DNA of 63,636 bases, the filler included, from Globobulimina sp. (lineage: Eukaryota): assembly GCA_003354225.1 (NCBI GenBank). It is 28 parts of 28 records of this genome, joined end to end, with 100 filler letters (N's around TTAATTAATTAA, not from the genome) between each part and the next. Parts side by side here need not be neighbours in the genome. Positions count along the whole stretch, not along the records: positions 25,054 to 27,230 come from PIVH01008409.1; 27 more parts are not named here. One strand, written 5' to 3'. The notes under the pieces are model-generated. The model worked only from the letters and a program-made list of their open reading frames with translations. It had not been told where the DNA came from and did not search any database. The translations under genes were made by a program, and so were the position numbers. This document shows positions 1-63,636 of this stretch, piece after piece (the stretch's first letter is position 1; each line of letters begins with the position of its first letter).

Positions 1-25
1 AAATTTTTCTGCGTCTAGTCGATCG

Positions 26-310
26 TTTTTTCATATGTTGACGGATTATTCTCATTTTCATGGATTTTTCTCATTTTCATGGATTTTTCCCATTTTCATC
101 GATTTTTCTCATTTTTCATGGATTATTCTCATTTTGATGGATTATTCTCATTTTTCATTGATTTTTCTCATTTTCATGGATTATCTTCATTTTAATGGAT
201 TTTTCTCATTTTCATAGATTTTTCTCATTTTCATAGATTTTTCACATTTTCATGGATTTTTCTCATTTTCATCGATTTTTCTCATTTTTCATGGATTTTC
301 TCATTTCCAC
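26..310. repeat. Degenerate ~19-20 nt tandem minisatellite (GGATTTTTCTCATTTTCAT-like)
   Basis: More than ten imperfect copies visible; ORF 35..217 is just its translation. Confidence 0.9.
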
Positions 311-500
311 TTAAAAAAACAAATTTCCTCTTGGGTTTTTGGGGCCTGTCCCCTCCTAGGTTCGAGATAAATATTCTGACTTCGTACTTTCTGTTTCAAA
401 ATCATAATTCATGATATTGAAAAATTCTTTCTAAACCCAACATGAACTTCGCATTCTTGTTCCTCTTGGGGATAATAAATATATTAAGAAGTAAAAAATA

Positions 501-1944
501 TTATCTTTGATGCTGACTGCATAAATTACATTCCATCGACCAATTTTCATGGTATCCATTGATATCACAGCCTTTATTCTTTATTACAAAACTATTTGGA
601 TTCGTTGCGGTATCATGTTGCTTATCCATTAATCTTTTGGTATCTCGAATATTATATTTTGAAAAGTCCCCACAAATTATCATCCAATGATCGCAATTTA
701 AACTCAAAATATTTATCAATTTATTTAATTTAATGGCAATATGGCGATCATTTCTCGACATTTTTTCAAATCGCAATTTAAATCTATGTTTTCTGACATT
801 TCCTAGGGATTCGATTAAAACATCCAATATATTTAATACCTCTTTCAGTGAACACCACGACAGATCGACACCAATATATTTTAATGTTTTCATTATTGTA
901 TTAATCCATATTTGCAATTCATCAAATTTCTCCTCAATACGATGAAAATAAATTCTCTCCAAACATTTCATATTTTGTTTAATTAATAGTTCCACAAAAC
1001 CCCTACTTGCGTATGGTACCCATCCTAAACATAGTTCTTTTAAGTTATTTAATTTCCCATTCATTTCATCACATAAACATTGGTCAAAATGTAATGACTC
1101 TAAATTATAATTATTATCACATATCGATATCTTTTGCGGTATCTCATATTCATGGCCGTGGATTGCGATTCCTTTTAAGTTTTTGAGAAATGCATAATCC
1201 ATGGCATCATTCTTAAACGCAATCCCAGCAAATTGAATATATTCGAATGTATTTCGAGTGATTAGTGATAATTTTGCAACATCAATGGGGTCTAAATCGC
1301 CAGCGGGAGCATTGATTAATCGAACAACTTTAAGGTTTGATAAATGATATGGATAACATTTAGATAAATGCTGTAATATTAAATTTATTTCGAACTCGTC
1401 CCATTCCACTTCGATTGTTAATTGTTGAATATTTGCAAATAAATTATCAAAGTCATGCCAGTCATATGCAAAACGTGCATTAGAACTATCAGAATTATCA
1501 TAGTCATCAATAATGAGACCTGGAACGATCGTCAATGATTTGAATAATCTTGATTTTGGTAAATATATTTCTTTATTTTCATGGCAAAATTTAATTAATT
1601 TCTCAAAATATTCTTCATTTAATGAATGAAAAATATGAAATCTCAGAAATCATTACATTTGGTAATAAATCCAATTTGATTGAAATCTGTTCATCCAAAT
1701 CAGAATCATCACAATCTTCATTATCATCGTTATTTATTGTTTTTGGTTTTCGGGATTGTATAATGTTGGAAATAATGCTATTCATTGTATTGATATTATC
1801 CATTTTATTATGTGTTAACTCCTGAAACAACCCTTTGAATAATAAGGTTTGTATCTTGTTTCTGTCAAAAGAAGTAATGCATTGTTTCAATTCCTCATCA
1901 TTTAACGATTCAATTTGTTGACGGAATAATATTAACTTTTGCAT
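501..1944 (-). pseudogene. F-box-like/LRR-like protein split by a frameshift near 1620
   Basis: ORF 1615..1944 ends in F-box-like LDLLPNVMISEISYF; the frame of ORF 501..1535 is open upstream (SLNEEYFEKLIKF...) and overlaps it; downstream part has LRR-like LxxLxL motifs. Confidence 0.5.
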
Positions 1945-2178
1945 GTTTTACAGAGAGAAATGGTTTTGAGAACTCAAGTTTTTCAAATATGATCTGAGAC
2001 ACATTTTTTTCGTGAACGTTTGACAATTAAACTTCCCATAAATAAAGCAAAACAGAAATTTCGTTTTTTATTTGTCTGAAAACACAGATGCATCGAACAG
2101 GAAAATAAAAAAAATAGAGTTTAGATATTAACACAACATTTCTCCTTCTGAAATTATGGTGCGATTTGCCCATAATGA

Positions 2179-2278
2179 NNNNNNNNNNNNNNNNNNNNNN
2201 NNNNNNNNNNNNNNNNNNNNNNTTAATTAATTAANNNNNNNNNNNNNNNNNNNNNNNNNNNNNNNNNNNNNNNNNNNN
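2179..2278. other. Artificial contig linker (N44-TTAATTAATTAA-N44); first of 27 copies spaced about 2,274-2,278 bp apart, last at about 61363-61462
   Basis: Identical N-flanked 12-mer with stops in all six frames recurs at steadily decreasing intervals; flanking ORFs are truncated at it. Confidence 0.98.
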
Positions 2279-2385
2279 GTAAATAACTGAAACGATCTTC
2301 TTTTAAATGATTTGGTGAGGTGACCTCTTTTTTTAATCCACCCCTCTTTTATAACAATGGCTGTTTTGCCCCAATCGCTAAAGGT

Positions 2386-3192
2386 CTACGTTGTGTCATC
2401 ATTTTCATGGATGTCTTCTATATCTGCATCTAAGCCAAATATATTATTTATATTTGGTGGCACCCAAAGCATATTGTTCTGCATTTTGAGGTTTTGCACA
2501 TTAATCTTGGTATAAGCTGCATAGCTGCCAATATATTGCTGAAATGCAGTCAACAACACTAACTTTTCTGTTTCCAGTGCCTTCACAGCGGAGATAAATT
2601 CGTTTCTAACTGTTTCCAACTCATTCAATTTGTTGCCAGATTTTGAGCGAACGAGTTTCACTTTGCTTAAGGTCATATTTTTGCTTTGTTGGTTTTTTAA
2701 CATCTTATCATCATCTTTTTTTGTAATATCGTATTGGCCTTTTTTAGTTTTCAATTTTACTTTTAAATTTTGACATTTTTCAATGGCGTTGTTGTTGAAT
2801 GCATTCAATGGTTTAATCAGTTGATCTTTCATATTGATTAAGTACATTTGATATATTTCATCAGTATTTTGTGAGATTCTGCCCATATTATTGAGGAAAA
2901 TACCAAATTTGTCTTTGGGATCCAGGATAGTTACACATGACAATGAGTCATATAATTTGGTACATAACCTAGCTTCCTCAATCTGTGCTAGATGTAAATT
3001 ATTTGCAATTATCTCCAGTTCTGCAGTTACATTTTTCGACTCTTTCAAACGTGCTTTCGCAGCAATAATTTCTTCAGGTTCTAGTGTTTCTTTAGTGTTG
3101 GTCAATTTTAGCTTCGCTTTGACGCCGTATCGTTGCAGTTTTGAAGAGCGTTTGTTGAGATTACGTTTACTTTTGATCATGATTTTATTCAA
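2386..3192 (-). CDS. BAR-domain-like helical/coiled-coil protein
   Basis: Long amphipathic helices and a ...LIKPLNAF...K..YD pattern reminiscent of BAR domains. Confidence 0.4.
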   Translation of the reverse strand: MNKIMIKSKRNLNKRSSKLQRYGVKAKLKLTNTKETLEPEEIIAAKARLKESKNVTAELEIIANNLHLAQIEEARLCTKLYDSLSCVTILDPKDKFGIFLNNMGRISQNTDEIYQMYLINMKDQLIKPLNAFNNNAIEKCQNLKVKLKTKKGQYDITKKDDDKMLKNQQSKNMTLSKVKLVRSKSGNKLNELETVRNEFISAVKALETEKLVLLTAFQQYIGSYAAYTKINVQNLKMQNNMLWVPPNINNIFGLDADIEDIHENDDTT

Positions 3193-3255
3193 ACAACTTG
3201 AGAAAGTTTTTCAGAGTGAGGAGGCCTGTCAAGTGTCAATGTTTACAATGAAAAT

Positions 3256-4293
3256 TCATACTGTTCGACCCTCTTCTTTTTGAAGTCTCATTGTTTTCTT
3301 AATATTAACAACATCCCAATCTAAGTAATTAAATCCAATACTTTCTTCATTCATCTCTTTTTCTGTTTTGCTTCCAGTTTCCATAAAATCAGAACGGATC
3401 GAAGTATCTGATTCTGATGTCATCTCTGTATGCTCCACATCATCCACTTCATGCAATTGCGTATATACATCCATTGTTTTATCTGTATGCGTATTTAGAA
3501 TATATTCAATAAGTAAATATTTATATTCATTCACAAGTTTTAACAAATCTTCCGCATGAAAGTATGTTGGGTTTGTAGTCCAATCTTGTTTAGTTAAATA
3601 AGCAAAATCCCGTTGCTTTTCACCATACACAAATTGACCAGATACTTTCTGGCAAAATAAATCAGCGAATAATGTGTATTCATTTACACCTTTTAATACA
3701 TTCAGATATGCAGAAATATTCTGTTTTTGATGTTCCATTTGATTTAATTCATTTTCAACATATTGTTTGGTTAAATATCGCAGCGGAGAATGTTCCATCT
3801 CATCCAATTTAAATGAACATATAAATAAAAAATAATTGACAATTTTTAATTTCATAATATCTGTTAAAATAGGCGTTAAATCATGTTTTGTACGCTCCAA
3901 ACCAACGTGACATGGACATCTCGGTACTGTACAATAGCAATTATCAATAAATATTCTGTTTGTACAATTCATATGAAACCAATAACTATCCTTTAAAGCG
4001 CCTAATTTAGTTGTTTTGTACCAAGAGTCCCCGCGGTACACAATATTCTCCACTCTGTATTGTCCGGATTGGGAAATACAAGTAAGTCGCCCTTGAAACA
4101 CACAGCTTGGATCATTGAAATAGTTGATAAATACAGTTTGGTTTAAATATTGATCAGGATTCAATAATAATAAATCTTTTAAACTATGGTGAAATGTGAA
4201 AGAATGATTCACAATTTCAGGAAATGCATATCTGTGCGCAATTGATTGTGGTTTACGTCTTGCTTTGATTATGCCTTTATATGTTCTTCCCAT
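3256..4293 (-). CDS. Hypothetical protein, 345 aa
   Basis: Long ATG-initiated ORF in AT-rich DNA; no family recognised. Confidence 0.5.
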   Translation of the reverse strand: MGRTYKGIIKARRKPQSIAHRYAFPEIVNHSFTFHHSLKDLLLLNPDQYLNQTVFINYFNDPSCVFQGRLTCISQSGQYRVENIVYRGDSWYKTTKLGALKDSYWFHMNCTNRIFIDNCYCTVPRCPCHVGLERTKHDLTPILTDIMKLKIVNYFLFICSFKLDEMEHSPLRYLTKQYVENELNQMEHQKQNISAYLNVLKGVNEYTLFADLFCQKVSGQFVYGEKQRDFAYLTKQDWTTNPTYFHAEDLLKLVNEYKYLLIEYILNTHTDKTMDVYTQLHEVDDVEHTEMTSESDTSIRSDFMETGSKTEKEMNEESIGFNYLDWDVVNIKKTMRLQKEEGRTV

Positions 4294-4644
4294 TCCAGCA
4301 TATTCTGATATGTTTTCACAATATAATGAATCTTATAATTTTCTTCACTAAAAAATAGAAATCATACATAGCATCTTCCATATCAGCCATGGTTGCTTTC
4401 TTTTTAATGGATGACTTCTCAAAATGATTTCTTTTATAATTTATCTTTACGTGTTTNNNNNNNNNNNNNNNNNNNNNNNNNNNNNNNNNNNNNNNNNNNN
4501 TTAATTAATTAANNNNNNNNNNNNNNNNNNNNNNNNNNNNNNNNNNNNNNNNNNNNATTGTAAGGACCATTTATATTAATTTTAATATTCTTGCGTTTTC
4601 CTGTTAAATTCACATTTCACACTTAAGTTTAGGTACTTTAGACA

Positions 4645-6734
4645 ATGGAGTCTAAAGAATCACAAAATAGGATGTATAATAACTGTCAAGCCTATGGGGA
4701 GGAATTAGAAGATGTGTTTAGTGAATCTGAGATTCTTTATTTGATTGAATATAAAAATAACAGATCTAATGATAATTACAAGCAACGTTTGTTAACGTTT
4801 CTCTTTTTTTTTGTTTAATAGACCATATGTCTAAAAACAGCAAAGAATTATGCCGAGATAGTCAATATTATTCAGAAATTAGTGGATGAATATAAAGAAA
4901 CAGAGGCTGTGAATAATAACAATTTAAAAGATATTTGTTTAGATTTATGGTTTTATTGCATGGGTTGGACTCAATTGCAATATAAAAATAAAACAATCAA
5001 TTTATTACAGTTAATCGATACAAATTGCAATGAATTATTTAATTATATGTCTTCCATTCATAATATAAATGTATTAATGATGTTATTAAAAATATGTTTA
5101 ACTGAACATCGCAAATCAATCGATTCGGTCTTAGAAGAATCGCAGGGAGTCATTACATTCGATCAAATTGCAAAACAAACAGACAATGCAAATATTATTT
5201 CCTTTTGGAACACATTTTCCATTTTGAATATTTGCATGAATTCAATACTTTGCATAGCGTGGAGCCAAAGAAACAGCCCAAACATTACAAACAATCCACT
5301 ATTTATTGACACATTCCACATTGATAAAGAACCGTTATTTGTGCATTTATTTAACTATATATCGCAGGATAATTATTGTGAAAGAATGCCAATTAAAAAA
5401 TTTATAATCTATATTCGATGGCATATTTTTTTTACAAATAACACTGCAAATCAACTCAATCAAATTAGAAATACTTTTAAGACCAATAAATTGAAAAAGA
5501 AATGTGCAGTGACAGATTTCTTTGAGATTGCTGATAAAATTGATTCGAACTACACTCCATTGCTTGTATTGCCGCCGTCCATTAATATTACGACAAATAA
5601 TGGGAAAGAAGCCAGTGGCTTTAATAGGTTATCCAACGCACCATCGATTTTAAAGAAATCCATCAATGAATTGTTTGGTAACGATGATGATGAGAAATAT
5701 GATAAAAATGCACAGATTAAATATGAACGTCCGAGCGGTTTAGATTATAAATATCCAATCTATGGAATAAATATAAGAAGATTTCAATGCGAAGCCGCAA
5801 CTCCGCGGATTGAATTATTTGGAAAAGACATTGTTCCCACACATATGACAAATTTGTTGCAGCATTGTTTTGAACATTTAGCAGATGGATCGGGCAAAAA
5901 ATTAAAATATAATATGTATGCTTGCGATATCTATAAATATCTGACAATAAAATCACAGATTCCAGATTGGATATTGATGCAGCAAAGCAATAAAAATATG
6001 CAATTTAATAAAAAAGATTCATCGCCGAAATGGTTACAAAATATTCGAATGAGTTTAGGCATTAAAATGTTGGTAAAATTAATGTGTTCAACCATGCCTT
6101 CGTCATATTGTCGGACAGCAAATAAAATCAATATGCGAGCAACCCATGTTCCAGATATTCGATATGAAATTATTGCGTCGGTTTGTAATGAACAACACGA
6201 TTTGAATTATTTTATGGATTTGAAAAGACATCAAAATATATTGATATTTAACATATTAATGTTATTGTTGGGTTTATTAAAATTATTTCGTACACATGAA
6301 ATATTACAATTTGAATATTTGAAACATTTAATACAGAAAAATAATGGAATTATTGTTTTATGCAAATTATTCGCGCATCCATGGACCCGGAGGCCAACAG
6401 AAAAGAAAGTATTTATAACCAAAGCTGAAACATATATTGATATTCAACATAGACAACAATTATTTGATATGATTTATGATGGAAATGGTGAGAGTGAGGG
6501 TGCTGGCAAAGTGTCATCGAAAATTGTTACGATTAAAATTAATGCGTTGCGAATTATGCAGAAGTGCGTAAAATATTCCTTTGGACATTGCAATTTATTA
6601 TGTAATGTATTGTCATATCATCAGTGGTTGGCAAAATATTTGGATAATACGAATGATATTGCCATTGAGAGATATTATATATTAAAGTTATTCAAATCAA
6701 TGATGCCATTTATAAATAACAACCAAAAAGAATA
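4645..6734 (+). CDS. STRIP/Far11 (striatin-interacting, STRIPAK) family protein, 3' truncated; probable short 5' exon plus intron before 4882
   Basis: Motifs RHQNIL..ILMLLLGLLKLFRTHEILQFEYL, GIIVLCKLF, INALRIMQK and YYILKLFK resemble the STRIP1/Far11 C-terminal domain. Confidence 0.75.
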
Positions 6735-6834
6735 NNNNNNNNNNNNNNNNNNNNNNNNNNNNNNNNNNNNNNNNNNNNTTAATTAATTAANNNNNNNNNN
6801 NNNNNNNNNNNNNNNNNNNNNNNNNNNNNNNNNN

Positions 6835-9012
6835 ATCTGAAATTGTTGGTTCTAAATAGAGATTACAGAGAAACACTGAGTTCATGCCTTGACTTTGATG
6901 AATGTGACAAACGAATACCTTTATTGTCCCATATGTTAAATGCAATGCATACACAATTAATGCAGATCGATCACCAGTTTTGGATGCAAATTAATTATAC
7001 AAATCTCATTCAGAATCATGTAGAATATCTAACTATCTTCAAAACATTGTTTAATTTGCAATATGACGAAATAAAAGAATCAATTCTCTCCTCCATAGAT
7101 GAATTAACTGAAAATAAAAATAATTCGAATGAAACTGCAAAATTCAACAAGTTACAATCATGGGCAATAAATGAATCATATTATTCATCTCATGTTGCGC
7201 ATCGATGGCCATTATTTTCAAATCTTTCAAAAACAGTCAAAAAAGATTATCAAACATTAGATGCAGCAGCAAAAAAACTAACAATGGTATTTATAGTTGG
7301 TGTGGAAGGTGTTGGTCATCATTTTTTCCGTTCATTTTTCACAAACTTAGAAAATATTGATAATGAACAGTATGTCCATCAAAAAGATAAACAGTGGACA
7401 CAAGATATCGGTGCATTGTGGCTAATTATGGACGAATGCTGGTCGTTTGATTTATGGGGTTTAATCAAACCATTATCATGGTCGCCGCAATTGGCTGTCA
7501 ATATATCACAACTGCCGGAAAACGAGCAAAAGTTTATTAGTTTATGTGCTGTAGTACAGAAAAGAATTGATGAATATTCGCTAGCTATGAAAAATAATTC
7601 AATATTATTTATATCGACTCGTTTTAGTTTCCCTTATGATGATGCAAAGATTAATAGATATCCAGATATTGTACAATTAATCCAAATGGCACAAAATGCA
7701 AAACCATATCCATTTGATATGCGAGTATTAGTTTTGAAAAGAGATTATAAAACAGCGCTTATTTCATCCTGCATCAAACGGTTTGGTTTTTGCTCGCAAA
7801 GAATATTATTATTGAGGTATATGTTGAATGCAATGCATATACAGTTATCTCAAATTGATTCACAATTTTGGTTACAAATAAATTATACGGATTTAGTGAA
7901 TAATATGATGGATTATTCACATATATTGAGCATATTTTTAAATGTAAAATATCGACATGTTATCACAGCGCTGGAAGGAACTAAAAAAATGTATCATGCT
8001 AACAAACAAAATAAAGTAAGTAAACAAAAAGAATTAACTCAACAGCAATTATTGGTAATCAATGAATTATATTACAATTCGAACAGATGGCCGTTATTTA
8101 CAAATAAATATTATATTGTCAGTCCGAAAAATTATCAATTTTTAACCATGAAAAGATTTTTAAACAATTTAGAGATAACTGGCATGCGAATAAATTCTAA
8201 TGTTCCTTTAGCAGCAATCATCAGTCCAATCAACACCAAATGTTTATTGCTATGGTATAAAATAACCAAAAGCGAGAATTGTAATCCCGGAGGAATCAAA
8301 CATATGACCCACCACATGGTAACCCATGGCATTCTGGAAGCAGTGCATAGAAATTGTAGTTATTTGATATTAGACTCAGACTTGGAATTAGAAAAAAACC
8401 ATGCTTCAAATCATAATACATTTAGCAATATGGAATATAAATTTACCTATTCATATTGGGATTTTTTTGATTTATCCAATGTCAAAATAATAAATAGTAA
8501 GACAAATAAATCAGTTCCATTGAAAATAAAATCATCAAAATATTTTAATGAAAATTTAAAACAGACACTAAATATTTCGGGGAAACAAATGATTTTTAAT
8601 GACGATTTATTTCAATGCGATCGTCAGATTGAACCAAGTCTTTCATATTCAAATAAGACAGATGTAAATGGGGAATTTGTGTTTATTCGATCGCCGACAA
8701 AGTGTGACAAGTGTTGTGGACCGTGGTCACATGAATCATGTTATAATTATTGGAAACCATATAATGTATACATACCTTTTGCTGATCATATTTTGAACGC
8801 ATCAGTTAATATTATGAATAAAATGAAAAATGATATAATGTATCAAAATAAAGATAAAATATATAATAATTACTGCTGGATAACATTAATGGTTCGTAGA
8901 GGAGATAGGAATTATTGGTATAGCACGTCACATAAATTTGGAATGCGACCTAAAGGAATTACAATTATTTTATACTATTTAATTAATAAATTTTGTGATA
9001 TGGATGATAAAA
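6835..9012 (+). CDS. Partial multidomain protein: repeated sulfotransferase-like domain(s) plus C-terminal fucosyltransferase-like glycosyltransferase region
   Basis: PAPS-loop-like VFIVGVEGVGHH; duplicated LVL.RDY...LNAMH.QL.QID.QFW.QINYT; GT-like GGIKHM and TLMVRRGD. Confidence 0.5.
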
Positions 9013-9394
9013 NNNNNNNNNNNNNNNNNNNNNNNNNNNNNNNNNNNNNNNNNNNNTTAATTAATTAANNNNNNNNNNNNNNNNNNNNNNNNNNNNNNNN
9101 NNNNNNNNNNNNTTTATCATCACGGAAATTTATTCAAATGAAAAGGGCCTAAAATTATATTTTTCTAAAAATAAACACGAGAAAAAAAAATAAGACAAAA
9201 AAACACAAATAAAATAAAAAAAAAAATGTATAACGGGAAAAAATTTATACTCACTTAATAATGAAATTGGTGAAAAAAAGGTATTAGTCATATTGTAAAG
9301 TTATTTAATTAATAACGATATTTCCTTCTCATTTCTCTTTCTTTTCTTATCCTTACCAAATCCTCCAATATTTCCATCTCATTCTCCAAAAAAT

Positions 9395-10393
9395 CTAAAA
9401 AACAAAATCCATATATATCAGATGTACATATATTGAAACTTTCAAACCTATATATCCACCAACATGCGCATCATCAGTATGTTGTTTAAATTCACGTTCC
9501 TTTCCATCGACGCCCGTCACAATAATTTCAGCAACTGCTCCTTTACCCATACGCCCAATCTGGGTATTAATCCTTCCCGTCAAATCCCTCGACGTTTCTG
9601 TAATCGTTTCCCAAGTCAGTGGTGGTGGGCGGCTTCCTTCAATTGGAGTTCTCATCGACGATGACCAATGTTTTTTGGCTATTGTTGTTGTCCAATAATC
9701 TTTCTTTCCGGTGGCTGTTTCTGTGCTTCTGCTATATACAGCCTTTACCAAAGTTTTTTTTTTTGCACCGCCAGCGCCAATCATTTCCAATCTCAACACC
9801 TCCTCTTCGCCCATAGTATAACGTAGCACATGATCCACACGCTCACCACTCGAGAATTTCAAGGATATGCGAGTCGTACCATCATCGAGATCTGCAATCC
9901 GCACAGACTTTACATGTTGATACGATTTATGAGTATGTGATTTAAATTCACCTTCCTTTCCATCTTTGTCTGTTACAACAATTTTAAATACTGATTCTGT
10001 TTTCGCAATCTCTTCATTAATCTTTTCCGCCAACTCCGCCGAAGTCCAATCACTTTCAGTGGCTGTTCCTGTGGCTGTTCCTGTGACTGTTCCCTTCCAT
10101 ATCTTTCCTGCAGCTGTTTCGCTGCCTTCTCCTGTATATTCAGCGCGTACCACACTAATTGGTTTATATTCACGGTCTACCTCTTGATACCAGAACAATT
10201 CCAACACATCGTTTTCTAACATAGTATAATAGAATACATGATGCCAACCACTGCCACGCTCGAATGTCAAGGATATTCGAGGACCATCGGCTTCATCAGT
10301 AATGGACACAGATTTTACAGGTCGATATGGTCCACGCCTTGCAAATACTGAGTCACAAAAAATGAGAAACCAAATTGTGTACAACGCAATCAT
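9395..10393 (-). CDS. Secreted protein with two tandem copies of a ~135-aa domain
   Basis: Signal peptide MIALYTIWFLIFCDSVFA; repeats Y.(P/H)VKSV.I.D..DG..RISL.F...HV..YTM and IVT..DGKE.EFK.HT. Confidence 0.7.
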   Translation of the reverse strand: MIALYTIWFLIFCDSVFARRGPYRPVKSVSITDEADGPRISLTFERGSGWHHVFYYTMLENDVLELFWYQEVDREYKPISVVRAEYTGEGSETAAGKIWKGTVTGTATGTATESDWTSAELAEKINEEIAKTESVFKIVVTDKDGKEGEFKSHTHKSYQHVKSVRIADLDDGTTRISLKFSSGERVDHVLRYTMGEEEVLRLEMIGAGGAKKKTLVKAVYSRSTETATGKKDYWTTTIAKKHWSSSMRTPIEGSRPPPLTWETITETSRDLTGRINTQIGRMGKGAVAEIIVTGVDGKEREFKQHTDDAHVGGYIGLKVSIYVHLIYMDFVF

Positions 10394-10549
10394 TTTGTAT
10401 CTGTATATGTTTCCAGCGACGACAGGATTTCCTTAACTCTGAATTTTATATAAAAAACACTTTACTAAAGTTTTAATTTTGCATTTTTTCGTCTAGAAGT
10501 GATCATCGTCTATTCTTCAAGTAAAATAAACAAAAAAAAGTAATCAAAA

Positions 10550-11017
10550 ATGGCTCAAGAACAAAAACAGGGAAACAAACCAGATCAATGTGACGCGTGT
10601 TTTAAGCCATTTGAGCCGGATCCAAAAACCAATAAATTCCAATGGTTGGTAGTGGAGAATTTTAAACTCCATCCCAATTGTTTTAGATGTCGTACTTGTA
10701 ATAACTCGATAAATCAAGCTGATAAATATCATAAAAAAGATGATGGCTCCTTCTTATGTATAAATTGTACGCAACAAGATTATGGCCAGGAAGCCCAATT
10801 AGTGGATCAGAACAACGCCGGGCAATGTTATGCGTGCCAACAAAAAATTGGTGGTAATTGGGTCCAAGACGCCCAAGGGAACTCTTATCATAATAATTGC
10901 TTCAAATGCCGCGAATGTGGTAAAAATTTAGCGAATTCTCAAGAAGGTTATTCGGCGGATGGTGATAAAATATATTGTAAAGGTTGTAGGCAAAAGCAAT
11001 TAGATAATAAAAAATAA
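10550..11017 (+). CDS. Two-LIM-domain protein
   Basis: Two CxxC...HxxCxxCxxC...CxxC LIM zinc-finger patterns. Confidence 0.92.
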   Translation: MAQEQKQGNKPDQCDACFKPFEPDPKTNKFQWLVVENFKLHPNCFRCRTCNNSINQADKYHKKDDGSFLCINCTQQDYGQEAQLVDQNNAGQCYACQQKIGGNWVQDAQGNSYHNNCFKCRECGKNLANSQEGYSADGDKIYCKGCRQKQLDNKK

Positions 11018-11437
11018 ATATATAAAATATAATAAATACTATAAATACCCATACTGTATGTACATAATGTTTGTTTTTTGTATTATAATAATAATTAATG
11101 TGTTTTCCTGGTTTAACATGTTTTTTTTTGTGAGATTTTATTCTTGAATTGGATGTTTTTGTTGTTGTTGTGCTGTTAAACATATTTTATAGCTCTTTAT
11201 CACATGCAAATTGAACGGGAGATTCGTTTTTCATTAAATGTGTGCACTGTAAAGTAATACACAAACGTGTGGAAATATGGCGTTTCTTATNNNNNNNNNN
11301 NNNNNNNNNNNNNNNNNNNNNNNNNNNNNNNNNNTTAATTAATTAANNNNNNNNNNNNNNNNNNNNNNNNNNNNNNNNNNNNNNNNNNNNAATTAATAAT
11401 TTAATAAAAGAAAAAAATATATAACAAATTAACACTT

Positions 11438-12936
11438 TTAATCATTCCAAACACTGTACACAAAGACAAATAACATGACGGAAACTAAAATTGCGGGACC
11501 AAACATGTCATGCAATCCTTTTGTTTGTCCTTTTAATAATTTATAATTCCTGCGATAATAAAGCGTGATGGCATAGATCAACACCAATAACGCAGTAATA
11601 ACTAAACAATACCCGGCCGGATCATTTTCATTTATTGACCGTATGGTTAACCCCGAACCGCCGATAAAAACTGGATTGTAATATGGATTTAAATATTGTA
11701 GGTTTCAATGAATAGAATAAATGAAATGGAGTCACACACTTTTACTTTTACTGTACCTGCTGTTTGAAACCAACCTAAAAATGTTCTTTCATTCGAAAAA
11801 TATACTTTTGGGTCTTTGGCTTTCTTTGGTTTCGAGAGCGCATTCTTCAGTTTTAAGATTTCGGTTGGTTTTATCTTCAAAATTCTTAACCAAACATTTA
11901 AAAATAGGCCATCCAAATGACTCAGCAACATTCGATAGATATTATCCGTAAAATCAAATTGCAAATACAACATAAAACATGTTGCAATATTATCAATCAG
12001 CGGTAGTATCGATGCCCAAATAGATTCTAAACCAACATCGTGTTTTTCCTCCTGCGCCGTCTCATGGATTTCTATAAATATGTTACCAACGACAGATAAG
12101 GTGGATGTCAATACAGTTAACAGCACCAACAATGTCATTTTATTCATCACAGACACCATTGTTACGGCAATACTTTCCTTGCGTACTAATACTGGTTCTT
12201 TCTCCTCATTTTCGTCAATATAATTACGCGATTTCTCTTCCATAGTTTTGGTTAATTCGGTGTAGAAATCGCTTTTTCTTTCACCAGATTTCATTTTTTT
12301 CATATGATTTGTTAACGACATTTTTAACAATAAATACAATTTTGATGTAAATAAATATAACAAGTATAACATGGTAATTTCGACCGACAACATCCAGCAT
12401 ATTTCGCATATAATCACTGTTTTTGTGTGATCTGAAACGGTGATTAATAAAATAATCGCTGCAGAACATAATAATAATACTAATAATATGCTTTTTAATG
12501 TCACGATCACACATTTATAGTTATTGCCACCTCCAAATGTTCCGAATGTATATTCAAAACGACAAATAAATACAAAAATAACACATAAATGCCCGACAGT
12601 GTCGAACGTGGCTTTTAAATATTCGATGGTATGGACGTCGACGAATATCATACCGCTCAGTGTATGCACATCAATTAATAATATTTGTAAAATGACACAT
12701 ATTTCTAAAATCGATGCTATTGTAAATGATAGAATGGCACAGATTGTTATCATCATAAACTTTTTCAATCCGTAATTAACGTTTATTGCACTCTGATTGT
12801 TGTTCATTTGTTTTTTGGACGTGCAGAGAACACGGAGTAAATGCATGATAAGGCTCAATAAAATAAGGACTGTGAGGACATATAATGACAATACAACATA
12901 GGCCGACCTTATTTTAACACCATTAATATGTGCCAT
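11438..12936 (-). CDS. 7TM (GPCR-like) membrane protein fused to a C-terminal DUF202/VTC transmembrane domain; intron 11756-11671
   Basis: Seven hydrophobic segments, then PKVYFSNERTFLGW (VTC/DUF202 signature); splicing an 86-nt GT-AG intron adds VFIGGSGL...LYYRRN...LHDMFGPAILV, ending in TAA at 11438. Confidence 0.75.
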
Positions 12937-12959
12937 GAGTTCTAACGTCTAATAGTGCT

Positions 12960-13568
12960 TTATGGTACCGGTTGATATTTGTATGCTATATTCTTGAAAC
13001 TGTTTCTTGAGGAAACAAGAAAAGAACAGGATTTTTTACTGTAAAAATCAACGGAATATGTATAATCAAATGGAGGAGTATTCCTTGAGAACATTGTTAA
13101 ATGCAAGCTACATTTATATATCTTTATTTCCCATATCATTCCCAGACTGCTCATACATATTATCACTATCATCAGAGTCAGAATCACTTTCCTCACTCTT
13201 TATATTATTTTGATTTATTTGATGGATCTTATTTGGATCTAAACCTTTCATGTCCAATATATCAGATAACATTGCATCCAACAATACATTGTCCTTCTTC
13301 TCATCGCCAACTATAACTATAAATATTATGCATGCAAACATTGAAAATAATAGAAAATGCACAAATACCTTCATCCAACGCCTTTTCAGCCTCATGTTTT
13401 CCATCTGGATCAATTCCCGCTGGATCCGGACCATATACGTTACTGCTGTCTGAATCACTCACTTTGTTTTCTTCACAATCAACTTTATGTATTTTATTTG
13501 CAGCTAAATTTGGCCTTTTCGTGTCATCAGATGGCAATGCTCCATCTAATAAAGTATTATTATCGTCA
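12960..13568 (-). CDS. Partial membrane protein, 3' part; exon structure uncertain
   Basis: Overlapping ORFs 13114..13458 and 13301..13537 with one TM segment and an acidic tail. Confidence 0.3.
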
Positions 13569-13668
13569 NNNNNNNNNNNNNNNNNNNNNNNNNNNNNNNN
13601 NNNNNNNNNNNNTTAATTAATTAANNNNNNNNNNNNNNNNNNNNNNNNNNNNNNNNNNNNNNNNNNNN

Positions 13669-14055
13669 ACTGCCGACGATGGCTTCGTGTCGGAGTATTT
13701 GTTGAAGTATAAGCCGAGGGGCTGCACCTCGTTTAATATCGCGTTTGATGCGGTGCGGTCGCTGTTGGGAGAGGATACGTCGATGGATACGGTGGTTATA
13801 TTCTTGACGGATGGAGAGGCGTCGGATAGCGGCACGAGTACCATTGTGAAGGAGGTCGCTGCTAAATTGGGCGCGAAATTCAGTTTATTTTGCATTTTGT
13901 TGGGGGCCATTTCCGAGACTGGCAATTCTGTGGTGGAGGGGATTTGTAATGCGGGCGGTGGCACGATGTTGTCTGCGTTGTCTGGGAATGAGTTGGGAAC
14001 AACTTTTAGTTCGATTGCTAAGCAAATGAATACCGGCGCTTTTGGTAAATTTTAG
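13669..14055 (+). CDS. vWA domain protein, C-terminal fragment
   Basis: GCTSFNIAF...VVIFLTDGE MIDAS-type motifs. Confidence 0.8.
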   Translation, partial: TADDGFVSEYLLKYKPRGCTSFNIAFDAVRSLLGEDTSMDTVVIFLTDGEASDSGTSTIVKEVAAKLGAKFSLFCILLGAISETGNSVVEGICNAGGGTMLSALSGNELGTTFSSIAKQMNTGAFGKF

Positions 14056-14741
14056 AAATATTAAATATGATATATGTGTTTTGTTTGTGTGTAGAATATC
14101 TATTATAAAACCATTTCGCTATTATACGTAATATCAGTTTGTTTGTTGTTGATATTTTATAATTTAGAAATTTAAAGCTGTTGCAAACGTCATCATTTGG
14201 TTTATGCTATGAATGCAAGAAATTGTCTACGGATTTGATTTGTTTTTGAATGAAAACACATTTTTCTCCAATGTCAATTGTTCATTGGATTGTAGCAAAA
14301 TGTTTGACATATCTTTGCATGAAATCTTCCAAACCCGATACATTTTTACAATTTATTACAATCATATCCAAACTTAATTTCTTTTGCTTCTTCAAATATC
14401 GCAATGTATCAGAAAACACTTTATCACAGACAACAATATCAAAAACATGAAGCTCTGTTGCGTTTGGAAACAATGCACAGACTGCATCCAAATTAATCCA
14501 TTCATAGCTCTCCAGACAAAAAATATGAAATAAAAACGAATACTTTGTTGTAAATTTTGTCCAATCAATGTGGAAACCTGTTCTTCTTAAACAAAATTGA
14601 TGGAATAAATGAGCACCATACACAGTTAATGAGTCAATTGTTTAATATTCAATTCATTTTATTCTATTGCAAAACAACGATATTCATTGCTAAAACAATG
14701 AATGTAACAAACAAACATACAGATTACATTATAATTAATCT

Positions 14742-15821
14742 TTATATTAAGGATTTGCTTGCTTGTAATTGTTTGATTTGATAATTGAGCCACATCGGCT
14801 GCTCAACACCATTGTTGACCGCATTCATAAATAAAACACATTTTGCAACAGCATGTCGGTCATTAATATCACTGTCCTTATATTTTATTAATTTATCTCC
14901 GAATTTATCAGATAGCAAAATGTTGTGTTCGTTTTTGTTTTCACATTCTACACTTTGCAGCATTGACTGTTTTGAGATGAACAGATATCCCCAACAACCA
15001 TGAACATGGCCAAATTGGTGTACCTTTAATTCGTGCAATTCATTTAATACCAGTCTTAATTGCGAACATCCGGAATGATCAATTCGATCCATAATACCCT
15101 GCGGAGCATCATGCGTTATCAGATAATTGACGTCTTTTGGTATATTTCGCCATTTATTCACTATATGTTGTGGCTGTAAATGCAATCCATAGTTTTTTCC
15201 TGTACGTGAGCTGCACCATGGAGTGCCATAAAATTTGATGCCTTCAATAATTATGGATTCATCGTCCAAAATTGTACAATTAGTCATAGTGTTTTTCAAT
15301 TTTTGCACTTGTTGTTTGTATATAGTTTGTAGGATTGATATTATTTCTTTATCTTCGATTAACTTATTGTGTTTTGCTAAAATGTCTTTGTATTGCTCAG
15401 TTAATAAAATATCTCCTTTTCCTTCATGGTTGCCATTGATTAATAATATATGTTTATATTCATATTGTTTTCTAATTGTTGCTAACCATCGATTTACTTT
15501 TAATGCTTCCTGAATTCCTCCTTTTTTTGTGTAGTCACCGGATAATATTAAGATGTCACCGTTTGGTATATTCAGTTTTTTATGTTTTTGGTGTGTATCG
15601 CTTATTGCTACAATTTTAACCAATTCATATTCATTTTTTTCATCATTGTCAATTGTAAAGTATTCACCATATCTTATGTGAGTTAGTGTATTTAAACGGA
15701 CTTTTTTAGGTTTGCGTTTTCTGGTTGTTTTGTTCTGTTTGTATTGCATTCGAATTGAAGATTTATTGCTAAACGTCGCTATAAGTTCATTTAGTTGATG
15801 CAATAACCGTTCTCTAGTCAT
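14742..15821 (-). CDS. Calcineurin-like metallophosphoesterase (MPPED/239FB-like)
   Basis: ISDTH, GDILILSGDYT, GNHE, LITHDAP and FGHVH motifs. Confidence 0.9.
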   Translation of the reverse strand: MTRERLLHQLNELIATFSNKSSIRMQYKQNKTTRKRKPKKVRLNTLTHIRYGEYFTIDNDEKNEYELVKIVAISDTHQKHKKLNIPNGDILILSGDYTKKGGIQEALKVNRWLATIRKQYEYKHILLINGNHEGKGDILLTEQYKDILAKHNKLIEDKEIISILQTIYKQQVQKLKNTMTNCTILDDESIIIEGIKFYGTPWCSSRTGKNYGLHLQPQHIVNKWRNIPKDVNYLITHDAPQGIMDRIDHSGCSQLRLVLNELHELKVHQFGHVHGCWGYLFISKQSMLQSVECENKNEHNILLSDKFGDKLIKYKDSDINDRHAVAKCVLFMNAVNNGVEQPMWLNYQIKQLQASKSLI

Positions 15822-15945
15822 GTTTGAATTTATCGAAAATGTGAANNNNNNNNNNNNNNNNNNNNNNNNNNNNNNNNNNNNNNNNNNNNTTAATTAATTA
15901 ANNNNNNNNNNNNNNNNNNNNNNNNNNNNNNNNNNNNNNNNNNNN

Positions 15946-18122
15946 TACATTTAACATACTCCGTAGAACTCCATTTCTTATCATGACTGTGATTGTTGTT
16001 TAAATCCCATAAAATGGTCAATATAAATGATTTCAAAGCAGATGGAGTTGGATTATTATTATAATACTCAATAAATCTATCCATCATATTACAGTCAACA
16101 ACCATATATTTTAAACTCTCCATACCATATTTATCTAAAATATTTATAAAATCTCGAAACTTTACTAAAAATAAATTATTATTTCTATGAATTAATGCCA
16201 TTTCAATCAAGCCTTTACATAAATAGTCAATATTTGTAATACCCAATCCATTAAATCCTATTTTGTGTTTTAATGATATTTGAATGTATAACACCAACAA
16301 TTCCACACATTTTAATCGATATAAACCTAATGGTTTTCTTATCTTTTTATTATAAATTATATCTTTTGACTCTAAATCAATTATTTCATTTACAATTAAC
16401 GGCATATACGTCCTCAATGTCTCCAAAATATCACCAAACAGAGCATACAAATGGTTATCTGACGATTTTATAATTTTTTTCCTTTTTTTCTCCACCACTT
16501 TGGTGTCGGATAAATCATTGATTGTTTGTTGCACCATCTTAATGCAATTAATTCGATACCATTTGTCATTATTCTTTTTATCCAATGCGCCATTTATGAA
16601 TTTATCCATAATCAATGACACTGTGTTTTGATTTGTGTCGTAAAACAGCGGCGCAGTCTCCTTCATCGTGGCACACTGCTTTAACAGAGTTGTAATTACA
16701 TCACAATATTTATTTGCTATGTCATTGCCATAAATCCTCGGATTTGTACCAATTTCAAGCACACCCTCCAAGAACCTCCATTGTCTAAAGGCAGTCATGT
16801 GTTTATTGTAGTTATTATTATCACGATTTTGTGCATATTTGCTAGACATAGTTATTACGATTTAATTTGAATATATATCTCTAGCAAATATCGGCAAAAT
16901 GTACATCAAATCAATTAAACTGAGCACAGACTGAGAACCTTAATACATTTATCCATTGAGCCCTGCATTTGGCAATGCTTTGTTTGTCCCTCCCATTATA
17001 TAACAACACCGACAACAAAAACTCACCAAATTTTGCTTCGTGAATCCTTGAAATCAATGCATATTTAAATAACTGTTGAATCACACAATAATTGGATCGA
17101 GTCAATATTTCATACAATTTTAATGGAGAATATTTTAAAATAATTTTAAGAATTTCAACCGAATGATACATATTGCCACCGCTCGATGGGTGGAATGTTA
17201 ACATGCAATGAAATACAATATATTCTATTTTCTTATTCAAAAATAATTTAATTTCCTTTGGAGCCTCTTCAATGCAAAATATTTTCATCAGTGCAAAACT
17301 CATTTTTTCCTCATAATCAACGTCATCCTGTCTCATATTTGCAACCTGCGCAGATATATCGCCATCTTTATACAATTCACGATTCTCAATTTTAAATGTT
17401 TTTTCTTCCCGGCCATCCTCATAGATTTTAATCGTGTTTTTAAGCCATTGACTGCCAAAATCATTTTCGTTTCGATAGATTTTCTGCAATATACTCGCAT
17501 TGATCTTTGCCGGTAATCTGGAGATATACGACAATAAGGAATGGATCAATTCATTCGATATATTGAAATCTAAGGCAGATTGATTCGTTCTCAATAACTG
17601 CGCTAAAGCGACTTTCTTTTTATCTGTTTAGTACGTCACAGTAAAGCGGAAAGTATGCCATGTTTGCTCAATGCTGACAAGGTTTTTAGACTGAAAAATG
17701 CAAAAAAAACTTTTTTCAAAAAACAATTCTTACAGAAACACTTTTGAATCACGTATGTAAAACAAACCTAATTTGTCAAACATGGCAACAATTTCCGAAC
17801 ATTTTTGTTTTTTTTTGCTGGTGGTGGTATTATATGGTATGTCATAGGCCAACTTAGCATCACTTTTACCCGATAATATAATGCCATTTACATACGATTT
17901 TTCCGTGCCATTTTGGTTTGATTTGATAAATATGGCCAAACAACGTATTTTCTTAAATTTTACGGCAATTTTTGATTTTTTTTTGAGATTAATTAACTGT
18001 CCTTTTGCTAATTTTTTTGGTCTTAATTCCAATGAATGCGTCGCTTTCATATCTCGCATATCAGAAAAATCTTTGCTTAAATCTTCAATCTTAAATATTT
18101 GCATTTCTTTCGGTGCTGACAA
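15946..18122 (-). CDS. Partial gene: PITH domain spliced to a SAPS (SIT4/PP6 regulatory subunit)-like helical domain
   Basis: PITH motif VKFKKIRCLAIFIKSNQNGTEKSYVNGIILSG; SAPS-like PLGLYRLKCVELL and HRNNNLF; in-frame GT-AG intron 17767-17624. Confidence 0.6.
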
Positions 18123-18252
18123 NNNNNNNNNNNNNNNNNNNNNNNNNNNNNNNNNNNNNNNNNNNNTTAATTAATTAANNNNNNNNNNNNNNNNNNNNNN
18201 NNNNNNNNNNNNNNNNNNNNNNAAAAAATATAAAAAAAAAAAGAATAAAAAA

Positions 18253-19125
18253 TTAACACTGTAAAAACATATTAATTAATAAACATAACAGCACCAACAT
18301 AAATGGATGATTTCTATTTGAAATGCCAGCTTGCGGTGTAGTTGATATTGACGTGCTTATTATATTTGATGTTGCTATATTTGTGGTAGCAGCTGCAGCC
18401 ATAGCCGTGGTCATAGCCGTGGTCATAGCCGTGGTCATAGTGGAAATTACTGACGTACTGGTTATAGAAGTAGTGGTTGGTGTGTTTGTAGTGGTGATGT
18501 CAGGACACATCGATTCTGTTGCGGATATATTGGATATCTCCGCAGTGGTTCTGTCTGATACAGGATCTGTATTATTACACCAATAATTGGCTTCGCTCAA
18601 CATATGACAGTGTGTAAAGGCTTGCGCTGTGCAATTGGAGTCATTATAATATTCAAGCTTTGCATCGGGATAACCCGTAATATCATTGTCCACCAATGTG
18701 ATGTAACGATATGCCTGTGGCCAGTCGCCAAGTTGGGATCGTAAACATAAATCTGTGATTAATGGCCAGTCACCAAATACTGTACAATCGCCTTCGTCTT
18801 CATATTCATTGTGAAATACTACATAATTATCAGTGCAGGTTGGCAGTGTACAGTCGAAGTCATGATAGGTTTCAACGTCTAGGATTACAGAACCCGTACA
18901 ATCAGGATAACGATATATTCGTGCTGTGACACTATGAGCGTCACAATCAAATCGAAAACCAGCGATTATTCCACCTGATCCTGGTTTGGTGCCTCCCGGG
19001 GCAACAGTAACACATACATCTGTGGCTACGATAGATGCACCATCGTTGACCCATGAACATGAGGGGACATCACCTCTGGTTGAGAGTGCATTTAACAATA
19101 ATAAGCCTAACACTACTGAACGCAT
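18253..19125 (-). CDS. Secreted Cys-rich surface protein with Thr-rich stalk and probable GPI anchor
   Basis: Signal peptide, Cys-rich ectodomain, TTAM repeats, hydrophobic C-terminus without cytoplasmic tail. Confidence 0.8.
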   Translation of the reverse strand: MRSVVLGLLLLNALSTRGDVPSCSWVNDGASIVATDVCVTVAPGGTKPGSGGIIAGFRFDCDAHSVTARIYRYPDCTGSVILDVETYHDFDCTLPTCTDNYVVFHNEYEDEGDCTVFGDWPLITDLCLRSQLGDWPQAYRYITLVDNDITGYPDAKLEYYNDSNCTAQAFTHCHMLSEANYWCNNTDPVSDRTTAEISNISATESMCPDITTTNTPTTTSITSTSVISTMTTAMTTAMTTAMAAAATTNIATSNIISTSISTTPQAGISNRNHPFMLVLLCLLINMFLQC

Positions 19126-19182
19126 GCTTAGTTTACAGTTTTTTTTTTGAGTTAAAGGGGGAAAATTAATGTTTATTTAAAA

Positions 19183-20178
19183 TTATTTTGAGCAAGATTT
19201 GTTTTTTCTGTAATGTCTATTCAAATAACTTTTGCTATTAAATTTATTCAAACATTTCGCACATTGGAATGGTTTATCACCGGTATGTATTCGCATATGT
19301 TTTCTTAAGTAATCAGATCTAGCAAACCGTCGATCACACTCCGTGCATTGGAATGGTTTATCCTTTGTATGCATCCTCTTATGTCGCGATAAGTTTCCAT
19401 TTGTTTTGAATTTACGTTTACAATCTCTACATACAAACTTGCAATCTTCTACATTTTGTGCACTTTCTGCAGTTTTCATAACTAATATTTCCTTTTTTTT
19501 CCCTTCATTTCCTGCATTATTATCTATCATATTTGTATGTGTATGCACTCTCCGCTGATGTGACAATAAAGCACTTTGTGTAGCAAATGATGTTTTACAT
19601 TTAAATAATTCTGTACATGACTGGCATTTATGCGCTTTATCGATTTGATGCATAGTCTCATGTACTTCCACATGTTGTGTCGAAGAGAATGCCCTTGGAC
19701 AATACTGGCAAATATAGGGCAGAGTACCATGTGTGACAGAAATATGTTTTCTTAAATCTGTATATGACACAAATGATTTTTGGCAATAAATACAAGTCAT
19801 TGAATCGATTGGAACTTGTTTTGTTTGCAATTTATAGTCTTCAGAAGCATTGCCAACTGCTATACCAATGAGTTGTTCATTTTGCGTCTGTATATTTGTG
19901 AATAACTGTACCATCTCTTTGCATTCATCGGTATCATTAATAATATTGTTGTTGGAGGCAATGTGATGCGATAAATTACATTTATGAATAAAGAGTAAAG
20001 TATTGACACAATTTATTTGATCATCGTATTGATTTTGAATGTGTTGTATGATGAACGCTTTTTGTTGCAATAATTGATTGATGTGATGGATATATTGTAA
20101 ATCTAATTGATGTAACAATTGCTCACGTTCTATATTCATATAGCTTTTCCAGTCTGTTAATATTTGAAACATGATCAA
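19183..20178 (-). CDS. C2H2 zinc-finger protein
   Basis: About six CxxC...HxxxH fingers with HTGDKPF/HTKDKPF linkers. Confidence 0.93.
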   Translation of the reverse strand: MIMFQILTDWKSYMNIEREQLLHQLDLQYIHHINQLLQQKAFIIQHIQNQYDDQINCVNTLLFIHKCNLSHHIASNNNIINDTDECKEMVQLFTNIQTQNEQLIGIAVGNASEDYKLQTKQVPIDSMTCIYCQKSFVSYTDLRKHISVTHGTLPYICQYCPRAFSSTQHVEVHETMHQIDKAHKCQSCTELFKCKTSFATQSALLSHQRRVHTHTNMIDNNAGNEGKKKEILVMKTAESAQNVEDCKFVCRDCKRKFKTNGNLSRHKRMHTKDKPFQCTECDRRFARSDYLRKHMRIHTGDKPFQCAKCLNKFNSKSYLNRHYRKNKSCSK

Positions 20179-20499
20179 GTTTATAATAAGCTAAGTTTTC
20201 GACACAAAAAATTAAAGTCTGTTTTCCAATCAAAACCAAACAAAATATATCGAACAAAACAACGGTTGTTCGTATTTTGGCTGGAAATATTAGTTCTGTA
20301 GTCTTTAGACAATCTATCAACAATTTTATTTATTATCTAATGATTTGTTGTCGGAAGGAATAGTTTCTATGATATATGTTTGTTTATGTTTTGTTCTTTN
20401 NNNNNNNNNNNNNNNNNNNNNNNNNNNNNNNNNNNNNNNNNNNTTAATTAATTAANNNNNNNNNNNNNNNNNNNNNNNNNNNNNNNNNNNNNNNNNNNN

Positions 20500-22675
20500 T
20501 TAATAATTCGTTCAATTTATGCTGTTTCATGTCGTATATACTCATTATATGTAATGTATCGTCGGTATGATACCATTTCGCATCGCCATTAATCAAAACA
20601 ACTCGAATCTGTCCCGACCAACTTTGTAGTTCAATAATCTGCGCCATGACCCAGGATTGCTGCAAAAATTTTATCTCAAATCGTGGGAACATATCATGCA
20701 AATATGGCATTGAAATAAATTTATGATGCAAATTAACAAATACATATTCCAACAATTTGTATGATCTGTATTTGTATGGCAGCCTTGCTGAGACAGCTCC
20801 AACTTTCACACAAAATGTATTTTCAACATATAAATGCTCGGAATAGTCAGTATCTGCCAACGCTTTAAAATTTAGATCAATTTGCTGGAAATCTATGCAA
20901 TGCTCATTTGCACTGTGGATCAAAACGCGGAGACCAGACATTGACCATTTGTCAAATTCTGCAGTACAATGAGACCATTCAGCAGTCGACGGATTAAATG
21001 AATCAAAACTAAATATCGACGGATTGTTTTTATATAAATCTCGCACATTTATTCGTTGTGTTTTTTGCGTTGAAAATGTAGACAAAAACACATATTTCTT
21101 AATGATAACTACGACATCATCGGGAATATATGCCCACAGAGTCAATGCTTCCATATTACGAATATTATACGACATTAGCGCTCCTAATTGATATTCAGTC
21201 AATGTTCCATTGATTAAAATGCTGTTTAAATTGATCATATTTTGGATATCTTTCTTATAAAATGATAACTCTTTAATATCAGGACAATATTTGCTCCATT
21301 CAAATAAATCTCCCATTCGTTTTGCAAATCGTTTGCAAAAATCGTGAGCATAGAGCAGCATTTCTAAATTTCTAAATTTCTGCGTCCGATCTGATAACCA
21401 ATAGCTATTAAATTCGCGTATCCATTGTTTCCATGACAAGATTGAGTACTCATTCATATCGCAATCAAAACATTCTTTTCCAATAATTGTGTAATAATGG
21501 CGATATTTGCAAAATAGATTTAACACAAAAAACATACACATAAATCCCTTTAAAGGTGATAGTGAGCGATCTTCCATATGCTTTAATGGAATGTTTCGAA
21601 ATAAACCTAGATACACACCGCTATAGTTACAATACGTGGTATTCCATGTTAGTCTGAATCTAAATGGCTGTAAACCATCATTCGGAATTGATATCCACGT
21701 ATTAAATAAGTCAAATATTTTATAAATGTGTATGACATGAACTGTATCCAAATGAAAACATAAAATATCATACATATGTTTTGAAAATATCTCATCACCA
21801 AAACAGTAATGAATCATAATGTTTTTGACACTCTCAAACACGGAGTATAAGCTGTGACAGTCATCCATATTATAGATAATATCCATGAATAATAATTCAA
21901 AAAAACTTCTATTATTTAGAAATAGCAAATCTGTTCGAGATAAATTTATTAGTGAAAATTGGCTGCATTTATTATTTTGTGTTTTGTACAATAAGGCAAC
22001 AGGCGAGAAGAGATAAGTGGTATTCACCACATTTTGATCTTTTGTGCGTGCGCTGCAAAGCAATGTGGATAGCAATAATATTAAATTAACGCACTGCGAT
22101 GATGGCGAGGTATGGATTATGGATTTATGGAATTCTGTATAGTATCTTCCCAGAGTTGTTATGCATTTACATTCTTTTATTAAATAATATTTTTGCGCTG
22201 CACCAATTGATGAAAACTGCAGTAATATCGATACTAATTCGTTAAATAAAGGATGCGTTTGTTGGTATTTTTCAATTCTCAATGTTTGTTTCTTTATTAT
22301 ATTAAGGATGCTTTTTATAAATCTGCCATAAATTGTTGATGATATTTTTGCGTATTGATGAATGAGAAGGTGATTATCTGCAGATACTACTCTATAAATT
22401 AATAGCTGCGAAATGAATTCATATTGCAATTGAAGAGTTGTTGTGGTTGCTTCATTTGTAAATGGTAATAGCAACTCATTATTTGTCAATAAAAAGTATA
22501 GCAAATTATCTATAATTTGTAATTCGAAATGTTGATCCAGTAAATATTTCAACTTGTATTTAATGAATATATTTTGATAAAGTTGAATCAGTTTCTCTTG
22601 ATTTTGAGATGGTTTTAATTTGCTGAAGCATTGTATAAATTGCACAAAATCTATATCGGCGTTAGACGCAGACAT
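20500..22675 (-). CDS. Large helical protein, possibly related to the C-terminal region of USP9/USP24/USP34-type deubiquitinases; 3' truncated
   Basis: Long ORF; HYCFGDEIFS and ISIPNDGLQPFR weakly recall that region; no catalytic motifs seen. Confidence 0.4.
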
Positions 22676-22776
22676 TNNNNNNNNNNNNNNNNNNNNNNNN
22701 NNNNNNNNNNNNNNNNNNNNTTAATTAATTAANNNNNNNNNNNNNNNNNNNNNNNNNNNNNNNNNNNNNNNNNNNN

Positions 22777-24547
22777 GGATAGCTCTCTCCATCTTCATCA
22801 CAAACGCGCCAATATGGCAATATATGGGCTTCTCCACCTCCATTTTAAACGGATTCATCACTTACAAAATGCTGAAATCCATCATCTCGACCACGCGAGA
22901 AACACAAGCCTCCACTTACCACGTCCGGACATCCATCACCGCCAAGGAATTCGAAAAACAGTTATTTACCTTATTCCACATGAAACAAATGGTCGCCGCT
23001 TTGATATTCATCGGCTTCTATGCAATCTACACCTTCATCGTCAACTTGTATCACATGGTCAACACCACCATCATAGCACAGCCATTCATTGGTAATGCCG
23101 GCTGGTACTTGTATAGCAAACTAATTGTATGGAACTTGTACACCTATTCCATGGTCTGCATAGTGTTGATATACACCTGGATCTCATATATGGCGATGCG
23201 AGAGGCCGCCATCAAAGCCAAGCGCACGAATAAGATCACTACGCCGGACTTGCCAGACGATATAGACATAGTTATCTTGCCCGATACAGTAGAGATTATA
23301 TATCCACCCAATATAGACCCCAATGATCCGGATAATCTGTACAATGGCACCGATACCGAAGACAATTTGTACAATGGCATGAGCCTATACCCCAATGCTT
23401 CGAGGGCAAATTCAGCCAATCCATCGCCAGAACAACACGCGCAGCCTAGGCCTGCTTCGAATTCTGTGCCGATGCGAGCTATAAATACAATGATAAGCGA
23501 TCCAAATATGATATCCAAAACAAACAGCGGCCAGGTTACGCCACACATTATGGGCAATCCTGGCGCTGCGCGACCTACCTCGCCTGGGAGTATATTGTCA
23601 GTCTTATCCGGATCCAATACAGACAATAATTTGGCATCAATGACGGATATATTTCCTATCTTTGGACACAAGCTATCGGTGCGACAACGGGGAGAATCTT
23701 CCATGCTGAATTATCGAAATCTTTCTGGCGTATTGTATGGATCACCCAAAACCAAACCACACACTACGATGCTCGATATGAATATATTATCGTTGGTGAA
23801 ACGTGGCTGTTCTTTGGAGAGTTTAGTTGCATTTGTTGTGTTATTCATATCCTTGCACAGTGACAGTGACACACATATTGTATAGGAATTTATTTTGACG
23901 CACAAAAATATCGAGGAATTACGCCAAAATCATTGAAATTAACCGCCAAAATGAGGTCTGTGAGTTATTCATCACGTTTGCATTCCAGACGTAATACAGT
24001 TGGAACGGGTGTGAATACGCAAGAAAATGAGTTGATATTACATTCGAGATCTGTTCCCAATATGAGCCCGTTGTGCACAAATGTGTCAACGGACGATTTG
24101 TCTGTAGAGTCGTCGCAGTATCGGCCGTCGCTGCAGGAGAAATACAGCGAGTCTGAGACCATTAACAGTGAGCTGAAGAGTGTGAAGCCAAATGTTTTTA
24201 TAAATGCGTATAAATCAATCGATATCACGGTGCCGGAAGACGCGGTGTTGACGCCTAATAATGGCAATTGGAAGGCAAACAGCTTGGATGTCGAGATGCA
24301 AGTACGAAATCCACAGAAACGAGAAAAACAAACTGATCATGATATTGATATGGGAGTGGATATAATCGATGAGTTGCACGAAGAGAAAGAAAACATATCA
24401 TACGGATCTGGATCCAGGTCATTGCCGTCGGATCACTCCGATGTGAGTGGGATGGATATCATTGGCCCACAAATGCCGGATGTACCCATATTGTCCAAAG
24501 TCGAGATTTATTCAAATTCGCGATCAATGGATCAGCATAAAATGTGA
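22777..24547 (+). CDS. Partial multi-pass membrane protein with long Ser/Pro-rich cytoplasmic tail; probable intron near 23800-23885
   Basis: TM segments in ORF 22824..23885, continuing in ORF 23933..24547. Confidence 0.6.
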
Positions 24548-25070
24548 CCTGTTTTTGGTTTCTTTTGTGTGCATTCAATTGTTTATTTAATTAATTTTGA
24601 TGTTTAAATACTTATATTTTAATATTTGTTTTGTTTGTTTTTAAATTATTAATAATTGAGCGTGTGTTGTTAAATGTATTTGTGTATACAATCCAGATTT
24701 GTTCATTGTATTTTTTGTTTGCTTTTTTGTTTGCGATCGATTCATTATATCGATCATAAATACAGAACGTTTTTTGTTGGCTGACGATATCATCTTAAAA
24801 TTTGCTGAAGTAAAATGTATTTTTGGTGTTATATTTAAGGGTTTGGTCCCCTATTTTTTTGACAATTTGACAAAAACGATTTGACAATTTGACAGTACCG
24901 CTAACTCCTCCATGGCCCAAATGTTTTCACTTGTCAAATTTTTCATAATTTAANNNNNNNNNNNNNNNNNNNNNNNNNNNNNNNNNNNNNNNNNNNNTTA
25001 ATTAATTAANNNNNNNNNNNNNNNNNNNNNNNNNNNNNNNNNNNNNNNNNNNNATAAAAACATTAATTAA

Positions 25071-26662
25071 TTAATCAATTATTTTTCGTTTTATCTTCAT
25101 TTTTTTATCATTTATATATTTCTTTTCTTCAAACGTTACATTACGGTTAGAATCTATGGTGAAAGAATGCTCATAAGATAACATAATAATAAATATTAAG
25201 TTTTCAGCAGGTTTTTCAGCAAATCGGCCACATATTTCTAAATTTCCTAAATTATTTCCATCAATTTCGCTGTTTCCATGGCCTTTTTCACAATTGAAGA
25301 GATAAAAGGCATAACCGCTGTCAAACCAGTCATAAGGAAATTGAGGGAGAATCAGGTTAGAATTTGTGATAAAATCTGACTTTTGCATCTCATGAAACAA
25401 TCCCATATATGGCTGAGTGTATGCTTTCTTCTTGTAATCCATATTATACCTAAATTATGCTTTGTCATAATATTTTTGGATTTCTAACAAATGTAAAATT
25501 ATCTAACCCATTCGAATATGGCAATTCCTTTCCATTTAGCTTCAATGATAAATTTTCCAGAAAGAATGCACCAAAATTGAACCTCGCTTTCGAGTATGAT
25601 GAAAGACTTTTTTCACTAACTATTGCAACTGTTACATACTTAGGAAGTATACCTCTAGCAATAGTAGTTGGATTGATGATATTTTGATTTTTAGCTTGAG
25701 GAACTGAAATGACTAATATTGTTAAATTATAATTCTTTATTAAAAAATAAGTTTTCACTTTTTTTAACAACATTGCTGAGGAAATTATAGGAACGCGAAG
25801 GTATTCGTGTATTTATTGGTGTTATTCGCCCAACTGTCAGATAGCATTTTTGAATTTCCACAGCATACTGACTATTTTCGCTTCCAATTAAACAGGCTTT
25901 TGGCTCAGCAGGATAAAAACTCAGACTTATAGATACTTTATCCAATATTGGCTTATCAATTTGCAGGGTATCAACCAGTACTTTGCCACGCAAATGTACT
26001 GTTACTCCTTTATTTGATGCTCTATTTCGTTTATATGATCCTGAAGATCGATTTGTAGTGCTATTGGGCAATAAATTATTATACAGTCTTACCCTCATTC
26101 AATTTTGGCATTGCAGGGTTTACTACATCTAATGCTCCAGCCTGATCTTGCATGTATAACGCCGTTGTTAAAAGGCTTTCTCTTGCCAAAATGTTTGTAC
26201 TTAACATCATGGCAATATATGACTTATATGCATAATTTCCATGACTGCTTTCTACTTCAATATGGTTAAATGAAACGGAGACCTCCTACAATTACAAAAA
26301 ACATGTTTTTAGTCATATTTGTCTACCACTTTATACTTTAAAGATGGAATACAATGGAGCTTGCTCAAACGCAACCGGCTCTCCATCAGGAATTTTATCA
26401 AAAATGCCATCATCATTTTTCTTTAAAAGAGCAACTTCTAAACTTATGTAAATTTCCTGCGGGTCAATTAAAACATTTGGAATACCAGGAATCTGAAATA
26501 GACATTTGGTTACTGAAATTTGAACAAAAGGCACTTGAATACCTCAAAATTTATCGGTGTTTGATTAGTAATAGGAAAAACTGTATTAGGAATAATGTCC
26601 TGATACATAAAATCCTCCGTATCATCATATTCTTTAGTGAAATTTTTCACCAATGAAATCAT
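25071..26662 (-). CDS. Polinton/Maverick (adintovirus-like) double-jelly-roll major capsid protein, 444 aa, six exons: 26662-26543, 26492-26337, 26285-26093, 26040-25759, 25712-25508, 25449-25071
   Basis: Five GT-AG introns (50, 51, 52, 46, 58 nt) each restore frame; spliced protein has PINFEIPG..LIDPQEIY, PLYSIFKEVSVSFN, NYAYKSYI, LTTALYMQDQAG, GILPKYVTVAIV, FNFGAFFLENLSLKLNG, SGYAFYLFN, GNLEICGRF and TIDSNRNV in the expected order. Confidence 0.88.
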
Positions 26663-27542
26663 GATTACAATATCTTCTTATTTCATGTATAACGCGAGAT
26701 ATTTCCACTGGACAACCACTCATTAACTAGTTAATAATCAGACTGGACAGCAGTTCTGGCATAAAGTCGCCATAAATACGTCTTTCATGACTAAATATAA
26801 TCATAAAACGATGTAACCTCCACTTTTTAAAGGTGAAATCTCCGAAATTTATTGATAATCTAACATTTTTAGAACTCATTAATGATATTTTTCAATACAA
26901 TATGGGTAATTATTGATTTTTTAGGTTAAAATAAGAGATTTTCTAGGCAGCATTGATCAATTTATAGCATTTTTGTGGTCAGATTTATTGCAAAATTGGT
27001 GAAATTTGCATGAAATTCAATAAAAAATGTTGTCTTTCTCATGTTTTTTATGTTAAATGTAAGAAATTAATTGAGAATCTCACCATTTCTTTACGTAAAT
27101 TAACGATATTCTTCATCAAAACATGGATAACTATTGAATTTTTGGAAAAAATTATGAGACTTCCAGCAGAATTGATCAGTTTTATAGCATTTTGCGATTA
27201 AATTACTTTAAAATAGGCTGTGATTAGGGTNNNNNNNNNNNNNNNNNNNNNNNNNNNNNNNNNNNNNNNNNNNNTTAATTAATTAANNNNNNNNNNNNNN
27301 NNNNNNNNNNNNNNNNNNNNNNNNNNNNNNCTTTATACATGTTCGATTGTATGGTCATGTCATAATAATATGTATAAATAACTTTGTTTGCAGGTAGGTT
27401 GTTTGGAGGTATGTTGTTTGCTTCTAGCAGAGATGCAGCTCCTTCTTCATACTCTGTATAACAAAAAATCACGAATGGTGTATCGTTGCCAAATCTAAAG
27501 TAATACTATATAATGTTACATTTTTGTTGTAAGTGGCGATGG

Positions 27543-28604
27543 TCATATTATTGAAGGTGGTGGACTGTTTTCATGCATATGCTGATTTGGGCTGGAACCA
27601 ATACTGCTGGCCGATGCTGCCCTTTTTAATTCAATCTCCCTCGTCGTCGGCCTCGTACTTTGTTGCTCTTCTTTTTTCTTTTTGTTTCGAACGCAAACGT
27701 TAACCAAGACACAACACCGACATAATTTAGTATAATATTTGTTATTGTAAGAAAACATTAACCCGATAACCATGCAATTTAAAAATAAATCAATATATAA
27801 ATATACCCCACCTAAACCAAATACAGCTCCCAACCAAAGTGAATATGCTAAAACCGAAGAGACAGTACCAAATATTGTTAGGATTGTATTTTTTACGATT
27901 AATGCATGAAAACGAAATGCAAATTGTAGATTATCTTTGTTTGTAGAAAATAATTTATTTAATTTGCTCTTGAATATCACACAAAATGTTATATTTAACG
28001 TCATAGTCCATACAAGTGCGATTAACAAAATGATAGTGCTGGATGAAGAAGATGCCATTGGCCAATCACAATATGATAACTGTCCAACCAGTCCATCTGC
28101 TGGATTCCATATTGCTTCACAAACTGAGATATGTCTGCTTAATATGATAAAAAGTGGCATCACAATAAAAAGTTGAGCGGAAATGATTGCGGATAATATA
28201 TATATTGCAGCTCTGCTGAGCGCTAAACCTGAGCCTCTGAAGGATTCTTCAGTTCTTAGCAATATTTGCGCAAAATAAAAAGTATAATATATCGATGCGA
28301 ATATCCTTGATCCATAAGCCATAACCACACAACTGGTTATATTTTTTCTATGTGATGTTAATGGATCGATTAACATTCTGAACAAATCATTAACAGTCCA
28401 CAAAATACCAATAACTTGAAGCAATATATATAAGACACGCAATTGTTTTTTTTTTGTTTTTTTGTTGAATGTTGTGTTGTTTTTTTTATATTCATTATAG
28501 GACGATTGGCATAGTAATGCTATCTGGAGAGGTATGATTATTGGCAAAGAAATCGCAACTTCTAAGAATGGATACGCCTGATTTTCCACACAGATTTCTA
28601 CCAT
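27543..28604 (-). CDS. 7TM (GPCR-like) membrane protein
   Basis: Seven hydrophobic segments and Cys-rich juxtamembrane tail YTKLCRCC. Confidence 0.75.
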   Translation of the reverse strand: MVEICVENQAYPFLEVAISLPIIIPLQIALLCQSSYNEYKKNNTTFNKKTKKKQLRVLYILLQVIGILWTVNDLFRMLIDPLTSHRKNITSCVVMAYGSRIFASIYYTFYFAQILLRTEESFRGSGLALSRAAIYILSAIISAQLFIVMPLFIILSRHISVCEAIWNPADGLVGQLSYCDWPMASSSSSTIILLIALVWTMTLNITFCVIFKSKLNKLFSTNKDNLQFAFRFHALIVKNTILTIFGTVSSVLAYSLWLGAVFGLGGVYLYIDLFLNCMVIGLMFSYNNKYYTKLCRCCVLVNVCVRNKKKKEEQQSTRPTTREIELKRAASASSIGSSPNQHMHENSPPPSII

Positions 28605-28861
28605 GTTTAGAAAGATGACTACTCGTGAAAACCTACATAAAAGAGAATACTTTCCCGTAGAATGGTTAGAAATTTTGTAACGTTATTCTCCACCAAGTTA
28701 TTATTTTATTTCATATATTATACGATTACCTTGAACTGCAGGCAAGCGCAAACACAATTTTTTATTAAATTACTCGATTAAAATTAAATACGTACAACAT
28801 GTTAATGTTTGTCGTTTAAAAATGATATCATTGATCAAAACATTTTTGACCAATTCATCAT

Positions 28862-29507
28862 TCATCGAAACACTTTAACAATATCCGTACATTTATTCTG
28901 ACATAATGGACATACATTATTTATCTTTTTTACACAATCTTGACACAAACACAAATGAGCACAGGGCAGACATATATATGATCTCTGCAAATCCAGACAA
29001 GCCACACATTCCTTTTCTTTCTCTTTCTCAGCGATTAATTTCTTCATTGATTTATTCTCTTCTTCTAACTCTTTAATATGAATATTTAATTTTGTTTTAT
29101 CCTCAACCAATAATAACAGACCTAACTCGATATCAACGTTTTCATTTTCTAACACTTCAATCCGTTTCTATAAAACACAACAATTAAAATCCATTACATA
29201 TACACAATTAAAAAACAACATATTCACAAACCTCCAATTCATCCTTCATTGTTTCAAATTGTGTTGTTTTATCAATGGCTGCTTGCTGAATCTCATCAAT
29301 TTCTTTATTTAAATTATATATTGCCATTTGTTGACTTTTTTGCATATTATCCATTTCAATCATTTTTATCACATCTGGTTCCATATTACTTTGGTTATCC
29401 CATTCAATCCGTTTTTCGTCACAGTTATTACAATTATCATTAGTATCAGCCTCCACATTATTTGCTATTGTGAGCAAATACAAAATTAACTCATTTCCAA
29501 CTCCAAA
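28862..29507 (-). CDS. Coiled-coil plus C-terminal RING finger (IAP/MGRN-type C3HC4) protein, 5' truncated, one probable intron near 29170-29231
   Basis: ECVACLD...CLPCAHLCLCQDC...CPLC terminal RING. Confidence 0.85.
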
Positions 29508-30660
29508 NNNNNNNNNNNNNNNNNNNNNNNNNNNNNNNNNNNNNNNNNNNNTTAATTAATTAANNNNNNNNNNNNNNNNNNNNNNNNNNNNNNNNNNNNN
29601 NNNNNNNCAGATTATGCCAAAGCGATTGAAATATTATACCATTTCACCGACTCCGACCATCCTATCCATCGTTTGGTTATCCATCATTTGATACCATCGA
29701 CAATAATATTAAATGACAGAAGAATATTGCAACATCACCGACGTGTTCGTGCGGGAAGAAATTTTCGGCCCATTCAAAGTGTCCCGAACAGGCGAATTAT
29801 GTCAAAAAGAGAGTAAATGCGATAAAACAAAGATGCAAAAAGGGAAAGATTTCGCAGAAACAGGCGGAGATTGAGATAAATAAAATTATTGTCATTTTCT
29901 TAAAAAATCTCAAAAAATCTCAAATGTTGGACTAGTCCTCCAAAAACTAGTCCCCACTAGTCCTCACAATATCAAAAGTAGTCCTGGGGACTAAATATTT
30001 AGTCCTAATAAACACACTGTTAAATGCGGACATTGGGGTCATTATGGCAGTGAATGTAAATGTGATGAACCGAATTGTTTATGCTGTCATAGATCACGGC
30101 ATATTCGGACTTTAAATATTGCAGTGTGCCCAGATTCATTAAATTTGGTGAAATTGTTTGAAAATTTGGATAATGTAAATATGAGTTGGAAGAATATAAA
30201 TTTTGATAATTTGGACCATTATAAATTGATACATTGTACAGTTTCGAATGAAATGGAGCTTGATACAAATTCGAACAATCAAACAATTTTAAATACAAAT
30301 AATCAAAATGAAGAGGAAAAACAAAAGAATTATAGTGCGGCGGCCCAACCACAGCGATAAAATAATAATCCTGCCAATAATAATAACATATCTGACCCCT
30401 ACGATCTGACATATTATTACCAAATGAATTACTATCAACGGGAGAGATGCAAATATTGAGCCATGGACTATTGGATGGGCTCATTTATTGCGGATCTGCA
30501 ATGTGGAGCTTTTGGTATGTTTTGCGTAACCAGCTTGGAGGCGCAGTCACTCAAATTTGCAGTGTTTGGCGGCGCAGTTTTCAGACAGCAGATCCGCATA
30601 GTGGAGCAAGTATACACTTGTTCCGCAACATTTCTAAGACGAACAAATTAAAAAAAAATA

Positions 30661-31020
30661 ATTAAAATAAAATCCACCATAAAATACGCATAAAATCCAC
30701 ATAAAATCCACCATAAAAGCATCTACAATACGCCTAAAATCCACAAAAAAACCACAATAAAATCCTCATAAAAAGCACCATAAAATACGTCTAAAATCCA
30801 CATAAAATCCACCATAAAAGCAACCATAAAATCCACCTAAATTCCACCATAAAATCCACATAAAATCCACCATACAATTCACCTAAACTCCACCATAAAA
30901 TCCACAATAAAATCCGCATAAAATCCACAATAAAATTCACAATAAAATTCACAATAAAATTCACCATAAAATCACATAAAATCTGATAGATATCGACGAC
31001 AACACATAAAATCTGATAAA
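30661..31020. repeat. Degenerate 11-12 nt tandem repeat (ATAAAATCCACC-like)
   Basis: Many imperfect tandem copies. Confidence 0.9.
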
Positions 31021-31108
31021 TACGGCATAAATAACTCCATAATAAAGGCCATAAATGCCATAATAAATAACCATTTTTGTTGTGTTTGCAGTGGTGGATT
31101 GCCACTCA

Positions 31109-31168
31109 ATTCCTTTTCTAATTCCTTTTCTAATTCCTTTTCTCATTCCTTTTCTCATTCCTTTTCTC
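31109..31168. repeat. 12-nt tandem repeat (ATTCCTTTTCT[A/C]) x5
   Basis: Directly visible. Confidence 0.9.
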
Positions 31169-31884
31169 AATCAATTCATTTCAGTCATGTCATCAGCACC
31201 CATTTCATGCTCATCCTCATCGCCGCCACGCATGGCTTTCTCCATAGTCTCCGCAAAGGAACCCAATGATTTGGACCTAGTTACATACACCGTAAACGGT
31301 AAGACTTTCCTCATCAAAACTGCCTCTGCAAACGAGAGAAAAGTCTCATGTTTTAAAAAAGTCAAATAAATATAAAAAACTAAATAAAAAATGTAAAATA
31401 AAGCCCAACATAAATACACAAAATTCCCTCCTTAATAAATATACTTCCATATCGGAAACAAATTATTTAGTGTATATATTATATACAGGTTTCCCGCAAA
31501 TTCTCATCAAAATGTTGCCAAAAGACTATGATAATCAGGCAAAAATAAATCATATTAATAAAAAGAAACAGAATAACCCTCAACCAATCGAAAAAGAGAA
31601 GAATATCAATGTAGATTTAATATTATTACAATCACAAATGCAGAGAGATACCTTGCCGCGGCATAAACAAAAAGTATACCATATTAGAGATAAATTGATA
31701 TTAAGAAATGAAGATGAAATGATTGCAATATTTCAAGACGTAGTGACTGCACCAAATGTGCCTCCAGATTGGGACAGCACAGCTNNNNNNNNNNNNNNNN
31801 NNNNNNNNNNNNNNNNNNNNNNNNNNNNTTAATTAATTAANNNNNNNNNNNNNNNNNNNNNNNNNNNNNNNNNNNNNNNNNNNN

Positions 31885-32517
31885 ATAAATTGTAGGAAGG
31901 ATTGAGGTGTCTTGCTCAATGAATGTATATTGAATAACTTTATATTTTTCATTTGCAATTGGCAGTGATAATATATTATATGGAATAAATGTGTTTGACG
32001 AATAATTGCAATCTGGACATAATACCGTTGATTTATAATCAGCTGTAAAGTGCGCAGTAATTATTGATTTGTTGTTATTAGTATTTAAATCTTGATGTAA
32101 TGCATTCAATAAAAAAGACAATATTTGATGTTCTTCAAAATTAGCAAATGTTGGTGCCAGGCGACTTATTGTTTGGTGGAATTCTGTCGGTTCAAATATT
32201 GCATATTGTCCACTAAATATAGTATTTAATAATGCTGCCCATATTGTTGCAATTTGACCACCAAAACCCAGGGAATTTTCTTTATTTATATCATTTATAT
32301 AATTATTGCTTAAAAAATATTCTCTAAAATATGGTGATTGGATTAAACATTGGATCACTGCGTTTAGGAATGATGTATGGCCCAAATTTTTTAATCCAAC
32401 TACGCCTTTTTCCTGCGGTGAATCCGGTGGTTTTCCCATCCGGCACATTTCACAAATTTTGGATGAAATATTATTTTCGAATGTACATATATTACAATTC
32501 CACTTTGAACTCGACAT
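31885..32517 (-). CDS. RanBP2-type zinc finger plus USP (C19 peptidase) domain lacking the catalytic Cys; 3' truncated
   Basis: WNCNICTFEN...CEMC; Cys-box reads GLKNLGHTSFLNAVIQCL instead of GLxNLGNTCFMN. Confidence 0.8.
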
Positions 32518-32599
32518 GGTTTAATACAACGTAAATAAAAATCTCTTTTGTTTTTTGATTGTGTTTGAGGAAACATCCTCTCGTTATCTTCAACCAAAT

Positions 32600-34061
32600 A
32601 TGTAAGTCATGTTTCTGTTCTATACTAACTGCACCAACCTAATAACAATTTTTCTAGGTCTTGGCAACGAGAGTTTGAAACCAAATGTGATGCGTATGAA
32701 CTAAACATAGACGAAATAACTGGTAAAAAAAAATGGACCAAGCGTGGTATCAATGGTGATTTAATAATATATTCACATACGGACAATTTAAATGATTTCA
32801 AAGTTCGTTTTGAATTATTTTCGATTCAAGTTTGGTGGAAAGTGTTCAATCCCAAATTAAAAAAAAAAGGCTCAAAAACAAGAGTCATTACATTCAAACG
32901 ATTGAGCACTGCGCAACAAACCAAAGAAACGATTGCTTTGCGGTTTAAAAATGCACAAATATGCACATCATTTATTGCCAAATGGGAATCATTAACACGT
33001 GATATGGATTATGACACAACTGATGATGAAGCGGACGAAGAGGACCATAAACATCCGCAATATGACCCGAATACTCATAAAATGGACGAAGTTAAACAAG
33101 AATACTCATTGCTACAAACCGCGGATAAAATAAATATATTCCATTCGATCAATGGATTTAATTAATTCAGCTTCCATCTTAAATGAATATTATTTTAATT
33201 ATGGCATTAAGGATAAGATAGAAATCAAAAACAATCATATAAATTATGCAAATTACAGCTACGGCAAATATAATAACAAAGAACATTTTCTATCCTTGTG
33301 GATGAATAGCGAGGTATTACGACGTGTCTTCATCTCGCAATATAAGCGAGAACGCGTGAATATGGTCATAGTTTTGGATAAATCTGAATCAATGAACGAG
33401 TCATTATGCACCAATGAGGCAACTCGTATGGAGGTGGCACAAGAAGCACTCATCCAATTAGTCAGACATTCGTTGGATAAACAAGACAGATTTGCCATTA
33501 TTACATATAACGAGCGGCCTAAAATAGAATATCCATTGACATTAATTGATTCGTTGCCATATGGCATGGTGGAGTTAAGGAGGGATATTGTTAATTTTAA
33601 GGCAAAGGGCACTACAAATTTAGAGAAAGCATATAAATGTGCCATGGATGGGATATTTACAGATGAGGTATTGAGTGAAGCCAAGAAAGAAAATGTTTAT
33701 AATCGCATCATGTTTATGACTGATTTACAGTTAGATCCGTCCAAAAAACATGGCATATTTGCAATGATCAAAGAAGCGGCAGAGAAGAAGCAGATATATA
33801 CAACGTTTATGTCGATGGGGATTGAACAGGATATGGCTATGTTTGCGGGATCATTGTCGAGAGTGCGAGGATGTAATTATTTGACAGTGCGCAATAAACA
33901 GGAATTTATGGCCAAATTTCATAAAGATAAGGAATTTGCGTATATGGTTCGGCCCATATTGTATGATTTAAATGTTTCGTTAAATACGAAAATAGCACAG
34001 GTGTATACCGGTGGCAATGTTAAGCGTATTGAGAATGGACAATTGTTAGAAATAAAATCAA
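32600..34061 (+). CDS. RanBD/PH-like N-terminal domain plus vWA domain protein; intron 32602-32657; frameshift near 33160; 3' truncated
   Basis: Spliced N-terminus MSWQREFETKCDAYEL...WTKRG; vWA motifs IVLDKSESM, GTTNLEKA and RIMFMTD. Confidence 0.7.
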
Positions 34062-34161
34062 NNNNNNNNNNNNNNNNNNNNNNNNNNNNNNNNNNNNNNN
34101 NNNNNTTAATTAATTAANNNNNNNNNNNNNNNNNNNNNNNNNNNNNNNNNNNNNNNNNNNN

Positions 34162-34810
34162 GGTTGAATTTCGGTCCTTTGTTCTTATTCTTCTTTGTTC
34201 TTCGCACCGCATAATCAGATTTCTGATGAATTTGATCATACGCTTTCTTTTTATATTTATGATTCCGTATATGATTGGCTCTCAATAACGTGCTCATTGA
34301 CGCTGATCCCGACGTTGATTTACTTCGATTTAAACCGAATTTATTACGATATTTCCAGCTGTATTTATTTTTATTCTTATTGTTGTTGTTATTGTACGTT
34401 GGCAAGTGATTGCCACTGCCATTGCCATTACAATTATTATTTGAATTATTACTATTTTCGTCATCGGTATCGGATGAATCCAGACTCAAAGGGGTGTCCT
34501 CATCATTTGTTTTCTTTTCCTCTTTGCATTCTTGTTTAACCGGCTTTATATTTATAGGTGCTGCGATTTCTTCTTTTATTGTTGTTATGTCATCTTTTTG
34601 TGCTGGTGATTGTTCTGTTGGCAATTGCAATGTTGCGATATCTGCCTTGGTGTTGGTGTTGGTTTTTATTTGTGGTGCTTTTGTCTGTGTCAATTGCGAT
34701 TGCAAGTTTCCAAACACCTGAAGCAGTGTATTCATATTGCTACTTATTTGACATAGGTGACTCAATAATTCTCGTTGAAAGGGTGAATATTGATCAGTTG
34801 CAGTGGTCAT
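34162..34810 (-). CDS. Low-complexity N-terminal fragment of a probable nuclear protein, 3' truncated
   Basis: ATG-initiated ORF with Asn-rich and basic tracts running into the linker. Confidence 0.5.
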
Positions 34811-34880
34811 TGTTAAAATATATCAACTAATTAAAAAAGAATTTCAAGCTCGAAAACTGTGAATTGAATGTTTACCGAGC

Positions 34881-36337
34881 ATGAGTATTGTCTCTAGTCT
34901 AGGCCCCGCAGTAAAAGACGTAGAACCAGAACTTGCCCGAGCTCGATCAGGACGTACAATACACGCCATAAAAGAAGGATGGATGTATAAAAAAGGCAGT
35001 ACCGCATTTACTGCATTTAAAAGGCGATATATGATCTTATGGACAAATAAACGCATTGAATATTATACCAGCGATGAGTTGTCGACTATGAAAGGTGCCG
35101 TTAATTTGCTTGGCTTACAAAAGCGTGCCATTCAACGATCTGATAAAGTACCCAAAAAACAAGAAATGTTTGGATTTCAAATTGCGACTGAAAGCAGAAC
35201 CTGGTATTTTGCGGTAAAAACAGAAAATGAAAGAGAAGATTGGATAAAAACAATTGTTTTGTTATATTCTGATTCATTAATTATAAAATATATATATATT
35301 ATTATTATACTGTACAGAGAGCAGTCGTCTATATAACTTCGCCAATATCATCTCCTCGGCAGTCCCCACAGCCACAGCAGTTCCCACCGAGCAATCTGCC
35401 CAAACCACCACCAAAAAACTTAAAAACACTCGCAATTGAAAAAGAAAAAGAAAAAGAAGAAGAAAAAGCAGAAGAAAAAGAGGTAGGCTCCGACTCCGAC
35501 TATGACCCCGGCGAAATATTAGAAGGCTTACAACGTCAATACGACGCCAAACATAATCCACATCGCATTGGCAAAAAGGCGCAAGGTATACAGTGGAGTG
35601 ACGAGGACTCATTACAAGACTCGTTAACTGACGAAAGTGACGATAATATAAACGCAGTACAAGTGCAACAGCAACACGATGACGATATCGATGTTGCATA
35701 CAATTGGAATGCAGCAATGGATAAAATCAAAGAGAAGACAGATAAAAAATATAAAGAGTCGATACACTTGGATTCTATGGATGGTTTATTGGATTCTGAT
35801 GATTCATTGAATGAAAGCGAAGAAGAGTCGGTAGCCGCATATCAGAAACATGTGTATGACAATGAGCAGCCAATGATGAATATAGATAAAAAGAGGAGAG
35901 AGAAACAAGAGTCACAAGTCTCACTGCATAGAGCACGCATTGATTGGGACGAAGATGAGTTTGACAGCGATTCATTGAGTGATGAAACGGAGGAAAGTGA
36001 CGAGGAGAAAGTAACCAAAAATCGTTATAATAAAATCAGGTCTCCGTCTACAAAGAGCGAGAATCATTTTTATATTCATCCCGAGAAGAAATCACAGAAG
36101 GAAATGATGAATGAAGTCTCATTTATAAATGCTGGATATATTGTTCTTAAATTGTATTATCCATTGATGCAATACATACAATACAAAACCGATGAGAAAG
36201 GCAAAGGCATTTTGATTAAAAATGTGCAGAGGAATAAATATGGCAAAAAGCTCTATATTACATATGGGTTTTCCACGGAGGAGAACTGGTACATTGAAAG
36301 TATCGATGATGAGAACATTACGGATAAGTTGCTGAGG
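34881..36337 (+). CDS. PH-domain protein with acidic/low-complexity tail; intron near 35255-35316; 3' truncated
   Basis: KEGWMYKKG...FKRRYMIL...RTWYFAVKTENEREDWIKTI. Confidence 0.88.
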
Positions 36338-36449
36338 NNNNNNNNNNNNNNNNNNNNNNNNNNNNNNNNNNNNNNNNNNNNTTAATTAATTAANNNNNNN
36401 NNNNNNNNNNNNNNNNNNNNNNNNNNNNNNNNNNNNNTCTGTTCGAACC

Positions 36450-38613
36450 ATGTCACGCCGCAAACCATGTCTGTACGATCAGGTACGCATACAATCAAAA
36501 TGAAAATACAACATATATTCATGTCATATAACCCACAATTGCAAATATTCCCAGGTTTCATTGGATGATGGAAGTGAAGGAATCATTAAATTTATCGGTT
36601 CATTATCAGGCAAAGATGATTTATATTATGGAGTTGATTTAAATGTGCTGGGAAAACATAAATTTAACAACAACAATGGCACAATAAGAAACATACAATA
36701 TTTCCAAACATCAAATGCTAAAAACGGCAGATTATGCAAAAAAAATAGTATCAAATATTACAAATTAACTGGCGATTCCATTCAAACAACCTATGACCAC
36801 ACAATATATGTCGATAGTGCCCATTGTAACGGAATCATAAAATATATTGGAATCCCACCGATAAATCTACAGAATATTTGGGTCTCATTTTAGAAGAAGA
36901 TAACGGTGACACCGACGGGACATATCCCTCAAACGGGGCAAAATATTTCCAATGTGCTCAAAACTATGGTGTTTATATACCATTACCATCGCAATCAAAC
37001 ACCCACCAAAATGTACACAAATCTGCTGCAGGTTATTATATTTATGTACTTTGTTACTAATAAAAACATTTTATCCTCGCACGTCCAATGAAATATGAAT
37101 ATAAAATACATAGTCAATGATCAAGAAACTGATGTTAAATCGTACGAAAATGCTGAAATGAAAACTGATAACTACGGAAATAAAACTTATACCACAGGTA
37201 TAAGGCCGACGTATATATAAAAAACGTTTTTGGCATAAATGCATTTATAATTTGTATATAGGAACAGCCAAAAATAAGGTGGTGACCACAGTTTTTGCGG
37301 TAAACAGCGGGATTGAGAGCAGTCAAAGTGGCTCGGTTCAGGATAGGATGTCGTTATGGGATAAAAGAGAGAATCGAGACAAAACAAGCAAGGGCAAAGA
37401 GGAAAAGGAGCGGCAATTGCGAGCTCAGAAGAAATTGGAAGAGAGAGCGCGAGCAATGAAGCAACAGCAACAGAGAGCTGCGCAAATAAAAAAAGATAAA
37501 GAAGAAAGGGAACGGGCACGAAAAGAGGAGGATGTTAAACGAAAAGTTGATGAAATGAAGCAAAAGGAAGCCGAACAAGCAGAGGCAGAAAGAGTACAGG
37601 TTTGAAAATCATTTTTATTCCTTTTTTTTTGCTATATACAAGGGATTGTTTTTGTTGCTTATTTATAGAAAGAAAGAGCGGACAAAGAGAGGGAAGAAAG
37701 AGAGGCTGAGCAGGCAGCAAATATTAAGAGAGAGAGTGAGGAACAATTAGTGAGAGAGCAACAGGAAAGCGCTAAAAAGGCAGAAACGGTATGTTTCTGT
37801 AATTTATTTTGGAATTTCAACATGTTTTTGAATATTAAACAAATCATCGCCGCAACGAAGCAACCAAACATTTAAAATGTATATTGTTACCACAACAAAA
37901 TAAATGTTTTGGTGATATAAACCATGGCTTAAATAAAATGTTTATTTGTGTTGGGAATGGGACAATGGATGTTTTGTTGTGATTGAATAAACAGGAAAAA
38001 GCTGCTCAGGCTCAAAGAGAAAGAGAGCAGAAATCGGAGAGAGAGAAACAGGAAAAATTGGAGCGTGAAAGACTTGAAAAAGAAGCACGTGAAGCAAAGG
38101 AAAGACAAGAAGCCAAATCCAAACAATTAGAACGAGAAAGGCGTGAAAAAGAAGCCGCAGAAAAGGCGAGAAACGTTTGTATTTTTAATCTGTTTATTCG
38201 TACTGTACTGCATGCATTATTTGGTTTGAATAAATAGGAAAAAGAGAAAGTGGACAGGCAAAAACAGGCGAAATTGGAACGTATAAGACGTGAAAAAGAA
38301 GCTGTAGACAGAGCAAAAGAGGTATTTATAATATTTTACTTTGTTATGAATATTTTACTGTTTATATACAGGAAAAAGAGGAGAGAGCTAAAGCGAGACA
38401 GGAAAGCATTGCAAAACGAGACAGGGAAAGACGAGAAAAAGAAGCAAAAGAAAAACAGGAAAAATTAGAAAGGGAAAGATTTGCAAAAGAAGAAAAAGTG
38501 CGAAAACAAAGGGAGAGAGCAATGGAAAAAGAGAAAATAAGGAAAGAGAATGTGGCAAAAGAAAAAGCAGAGAGAGCAAAGAGGGAAAAGGAGGAAAACG
38601 CGAGAAAAAAGAG
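36450..38613 (+). CDS. CAP-Gly domain protein (two CAP-Gly) with E/K/R-rich coiled-coil tail, multiple short introns, frameshift near 36870; 3' truncated
   Basis: GIIKFIG...YYGVDL...NNNGT..YF and GIIKYIG...GLIL...GDTDGT...YFQC...GVYI. Confidence 0.8.
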
Positions 38614-39041
38614 NNNNNNNNNNNNNNNNNNNNNNNNNNNNNNNNNNNNNNNNNNNNTTAATTAATTAANNNNNNNNNNNNNNNNNNNNNNNNNNNNNNN
38701 NNNNNNNNNNNNNTTGCATACAAACCCCTTTAGAGATCATATACACTCCACCATAGGTTCCAAGCACTCGAACTCAAGGCGAATTCGACCGGATAAATTC
38801 CAAAGGTCTAATGTTTCAATAAACTTTTAATAAAGTAACATTTCAGAAATTGTGCACAAACTGTTTTCCAGTGTTAATTAAAAACAGCTTCATAATTATA
38901 AATAAACCAGTCATCCGATAGAAGACTAGCTCACTTCAAGAAAACTTGAAATAAAAAATGAAATTATTCTAAACACAGTCTGTGAAATATTCATTGCTAT
39001 TATGTTAATTGAACATTTATTTGTTTTGATTGGTACATATT

Positions 39042-39404
39042 TCAAGCAATATATTGTAGGCATTGCAAGTAACGTTTTACATTGAACGCCATTGAAAGTT
39101 TATGTGCTATTCGCACAGTTAATGATAACTCCTTACTTTGTTTATTTGAGCATAGGCGGTATTCGCCAATAAAATGATATAAATTACCAACATTTAATTG
39201 TTCATAATTGTCTTTTTTCAATAATGATATGTCAATTTTTAATAATGTTTTATTGTCATCTAAAATTGCAATTCCTTTATTATTTAAAAAATCTATTTCT
39301 TTTATTCTTCCTAAAATACGGATTGATTCATCAATTAAATCATACGACAATTCATTCAATTCGTGTGATACTACAATTCTGGCATGGCTTGGTTTATAGG
39401 CCAT
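39042..39404 (-). CDS. TEN1: CST complex subunit TEN1-like OB-fold protein
   Basis: 120 aa; SIRILGRI, IDISLL, VGNLYHFIGE, VRIA...FNVKRY pattern typical of TEN1. Confidence 0.65.
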   Translation of the reverse strand: MAYKPSHARIVVSHELNELSYDLIDESIRILGRIKEIDFLNNKGIAILDDNKTLLKIDISLLKKDNYEQLNVGNLYHFIGEYRLCSNKQSKELSLTVRIAHKLSMAFNVKRYLQCLQYIA

Positions 39405-39552
39405 ATAATTCTTAGTTAAATACTAAAGTGCACGAGAAAAAAAACAGATGTTTAATCCTTTCGAACCAGACAAACACCCAAGTCATCACATACATAAATA
39501 TTCATACACATTACACAGTGTTGTTGATTAAGTCTATCAATGATAATACACA

Positions 39553-40278
39553 GATGGTATATTTATATGTGTGCATTGTGGAGAAACAAGCAAGTATTTA
39601 TATGAAGCATTTAACGATGATTTAGTATTAGTGCATTGCAAAAAATGTGGCAAAATTGTTGATAAATATGTTGAATTTGATTTGTTACTAATAATTATTG
39701 ACATATTATTGCATCGTAGTGCTGTTTATAGACATTTAATATTTAATCGGTTCTCTTTATTAAAAAGTGGTAAGAATGGCTATTATTATTTTAATTGTTT
39801 ATGTATGATTATAATATCTGTTTTTTGTGAAACTATTGCTTTTAATTTGTATGGTAAAAATATTTTAAATATCAGCATCATTCAATCAAATGGATATTTT
39901 GTGTCGTTTATGTTCATATTTTTTAATGAGATTTTGCGCATTTTATCAATAACACTAATATCGAACATTGCAATTTCAATGAAACAAACATTGCTATCGA
40001 CATCGACAGAGGACTTAAATAATAATAATTCAAATATGGACTGTTTGATTTTAGGACTATCGCTGTCATCAATGACATGGACTTTTATTATAATTTTTAT
40101 TATTTGGCAGTATGATACAATATTTATATTTATTATTGCAGTGTTTGTATTTACATCAAATTTAGCGTCTATCAATACTGTAAATAATAGTTGCCTCATA
40201 TCACTCATTGCCACTATTTCTGGTTGGTACGTTTTTATACATTTCACAATGAATAACTTCAATACAACCAAAGATTGA
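39553..40278 (+). CDS. ARV1: ARV1 lipid/sterol homeostasis membrane protein (true 5' exon uncertain)
   Basis: CVHCG...CKKCGKIVDKYVEFD..IIIDILLH..VYRHLIFN Arv1 homology domain followed by TM segments. Confidence 0.9.
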   Translation, partial: DGIFICVHCGETSKYLYEAFNDDLVLVHCKKCGKIVDKYVEFDLLLIIIDILLHRSAVYRHLIFNRFSLLKSGKNGYYYFNCLCMIIISVFCETIAFNLYGKNILNISIIQSNGYFVSFMFIFFNEILRILSITLISNIAISMKQTLLSTSTEDLNNNNSNMDCLILGLSLSSMTWTFIIIFIIWQYDTIFIFIIAVFVFTSNLASINTVNNSCLISLIATISGWYVFIHFTMNNFNTTKD

Positions 40279-40989
40279 TCGATCACACTTCACTTAAATG
40301 CGTAACATTCAATTTTGTTAGGATAGGGATATAAATATTTCAATTCCACATAATTATTATAACCGGTTGCCAAGGAACATCAGTGACAATTGGTGGTGTT
40401 GAGAAACACCTGGTAAAAAATAAAAATAAAAATTAAATAATTTGGCAGATACGTACGGTCACTGTGATAGCTGACTGGTCACCGAAATACGCTGATCGAT
40501 CAGCTTATAATTGCCTTTATTAAATGGACCAAATCTGATCGGTTTGCCTGATCTGATGTACTAAAATGGACGGAATCTGATCTGTTTCCATGATCGATGC
40601 GTTTCCAGTCAGTATACACTTCGTATTAATAAATACAACTGTCATGATATTTGCTTGCCTCATCAATATAATAATACTGCGTGTGTTAATGGATCATAAT
40701 AACCATTTCTATTTGGTTCATTTGTAATTTATGTGTGCCTCATGCCATTAAATGACTAAACCTTGAAGTTTTCCAACTATGTCAAGGAATGTTTGGATGC
40801 AAGAATCTTTGCAAAGCTAATTGACAAAATATGATTGATGCTCAGTAGCTCAGACACATTTAATTCATTGATTGGGCATTATGGACATTNNNNNNNNNNN
40901 NNNNNNNNNNNNNNNNNNNNNNNNNNNNNNNNNTTAATTAATTAANNNNNNNNNNNNNNNNNNNNNNNNNNNNNNNNNNNNNNNNNNNN

Positions 40990-43165
40990 TGCACTGACTG
41001 CAGGCACTTCCTATCAAATTCCCAAATTATCTTCAAAACAAGATAGTGATGGTGCTTATAGCAGTGCTGCCTCCTCGGTGGATAATGTCAATGTTAATGT
41101 CAATGTCAATGTTAATGTAAAAAATGTAAATATAAATGTAAATGCGATAAATAAAATCAACAAAGCAAAGACTCATCATACTATATCGTATGATTTGGGT
41201 GTTGGGGTTGGCATTGATATGGAAACAAAAAAAAAGAAAGAGAAACAGGAGAAGGACAGAATAGAAAAAGAAGAGAAGCAAAGATTGGAGTTAGTAGAGC
41301 GCCGAAAGAGAGCGCAAGAGATTCGCGCCGCATTGGCCAGAGATTTAGATAATTTCCAATATGACCAATGGAAAAAACATTGTATTGCGCAAACATTTAG
41401 TTTAAAAACATTAGAATCTGCATTTAAGAAATATTACCAACACAATCATGTGGTCTTAATCAAATTATATATTGTTGGATATTTTTTTGGCAACATCTTA
41501 GTTTATGCTTTTTATGATGTTGTAAATATAACCAATGAGGAACACCGATTAATTACCTTATTTATACGTGGTTTAACGGCCATATTTCTATCTATATTTG
41601 GATATTTATTCTGGAGCAAAAGATTGGTGCAGGTACAAAATGATGCAATGGTAATATTTAACCTATTCATTGCAATTTGCACCTTAATAGTGACTGGTTT
41701 AAGTAGCAGCGAGTTGCACGAGCCCGGACATGGCATATTTATCATCATTATGTTTTGTATTCATTTATTCAGTGGTTTGGGCCACTTAATCGCATCGGCC
41801 ATCTGTTGGTTTATCACATTTGGATTTGCCATAATGTCGGCCATTCTCACTACACTCAAATATACAGACAAAGACACAACGGATACAAACAATACCTATG
41901 CATTTAATAATATTTACTGGTATTCGTATGCCAATACAGTATCATACTTATTTTTAACTGCCATTTTTTTAAGTTTAATGGGAATGTTTATTGAGTTTAG
42001 TGCGCGGAGACAATTTTATCAAGGTAAAAAATTACAGCATGAAAAGAAGAAATCATGGAAAGCATTATCAACCTTATTACCGCCGGACGTAGCTCGGTCA
42101 TTGCAAGAAGGCCGCAGAGTTGCTGTGGCATTCAAATATCAACGAAATCATCCCCAATTTAAAGGCGTTAGCGTAGGCTTTATACAAATTTGTGACTTTC
42201 ATAAGTTAGTGAGTAAGTTACCAAGGTTTGTTTGTATATATATGTAATATATTATATATAATATTATATATATATACATTTAGTAAGAACTTAGTATCGA
42301 TGTTAAATACTATTTTTACGAAGTGGGACGAATTGGCATCGTTGCATAAAGTATTTAAGGTGGAAACCATCAATGAAATCTATATGGTTGCCGGCGGATT
42401 GCCATATCCAAAAATTCATGAACTTGATAGGAACTATTCGCATCCGATACGAATGGTATTCTTTGCCAATGATATTATGAATTATTGTCATGAAGTTTTA
42501 GAAGTATTAGCTCCACCAAATTACTATGATGATGAGCCTGAACATGAGCTTGAAAATGAAACTCAAACTCAAACTGATAAAGGTTCCAATTCGTCATCGC
42601 TTCATCAACACGTAAATAGTTCGCGTGGTATGCAATTTAATTATGGCACCACATATAATCCACAGGTACATCGACCGAGTTTATTGCCAGCATCCTTTAA
42701 AAGAGAATATCAACAAAAAAAACAAACCATTACCTTGTCAATCCGGATTGGATTAAATATTGGCTATGTCGTAGCGGGAGTTATATATATTTTCTATACT
42801 ATCAAATACACAGACACTAATAATATATAATACACTAAAAATTGACTGACTAAAAATTGACAGGAGGTATGTATAAAGGCATTCATGTTAATGCTATCTC
42901 TTATTAATGCTATCTTAATGCAAAATATTATTTCAATAAAAAAATTAGTGATAGGGAAGAAATTGCCTCGATATCGCCTTTTTGGTGATACAGTTTTGTT
43001 ATCTCCCCAATGCTATTTACATTTTGCACCACATGTCACATACAATTTGCACCACGTACAGGTCAACACAGCGTCGCGCATGGAATCGACCTGTCGCGCA
43101 TCGCAAATACAAATGACGCAAGACTTTTGGTTTGAACTACCCCCTGTTTTTCATCAATTCACTAA
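40990..43165 (+). CDS. Membrane-bound class III nucleotide (probably guanylyl) cyclase, partial, several introns
   Basis: TM bundle then LLPPDVA, VFKVETINEIYMVAGG, IRIGLNIGYVVAG, PRYRLFGDT/VNTASRMES. Confidence 0.88.
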
Positions 43166-43493
43166 NNNNNNNNNNNNNNNNNNNNNNNNNNNNNNNNNNN
43201 NNNNNNNNNTTAATTAATTAANNNNNNNNNNNNNNNNNNNNNNNNNNNNNNNNNNNNNNNNNNNNCTCCACTTTCAATGCCTTTTTTCAATTAATGCTCT
43301 TCTTAATGTTGCATTGAACTGAGCTCCGGCGGTCTTTCCAAAATTATTAATATTAACAAGTTTCCCGTCACAATCTCCGTATAATTCATTGTTTGCAATT
43401 ATTATCCGATCCGATCCGATTTGGAATTTAAACCAAATGTTATAATTAATATTATTCATAAAACACACAAAATTATTTAAACCAAATTAAATG

Positions 43494-43757
43494 TTATGCG
43501 ATAATTGCAATTGCTTGAAAGCGTACATCATTTTTAAAATCGCCAGCAATCTCTCTCAGTCTCACCAATCTCTGAAATGGCAATTTAAATTTCTCAATAA
43601 TAATTCCGTGGATTTCTGATATCTGCGGTCGGAATCTATGTGTTTTCTTAACGCCTCCTGTTGCTGGCGCTGATTTTCGCGCTGCTTTGGTGGCCAATTG
43701 TTTTCGTGGTGCTTTACCACCAGTTGATTTTCGCGCAGTTTGCTTGGTTCTGCCCAT
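43494..43757 (-). pseudogene. H3: Histone H3 pseudogene or degenerate variant
   Basis: Near-canonical tail [39 protein letters not shown] lost; [12 protein letters not shown] lies in another frame; truncated after VRFQ. Confidence 0.85.
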
Positions 43758-44036
43758 TTTATATATATCAACAATTAATAAATTATTAAAGCGAAGGTTT
43801 GTTGTGGATTTGGTGAAGGTTTGATAGTTTGTTGTTGTTTAAAAGCTAGAAAATCGATTCAGTTTTCCTTTTCACGCAGATATTGGCTATTCACCATTCA
43901 AAAATAATATGTTGGAAATAGAATAGCGTCATAAAGTTTACATCGCAATTTACAAATAAACCCAATTCAACATTCATTTTATAGTACGGATTTAATTAAA
44001 TTGAGTTAAAAACTAAGAAAAAACTTTATTTGAATA

Positions 44037-45440
44037 ATGCCTTATCGAAGGAAACCAAGAACACAAAACAAACATGGTAATAAAGGCAAAATCCCTGCAT
44101 ATGTTTTAAAAGAAGCTAGTCCAACACAACGAGCATTAATTAAATTTGGTTTCGTTCCCGACTCAGTGGCGAATCCAGTAACACACCAACCATTAACAAG
44201 AAAATTAGCTTCATCATCTAAATTGGAGCGTGATTCTGGCATTGAAATGGTTCGAGCGCTTTTAGCAAATAGTGACATAAAAATGGACAAAAAGAAGATG
44301 AGTCAGTTATGGAAAGCATTATTTTATTCATTTTGGATGAGCGACAAAGTACCAATCCAACAAGAATTAGCTCGCAAATTATCCAATTTTGTGAAAATTT
44401 GCAGTAACACAAACACCGCATTCCTTTATATTGAATGTTTCATGGAATGCATGGAAAGAGAATGGACAGGAATCGATTATTTACGAATGAGCAAATTTCA
44501 ATCTTTGGTCCGCTTTTTCATCCATTCGTCGTTTGATTATTTAGCTTTAAATGAATGGAATTTAACTTTAATCAAACAATTTGCTGACATTTTAATCCAT
44601 AAAATGTTCCTATTCGACTCCGTTAATCGAGGCTTATTTTTACATTTAAACGACATTTATATCGACGAATTGGTGAAAGTAAACCGCATCGATGGTGACG
44701 ATCATTTATTGTCTTCCTTCCGTCTCCCGATCTCATTCGATGCTTTGTACAATTTATTAGTACCATTTATTCGCATATATTTGCAGTCAAACAAAGTATT
44801 CCAACAACAATATGTTATTCGCAAAATATTTCACAAATTAATGGAAACTATGAGCTTCGAAGCAGAGCAAAGAGAAACAAATCTTAATTGTCCGGGAACG
44901 CACAATGTAGATCTTTATAAGTTTAATATTGATAAACATGGAAGGAATCGAGTTATAAAAAAGGAAAAGAAAGAACACCAAAAAAATGATGTAGATATGG
45001 TTAAAATCGATCGGTTTGACCCAGTCCGACGTAGAAAAGGTGAGAAACATTTGATGTTTGATAAGAAAAATTTTGATGTTGTTGTGCCGTTTAAGGAGTT
45101 TGAGACTGGCGATGATAAGAAAAAAATCACAGAATGGAAAATGCGATATGGCGGCGATGAGAAAAAAGAGAGATTGAATGATCCATTGTTGATGAAGCAG
45201 AAAATGGAGAGATTTGAGACTGTCTTTAAACATTTGGCCAAAGAAAAAGAAACACCAAAGAAAGCAAGAAAAAAATTACATTTTTTGGGCCAAGCATTTG
45301 TTTTGAAGCCAGTCAAAGATAAATATTATGATCGCGAATCGGTGAAAGATGCGTTGAAATTGGTGGATGATAGGAAGCAAAAATGGAAATGGATGCAGAT
45401 GAAAAAAGAAAAAAAGAAAAAGATGAGGATAGAAATGACA
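44037..45440 (+). CDS. RRP1: Ribosomal RNA processing protein RRP1/Nop52, 3' truncated
   Basis: LWKALFYSFWMSDKVPIQQELA and REWTGIDYLRMSKF Nop52 motifs. Confidence 0.92.
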
Positions 45441-45540
45441 NNNNNNNNNNNNNNNNNNNNNNNNNNNNNNNNNNNNNNNNNNNNTTAATTAATTAANNNN
45501 NNNNNNNNNNNNNNNNNNNNNNNNNNNNNNNNNNNNNNNN

Positions 45541-47715
45541 CTCTTTTGAGGTCATACACAGTGCGGTGTGTAAAGTGGATGCTACTTCACATATTTTCCA
45601 TGGATTGATACGAAATACGCCACATAATGACCGCATACAGCCCATGAATTCCGATAATATCACAGCCGGAGGGACGCCACGTTCATCGTCAATATCTAAA
45701 GAATATTGTTATGTTTTAGAGCATGTGTTTTATGGCAGCACATATATCATATACCTGTATCTCCGGAATATGCTCCGTACGTAGTGGCGTATATATTGTT
45801 GTAGTTGTTATAAATATTATAACTTGGTTGGGCAGCCGTAAATTCATAGGGTACGGTGTTGAATCCATCCCAGAATGTACCAAATACAGCCACATCACAT
45901 AAGGTGTACAGTGCTAATAATTCGTTATAGGATAAATTATTACTATCAATCAGTTGTATCACATCGTTATTAAATTTGAATTTCATTTTATTAATCTCAT
46001 CTTCGATCGGCGAGCGTAACTTGTTATAACTCACAGACCGTTCAAATGTCTGTGAAAATTTGCTACTACTCTGGTTAAATGCGGATAGCTGTGATGATGA
46101 ACTTAAATCTAACTGCGATGAGGATATACATAGTACAAATATGACATCATTCTGCCATTCCGGATGGGAAGTTAGAAATTGATTAAATGATTGGATGGTT
46201 AATATTGTACCACGCACTTCGTCCAATTGCCCCCAACCTAAACAACAACAAAAAAGTGTGCGATTTTGCGAAATAAAACATTTCACTTTACTCAAGAAAA
46301 AGCTTTCTACAAAGCATGGCAACTTGATTCAACATGTCAGCAGAGAGAAGAGTATGACATACCTAATATGACTTTCTTTTTGTTGATATGTAATTTCTTC
46401 TTCCAAAACGTCTCTTTTATGGTTTTTACTTTCTGTGATTGTGCAGTTTTATGTATGACATTTGATAATATCGAAGCATGCGCAACTCGCAGTGATACAT
46501 CCCGTCCTAAATAATGCACTGCGATTGTCCCATCATCCGGTAATGTATGAAAATCTAAATCCAATATACGCTTACATGAGCTCAAAAAATGTCGCGCGTA
46601 ATCATACGTATGAAACCCCACCAAATCGGAGGATAAAATACCCCGTAATATCTCCTTTCTCGTTGGCAAACATCTAAATACCTTGAAATCCGAAAAAAAC
46701 ACGTTTGAAATTGAAACTGATGGAAGTTTTGAGTGATAAAAATGACTTACCTCAGACGTAGGGAATGTAGTATGGATAAATAATCCAATCTGTGCCAATG
46801 GTATTTGTCTCCGAACAAAATGTGGAGCTAATAATAAATGATAATCATGGAACCATATAACATAATCATCATCGTCAGATTGGTACTCGGAGTGATGATT
46901 ATCATTATCCGTGGCAGCCACACAGGCTTTCTTTGCGTATAAATTGTTTAATCCCACATAGGATTGCCAATACATTTCATAATTAGTACCGAAATGAAAG
47001 TCATTCGTAGGCATTAAATAATGGAACAACGGCCACAGTATACTTTTACAGTATATTTTATAACAATTTTTGATTTGAGCGTGGGTTAAGAATAGGGGGT
47101 AACACGTATACTTGAGTCCGTATAACGCGTCTTCTAAATCTTCCTGTTCGTCAAAGGTGGCGGGTGTCACACCCGGCCACCCCACAAAACTCACTTCGTA
47201 CTCATTCGGCAACGACGATGATTGCAACACACGCAAATTGGCCAAAACGTGTCTGTATAATTTGAAATCATTTCAGTTTCAAACGCAAACTCAAAATGGC
47301 ATATTATGCACTGAAAAATGTAAAACTTACCGGATATCTTCCCACTCAAATTCCCATTCAGTGGTCTCTGTGTTGTAGGTACATTTCAAAGGCAATTTAT
47401 AACAGACAATGATGATTTTTTGTCTCTGTTTCGCTCCATTGATAGCATTGGAATACTTGCCAGAATTCGTACTGCTCGAATCTGAGTGCTGCGACATGAT
47501 CGAAGGGGATAAATCGTCTGGAAACGAGGCGGTCTGTCCAATGGCAATGGCATCATCGCCTGGCACATTAATCAGTGGTAAGGCCGTATTGGGCGAAGTG
47601 ATGACATCGCCATTAATCAGGCCCATGTGTGGTGGTGGCGAGGCAGATGCGGTATTTTTATATTCCTCCGGCACTTTAAGGTCACTTTGCGAAGAATTAA
47701 ATTTGTCAGTGACAC
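45541..47715 (-). CDS. TPS: Trehalose-6-phosphate synthase (GT20), partial, several introns
   Basis: FVGWPG, YCKSILWPLFHY, IWFHDYHLLL, IGLFIHTTFPTSE, DLVGFHTYDYARHFL, WDGFNTVPYEF. Confidence 0.93.
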
Positions 47716-47815
47716 NNNNNNNNNNNNNNNNNNNNNNNNNNNNNNNNNNNNNNNNNNNNTTAATTAATTAANNNNNNNNNNNNNNNNNNNNNNNNNNNNN
47801 NNNNNNNNNNNNNNN

Positions 47816-49990
47816 GATCTGCAGCAAAAATTAGCTTTTATCGCCTATGTACGACGGGAGGTGCACCGTTAACAGATTTATTGCGCTATTTTGCATTAAT
47901 TGGAGAGATAAATTGGTCACAACATCATACAACAATCGATGGAGCGATTAAGACATTTCAAAGTGAACACAATGCAACTTTTAGATGTGCATTAATGATA
48001 TCTTCGTCAATTACAGAATTGGCGGATATACATCGTAACAAATCAGAAACGCAAGAAACGTTAATTCAAAGTGCCTATCTTACTGCGCAGGGTTTGCAGT
48101 GGCAAAAATTTGCCAAATTTATTCAAAATGAATTAAGCAATAAATTGCGTGGAAACGAGGGATTGAAGGCATTCAATCATTTTTTGATGAAGCGAAGGAG
48201 AGCAGTCTTAGAAAGAGGACTCAGTGCTGGAGTCAATTTAAGTGATCGTAACACTTTAAATGAATGGAAATTGTCAATAATATCAAATGAACATTTTAAT
48301 AGCAAAGAGTCGCGTTCCTATGATGCGGGTTTGGCGCATCCAAATCCTGTCAATAATAATTCGCAAACAATCAAAGATTCGACACCGTATATCCCACGAA
48401 GACAATATCGCGGCAGAGGTCGAGGAAGATATCGCAAAAGATACAGAAATCGTGGATATAGACAATATAATAATTATGGTGACCGTAATCATCAAAACCA
48501 AGGCAATTATGACGATTCACAAAGAGGAAACTTCAGAGGAAGACCGAATCGCAATTACCGTGGCAACGGAAGAGGACAAACTCGTGGTGGTGGTCGTGGA
48601 AATTATCGAGGAAACCATCATCAACAAAACTATAATAACCACGGTGAAGGTGAATATAATCCATCGCGATATAATCATATGTATCAACCAGTATCTGTGC
48701 GTGGATTGCCTGGTGATTATGATCAAGAACAATTAAATGAATTCATTAATTACTCATCATTTATTTGGGAGACAGCCATTAATCAATTTAACCAATTCAT
48801 CGTTGACCCCAATAATAAAAATAATATAACTATGAAGAATACACCGCGATCGAAGAGATTTGAATATTACGGATTGACACAGACATCGGTGGCATAAACC
48901 GGATTTAACGAATATTGATGCAGCAATTGCTGGATTAGTGAATGCATTAAATAAAACAGACGAATATAGTACATATCAACAAAACATTTTAAATCATTTA
49001 CCTATGCATCATAACAACAATAAAAATCACAACAACAACAAAAATACGAATGTGAATAATGACGTAACTAATAATGACAATAAAGATAGCGAATCAACGC
49101 AGAATCCTGCGGATCAAAAAGAGAATGCAGAACATACGAATTCTTGGCTTAGAAACTTAGGAAGAGTTAACAACACAGATTCGTCCATTAATACCAACCA
49201 AACAAAACCTACATTATTACAACAATTAAATTCAAACAATAAACAAAGGGCATTAGCATCAAATATACGTAATCGTCGTAATGTAGATCGCAATTTAAAT
49301 ATCAATATAACAAATGATAAATTTAATAATCAGATTATAAATAATGCGAATAATATACAAGAAAGTGTTACCAATGACATTGCATCGAATAACAAGGCAG
49401 CGTTGGTCAAAGGACTCAGTTTCATGCATCCTAACAGTGAGGAAGAAGACGAACAAATCAATTTTGCAGATTTAATGAATAAATATGGTGGCAGCCATGT
49501 TACGGATGATGACATCCGACAGTCAATAATGCAGAGTATGTATATATTAAATAAATCTGTCTACTCTGAGTGTGTCCATTTGTTTACACTGTCAAATTTC
49601 TGACAGTAAGGTGTGCATTTTTTGTTCATGTATTTGTTAAAAAAATAGTTGTTTTAATCTGTTGCGAATGCATATTGTTACGCATCTTCGCACATATATT
49701 TGTCCGTAAATCTATATTTTGTATATGACGTATAACTAATTTAACACATCACAAATATCCCCATCCCTGAAAATCCCCAATATATCATAGATTATTATAA
49801 TTTTATGGAGTATAAAAAGGATCAGGATGACCTAAATGCGGCAATCAATGGAAATTTATCCAAAAAGAAAAGATCTGCAGCAAAAATTAGCTTTTATCGC
49901 CTATGTACGACGGGAGGTGCACCGTTAACAGATTTATTGCGCTATTTTGCATTAATTGGAGAGATAAATTGGTCACAACATCATACAACA
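47816..49990 (+). repeat. Contig with 119-bp terminal direct repeat (47816-47934 = 49872-49990): circular or tandem 2,056-bp unit encoding an RG/N-rich protein
   Basis: First and last 119 nt match; ORF 49805.. reads through the junction into ORF 47881..48897. Confidence 0.85.
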
Positions 49991-50334
49991 NNNNNNNNNN
50001 NNNNNNNNNNNNNNNNNNNNNNNNNNNNNNNNNNTTAATTAATTAANNNNNNNNNNNNNNNNNNNNNNNNNNNNNNNNNNNNNNNNNNNNAGGCAATAGA
50101 GTGAGGACTATTTATTAATCCACGCTGCTGGCAAGCAATCCTCTTAGACATAAGTAGACTTTAAATGTAACGGTCTCAAAAAAAACTTAGTTGGCCATAG
50201 TCTAATGCTTGTTTTAACCGAGACTTATCCATTGCTTTTGTTACATGTAATTCTGCCATAAATGCCCTAGATATTTTTTATTTATTTAATACTGTATTAC
50301 TGTTACATATACATATAATATTTGAACAAATTGG

Positions 50335-50817
50335 TTAACTCAACTGCATAGTTTCTTTATCATCAACATCATATGATATTGCATGCATATCGTCCATAAT
50401 ATATCCTGCTTTCTTCATTGTTGAACATAATGATGATAAGCGACTATGTTTCAGCCAAATGGTGATTTCATTTGCACCATCAATATCGTTTGCGCCTTCT
50501 ACCAAAAATGTGCGTATGTCCAATTGATTTGCACTGAAACACGGTTCAAATGTTAGCTCCGTGATAGCTTCAGCAATATAACCCATTGGTAATACAACAA
50601 GATTTTGGAATTCTTGTTGTTCAAAAGGTGTTGGATAAGGTCCATAGGTATGTCGCTCGTTCGCTGTATCACACCAATGTGTTAATACAACTTGTAACAC
50701 TTTAATTGGATTCAAAGATTCTGTGTTTGGTATCTTATGTGCATCTACAAATTTTTTCCATATTATATGGCCACATGGTGCCAATTTACAGGCATCACTC
50801 ACTCGTTTATCCCACAA
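50335..50817 (-). CDS. Hypothetical protein
   Basis: 160-aa ORF; no family recognised. Confidence 0.35.
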   Translation of the reverse strand: MWDKRVSDACKLAPCGHIIWKKFVDAHKIPNTESLNPIKVLQVVLTHWCDTANERHTYGPYPTPFEQQEFQNLVVLPMGYIAEAITELTFEPCFSANQLDIRTFLVEGANDIDGANEITIWLKHSRLSSLCSTMKKAGYIMDDMHAISYDVDDKETMQLS

Positions 50818-51317
50818 CGGATAACATTCTTGTAATTTTTTTAAACCACCAATACGGAGATGTATGCTTCTACATCGAGTGGGTCTTGGTATTGCATTAG
50901 AGCTGAATTATTTAATAAGTTGCATACTACGTTGATCATAAATGGTGCAAATGTCGGTGTGTTTGGACGTTTGTAAGTTGCTGCTCGTAGTGCATCACGA
51001 TTTACTGTGTATTTCATGTTTTGTACGGTTTATATTTGCTTTTATTTTGGAAATGTATTGAACATACAGTATAATGACATGATTAGAGTCTGACAGTTTT
51101 TAATCTAACTAACTAAACACAACTCGAACCACCACATAATAATTAATGATTATATATCATTGATTGAGCAACACAAAAAGGGAAACAAAACTGAATTAAA
51201 AGTTAAATTGATTTAAAACAAAACAAAACAAAACAAAAATGAAATAAATTTATATATAAACATTGATCATGATACAACATAAAAAAAGGCAGAAAAAAAA
51301 AAGGAAAGTTATCCACA

Positions 51318-52265
51318 TTATCGATGATTTTTTTTATTTCTTTGTTGATTAAATTGCTGCAGAGCAGTTTGCGGCGATTTCGATTGCAAGCCAGATTGAC
51401 GCGGCGGTGCATTCATTGATTGCGTATTGGAATGAGAGTGCGAATACATAGTCACCGTGTCCGTAGCACTAAACTCCGCATCCGTATGGTTCATCTCCGC
51501 CACAAAATAGTTAATGGCTCCAAAACACCCGTCACACACTTTGATAGTGCGCTTATTATTCTTCATAATCCCCGTGTCCTGCGGTAACTGCGTCTTTCTC
51601 CGCAAACAATCCTTACACACAATATCCAGACACCAGGGACACTTGGACTTCCTCGTAAACCGTTTGAATGGTTTCTGACATAATTTGCACGGCGACTGCC
51701 GATCAAAGGCATCAATCTCATATTTAACGTCCGGATTCAACAACTTTCCGCGTTGCTTCATCGACGAATACAATATAGATTTCCCGTTCTGCACGCGATC
51801 CAATTCATGCTTTTTGGGCTTGACACAGCGGCCCAAATACTTGCTGACTCGCGCAGTCTCATGGAACTCCTGCAAAGTCTGATAATTCTCATTGATCCAA
51901 CGAGCCCTCAACTCGACCTGTTCGCTGATCGCAGACGAGATCAATTGAAACCATTCGTGCTTTTCCTGCGCAGTGGTCGCGATCAGCAATATCGGTTTCT
52001 GCGGCGACACGATGCGAAACGCATTCTTGATATTCCGTATGAAGCCATCGCGCAAATCCAAGATCTTACACAGCGACAAATGCAACACGCGATGCACGGA
52101 CAAATTGCCCGGATTGCCAGACACATAAATCAGTAAATCGTTGAACAAATAAAAGCGGTACAAGTCCAAATCGCCTTTGCTCGATTGTTTCGTGAGAGGC
52201 CCGGCATGGATGAACCGGCGATCCGGATGTAATAAATGTAGATATAATCCCAACTCCACTTCAAT
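51318..52265 (-). CDS. PH plus FYVE zinc-finger protein (FGD/PLEKHF-like), 5' truncated
   Basis: FYLFNDLLIY...EKHEW PH; CKLCQKPF..FTRKSKCPWCLDIVCKDC...KVCDGC FYVE-like. Confidence 0.88.
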   Translation of the reverse strand: MEVELGLYLHLLHPDRRFIHAGPLTKQSSKGDLDLYRFYLFNDLLIYVSGNPGNLSVHRVLHLSLCKILDLRDGFIRNIKNAFRIVSPQKPILLIATTAQEKHEWFQLISSAISEQVELRARWINENYQTLQEFHETARVSKYLGRCVKPKKHELDRVQNGKSILYSSMKQRGKLLNPDVKYEIDAFDRQSPCKLCQKPFKRFTRKSKCPWCLDIVCKDCLRRKTQLPQDTGIMKNNKRTIKVCDGCFGAINYFVAEMNHTDAEFSATDTVTMYSHSHSNTQSMNAPPRQSGLQSKSPQTALQQFNQQRNKKNHR

Positions 52266-52365
52266 NNNNNNNNNNNNNNNNNNNNNNNNNNNNNNNNNNN
52301 NNNNNNNNNTTAATTAATTAANNNNNNNNNNNNNNNNNNNNNNNNNNNNNNNNNNNNNNNNNNNN

Positions 52366-53003
52366 ATCGTATTCGATGCCGATTGTGTTTGCGTTATTTC
52401 TGTTCGTGCAAAGGGAGCCCGTTGACCCGCTTGCTTCATCATTTCGTTACAGGCGGACTGGAACAATGAGGTCAATGCCACCCTGGTCTGTGTATTGTAA
52501 GTTGAGCCGAACCAATCCTGCAATGCATCGGATAGGGCATCTAACATTGGCCCAAAAAACTCAGTCCTTATTCTATATTTTACATGGCGTTCGCCCAAAG
52601 ATCGGAGGGTGCGTAATCTCATTTGGTTTTTTTGCTTAACTAAGGACCGTAATAACCAACCAAACATATCCAAGAGTCGTAAACTCTGCTTTGAAATGTC
52701 AGAATCTGCAAATAAGCCACGGCACGCTGGCTGTTTTTTGAATAAGTTTGCGAATAATAATACGCCTAATTGCTGTTGTTTGGATCTTTCTAACATATCG
52801 ACGTGATCCTTCCAGAAATTGTACGATATTACGACTCTGTCGCCAAAATCAATCATTTCATCAAGATTTGTGGAACTTTGTTTGCTGGCTGAAACGTCTG
52901 TGTGTTGACTGACACTGTCATATTTTGGCTGTTCCGGTTGGTGTTGCTGTTTTTGGTCTACTTGGGGTTGTCCATATGCTTGGGCTGCTGTGGTGTTCCC
53001 CAT
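52366..53003 (-). CDS. N-myristoylated globin-domain protein, 3' truncated
   Basis: MGNTTA start; GVLLFANLF..P..RGLF (CD1 Phe), KQ at E7, LGERHVKY proximal His. Confidence 0.85.
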
Positions 53004-53055
53004 GATTAGTAAATTCGTGCAAAAAACTTAAGCTAAATTATCTTGCTATCAATAT

Positions 53056-54213
53056 TCATACATGCTTTGCAATAATAAAAGTACATTTATAACCTAAAAA
53101 TACATCCATTATCATATGCATACCGTTAGTTATTTTACTGAACGTATTGTTAATATTGCAAGGTGTTAATACTTTAGCTTGCTTGTTCCGAGTCAATTGT
53201 AAACTACATTCATTATATTGGTTAGAGCCAAATAAATAGTTTTGTTGTTGTAGTGTTTTCGCATAAGAATGAAAAGAACCACATTTAATAGTAACAACAC
53301 TACATTTTGCTAAAGTTTGTATCAATTGCGGCAAATAAATGTCTGATCTTCTTGCATCCCCGCATTGTCCCCATGCATTAGCACCCCATGCATATATTTT
53401 ATGACTACTATCAATGCATAAATTATGATATGATCCACATTCAATTTGTATGATAGATATTTTATTTGTGACAAACAAATCAATGGATTGCGGAACAGAA
53501 CAATCAATGGCTCCCATCGCTTGTATTCCCAACTGACCATATTCATTATCACCGCATGTGTATATATTTCCTCCTTCGCATAAAAATATGGAATGGAAAT
53601 GGCCACATCCTATTTTTTTAATTGTGGCTGGAAACAATGTATCGATGACATTCCATTTTTTTTTATGAATATATACTCTGTTTTTAATGTAATAATATTT
53701 GGTAATAATGACAATAATATCACATGGTAATAATGTATTATTTGGCAACCAATCTCCAATTAATAATGAGATTTGTTTGTTATTTAAAAATGAGCCACAA
53801 AGTGCTATTTGATGACCGCTCCCACCTTCCACACCAATCACATCTTGTAAATCTTTGATTTTTATAGGTTTTTTGCCATTATTCGATGTAAACACTGCGT
53901 TGCTATTTGTAATCCAAAATGTATTGCAACTGTAATTGCTAGCGACACTTGTACATATTTTCCTTATTTTTATATCATATGCGTTAAAATACTCATTTCC
54001 ACCACATTTACCAAACCCGTCAGGTCCAGCAATGAAATAATTATTGTTTGTAGTAGTAAAGACGGTATGTTCATACCCGTTATGAATATTTTGTATTGCA
54101 ATATTTGGATGTATGTGATTCAGGTTTACCAAGTTATACGGTCTATATTTCAATCCTAACTGACCATGATCATTATTTCCAATCACAAACACGATGTTAG
54201 AGAAATCCGTCAT
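53056..54213 (-). CDS. RCC1/BLIP-II repeat protein
   Basis: GNNDHGQLG, CGHFHSIF..GNIYTCGDNEYGQLG, CGSYHNL..IYAWGANAWGQCG. Confidence 0.93.
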   Translation of the reverse strand: MTDFSNIVFVIGNNDHGQLGLKYRPYNLVNLNHIHPNIAIQNIHNGYEHTVFTTTNNNYFIAGPDGFGKCGGNEYFNAYDIKIRKICTSVASNYSCNTFWITNSNAVFTSNNGKKPIKIKDLQDVIGVEGGSGHQIALCGSFLNNKQISLLIGDWLPNNTLLPCDIIVIITKYYYIKNRVYIHKKKWNVIDTLFPATIKKIGCGHFHSIFLCEGGNIYTCGDNEYGQLGIQAMGAIDCSVPQSIDLFVTNKISIIQIECGSYHNLCIDSSHKIYAWGANAWGQCGDARRSDIYLPQLIQTLAKCSVVTIKCGSFHSYAKTLQQQNYLFGSNQYNECSLQLTRNKQAKVLTPCNINNTFSKITNGMHMIMDVFLGYKCTFIIAKHV

Positions 54214-54727
54214 GTTTGTTGATGATCAATGAAAAAACAGTAAACTAGTCACTCAGTGAACAATGGCGTACAATGCTCCAGAGTATAAAGGCAAGAGCAA
54301 CACTTGGGAGAAATTCAGATAAAGTTCCGTAAAAGCTGAAACCATCCCAGCGGAAAAACGCATCGTTTAACAAAAACAGCGAAAAAACTACAAAAAAAGT
54401 TCGCAACAAAGTTAGAAATGATATTTTTCTTGGCATATATTTATTTTACTTAATATCCTTTAGCTTATTTCATAAAGTAGAATCAGAGCATTTCACTTTC
54501 CGCAAACAAGTCAAGCTTATTCATCAATAGTGAAATATAGNNNNNNNNNNNNNNNNNNNNNNNNNNNNNNNNNNNNNNNNNNNNTTAATTAATTAANNNN
54601 NNNNNNNNNNNNNNNNNNNNNNNNNNNNNNNNNNNNNNNNATATTCTAAATTGGAACACTATGTCATGATTAATTATTATTATATTAATAATGTATCAAT
54701 TCGCATATTCGCAGCATATCAGTAATG

Positions 54728-55163
54728 TCATACCTGTTTCTTTAATATTAATAGCAATGAATTTAGATTTCTTAAACCATTATTATTTAACCATAATGTT
54801 TTTAATTGACTTAATTTGGGGAAATCATTTATGTTTTTCAAGCCATTTCTGTCTAATTGTAATGTTGTTAAACACTGAAAATATTCCAATCCTTTTAATG
54901 AATTTAATTTATTTTTTGTTAATATTAAGGTCGTAGCCATTGCTCCCTTGTTTTTGCATAATGACAATGGTATGCTTTCTAAATTTTGTCCTGTTAAATT
55001 TACGGTGTCTTCTTCTTCTTCGTCTTCTGATTCAATCACAAAGTCTTCTTCTTCATCATTCATTTTATAGGATCTGGTCTTTTCGTCATCATTCAATTCT
55101 TGATCACAGTTTGACGTATCTTTGTTACCATCACCATCCAAAATATTATCTGTTGCTGACATA
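54728..55163 (-). CDS. Leucine-rich repeat protein (LRMDA/U2A'-like), first exon
   Basis: LILTKNKLNSLKGL, LQLDRNGL, LWLNNNGL; ends at a GT donor. Confidence 0.8.
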
Positions 55164-56914
55164 GTTCTATTCACACACAACTGAAGCTGAGTTTAAAAAC
55201 TGCTAAATTAAGGGAAATATATTTAACTTATTTTATACTTTAAAACCTTATAATTTAGCAACAAAAACCATTAAGCACCTTGCCAACGTTTCGGAATTAG
55301 CATAACCAAACCACGGATTCTAATATAACCATCTCAACCCATTGATGTTGGACATAATGAATACAATACACGGTTATACCGGTTTTTCAAAATGCTTAGT
55401 TGGACATTCTCTAATTTGCAAAGATACATGGTTAACTCCTATAAGAGGAAGAATCATACATGTATGGCCATTGTCTGAAATAAAGGAGATCCCGCCCGAA
55501 ATAACGAATAATGTATGACCAAAAAATCATACATATGTATGACTAGGAGAGGGTTTTTCAGGTAAATTTGGTCATACATTATTTGATTTTCCCTAAGGGA
55601 ATGTGTGACCAAATTATGCCATAGTTAGCCTAAGGTGGTTTTGGTCGAGACAGTCGCCCAAGTTAGCCGCGTTTTTTTTTGGAAATATTTTGGGCTATTA
55701 TTTTTATTCCACGCCCTCGACCTAATGCTTGTTCCGTAAAACATAGCTAAAACTCCACAATTATGTTCCGCAAAAAATGTGTCAATCCGGGTTTGCTGGA
55801 TTTCGCAACTATATGATAGACCATCATGTAGCCACTTACTAAAACTTACTGGAAATGAAAAATGATGGTTATCATGCAGAGCACCGCTTTCCATTTGCGA
55901 TCAACATATGCAAAGTTTGGATGGACAATTAGCACACCCCATGAATCTATCAAGGGTATAAGAAAGTATTATTTATTATAGTTTGTATTAGTAAACGTTT
56001 CTAATAACTTTCTATAGAAATAAGGAATAATTAAAGCGGTGACGTATGTCTCAGTTGCTTAGGTCTGCCCCAGGATTTAACTGTTTACATGGAAGTGGAT
56101 CTATATCCACAACTGTAAAAATATAACAACCCAATATAATATTTTATTTTTATTCAAATGACATTATCCGTAAATTAAATACCTAATCAATATTCCGTGT
56201 AAATCAAATGTATACAACTTATCTTTTGGTGGTTATCTTTTGGAATATATCGTTGACGTTTTTAGTATTAGCTCTTAGAAAATAGTTAGTTGGCAGTAGT
56301 CTAATGGTAATATCTATATATCCCATATAAGTTAAGCATTGGTATAAGAACGCAGTAGTTAAAAAAAGCTTTTTTTCCCCCTCCCCTTTAAAAAATATAA
56401 TTTTTACTGACTATAATTTTTAGTGCGCTCATACCCAGTGTATACCGAATATTTCTATTCGCTGGACATAGGATTAATCCTGTCAACTCGAACAGAAAGA
56501 TTTATTTAAGCTGTTTTCAATTGACTTTTTGCTTCCTGTGAAATGGTCGATTGTAACGTACTGTTTTCTGCAGTTTTCCAAAAGCTTTACTGAATAATCA
56601 CCAGCCTAAGTCAAAATGCACGGCTCACTAATTACGTATAGATCAGAGTATGCGACAACGCGAACGCGATATATATATTTCTTAACTGATCGCGTTGAAA
56701 AGAGTGGTCTGGCGGCACGGATGAGAATACAGTAGTGTTCCCGATAAGAGATACGCATATTAGTACTAATATATATATTATACTGCTAATATATTGAATA
56801 AATGGTGGACCTGTNNNNNNNNNNNNNNNNNNNNNNNNNNNNNNNNNNNNNNNNNNNNTTAATTAATTAANNNNNNNNNNNNNNNNNNNNNNNNNNNNNN
56901 NNNNNNNNNNNNNN

Positions 56915-57959
56915 TGAGATTTGTTGCGATGTCATGGTACTAAGTGGCTGTGGATGGTATTTGACGCATAACGCATACATTCAATGTAGATATTGTAATA
57001 AATGCGTTTCTTTTAAGCAAAGTTATCATTGCAATAAAATGATGCAATTATTTCCAAATAGCATAGACATTGCTGATACAAACGATAATATTCAAGCAGC
57101 GATCAATGAGAATCCGAATGAGAATGGAACTGAATCAATAATTACTCGTTTAAGCAAATTAGGACTTAAAATCGATTCAAATATACGGCGTTCGCATAAT
57201 TTTCATGTTTATGAAACACAGTCATTGCAAAAACAAGCACTGTTTACTAATAATAACATGTCAAAACCATTTGGTTCGAATTGCAAATCAAAACAATCAC
57301 TTTTGACTCGAGCTGAAAAACCAAATAAAAGCATAAAAAATGTAAAAAAAATGAATAAAAAACGAAGCCGAAATGAAATGTTATCCGATATTGACAATGG
57401 AAATAATTTGCAGTCATTACGTGTCTGTCCAAGGAAAAAAATTAGGATTTCTGCAGCAAATTGTATACAAAATCAAGTGAATAATAAAAATAAAAAAATG
57501 CGAAAGAACCGAAAAAGGAAAACCATGGATTGTGAGTATGACGAATGCGATGATGATATAAATGTTTCTATTAAAAAACGTCGGATTTGTACGGATTCTG
57601 TGTTTAATTCAAAATGTAATAAAAGGAAATCAAGAAAGCGTAAATTTGACGATGTATTTGTCAGTGATAAGGAGTGCAAAGAGGATGAAGACGATGATAT
57701 TTTTACTAATAATGTACGAAAACAACCGCAGAAACGAGTGCGTTTGGATAGCGATAGAATTCAGAACTTGTTATATTTTGATCCAATAAATTTACATAAT
57801 GACCATTGTCCATTTAAAACCAAAAACAAATATCAAGAAAACAGTGCATGTATTTTTGGATGGAATTATTGTTTAAAATTATTACCGAATGATATTTTAT
57901 TCATGAAACAAATTGTCCAACAATCAAAAAAAGGGAATCAGGCAAAAAGTAGATTTTGA
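56915..57959 (+). CDS. NIPA/ZC3HC1-Rsm1-like protein, 5' truncated
   Basis: LSGCGW..IQCRYC and FDPINLHNDHCPF...GW halves of a split C3HC finger around a basic NLS-rich insert. Confidence 0.7.
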
Positions 57960-58114
57960 CAGGAAATATTTTTCTTTAATTGTTTTTTTTGTCATACAAT
58001 TTATCTTTTTTTTGTTATTATTTATACTCTCTTATATCAAAAGTACGAAAATGAGGCATTTTTTCGCATTAAAATTTCAACAATAAAGTTTTTTTTCAAC
58101 TTAGACTAAGAATA

Positions 58115-58926
58115 ATGGCAGAGCAAAAAGAATCATTTACACCAAGTTTTAGGATCACATATTTCCCGGCAGATGGTAGAGGAGGCGCATTAAGAGCTGC
58201 TGCATCATTTGGTGGCTTATCATACGAGGATCGATTCTCTTCATTCAGTGAACATAAACAAGCACAGACTGATGGTACCCGGAGATGGTATGAAATATAT
58301 CCTTTATATATGTATTCTAATTACATTTTTAAAAAAGGGCTGGAATCCCTGAAGTAACCGTATTTGATAAAGAGGGGAAGGAAATGGCAGTGATTGGCCA
58401 ATCCAATTCATGCTTGAGATATATTGGAATATTATGCGGCTTGTTTCCAATCAAAAACGTTGTTGAAAGAGCATTGGTGGATGAAATATTGGATAGCATT
58501 GAAGACGTAAATAATATGATTAATGCATCTGTGAAAGAGAGAGATTCGCAAAAAAAAAAAGCAATGCGATTGAAATTAACGGAAGCTGGTAATATCCCAT
58601 ATTGGTTAAATAAATTTGAAATGAGATTAGACGAAAACGAGAAAAGAGGCAATAAAAATGGATATTTTGTGGGCGATGATTTGACTGTGGCTGATTTAAA
58701 ATTTTATTTTATGCATAAATGGCTAACCTGCGGTCAATTGGATTATATTGATGGCGCAAAAATGTTTGACCCGTACAAAAGATGCATTGTTTTATGTGAA
58801 AAGTTAAAAGCAACGGATAAAATGAAAAGGTTTGAGGCAGAATTTGCGGTTTCAGTAAAGGACTATAAAGAAAATAAAAAAACATGTTTTAAACGCGCTG
58901 GAAAAGCTGTATATGGATCTTTTTAA
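58115..58926 (+). CDS. Glutathione S-transferase (sigma-like); 50-nt intron 58288-58337
   Basis: ITYFPADGRG..LR, IGQSNSCLRYIG, YFVGDDLTVADL; intron removal restores frame (RRW|AGIPEV). Confidence 0.92.
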
Positions 58927-59188
58927 TCGAATAACTACTTTATTGTTAGTTGTGTATAGCTTGTAATATTATACTAATTGTCAAAATCATTTGACTTTTT
59001 AGGCTTAAACTTCTAAACACTGATTGGCAAGGTTTTTGGGTTAGCTAGAGTGGTTTTCAACTTTGAATACTAGGATTCGAATACTAGGNNNNNNNNNNNN
59101 NNNNNNNNNNNNNNNNNNNNNNNNNNNNNNNNTTAATTAATTAANNNNNNNNNNNNNNNNNNNNNNNNNNNNNNNNNNNNNNNNNNNN

Positions 59189-59779
59189 TGCGTTGGAACA
59201 ATGTGCGGAGATGTTGTTGTTGGCGGAGCCGATTTGGGACGAAATAGTTCATTGATTGCAGGTAGTATATGGGCGTCATTTTGGCTGTTCTGAGTGTGGA
59301 TTATTGTGGTTTTTGAGTGTGTCAATTGGGATAAGCGCAAGGATGGATATGTGCATATTTAGTTACCTTTGTATTTGGTGCTCGGAGTTATGCGGATTTG
59401 AGCTGTTTTGAGTGTTGTTTTGATTGGTTTGCGAAGCGGAGGGGTCTTGTTTGGGTACGGTGCAATGGGATGGATAGATGAAGGGACAATTGGTGTAGTG
59501 CGGGTACTGGTTTTTGGATGAGATGTTTTGTTGCGGATTGGGGAGGAATTGGACTGTCCGCGCCGGGTATGGCAGGGCGTAGGATTCGATGTGATTATAC
59601 AGACACATTAGGTTGTTTTTCCATTGGTTGTAGCGATGGAAGATCGCGGCTTGTTCGTCGGTCAGGGTTTTGCCTCTGCGGTCGATTGGTTGACCTAAGT
59701 ATGCGTCGGAATTGTCGCTGTTTTGGAATCTGATGCCATTTAAAGAGGTGTTACTTGAATAAAAACCTTTGGTTGTCAT
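59189..59779 (-). CDS. RBBP4/CAF1C histone-H4-binding N-terminal domain-like protein, 3' truncated
   Basis: YNQWKNNLMCLYNHIESYALPYPARTVQFLP resembles YKIWKKNTPFLYD..HALEWPSLTAQWLP. Confidence 0.65.
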
Positions 59780-60439
59780 CAGGAAACATAATTATATATA
59801 TATATATGCGATGAATGAATATGTTGAATATTTCAAACAAGTCACAAATAAAACAAATAATAGAAACAATAAAAATAATTCATATAAAACAAAATATAAC
59901 AAACAAGATACAGATTTAAATGAATTGCAATCGTTAACTTATTCGAATTTTAGTGAGAAGAAAAAATGGGAGGAATTTATGAAATTAATACTTTCAATTT
60001 CTGATGATTTGAAAAAGGAGAATCAACGCAGGAAACGTCAGAAAGCAATGCGTAAAAAGGCATCAGCTACAAATTCATCATTATTTGACATCAGCTACAA
60101 ATTATTCTCCCCTTTCTCCAATATAAGCTTCAGGCCAATCAATTTAAATGAAAATAAAAATCATAAATCAAACAATCAAACTGAAGATATCGAAATAAAG
60201 GGAAAGAATTACAAACGGATCATGATGGTGATGATGGTGATGGCGATACTCCATAATGTCTCACAAATGTTTTAATAATTATTTATGTCTTGTTTTTACT
60301 TTTTAAGCTATTCACTCATTATGTCGTACTCAAAGTTTTTTATTCTGGTTTTTATCATGCTTTCGTGGTGAAACAAGTAGTGCTTTGCCCAGAGTGTCCT
60401 TCTTGAAGGTCAACGAGGGGTTAATAATAAATGGATTTG

Positions 60440-60890
60440 TATCAAACCACAGCGAGTTATTGAACTCCCGCTGGTTTTAGGATACTATAAAATTAATTAA
60501 TTAATAAATGAATGCAAAACCACCACCAATGTTTTTGAACCAAGGGGTGGATTACAAACATATTAAACACTAAATTCGCCCGATTGGGTGAATAAATGGC
60601 AACTTATAATGGATTGAATCAATAAAATCCTCCGAATGTATAAAATTTGGAGGATAATGTACCGCGCGAATGTTATAAAAATCCGCCTAAACCAGGCGCG
60701 ATAATCCTCGGTTTGAATTTAAATCCGCCTCATTTGGAGGGGGATAAATAAGCGAATGAACAAAATCCACCCAATCGGGAGGATATTTTAATGAACGCAA
60801 TGAATAAAATATAATTAAATCGCCTTGATCGAGGTGATAATTATCAATTTAATTTAATTTAAATCCGCCCCCATTGGGAGGATACAGATC
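60440..60890. repeat. Cluster of related GC-rich inverted repeats (AAATCCGCC...GGAGGAT-like) in AT-rich spacers
   Basis: About 8-9 short hairpins spaced roughly 40-60 nt apart. Confidence 0.65.
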
Positions 60891-61890
60891 GATTTAGTGT
60901 GATTTGGCAGGTATGAGTTTGTGTGATTTGTTGCGTGATTGAGTTTTTTTGTGATTGTGTCTGATATCCTTGCACAAAATCCTTGCACCAGCAGCTGGAA
61001 AAAACCTTAAGTAGAACTTTTTCGTCGCGGTCTAAATGTTACATTTTCTTAAGCTGAAAAACAATTTAACTGCCAGACTTTTGAGTACTTTTATAGCGAA
61101 TCGATGCTGACTTTTAAGGCCAACTCAATAATTGGTACCAGATAATATTGCATCGCTTATCGATTAAATAGATGTATTTTATCCTCAATGGTCTGATTTA
61201 AACATGAAATGTCTTGATCCAAATCATCAATTTTCTCTTGTAATCCTTTGATTTCATCATGTTTTTGGTGTAAGATTTGATTCATTGTACTCTCATTTTG
61301 GTTCGTCACAGTTTGTATTTCCTCTTCGTATTTTTTTTCAATTGCTTTAGTTTCATAATCAANNNNNNNNNNNNNNNNNNNNNNNNNNNNNNNNNNNNNN
61401 NNNNNNTTAATTAATTAANNNNNNNNNNNNNNNNNNNNNNNNNNNNNNNNNNNNNNNNNNNNTGTCAATGACGAAGAAAACAAATTTAGATCCTATGCAT
61501 AGGAAAGGGAATCAAAACAATGATCCTATGAAAGAGTCAATGGCTATGGGCAAAGATTTGGCGGTGGAACAATGTATTGGACATTCTGTGCAATTAATTA
61601 AAAATGCTGCCTTTAATTCTACGGTTTCAAGTAAGCCGATAAAATATAGTACCGCTCCACCAAAGAAAACTAAAAAATGACATCATACATACCATTCTTA
61701 TTTTGTTTTGTTTTGAAATAACACACATTTGTAATAAATTGAAGTATCTGACAGTGATGTTTTTTGAGTTTTGACTGTAGGTCGTTACATTTGAGAATAT
61801 ATTGTCATGACAACTTTAGCAGTTGTTTAAAATAACTTACATTGTTTCAGATAAAAGAGATTCTATATTTAGTAATATCAACGAACCAAA

Positions 61891-63636
61891 ATGTATCAAA
61901 ATAATGCATATAATTCAATGAACAATCAACAACCACGACAGAACACAGGATATAATAATGGAATGAATACAAATCAGAACAAATATAACCAACAACAACA
62001 ACAACAAAATAAATACCATCATTATGCTCAATCGTATGCACAAAACCCAAATAATTATGCACAATCAAGCTATCAATTACCACGTAACAATAATATTAAT
62101 AATCACGTACAACCGAATATTAATAATCATCACAAATCCGTCCCAGTACAAGCAAATAATGCGGCATATTTTGCCCAACAATCATACAGCACAAATAATT
62201 TAATGCAGCATCAAGCACTTAAAAATAACCAATCCGGGCCACAATCATATCAACCAAATTTAAAGAATATGCATTCAGTACCAATGCAACAACAAAACAT
62301 GGCCGCCATGAACAGTTTAAATAGGAATAATTCAGGCGGCGGCGACCCCCCTCCACCGCCACCACCCTCCAGTCCACCAAATAAAAATAACAAGCTCAAC
62401 AAACGAAAGCATGGCAAAAAACATGGCTTATCAAAAAAGGTATGTCCACACTGCACATACCTATCCTCGCATATATTTGTACGCAAATTCGCACTGAAAA
62501 CACATAGAAATCACCCAATCCATATCACAAAGCACTACCCAACAAAGCACTACCACAACCAAATGGATCTATGAATGTTAACGGGGCTATGAATGTGAAT
62601 GGGGCCATGAATGGCTCTATGAACGGATCTATGAATGCAAGCACCATGTCTCCAAACAATAAGAACAACGGTGCGTATGGCTATAATGCCCCCATTAATG
62701 GCTACAACAATGGATATAATAACGGATATAACAATGCATTGCCTAATCCTGTGGCCGCCTTTCATGCGCAAGCTATGCAGCAAGGTTCGGGTTATGGATC
62801 CTCTTTTGGTATGCAACCACAACAACAGATGGGATCCAACAGGAATTTAGTCACTAACAATGTATATAATAAACAATTAGTAAACAACCCATGTATGCCT
62901 ACATTTTTGTATATTTCTTTTACTTTCGCACAGCGCAAATTCGCAACGTAAGCTCATCTGAACAATATTTGTGTAAATATATAGCCGGCGACTACGGACT
63001 ACAACAACCATCGCCAAATTTTATCCATCAGTATGGCCCAAATGGCTTTATCCAGCATCAGTTGTTCACCAACACAAATTATAACACCTTCCCCTATGAC
63101 AATGACAATGATACGTATTACGCCCAACAGCCACAAGAAGGCGGCGGCGATTTAGTGCCTCCACCGCCAATGGAAAAGGACGAAAATGGCGAAATGGTGC
63201 CCAGAGCAAAGAAAAAAGCCAAAAAGAAAAAGAAAAGGAAAAAATCAAAGCGAGACAAAGACGGCAAAAAAAGGAAGAAATCAAAGCGAGACAAAGACGG
63301 CAAACGCAGACATAAACACAGACACAAAGACGGCAAAAAGAAGCGATCGAGTTCACGCAGTCGGGATTCCAGAGACAAACGGAAGTCGAAATCATCCACA
63401 TCTCCTAAAAACAAAAAGAATGGAACCGAAAGCGATTCCCCGCCACCTCCGCCCCCGCCCTCAAATACGTTGCTCCTGCCGGTCGGTGGGCAGAGCAATG
63501 AAAGCATAGAAAGCGAAGATGCGTCCAGTCCCAGTGACGATTGGTCCGCCGACAGCGAGGATATTAAAGAAAATGTCCCAGATCCTGGCTACAAGGACGC
63601 AAGCGACGTGTTTAAAAATCAGGTGGAAGCTGCTGG
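61891..63636 (+). CDS. N/Q-rich, Pro-rich low-complexity protein with probable introns near 62440-62506 and 62893-62983; 3' truncated
   Basis: Consecutive low-complexity ORFs linked by GTATG...AG candidate introns; basic RD/K tract near the end. Confidence 0.6.

Follow-up and report, generated by a model that had tools for sequence, protein, structure and literature searches.

The window, by which we mean the whole 63,636-nucleotide stretch of Globobulimina sp. DNA (assembly GCA_003354225.1) that was analysed, carries on its minus strand a gene whose predicted spliced product is a member of the double-jelly-roll major capsid protein family, as judged from a family profile and from the modelled fold of its relative P0006. 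The explanation that we favour, with modest confidence, is a Polinton/Maverick-like (Preplasmiviricota-type) element that would be present, as DNA in multiple copies, in the nucleus of an AT-rich marine eukaryote; the gene would be its major capsid gene, interrupted by five old spliceosomal GT-AG introns of 46-58 nt. The splicing and nuclear residence of the gene, the mobility of the element and the assembly of a capsid are what we infer from the features described below.

Gene model

The window joins 28 contigs of about 2,175-2,178 bp each into one pseudomolecule, with N44-TTAATTAATTAA-N44 linkers between them, and the capsid gene lies on one of these contigs (Table 1). Cutting five GT..AG segments out of the interval 26662-25071, read on the minus strand, yielded a stop-free 1,335-nt coding sequence for 444 amino acids. 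The single stop in the 444-codon spliced frame is the terminal TAA at 25073-25071, and the frame opens at 26662-26660 with the first ATG downstream of an in-frame stop. The coordinates, sizes and phases of the five introns, together with the 444-aa coding sequence, had been given in a preliminary description of this DNA, and all of them were reproduced from the sequence.

The predicted introns have an A+T content of 67-87% and show no repeat signature. As is characteristic of U2-type introns, all five have GT..AG borders and their removal restores both the frame and the homology. Four of them shift the reading frame and the fifth, intron 2, contains an in-frame stop, so that the unspliced RNA would be unable to encode the protein. 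An alternative genetic code was considered as the cause of the breaks and was excluded, because four of the five are frameshifts.

Table 1. Positions of the capsid gene, its exons and predicted introns, and the adjoining features, counted along the window.
Feature	Position	Strand	Details
Contig carrying the capsid gene	25054..27230	.	2,177 bp; linkers on both sides; the rest of the window is other contigs
Upstream non-coding region with direct repeat	26844..27193	.	Found by self-BLAST
Exon 1	26543..26662	-	120 nt, aa 1-40; junction PINFE|IPG aligns to relatives
Intron 1	26493..26542	-	50 nt, phase 0, GTATTC..TTTCAG; X1 paralogue alignment ends at 26494
Exon 2	26337..26492	-	156 nt; profile 46-99; X1 paralogue alignment limited to 26334-26466
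Intron 2	26286..26336	-	51 nt, phase 0, starts GTA TAA; junction SIFK|EVSVSFN gapless
Exon 3	26093..26285	-	193 nt; profile 101-157
Intron 3	26041..26092	-	52 nt, phase 1, GTAAGA..CTTCAG; in X2 DNA (contig 25928-26148, 2 differences)
Exon 4	25759..26040	-	282 nt; profile 157-238
Intron 4	25713..25758	-	46 nt, phase 1, GTGAAA..TATTAG; L001 counterpart 77-138, 62 nt
Exon 5	25508..25712	-	205 nt; profile 279-333
Intron 5	25450..25507	-	58 nt, phase 2, GTTAGA..ATTTAG; L001 counterpart 335-385, 51 nt
Exon 6	25071..25449	-	379 nt with TAA; profile 334-434; identity 53% to P0001, 84% to P0055

Capsid family and fold

A profile of 437 positions was built from 38 uninterrupted relatives, with the rows from the window left out. 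The spliced product matched it as a single domain (258.5 bits, E 5e-81, positions 36-434). The same profile matched five of the six exon ORFs, exon 1 being the sole exon with no match of its own, and the matched segments are collinear and abutting (Table 1); the remaining ORFs of the window (1,224 in total) gave no profile match. These collinear, abutting matches indicate that the five-intron gene model did not arise by chance. Furthermore, the alignments of the product to P0006, P0007 and P0008 are gapless over all five junctions, at 25-28% identity.

Searches with single exons were unproductive. At E up to 1, no Pfam family was matched by any of the six exons, and a PHROGs search with the six gave a match to exon 6 at chance level (E 0.43). 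Exon 6 retrieved no longer protein in a word-indexed search and nothing in a PDB sequence search, where the family profile gave a chance match (E 0.35). Such results are expected from short pieces of a family for which there is no good model. At the level of the family, the Pfam DJR-like_dom matched five of the 50 members weakly, with a best E of 3.1e-4, which is below any curated cut-off. Scans of IMG/VR viral contigs and of prokaryote genome contigs revealed no relative of the capsid gene, and a scan of metagenome contigs revealed L001 (1,090 bp) as the sole related locus.

The fold was predicted for P0006, the closest full-length relative, which is 28% identical to the window protein. The AlphaFold2 model (pLDDT 92.0, pTM 0.91) consists of two consecutive jelly rolls in one chain. 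Foldseek returned 221 PDB matches for it at E up to 0.001, among them Vp54 of PBCV-1 (1.3e-16) and the capsid proteins of an iridovirus, Sputnik and mavirus. The VIA-align Z was highest for PBCV-1 (26.2), followed by Sputnik (22.4), mavirus (21.9), the adenovirus hexon (16-18) and PRD1 P3 (16.2), and the largest numbers of residues were aligned with the virophage capsid proteins (371 for Sputnik and 364 for mavirus). We know of no solved Polinton capsid structure with which the model could be compared. The top BFVD match, by E-value and by identity, was a protein of Cotesia sesamiae bracovirus (E 1e-21, 18% identity, TMq 0.38); according to the available part of one report, Cotesia bracovirus CcBV carries Maverick remnants (PMC2646287).

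The profile score and the fold of P0006, with its similarity to the PBCV-1 and Sputnik proteins, bear out the earlier description of the product as a double-jelly-roll major capsid protein. That description had also specified the Polinton/adintovirus type. Here the membership of the double-jelly-roll family stands, and the narrower type draws on the fold, on the bracovirus match at 18% identity and on the weak DJR-like_dom matches, which together are suggestive of it.

We regard it as very improbable that the gene is a giant-virus (Nucleocytoviricota) capsid gene inside a giant endogenous viral element that acquired host introns, even though the top structural Z and the E of 1.3e-16 belong to a giant-virus capsid protein, ahead of the virophages. 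Neither any exon nor any of the 50 members of the family matched Capsid_NCLDV (PF04451) at E up to 1, and Capsid_N matched two of the 50 with a best E of 0.021. The Capsid_NCLDV or Capsid_N match by which Nucleocytoviricota are recognised in sequence was therefore lacking, despite a very similar fold. Moreover, the structural match of highest identity is the bracovirus protein, and the virophage capsid proteins align over the most residues. Against these results can be set the length of about 440 aa, which is similar to that of Vp54, and the first ESM Atlas cluster of exon 6, in which 22% of the members carry Capsid_NCLDV. There is also the example of punuivirus, a latent endogenous giant virus of Chlamydomonas with GT-AG spliceosomal introns in 61 of 506 genes, as described in the available text of that study (10.64898/2026.10.09.758095).

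Conservation of the introns and selection on the exons

The clade of the window gene, which we call the W clade (10 rows, support 95/98), is known solely as exon-sized ORFs. Two of the proteins, P0001 and P0064, contain ..FS|YNMD, in which the AG of the acceptor has been translated in frame. Among 11 matches in 1.84 billion representative proteins, none was an uninterrupted W-clade protein, and the W clade and its kin are diverse in metagenomes, with 26 exon-sized relatives. The P0006 group (n=15) and the P0007 group (n=19) belong to the same protein family and are collinear with the window gene from end to end at 25-28% identity. In contrast to the W clade, however, their members are single ORFs of 401-451 aa.

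The metagenome contig L001, a second contig with 56% amino-acid identity in exon 6, shares the position and the phase of introns 4 and 5 with the window gene, and these are the two sites that it covers. The intron sequences themselves are no more similar than shuffled ones (129/300 and 81/300 shuffles reach the observed identity), and at both sites position and phase have thus been kept while the sequence drifts, as is characteristic of U2-type introns. Over 210 codons of the exons, dN is 0.30, dS is 1.65 and dN/dS is 0.18. The exons of the capsid gene are under purifying selection.

A similar pattern was found between the window gene and a second copy at 25233-25633 in X1, from which it is separated by 57 substitutions and 7 gaps. 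For this divergent copy six indels are listed, at 25451-25488, all of them located within intron 5. The exonic differences shown number 27; 17 of them affect the third position of a codon (binomial p 0.0015), and 14 leave the amino acid unchanged. The shared positions in L001, the dN/dS value and the confinement of the paralogue indels to the intron show that the introns are conserved non-coding insertions and not signs of decay, and the earlier claim of a conserved gene without decay is upheld on the same grounds. A decayed pseudogene is excluded by the dN/dS of 0.18, by the third-position bias and by the restoration of the frame at exactly five GT..AG pairs.

The W clade would be a lineage that kept both checkable introns, together with purifying selection on its exons, over a divergence of dS above 1. 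It is possible, and in our estimate only just short of probable, that the clade represents an entire lineage, made up of Polinton-like viruses or transposons from marine eukaryotes, in which structural genes bear ancient, position-conserved spliceosomal introns. If this is true, the elements of the W clade need the host's nuclear transcription and its splicing for the production of virions, have long co-evolved with one host lineage and are systematically invisible to ORF-based censuses of endogenous viruses. Further clades that are known as exon-sized ORFs may be like the W clade.

Copies of the gene and its surroundings

The capsid gene is present in more than one copy. At least 2-3 divergent copies (~85% identity) occur within one sample, and variants occur again in the independent marine run X2, although this multi-copy status is read from Logan contigs that are short and derive from a sample with amplification or low depth, and alleles, a second organism or a host gene family could instead account for it. 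In further X1 contigs the alignment is confined to exon 2 and ends at most 2-3 nt from its borders. The window sequence itself is present in the marine metagenome X2, with 0-2 differences per contig; one X2 contig (25391-25561) spans intron 5, and one X2 variant, at a depth of 2.6, has a 1-nt insertion in exon 6. No joints, and hence no intron-less DNA form, appeared among the contigs aligned to the window, a comparison that covers contigs alone and is not proof of absence.

The contig ends 17 nt past the stop codon of the capsid gene. The 568 bp upstream of the gene contain no convincing ORF and no viral neighbour. Nor does a contig of only 2,177 bp show any of the genes that define a Polinton (protein-primed PolB and rve integrase), an ATPase, protease or penton gene, or TIRs. 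Self-BLAST revealed a direct repeat of ~130 nt in this region (27193-27063 against 26973-26844, 76% identity, 220-nt period), and the repeat region also occurs in X1 as variant copies. Between 26874 and 27230, 10 substitutions and 5 indels separate the X1 contig from the window, so that upstream of the gene the window contig may combine several copies in a mosaic. The codon usage of the capsid gene is indistinguishable from that of other contigs of the assembly (RSCU r 0.74, compared with a host-versus-host mean of 0.72).

These observations bear on two further explanations. In the first, which we consider unlikely but deserving of attention, an ancient Polinton-like gene was captured, gained host introns and is no longer mobile; it would be a domesticated capsid gene or small gene family, retained for a cellular role such as antiviral defence or vesicle formation. 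The five host-sized introns, the host-like codon usage and the 568 bp without a viral neighbour are all consistent with domestication, as are the strong purifying selection (dN/dS 0.18) and the stability of the intron positions over dS above 1, which is typical of vertically inherited host genes. However, an active virus would show selection on its capsid gene equally. The presence of divergent copies in one sample and of variants in an independent marine run, the repetition of the upstream non-coding DNA and the diversity in metagenomes of the W clade and its relatives, with 26 exon-sized relatives, argue against a domesticated gene.

In the second explanation, the contig is a fragment of the episomal or virion genome of a free, non-integrated, nuclear-replicating virus with intron-bearing genes, which infects a co-sampled eukaryote. 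DNA viruses of the nucleus, for example adenoviruses and adomaviruses, do use host splicing, the same sequence recurs almost unchanged in X2, and no junction with host DNA was seen in the contigs. A free virus is nevertheless improbable, given the several divergent variants together in one small sample, the codon usage that cannot be distinguished from that of the remaining contigs and the lack of a relative among the IMG/VR viral contigs. In addition, five introns per 1.3-kb structural gene is, to our knowledge, a far higher density than in known small DNA viruses. A mobile, multi-copy nuclear element remains, with modest confidence, the explanation that we favour.

Expression and relation to known systems

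In such an element, the five spliceosomal introns would leave transcription in the nucleus and subsequent splicing by the host as the sole route of expression. Trimers of the 444-aa spliced product would then make up the pseudo-hexameric capsomers of a small icosahedral virion, and the element would propagate as DNA, with introns that outlast each round because the element copies itself as DNA. The requirement for nuclear expression and the host spliceosome that the predicted introns would impose speaks against a cytoplasmic giant-virus factory as the site of expression and in favour of either a nuclear program of the adenovirus or Maverick type or domestication. Capsid genes of the double-jelly-roll class whose expression requires RNA splicing are known from other viruses: mimivirus and faustovirus have intron-split capsid genes, and adenoviruses and adomaviruses have spliced late mRNAs. 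They differ from the window gene in virus class, in the type and size of the introns and in genome context.

The window gene resembles the Polinton/Maverick major capsid protein genes (PMC4028283, PMC8097293) in that it lies in eukaryotic DNA and encodes a capsid protein of the double-jelly-roll type with a length of ~430-450 aa. Its family has as its best BFVD match a protein of a bracovirus, a group in which Maverick remnants are described in the available part of the source cited above, and has members with weak matches to the Pfam DJR-like_dom. It differs from these genes by its five introns, where an uninterrupted ORF is usual by an informal criterion. In the available text of Barreat and Katzourakis (2021), the ORFs of intact vertebrate Mavericks are intronless (PMC8097293), and Krupovic, Bamford and Koonin (2014) nowhere mention introns, exons or splicing (PMC4028283). 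Surveys of integrated Polinton-like viruses and virophages use prokaryote-style ORF callers because of a stated absence of introns in such elements, as far as the accessible sections of these papers go (PMC10120064, PMC9356565). The preliminary remark that such capsid genes are usually described as uninterrupted ORFs therefore agrees with these three sources, as far as their available text goes (PMC8097293, PMC10120064, PMC9356565).

Two recently described systems are closer in one respect or another. In dinoflagellates, eupolintoviral proviruses bear introners, and some of these elements have capsid genes, as reported in the available text of Gozashti et al. 2025 (PMC12166617). Both cases involve intron-type sequence inside Polinton-like elements of marine protists. 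However, their insertions, on the evidence of that text, are recent, recognisable introner transposons and mostly young, whereas the window introns are 46-58 nt long, lack a repeat signature and are conserved in position over dS above 1. Punuivirus, by the available account, is likewise an integrated DNA virus with host-type GT-AG introns in its genes. Its introns, however, are a mark of latency genes and show a negative association with the late promoter of the virus, and its capsid gene contains a group I intron, in contrast to the five predicted spliceosomal introns of the window capsid gene. In the parts of the literature that were accessible, we found no account of a Polinton-type capsid gene with conserved spliceosomal introns; supplements could hold a precedent.

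Because the five introns are conserved and the clade is known as exon-sized pieces, part of this virus supergroup would be missed, or mis-scored as decayed, by ORF-based surveys. Gene screens that assume integrated viruses to be intronless would likewise miss the lineage of this capsid gene. A concrete gene with five junctions is now available as a test case for splicing in a structural gene of the Polinton-like kind.

Other contigs of the window

The genes that had been treated as host genes in the same window turned out to lie on separate contigs, with linkers in between and no physical linkage to the capsid gene. Two introns in these genes, inferred from ORFs at 58288-58337 (50 nt) and 32602-32657 (56 nt), had been cited as similar in size to those of the capsid gene. 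Both are plausible by ORF logic, and this part of the argument stands; since the window joins unlinked contigs, the argument as a whole is weaker than was claimed. A count of GT..AG segments joining ORFs across the window gave 371 candidates, compared with 364-648 for control dinucleotide pairs, and is therefore uninformative. No Rfam family and no tRNA was detected in a scan of the window. Pfam searches on 10 long host ORFs identified generic eukaryotic domains in four and none in six, and a fragment of a host trehalose-phosphate synthase, searched against the Atlas, led to bacterial clusters.

Gene structure of the capsid locus

When recomputed from the sequence, every coordinate and detail that the preliminary description had given for the capsid gene and its introns proved correct. 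All five candidate introns begin with GT and end with AG, their A+T content is 67–87%, and their pooled G+C is 0.249, compared with 0.331 for the exons. Removal of these segments leaves exons of 120, 156, 193, 282, 205 and 379 nt, which join into a frame of 1,335 nt encoding 444 residues with a single, terminal stop codon. An in-frame stop precedes the ATG at 26662, and the contig ends 17 nt beyond the stop codon of the gene. Because four of the segments shift the frame and the 51-nt segment starts with GTA TAA, translation without splicing could not yield the protein.

A query of 1.84 billion representative proteins with exon 6 returned 11 matches, including three full-length metagenome-derived relatives (P0006, P0007 and P0008; 425–447 aa), in which the C-terminal part was matched, and six fragments of exon size. 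The profile made from these three proteins recovered 37 family members, none of which showed a Pfam domain. A second profile, built from 38 uninterrupted relatives with the window sequence excluded, matches the ORFs of exons 2–6 as collinear, abutting segments (positions 46–99, 101–157, 157–238, 279–333 and 334–434 of 437); exon 1 gave no separate match, and no other match was found among the 1,224 ORFs of the window. The spliced product matches this profile as a single domain (positions 36–434, 258.5 bits, E 5e-81), and its score exceeds the summed scores of the exon pieces. In a MAFFT alignment with P0006, P0007 and P0008, to which the product is 25–28% identical over about 400 columns, all five junctions are gap-free (for example, PINFE/IPG against PIQFT/IPG and SIFK/EVSVSFN against SIFE/DCTVYLN, with the slash at the junction). 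The gene is intact and belongs to the capsid family, and the five-intron model is very likely to be right.

Coordinates of the capsid-gene introns and other features, with the members of two clades of relatives
Feature	Position	Strand or location	Description
Intron 1	26542-26493	minus	50 nt, phase 0
Intron 2	26336-26286	minus	51 nt, phase 0, begins GTA TAA
Intron 3	26092-26041	minus	52 nt, phase 1
Intron 4	25758-25713	minus	46 nt, phase 1
Intron 5	25507-25450	minus	58 nt, phase 2
L001 intron at intron-4 site	77-138	L001	62 nt, phase 1, GT..AG; position and phase identical to window
L001 intron at intron-5 site	335-385	L001	51 nt, phase 2, GT..AG; position and phase identical to window
Candidate host intron	58288-58337	other contig	50 nt, GT..AG, phase 2; from ORF logic
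Candidate host intron	32602-32657	other contig	56 nt, GTAAGT..TACTAAC..TAG; from sequence only
Direct repeat	27193-27063 vs 26973-26844	upstream of capsid gene	~130 nt, 76% identity, 220-nt period
Pfam-less long ORF	504-1649	other contig	
Pfam-less long ORF	6837-9011	other contig	
Pfam-less long ORF	9398-10432	other contig	
Pfam-less long ORF	11692-12948	other contig	
Pfam-less long ORF	20501-22675	other contig	
Pfam-less long ORF	27546-28682	other contig	
K clade members			P0004, P0010, P0057-P0061, P0063, P0065, P0068, P0071, P0072
Further clade, besides K			P0003, P0011, P0070, P0073

Conservation of introns 4 and 5

The support for intron status is comparative and comes from four lines: the related metagenome contig L001, contigs from two public sequencing runs (X1 and X2), exon-sized relatives, and the sizes of host introns. 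L001, the sole related metagenome locus found, is 1,090 bp long and spans the last part of exon 4 together with exons 5 and 6; its exon 6 is 56% identical to that of the window. Both intron sites within its span are occupied. The identity between the window and L001 was reached by 129 of 300 shuffles for intron 4 and by 81 of 300 for intron 5. Position and phase are thus kept although the intron sequence has been randomised, a pattern that marks old introns, and the comparison identifies at least two of the predicted interruptions, introns 4 and 5, as conserved non-coding insertions with spliceosomal borders. Across the 210 aligned codons, protein identity is 58%, and differences at codon positions 1, 2 and 3 number 63, 41 and 107. 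For this pair dN/dS, a check proposed at the outset for copies of the gene, is 0.18 (dN 0.30; dS 1.65, which is saturated), and the codon comparison indicates that the exons are under purifying selection.

Additional copies and the upstream region

X1 contains 0.82 of the sampled words of the locus. Its contigs match 25233–26058 and 26119–26781 with 0–3 differences per contig and cover introns 1, 2, 4 and 5. In X2, an independent marine metagenome, one contig (25928–26148) spans intron 3 and another (25391–25561) spans intron 5 with two differences, both intronic; the organism behind the window contig occurs in a marine metagenome. The gene is present in more than one diverged copy. A second X1 copy over 25233–25633 carries 57 substitutions and 7 gaps, and the six of its indels that are listed all lie at 25451–25488, within intron 5. 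Further X1 contigs can be aligned over exon 2 alone, the alignment ends (26334 and 26494) falling within 2–3 nt of the exon borders at 26337 and 26492. Among the 40 of 118 differences that are listed, 30 are in the gene (3 intronic and 27 exonic); of the 27 exonic ones, 17 fall at third codon positions (binomial p 0.0015), and 14 leave the amino acid unchanged. An X2 contig at 25159–25363 (depth 2.6) shows a 1-nt insertion at 25211 in exon 6 and a non-synonymous cluster at 25217–25234; the 25211 variant may come from a copy with a frameshift, from misalignment of a 3-nt indel within a variable loop, or from an error.

No convincing ORF was found in the 568 bp upstream of the capsid ATG. Variant copies of the repeat region located there are also present in X1; 10 substitutions and 5 indels separate X1's own contig in this part from the window, so that the window contig may be a mosaic of copies upstream of the gene. 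The existence of several diverged copies, the repetition of the flanks and the diversity of the clade in metagenomes make us lean, by a modest preference, towards a gene that belongs to a mobile or recently mobile element. The main rival, a domesticated capsid gene family, which the constrained exons would also suit, is less likely but a serious contender.

Exon-sized relatives

A profile of exon-6 relatives recovered 26 proteins of 75–198 aa; 22 were kept in the alignment, four covering 25–46% of the query were left out, and P0001 and P0002 were added. The tree of these relatives and the C-termini of the full-length proteins was made from 63 rows, of which the program dropped one. The window product falls in the W clade, which consists of the window, L001 and eight fragments (support 95/98). 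In two of the fragments, P0001 and P0064, non-homologous N-terminal residues end in ..FS right before YNMD, which is the acceptor ..TTTAG/Y translated in frame. The remaining six begin at a methionine just downstream, and their sequences are consistent with the same break. No uninterrupted W-clade protein was found in any protein search, including the exon 6 search of representative proteins. In the K clade (12 rows, support 100/99), known from short ORFs only, the reading frame continues across the intron-5 site. Here and in one further clade, only ORFs of 101–198 aa were present, covering the C-terminal part with the intron-5 site uninterrupted; their breaks, if they are interrupted at all, would lie elsewhere, and short contigs could explain some of these ORFs.

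Fold and lineage of the capsid protein

A fold model was made for P0006, the closest full-length relative (28% identical to the window product), from an alignment of 50 family rows that included the window's exons. The model had a mean pLDDT of 92.0 and a pTM of 0.91. Foldseek gave 221 matches in the PDB at E up to 0.001, with PBCV-1 Vp54 at the top (1.3e-16), followed by the capsid proteins of iridovirus, Sputnik, mavirus, EhV and faustovirus. In VIA-align, Z was 26.2 for PBCV-1 (345 residues, rmsd 3.0), 25.6 for faustovirus, 22.4 for Sputnik (371 residues), 21.9 for mavirus (364 residues), 16–18 for adenovirus hexons and 16.2 for PRD1 P3. Because of these matches, the model places the family of the window product among the double-jelly-roll major capsid proteins. 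The fold named in the preliminary description stands for the family, as checked on P0006.

By E-value and identity, the best BFVD match of the P0006 model came from Cotesia sesamiae Mombasa bracovirus and is an uncharacterised protein (E 1e-21, 18% identity, TMq just 0.38); lower matches, at 8–13% identity, were virophage, giant-virus, adomavirus, adintovirus and MELD-virus proteins. An excerpt of PMC2646287 describes Maverick remnants in CcBV, a Cotesia bracovirus, and we infer that the matched protein is a Maverick capsid. Weak Pfam matches among 50 family members were to DJR-like_dom (5 of 50, best E 3.1e-4) and Capsid_N (2 of 50), and none of the 50 matched Capsid_NCLDV. In the ESM Atlas, exon 6 lies next to clusters that carry the labels Capsid_NCLDV (22% of members), DJR-like_dom (12%, arthropods) and Preplasmiviricota, each with a score of 0.98; their recognition value is low, and we treat this placement as a lead only. 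The product appears to be a double-jelly-roll capsid protein of the Polinton-like supergroup. Less certainly, it is a Polinton/Maverick-like or Polinton-like-virus protein and not a typical giant-virus one. The earlier assignment to a Polinton/adintovirus-type capsid would rest on the fold, the bracovirus match and the weak DJR-like_dom matches; formal Polinton membership would call for a polymerase, an integrase and terminal repeats, for which the 2,177-bp contig is too short.

Expression and comparison with known systems

Whichever reading holds, the presence of introns implies that the capsid gene is expressed in the nucleus and speaks against virophage-like expression in the cytoplasmic factory of a giant virus. 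A giant-virus-derived gene, to which the Vp54 match might point, is highly improbable. For the mobile element that we favour, transcription of the gene would take place in the nucleus, the host spliceosome would remove the introns, and the 444-aa product would assemble into trimeric capsomers. Because Polinton-like elements replicate as DNA, the introns would be copied with the element and would leave its propagation unhindered.

The capsid genes of mimivirus and faustovirus are split by introns, and adenovirus late mRNAs are spliced. The view that capsid genes of the present class are usually single ORFs agrees with published descriptions: intact vertebrate Mavericks are described as lacking introns, "in agreement with" Kapitonov and Jurka 2006 (PMC8097293), and absence of introns is the stated ground for ORF-based gene calling in two surveys of integrated viruses (PMC10120064, PMC9356565). 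Excerpts of other reports describe introner transposons in eupolintoviral proviruses of dinoflagellates (PMC12166617) and group I introns near the capsid gene in cryptophyte Polinton-like viruses (PMC12220804). In punuivirus, a latent giant virus of Chlamydomonas, 61 of 506 genes contain spliceosomal introns, which are associated there with latency genes, the intron of its capsid gene being of group I instead (10.64898/2026.10.09.758095), whereas in the window the capsid gene itself would carry the spliceosomal introns. In the literature searched, supplements, a recent review and the two founding Polinton/Maverick papers aside, no Polinton-type capsid gene is described as having spliceosomal introns at conserved positions. 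What seems new is a clade of capsid genes with old spliceosomal introns, which standard screens would break into fragments.

Candidate host introns, codon usage and make-up of the window

The proposed likeness to host-gene introns in size holds for two candidate introns inferred from ORFs, of 50 and 56 nt, but their lying on other, unlinked contigs weakens it as an argument. The former joins two ORFs of an apparent glutathione-S-transferase gene, so named from its sequence alone, and the latter would divide a start codon, AT/G, ahead of the ORF at 32629–33165. Between the capsid gene and 11 long ORFs from other contigs, codon usage is indistinguishable (RSCU r 0.74 vs a host-versus-host mean of 0.72; GC3 0.267 vs 0.321 ± 0.068), which suits either a gene resident in the same organism or a virus well adapted to it. 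A free nuclear virus is improbable.

The 63,636-base window represents several loci and not one: 28 contigs of about 2,175–2,178 bp, ordered by length, are joined by 100-bp linkers (N44, TTAATTAATTAA, N44). The capsid gene lies on the contig at 25054–27230 (2,177 bp); the rest of the window has no physical linkage to it, and synteny across any linker is an artefact. All contigs are AT-rich (G+C about 29–37%). Eukaryote-type genes among them encode, for example, Nop52, RCC1 repeats, a STRIP/DUF3402 domain and a metallophosphatase, and 6 of 10 long ORFs (345–725 aa) tested on other contigs lack a Pfam family at E up to 0.001. Asn/Gln runs are abundant in many ORFs of the window.
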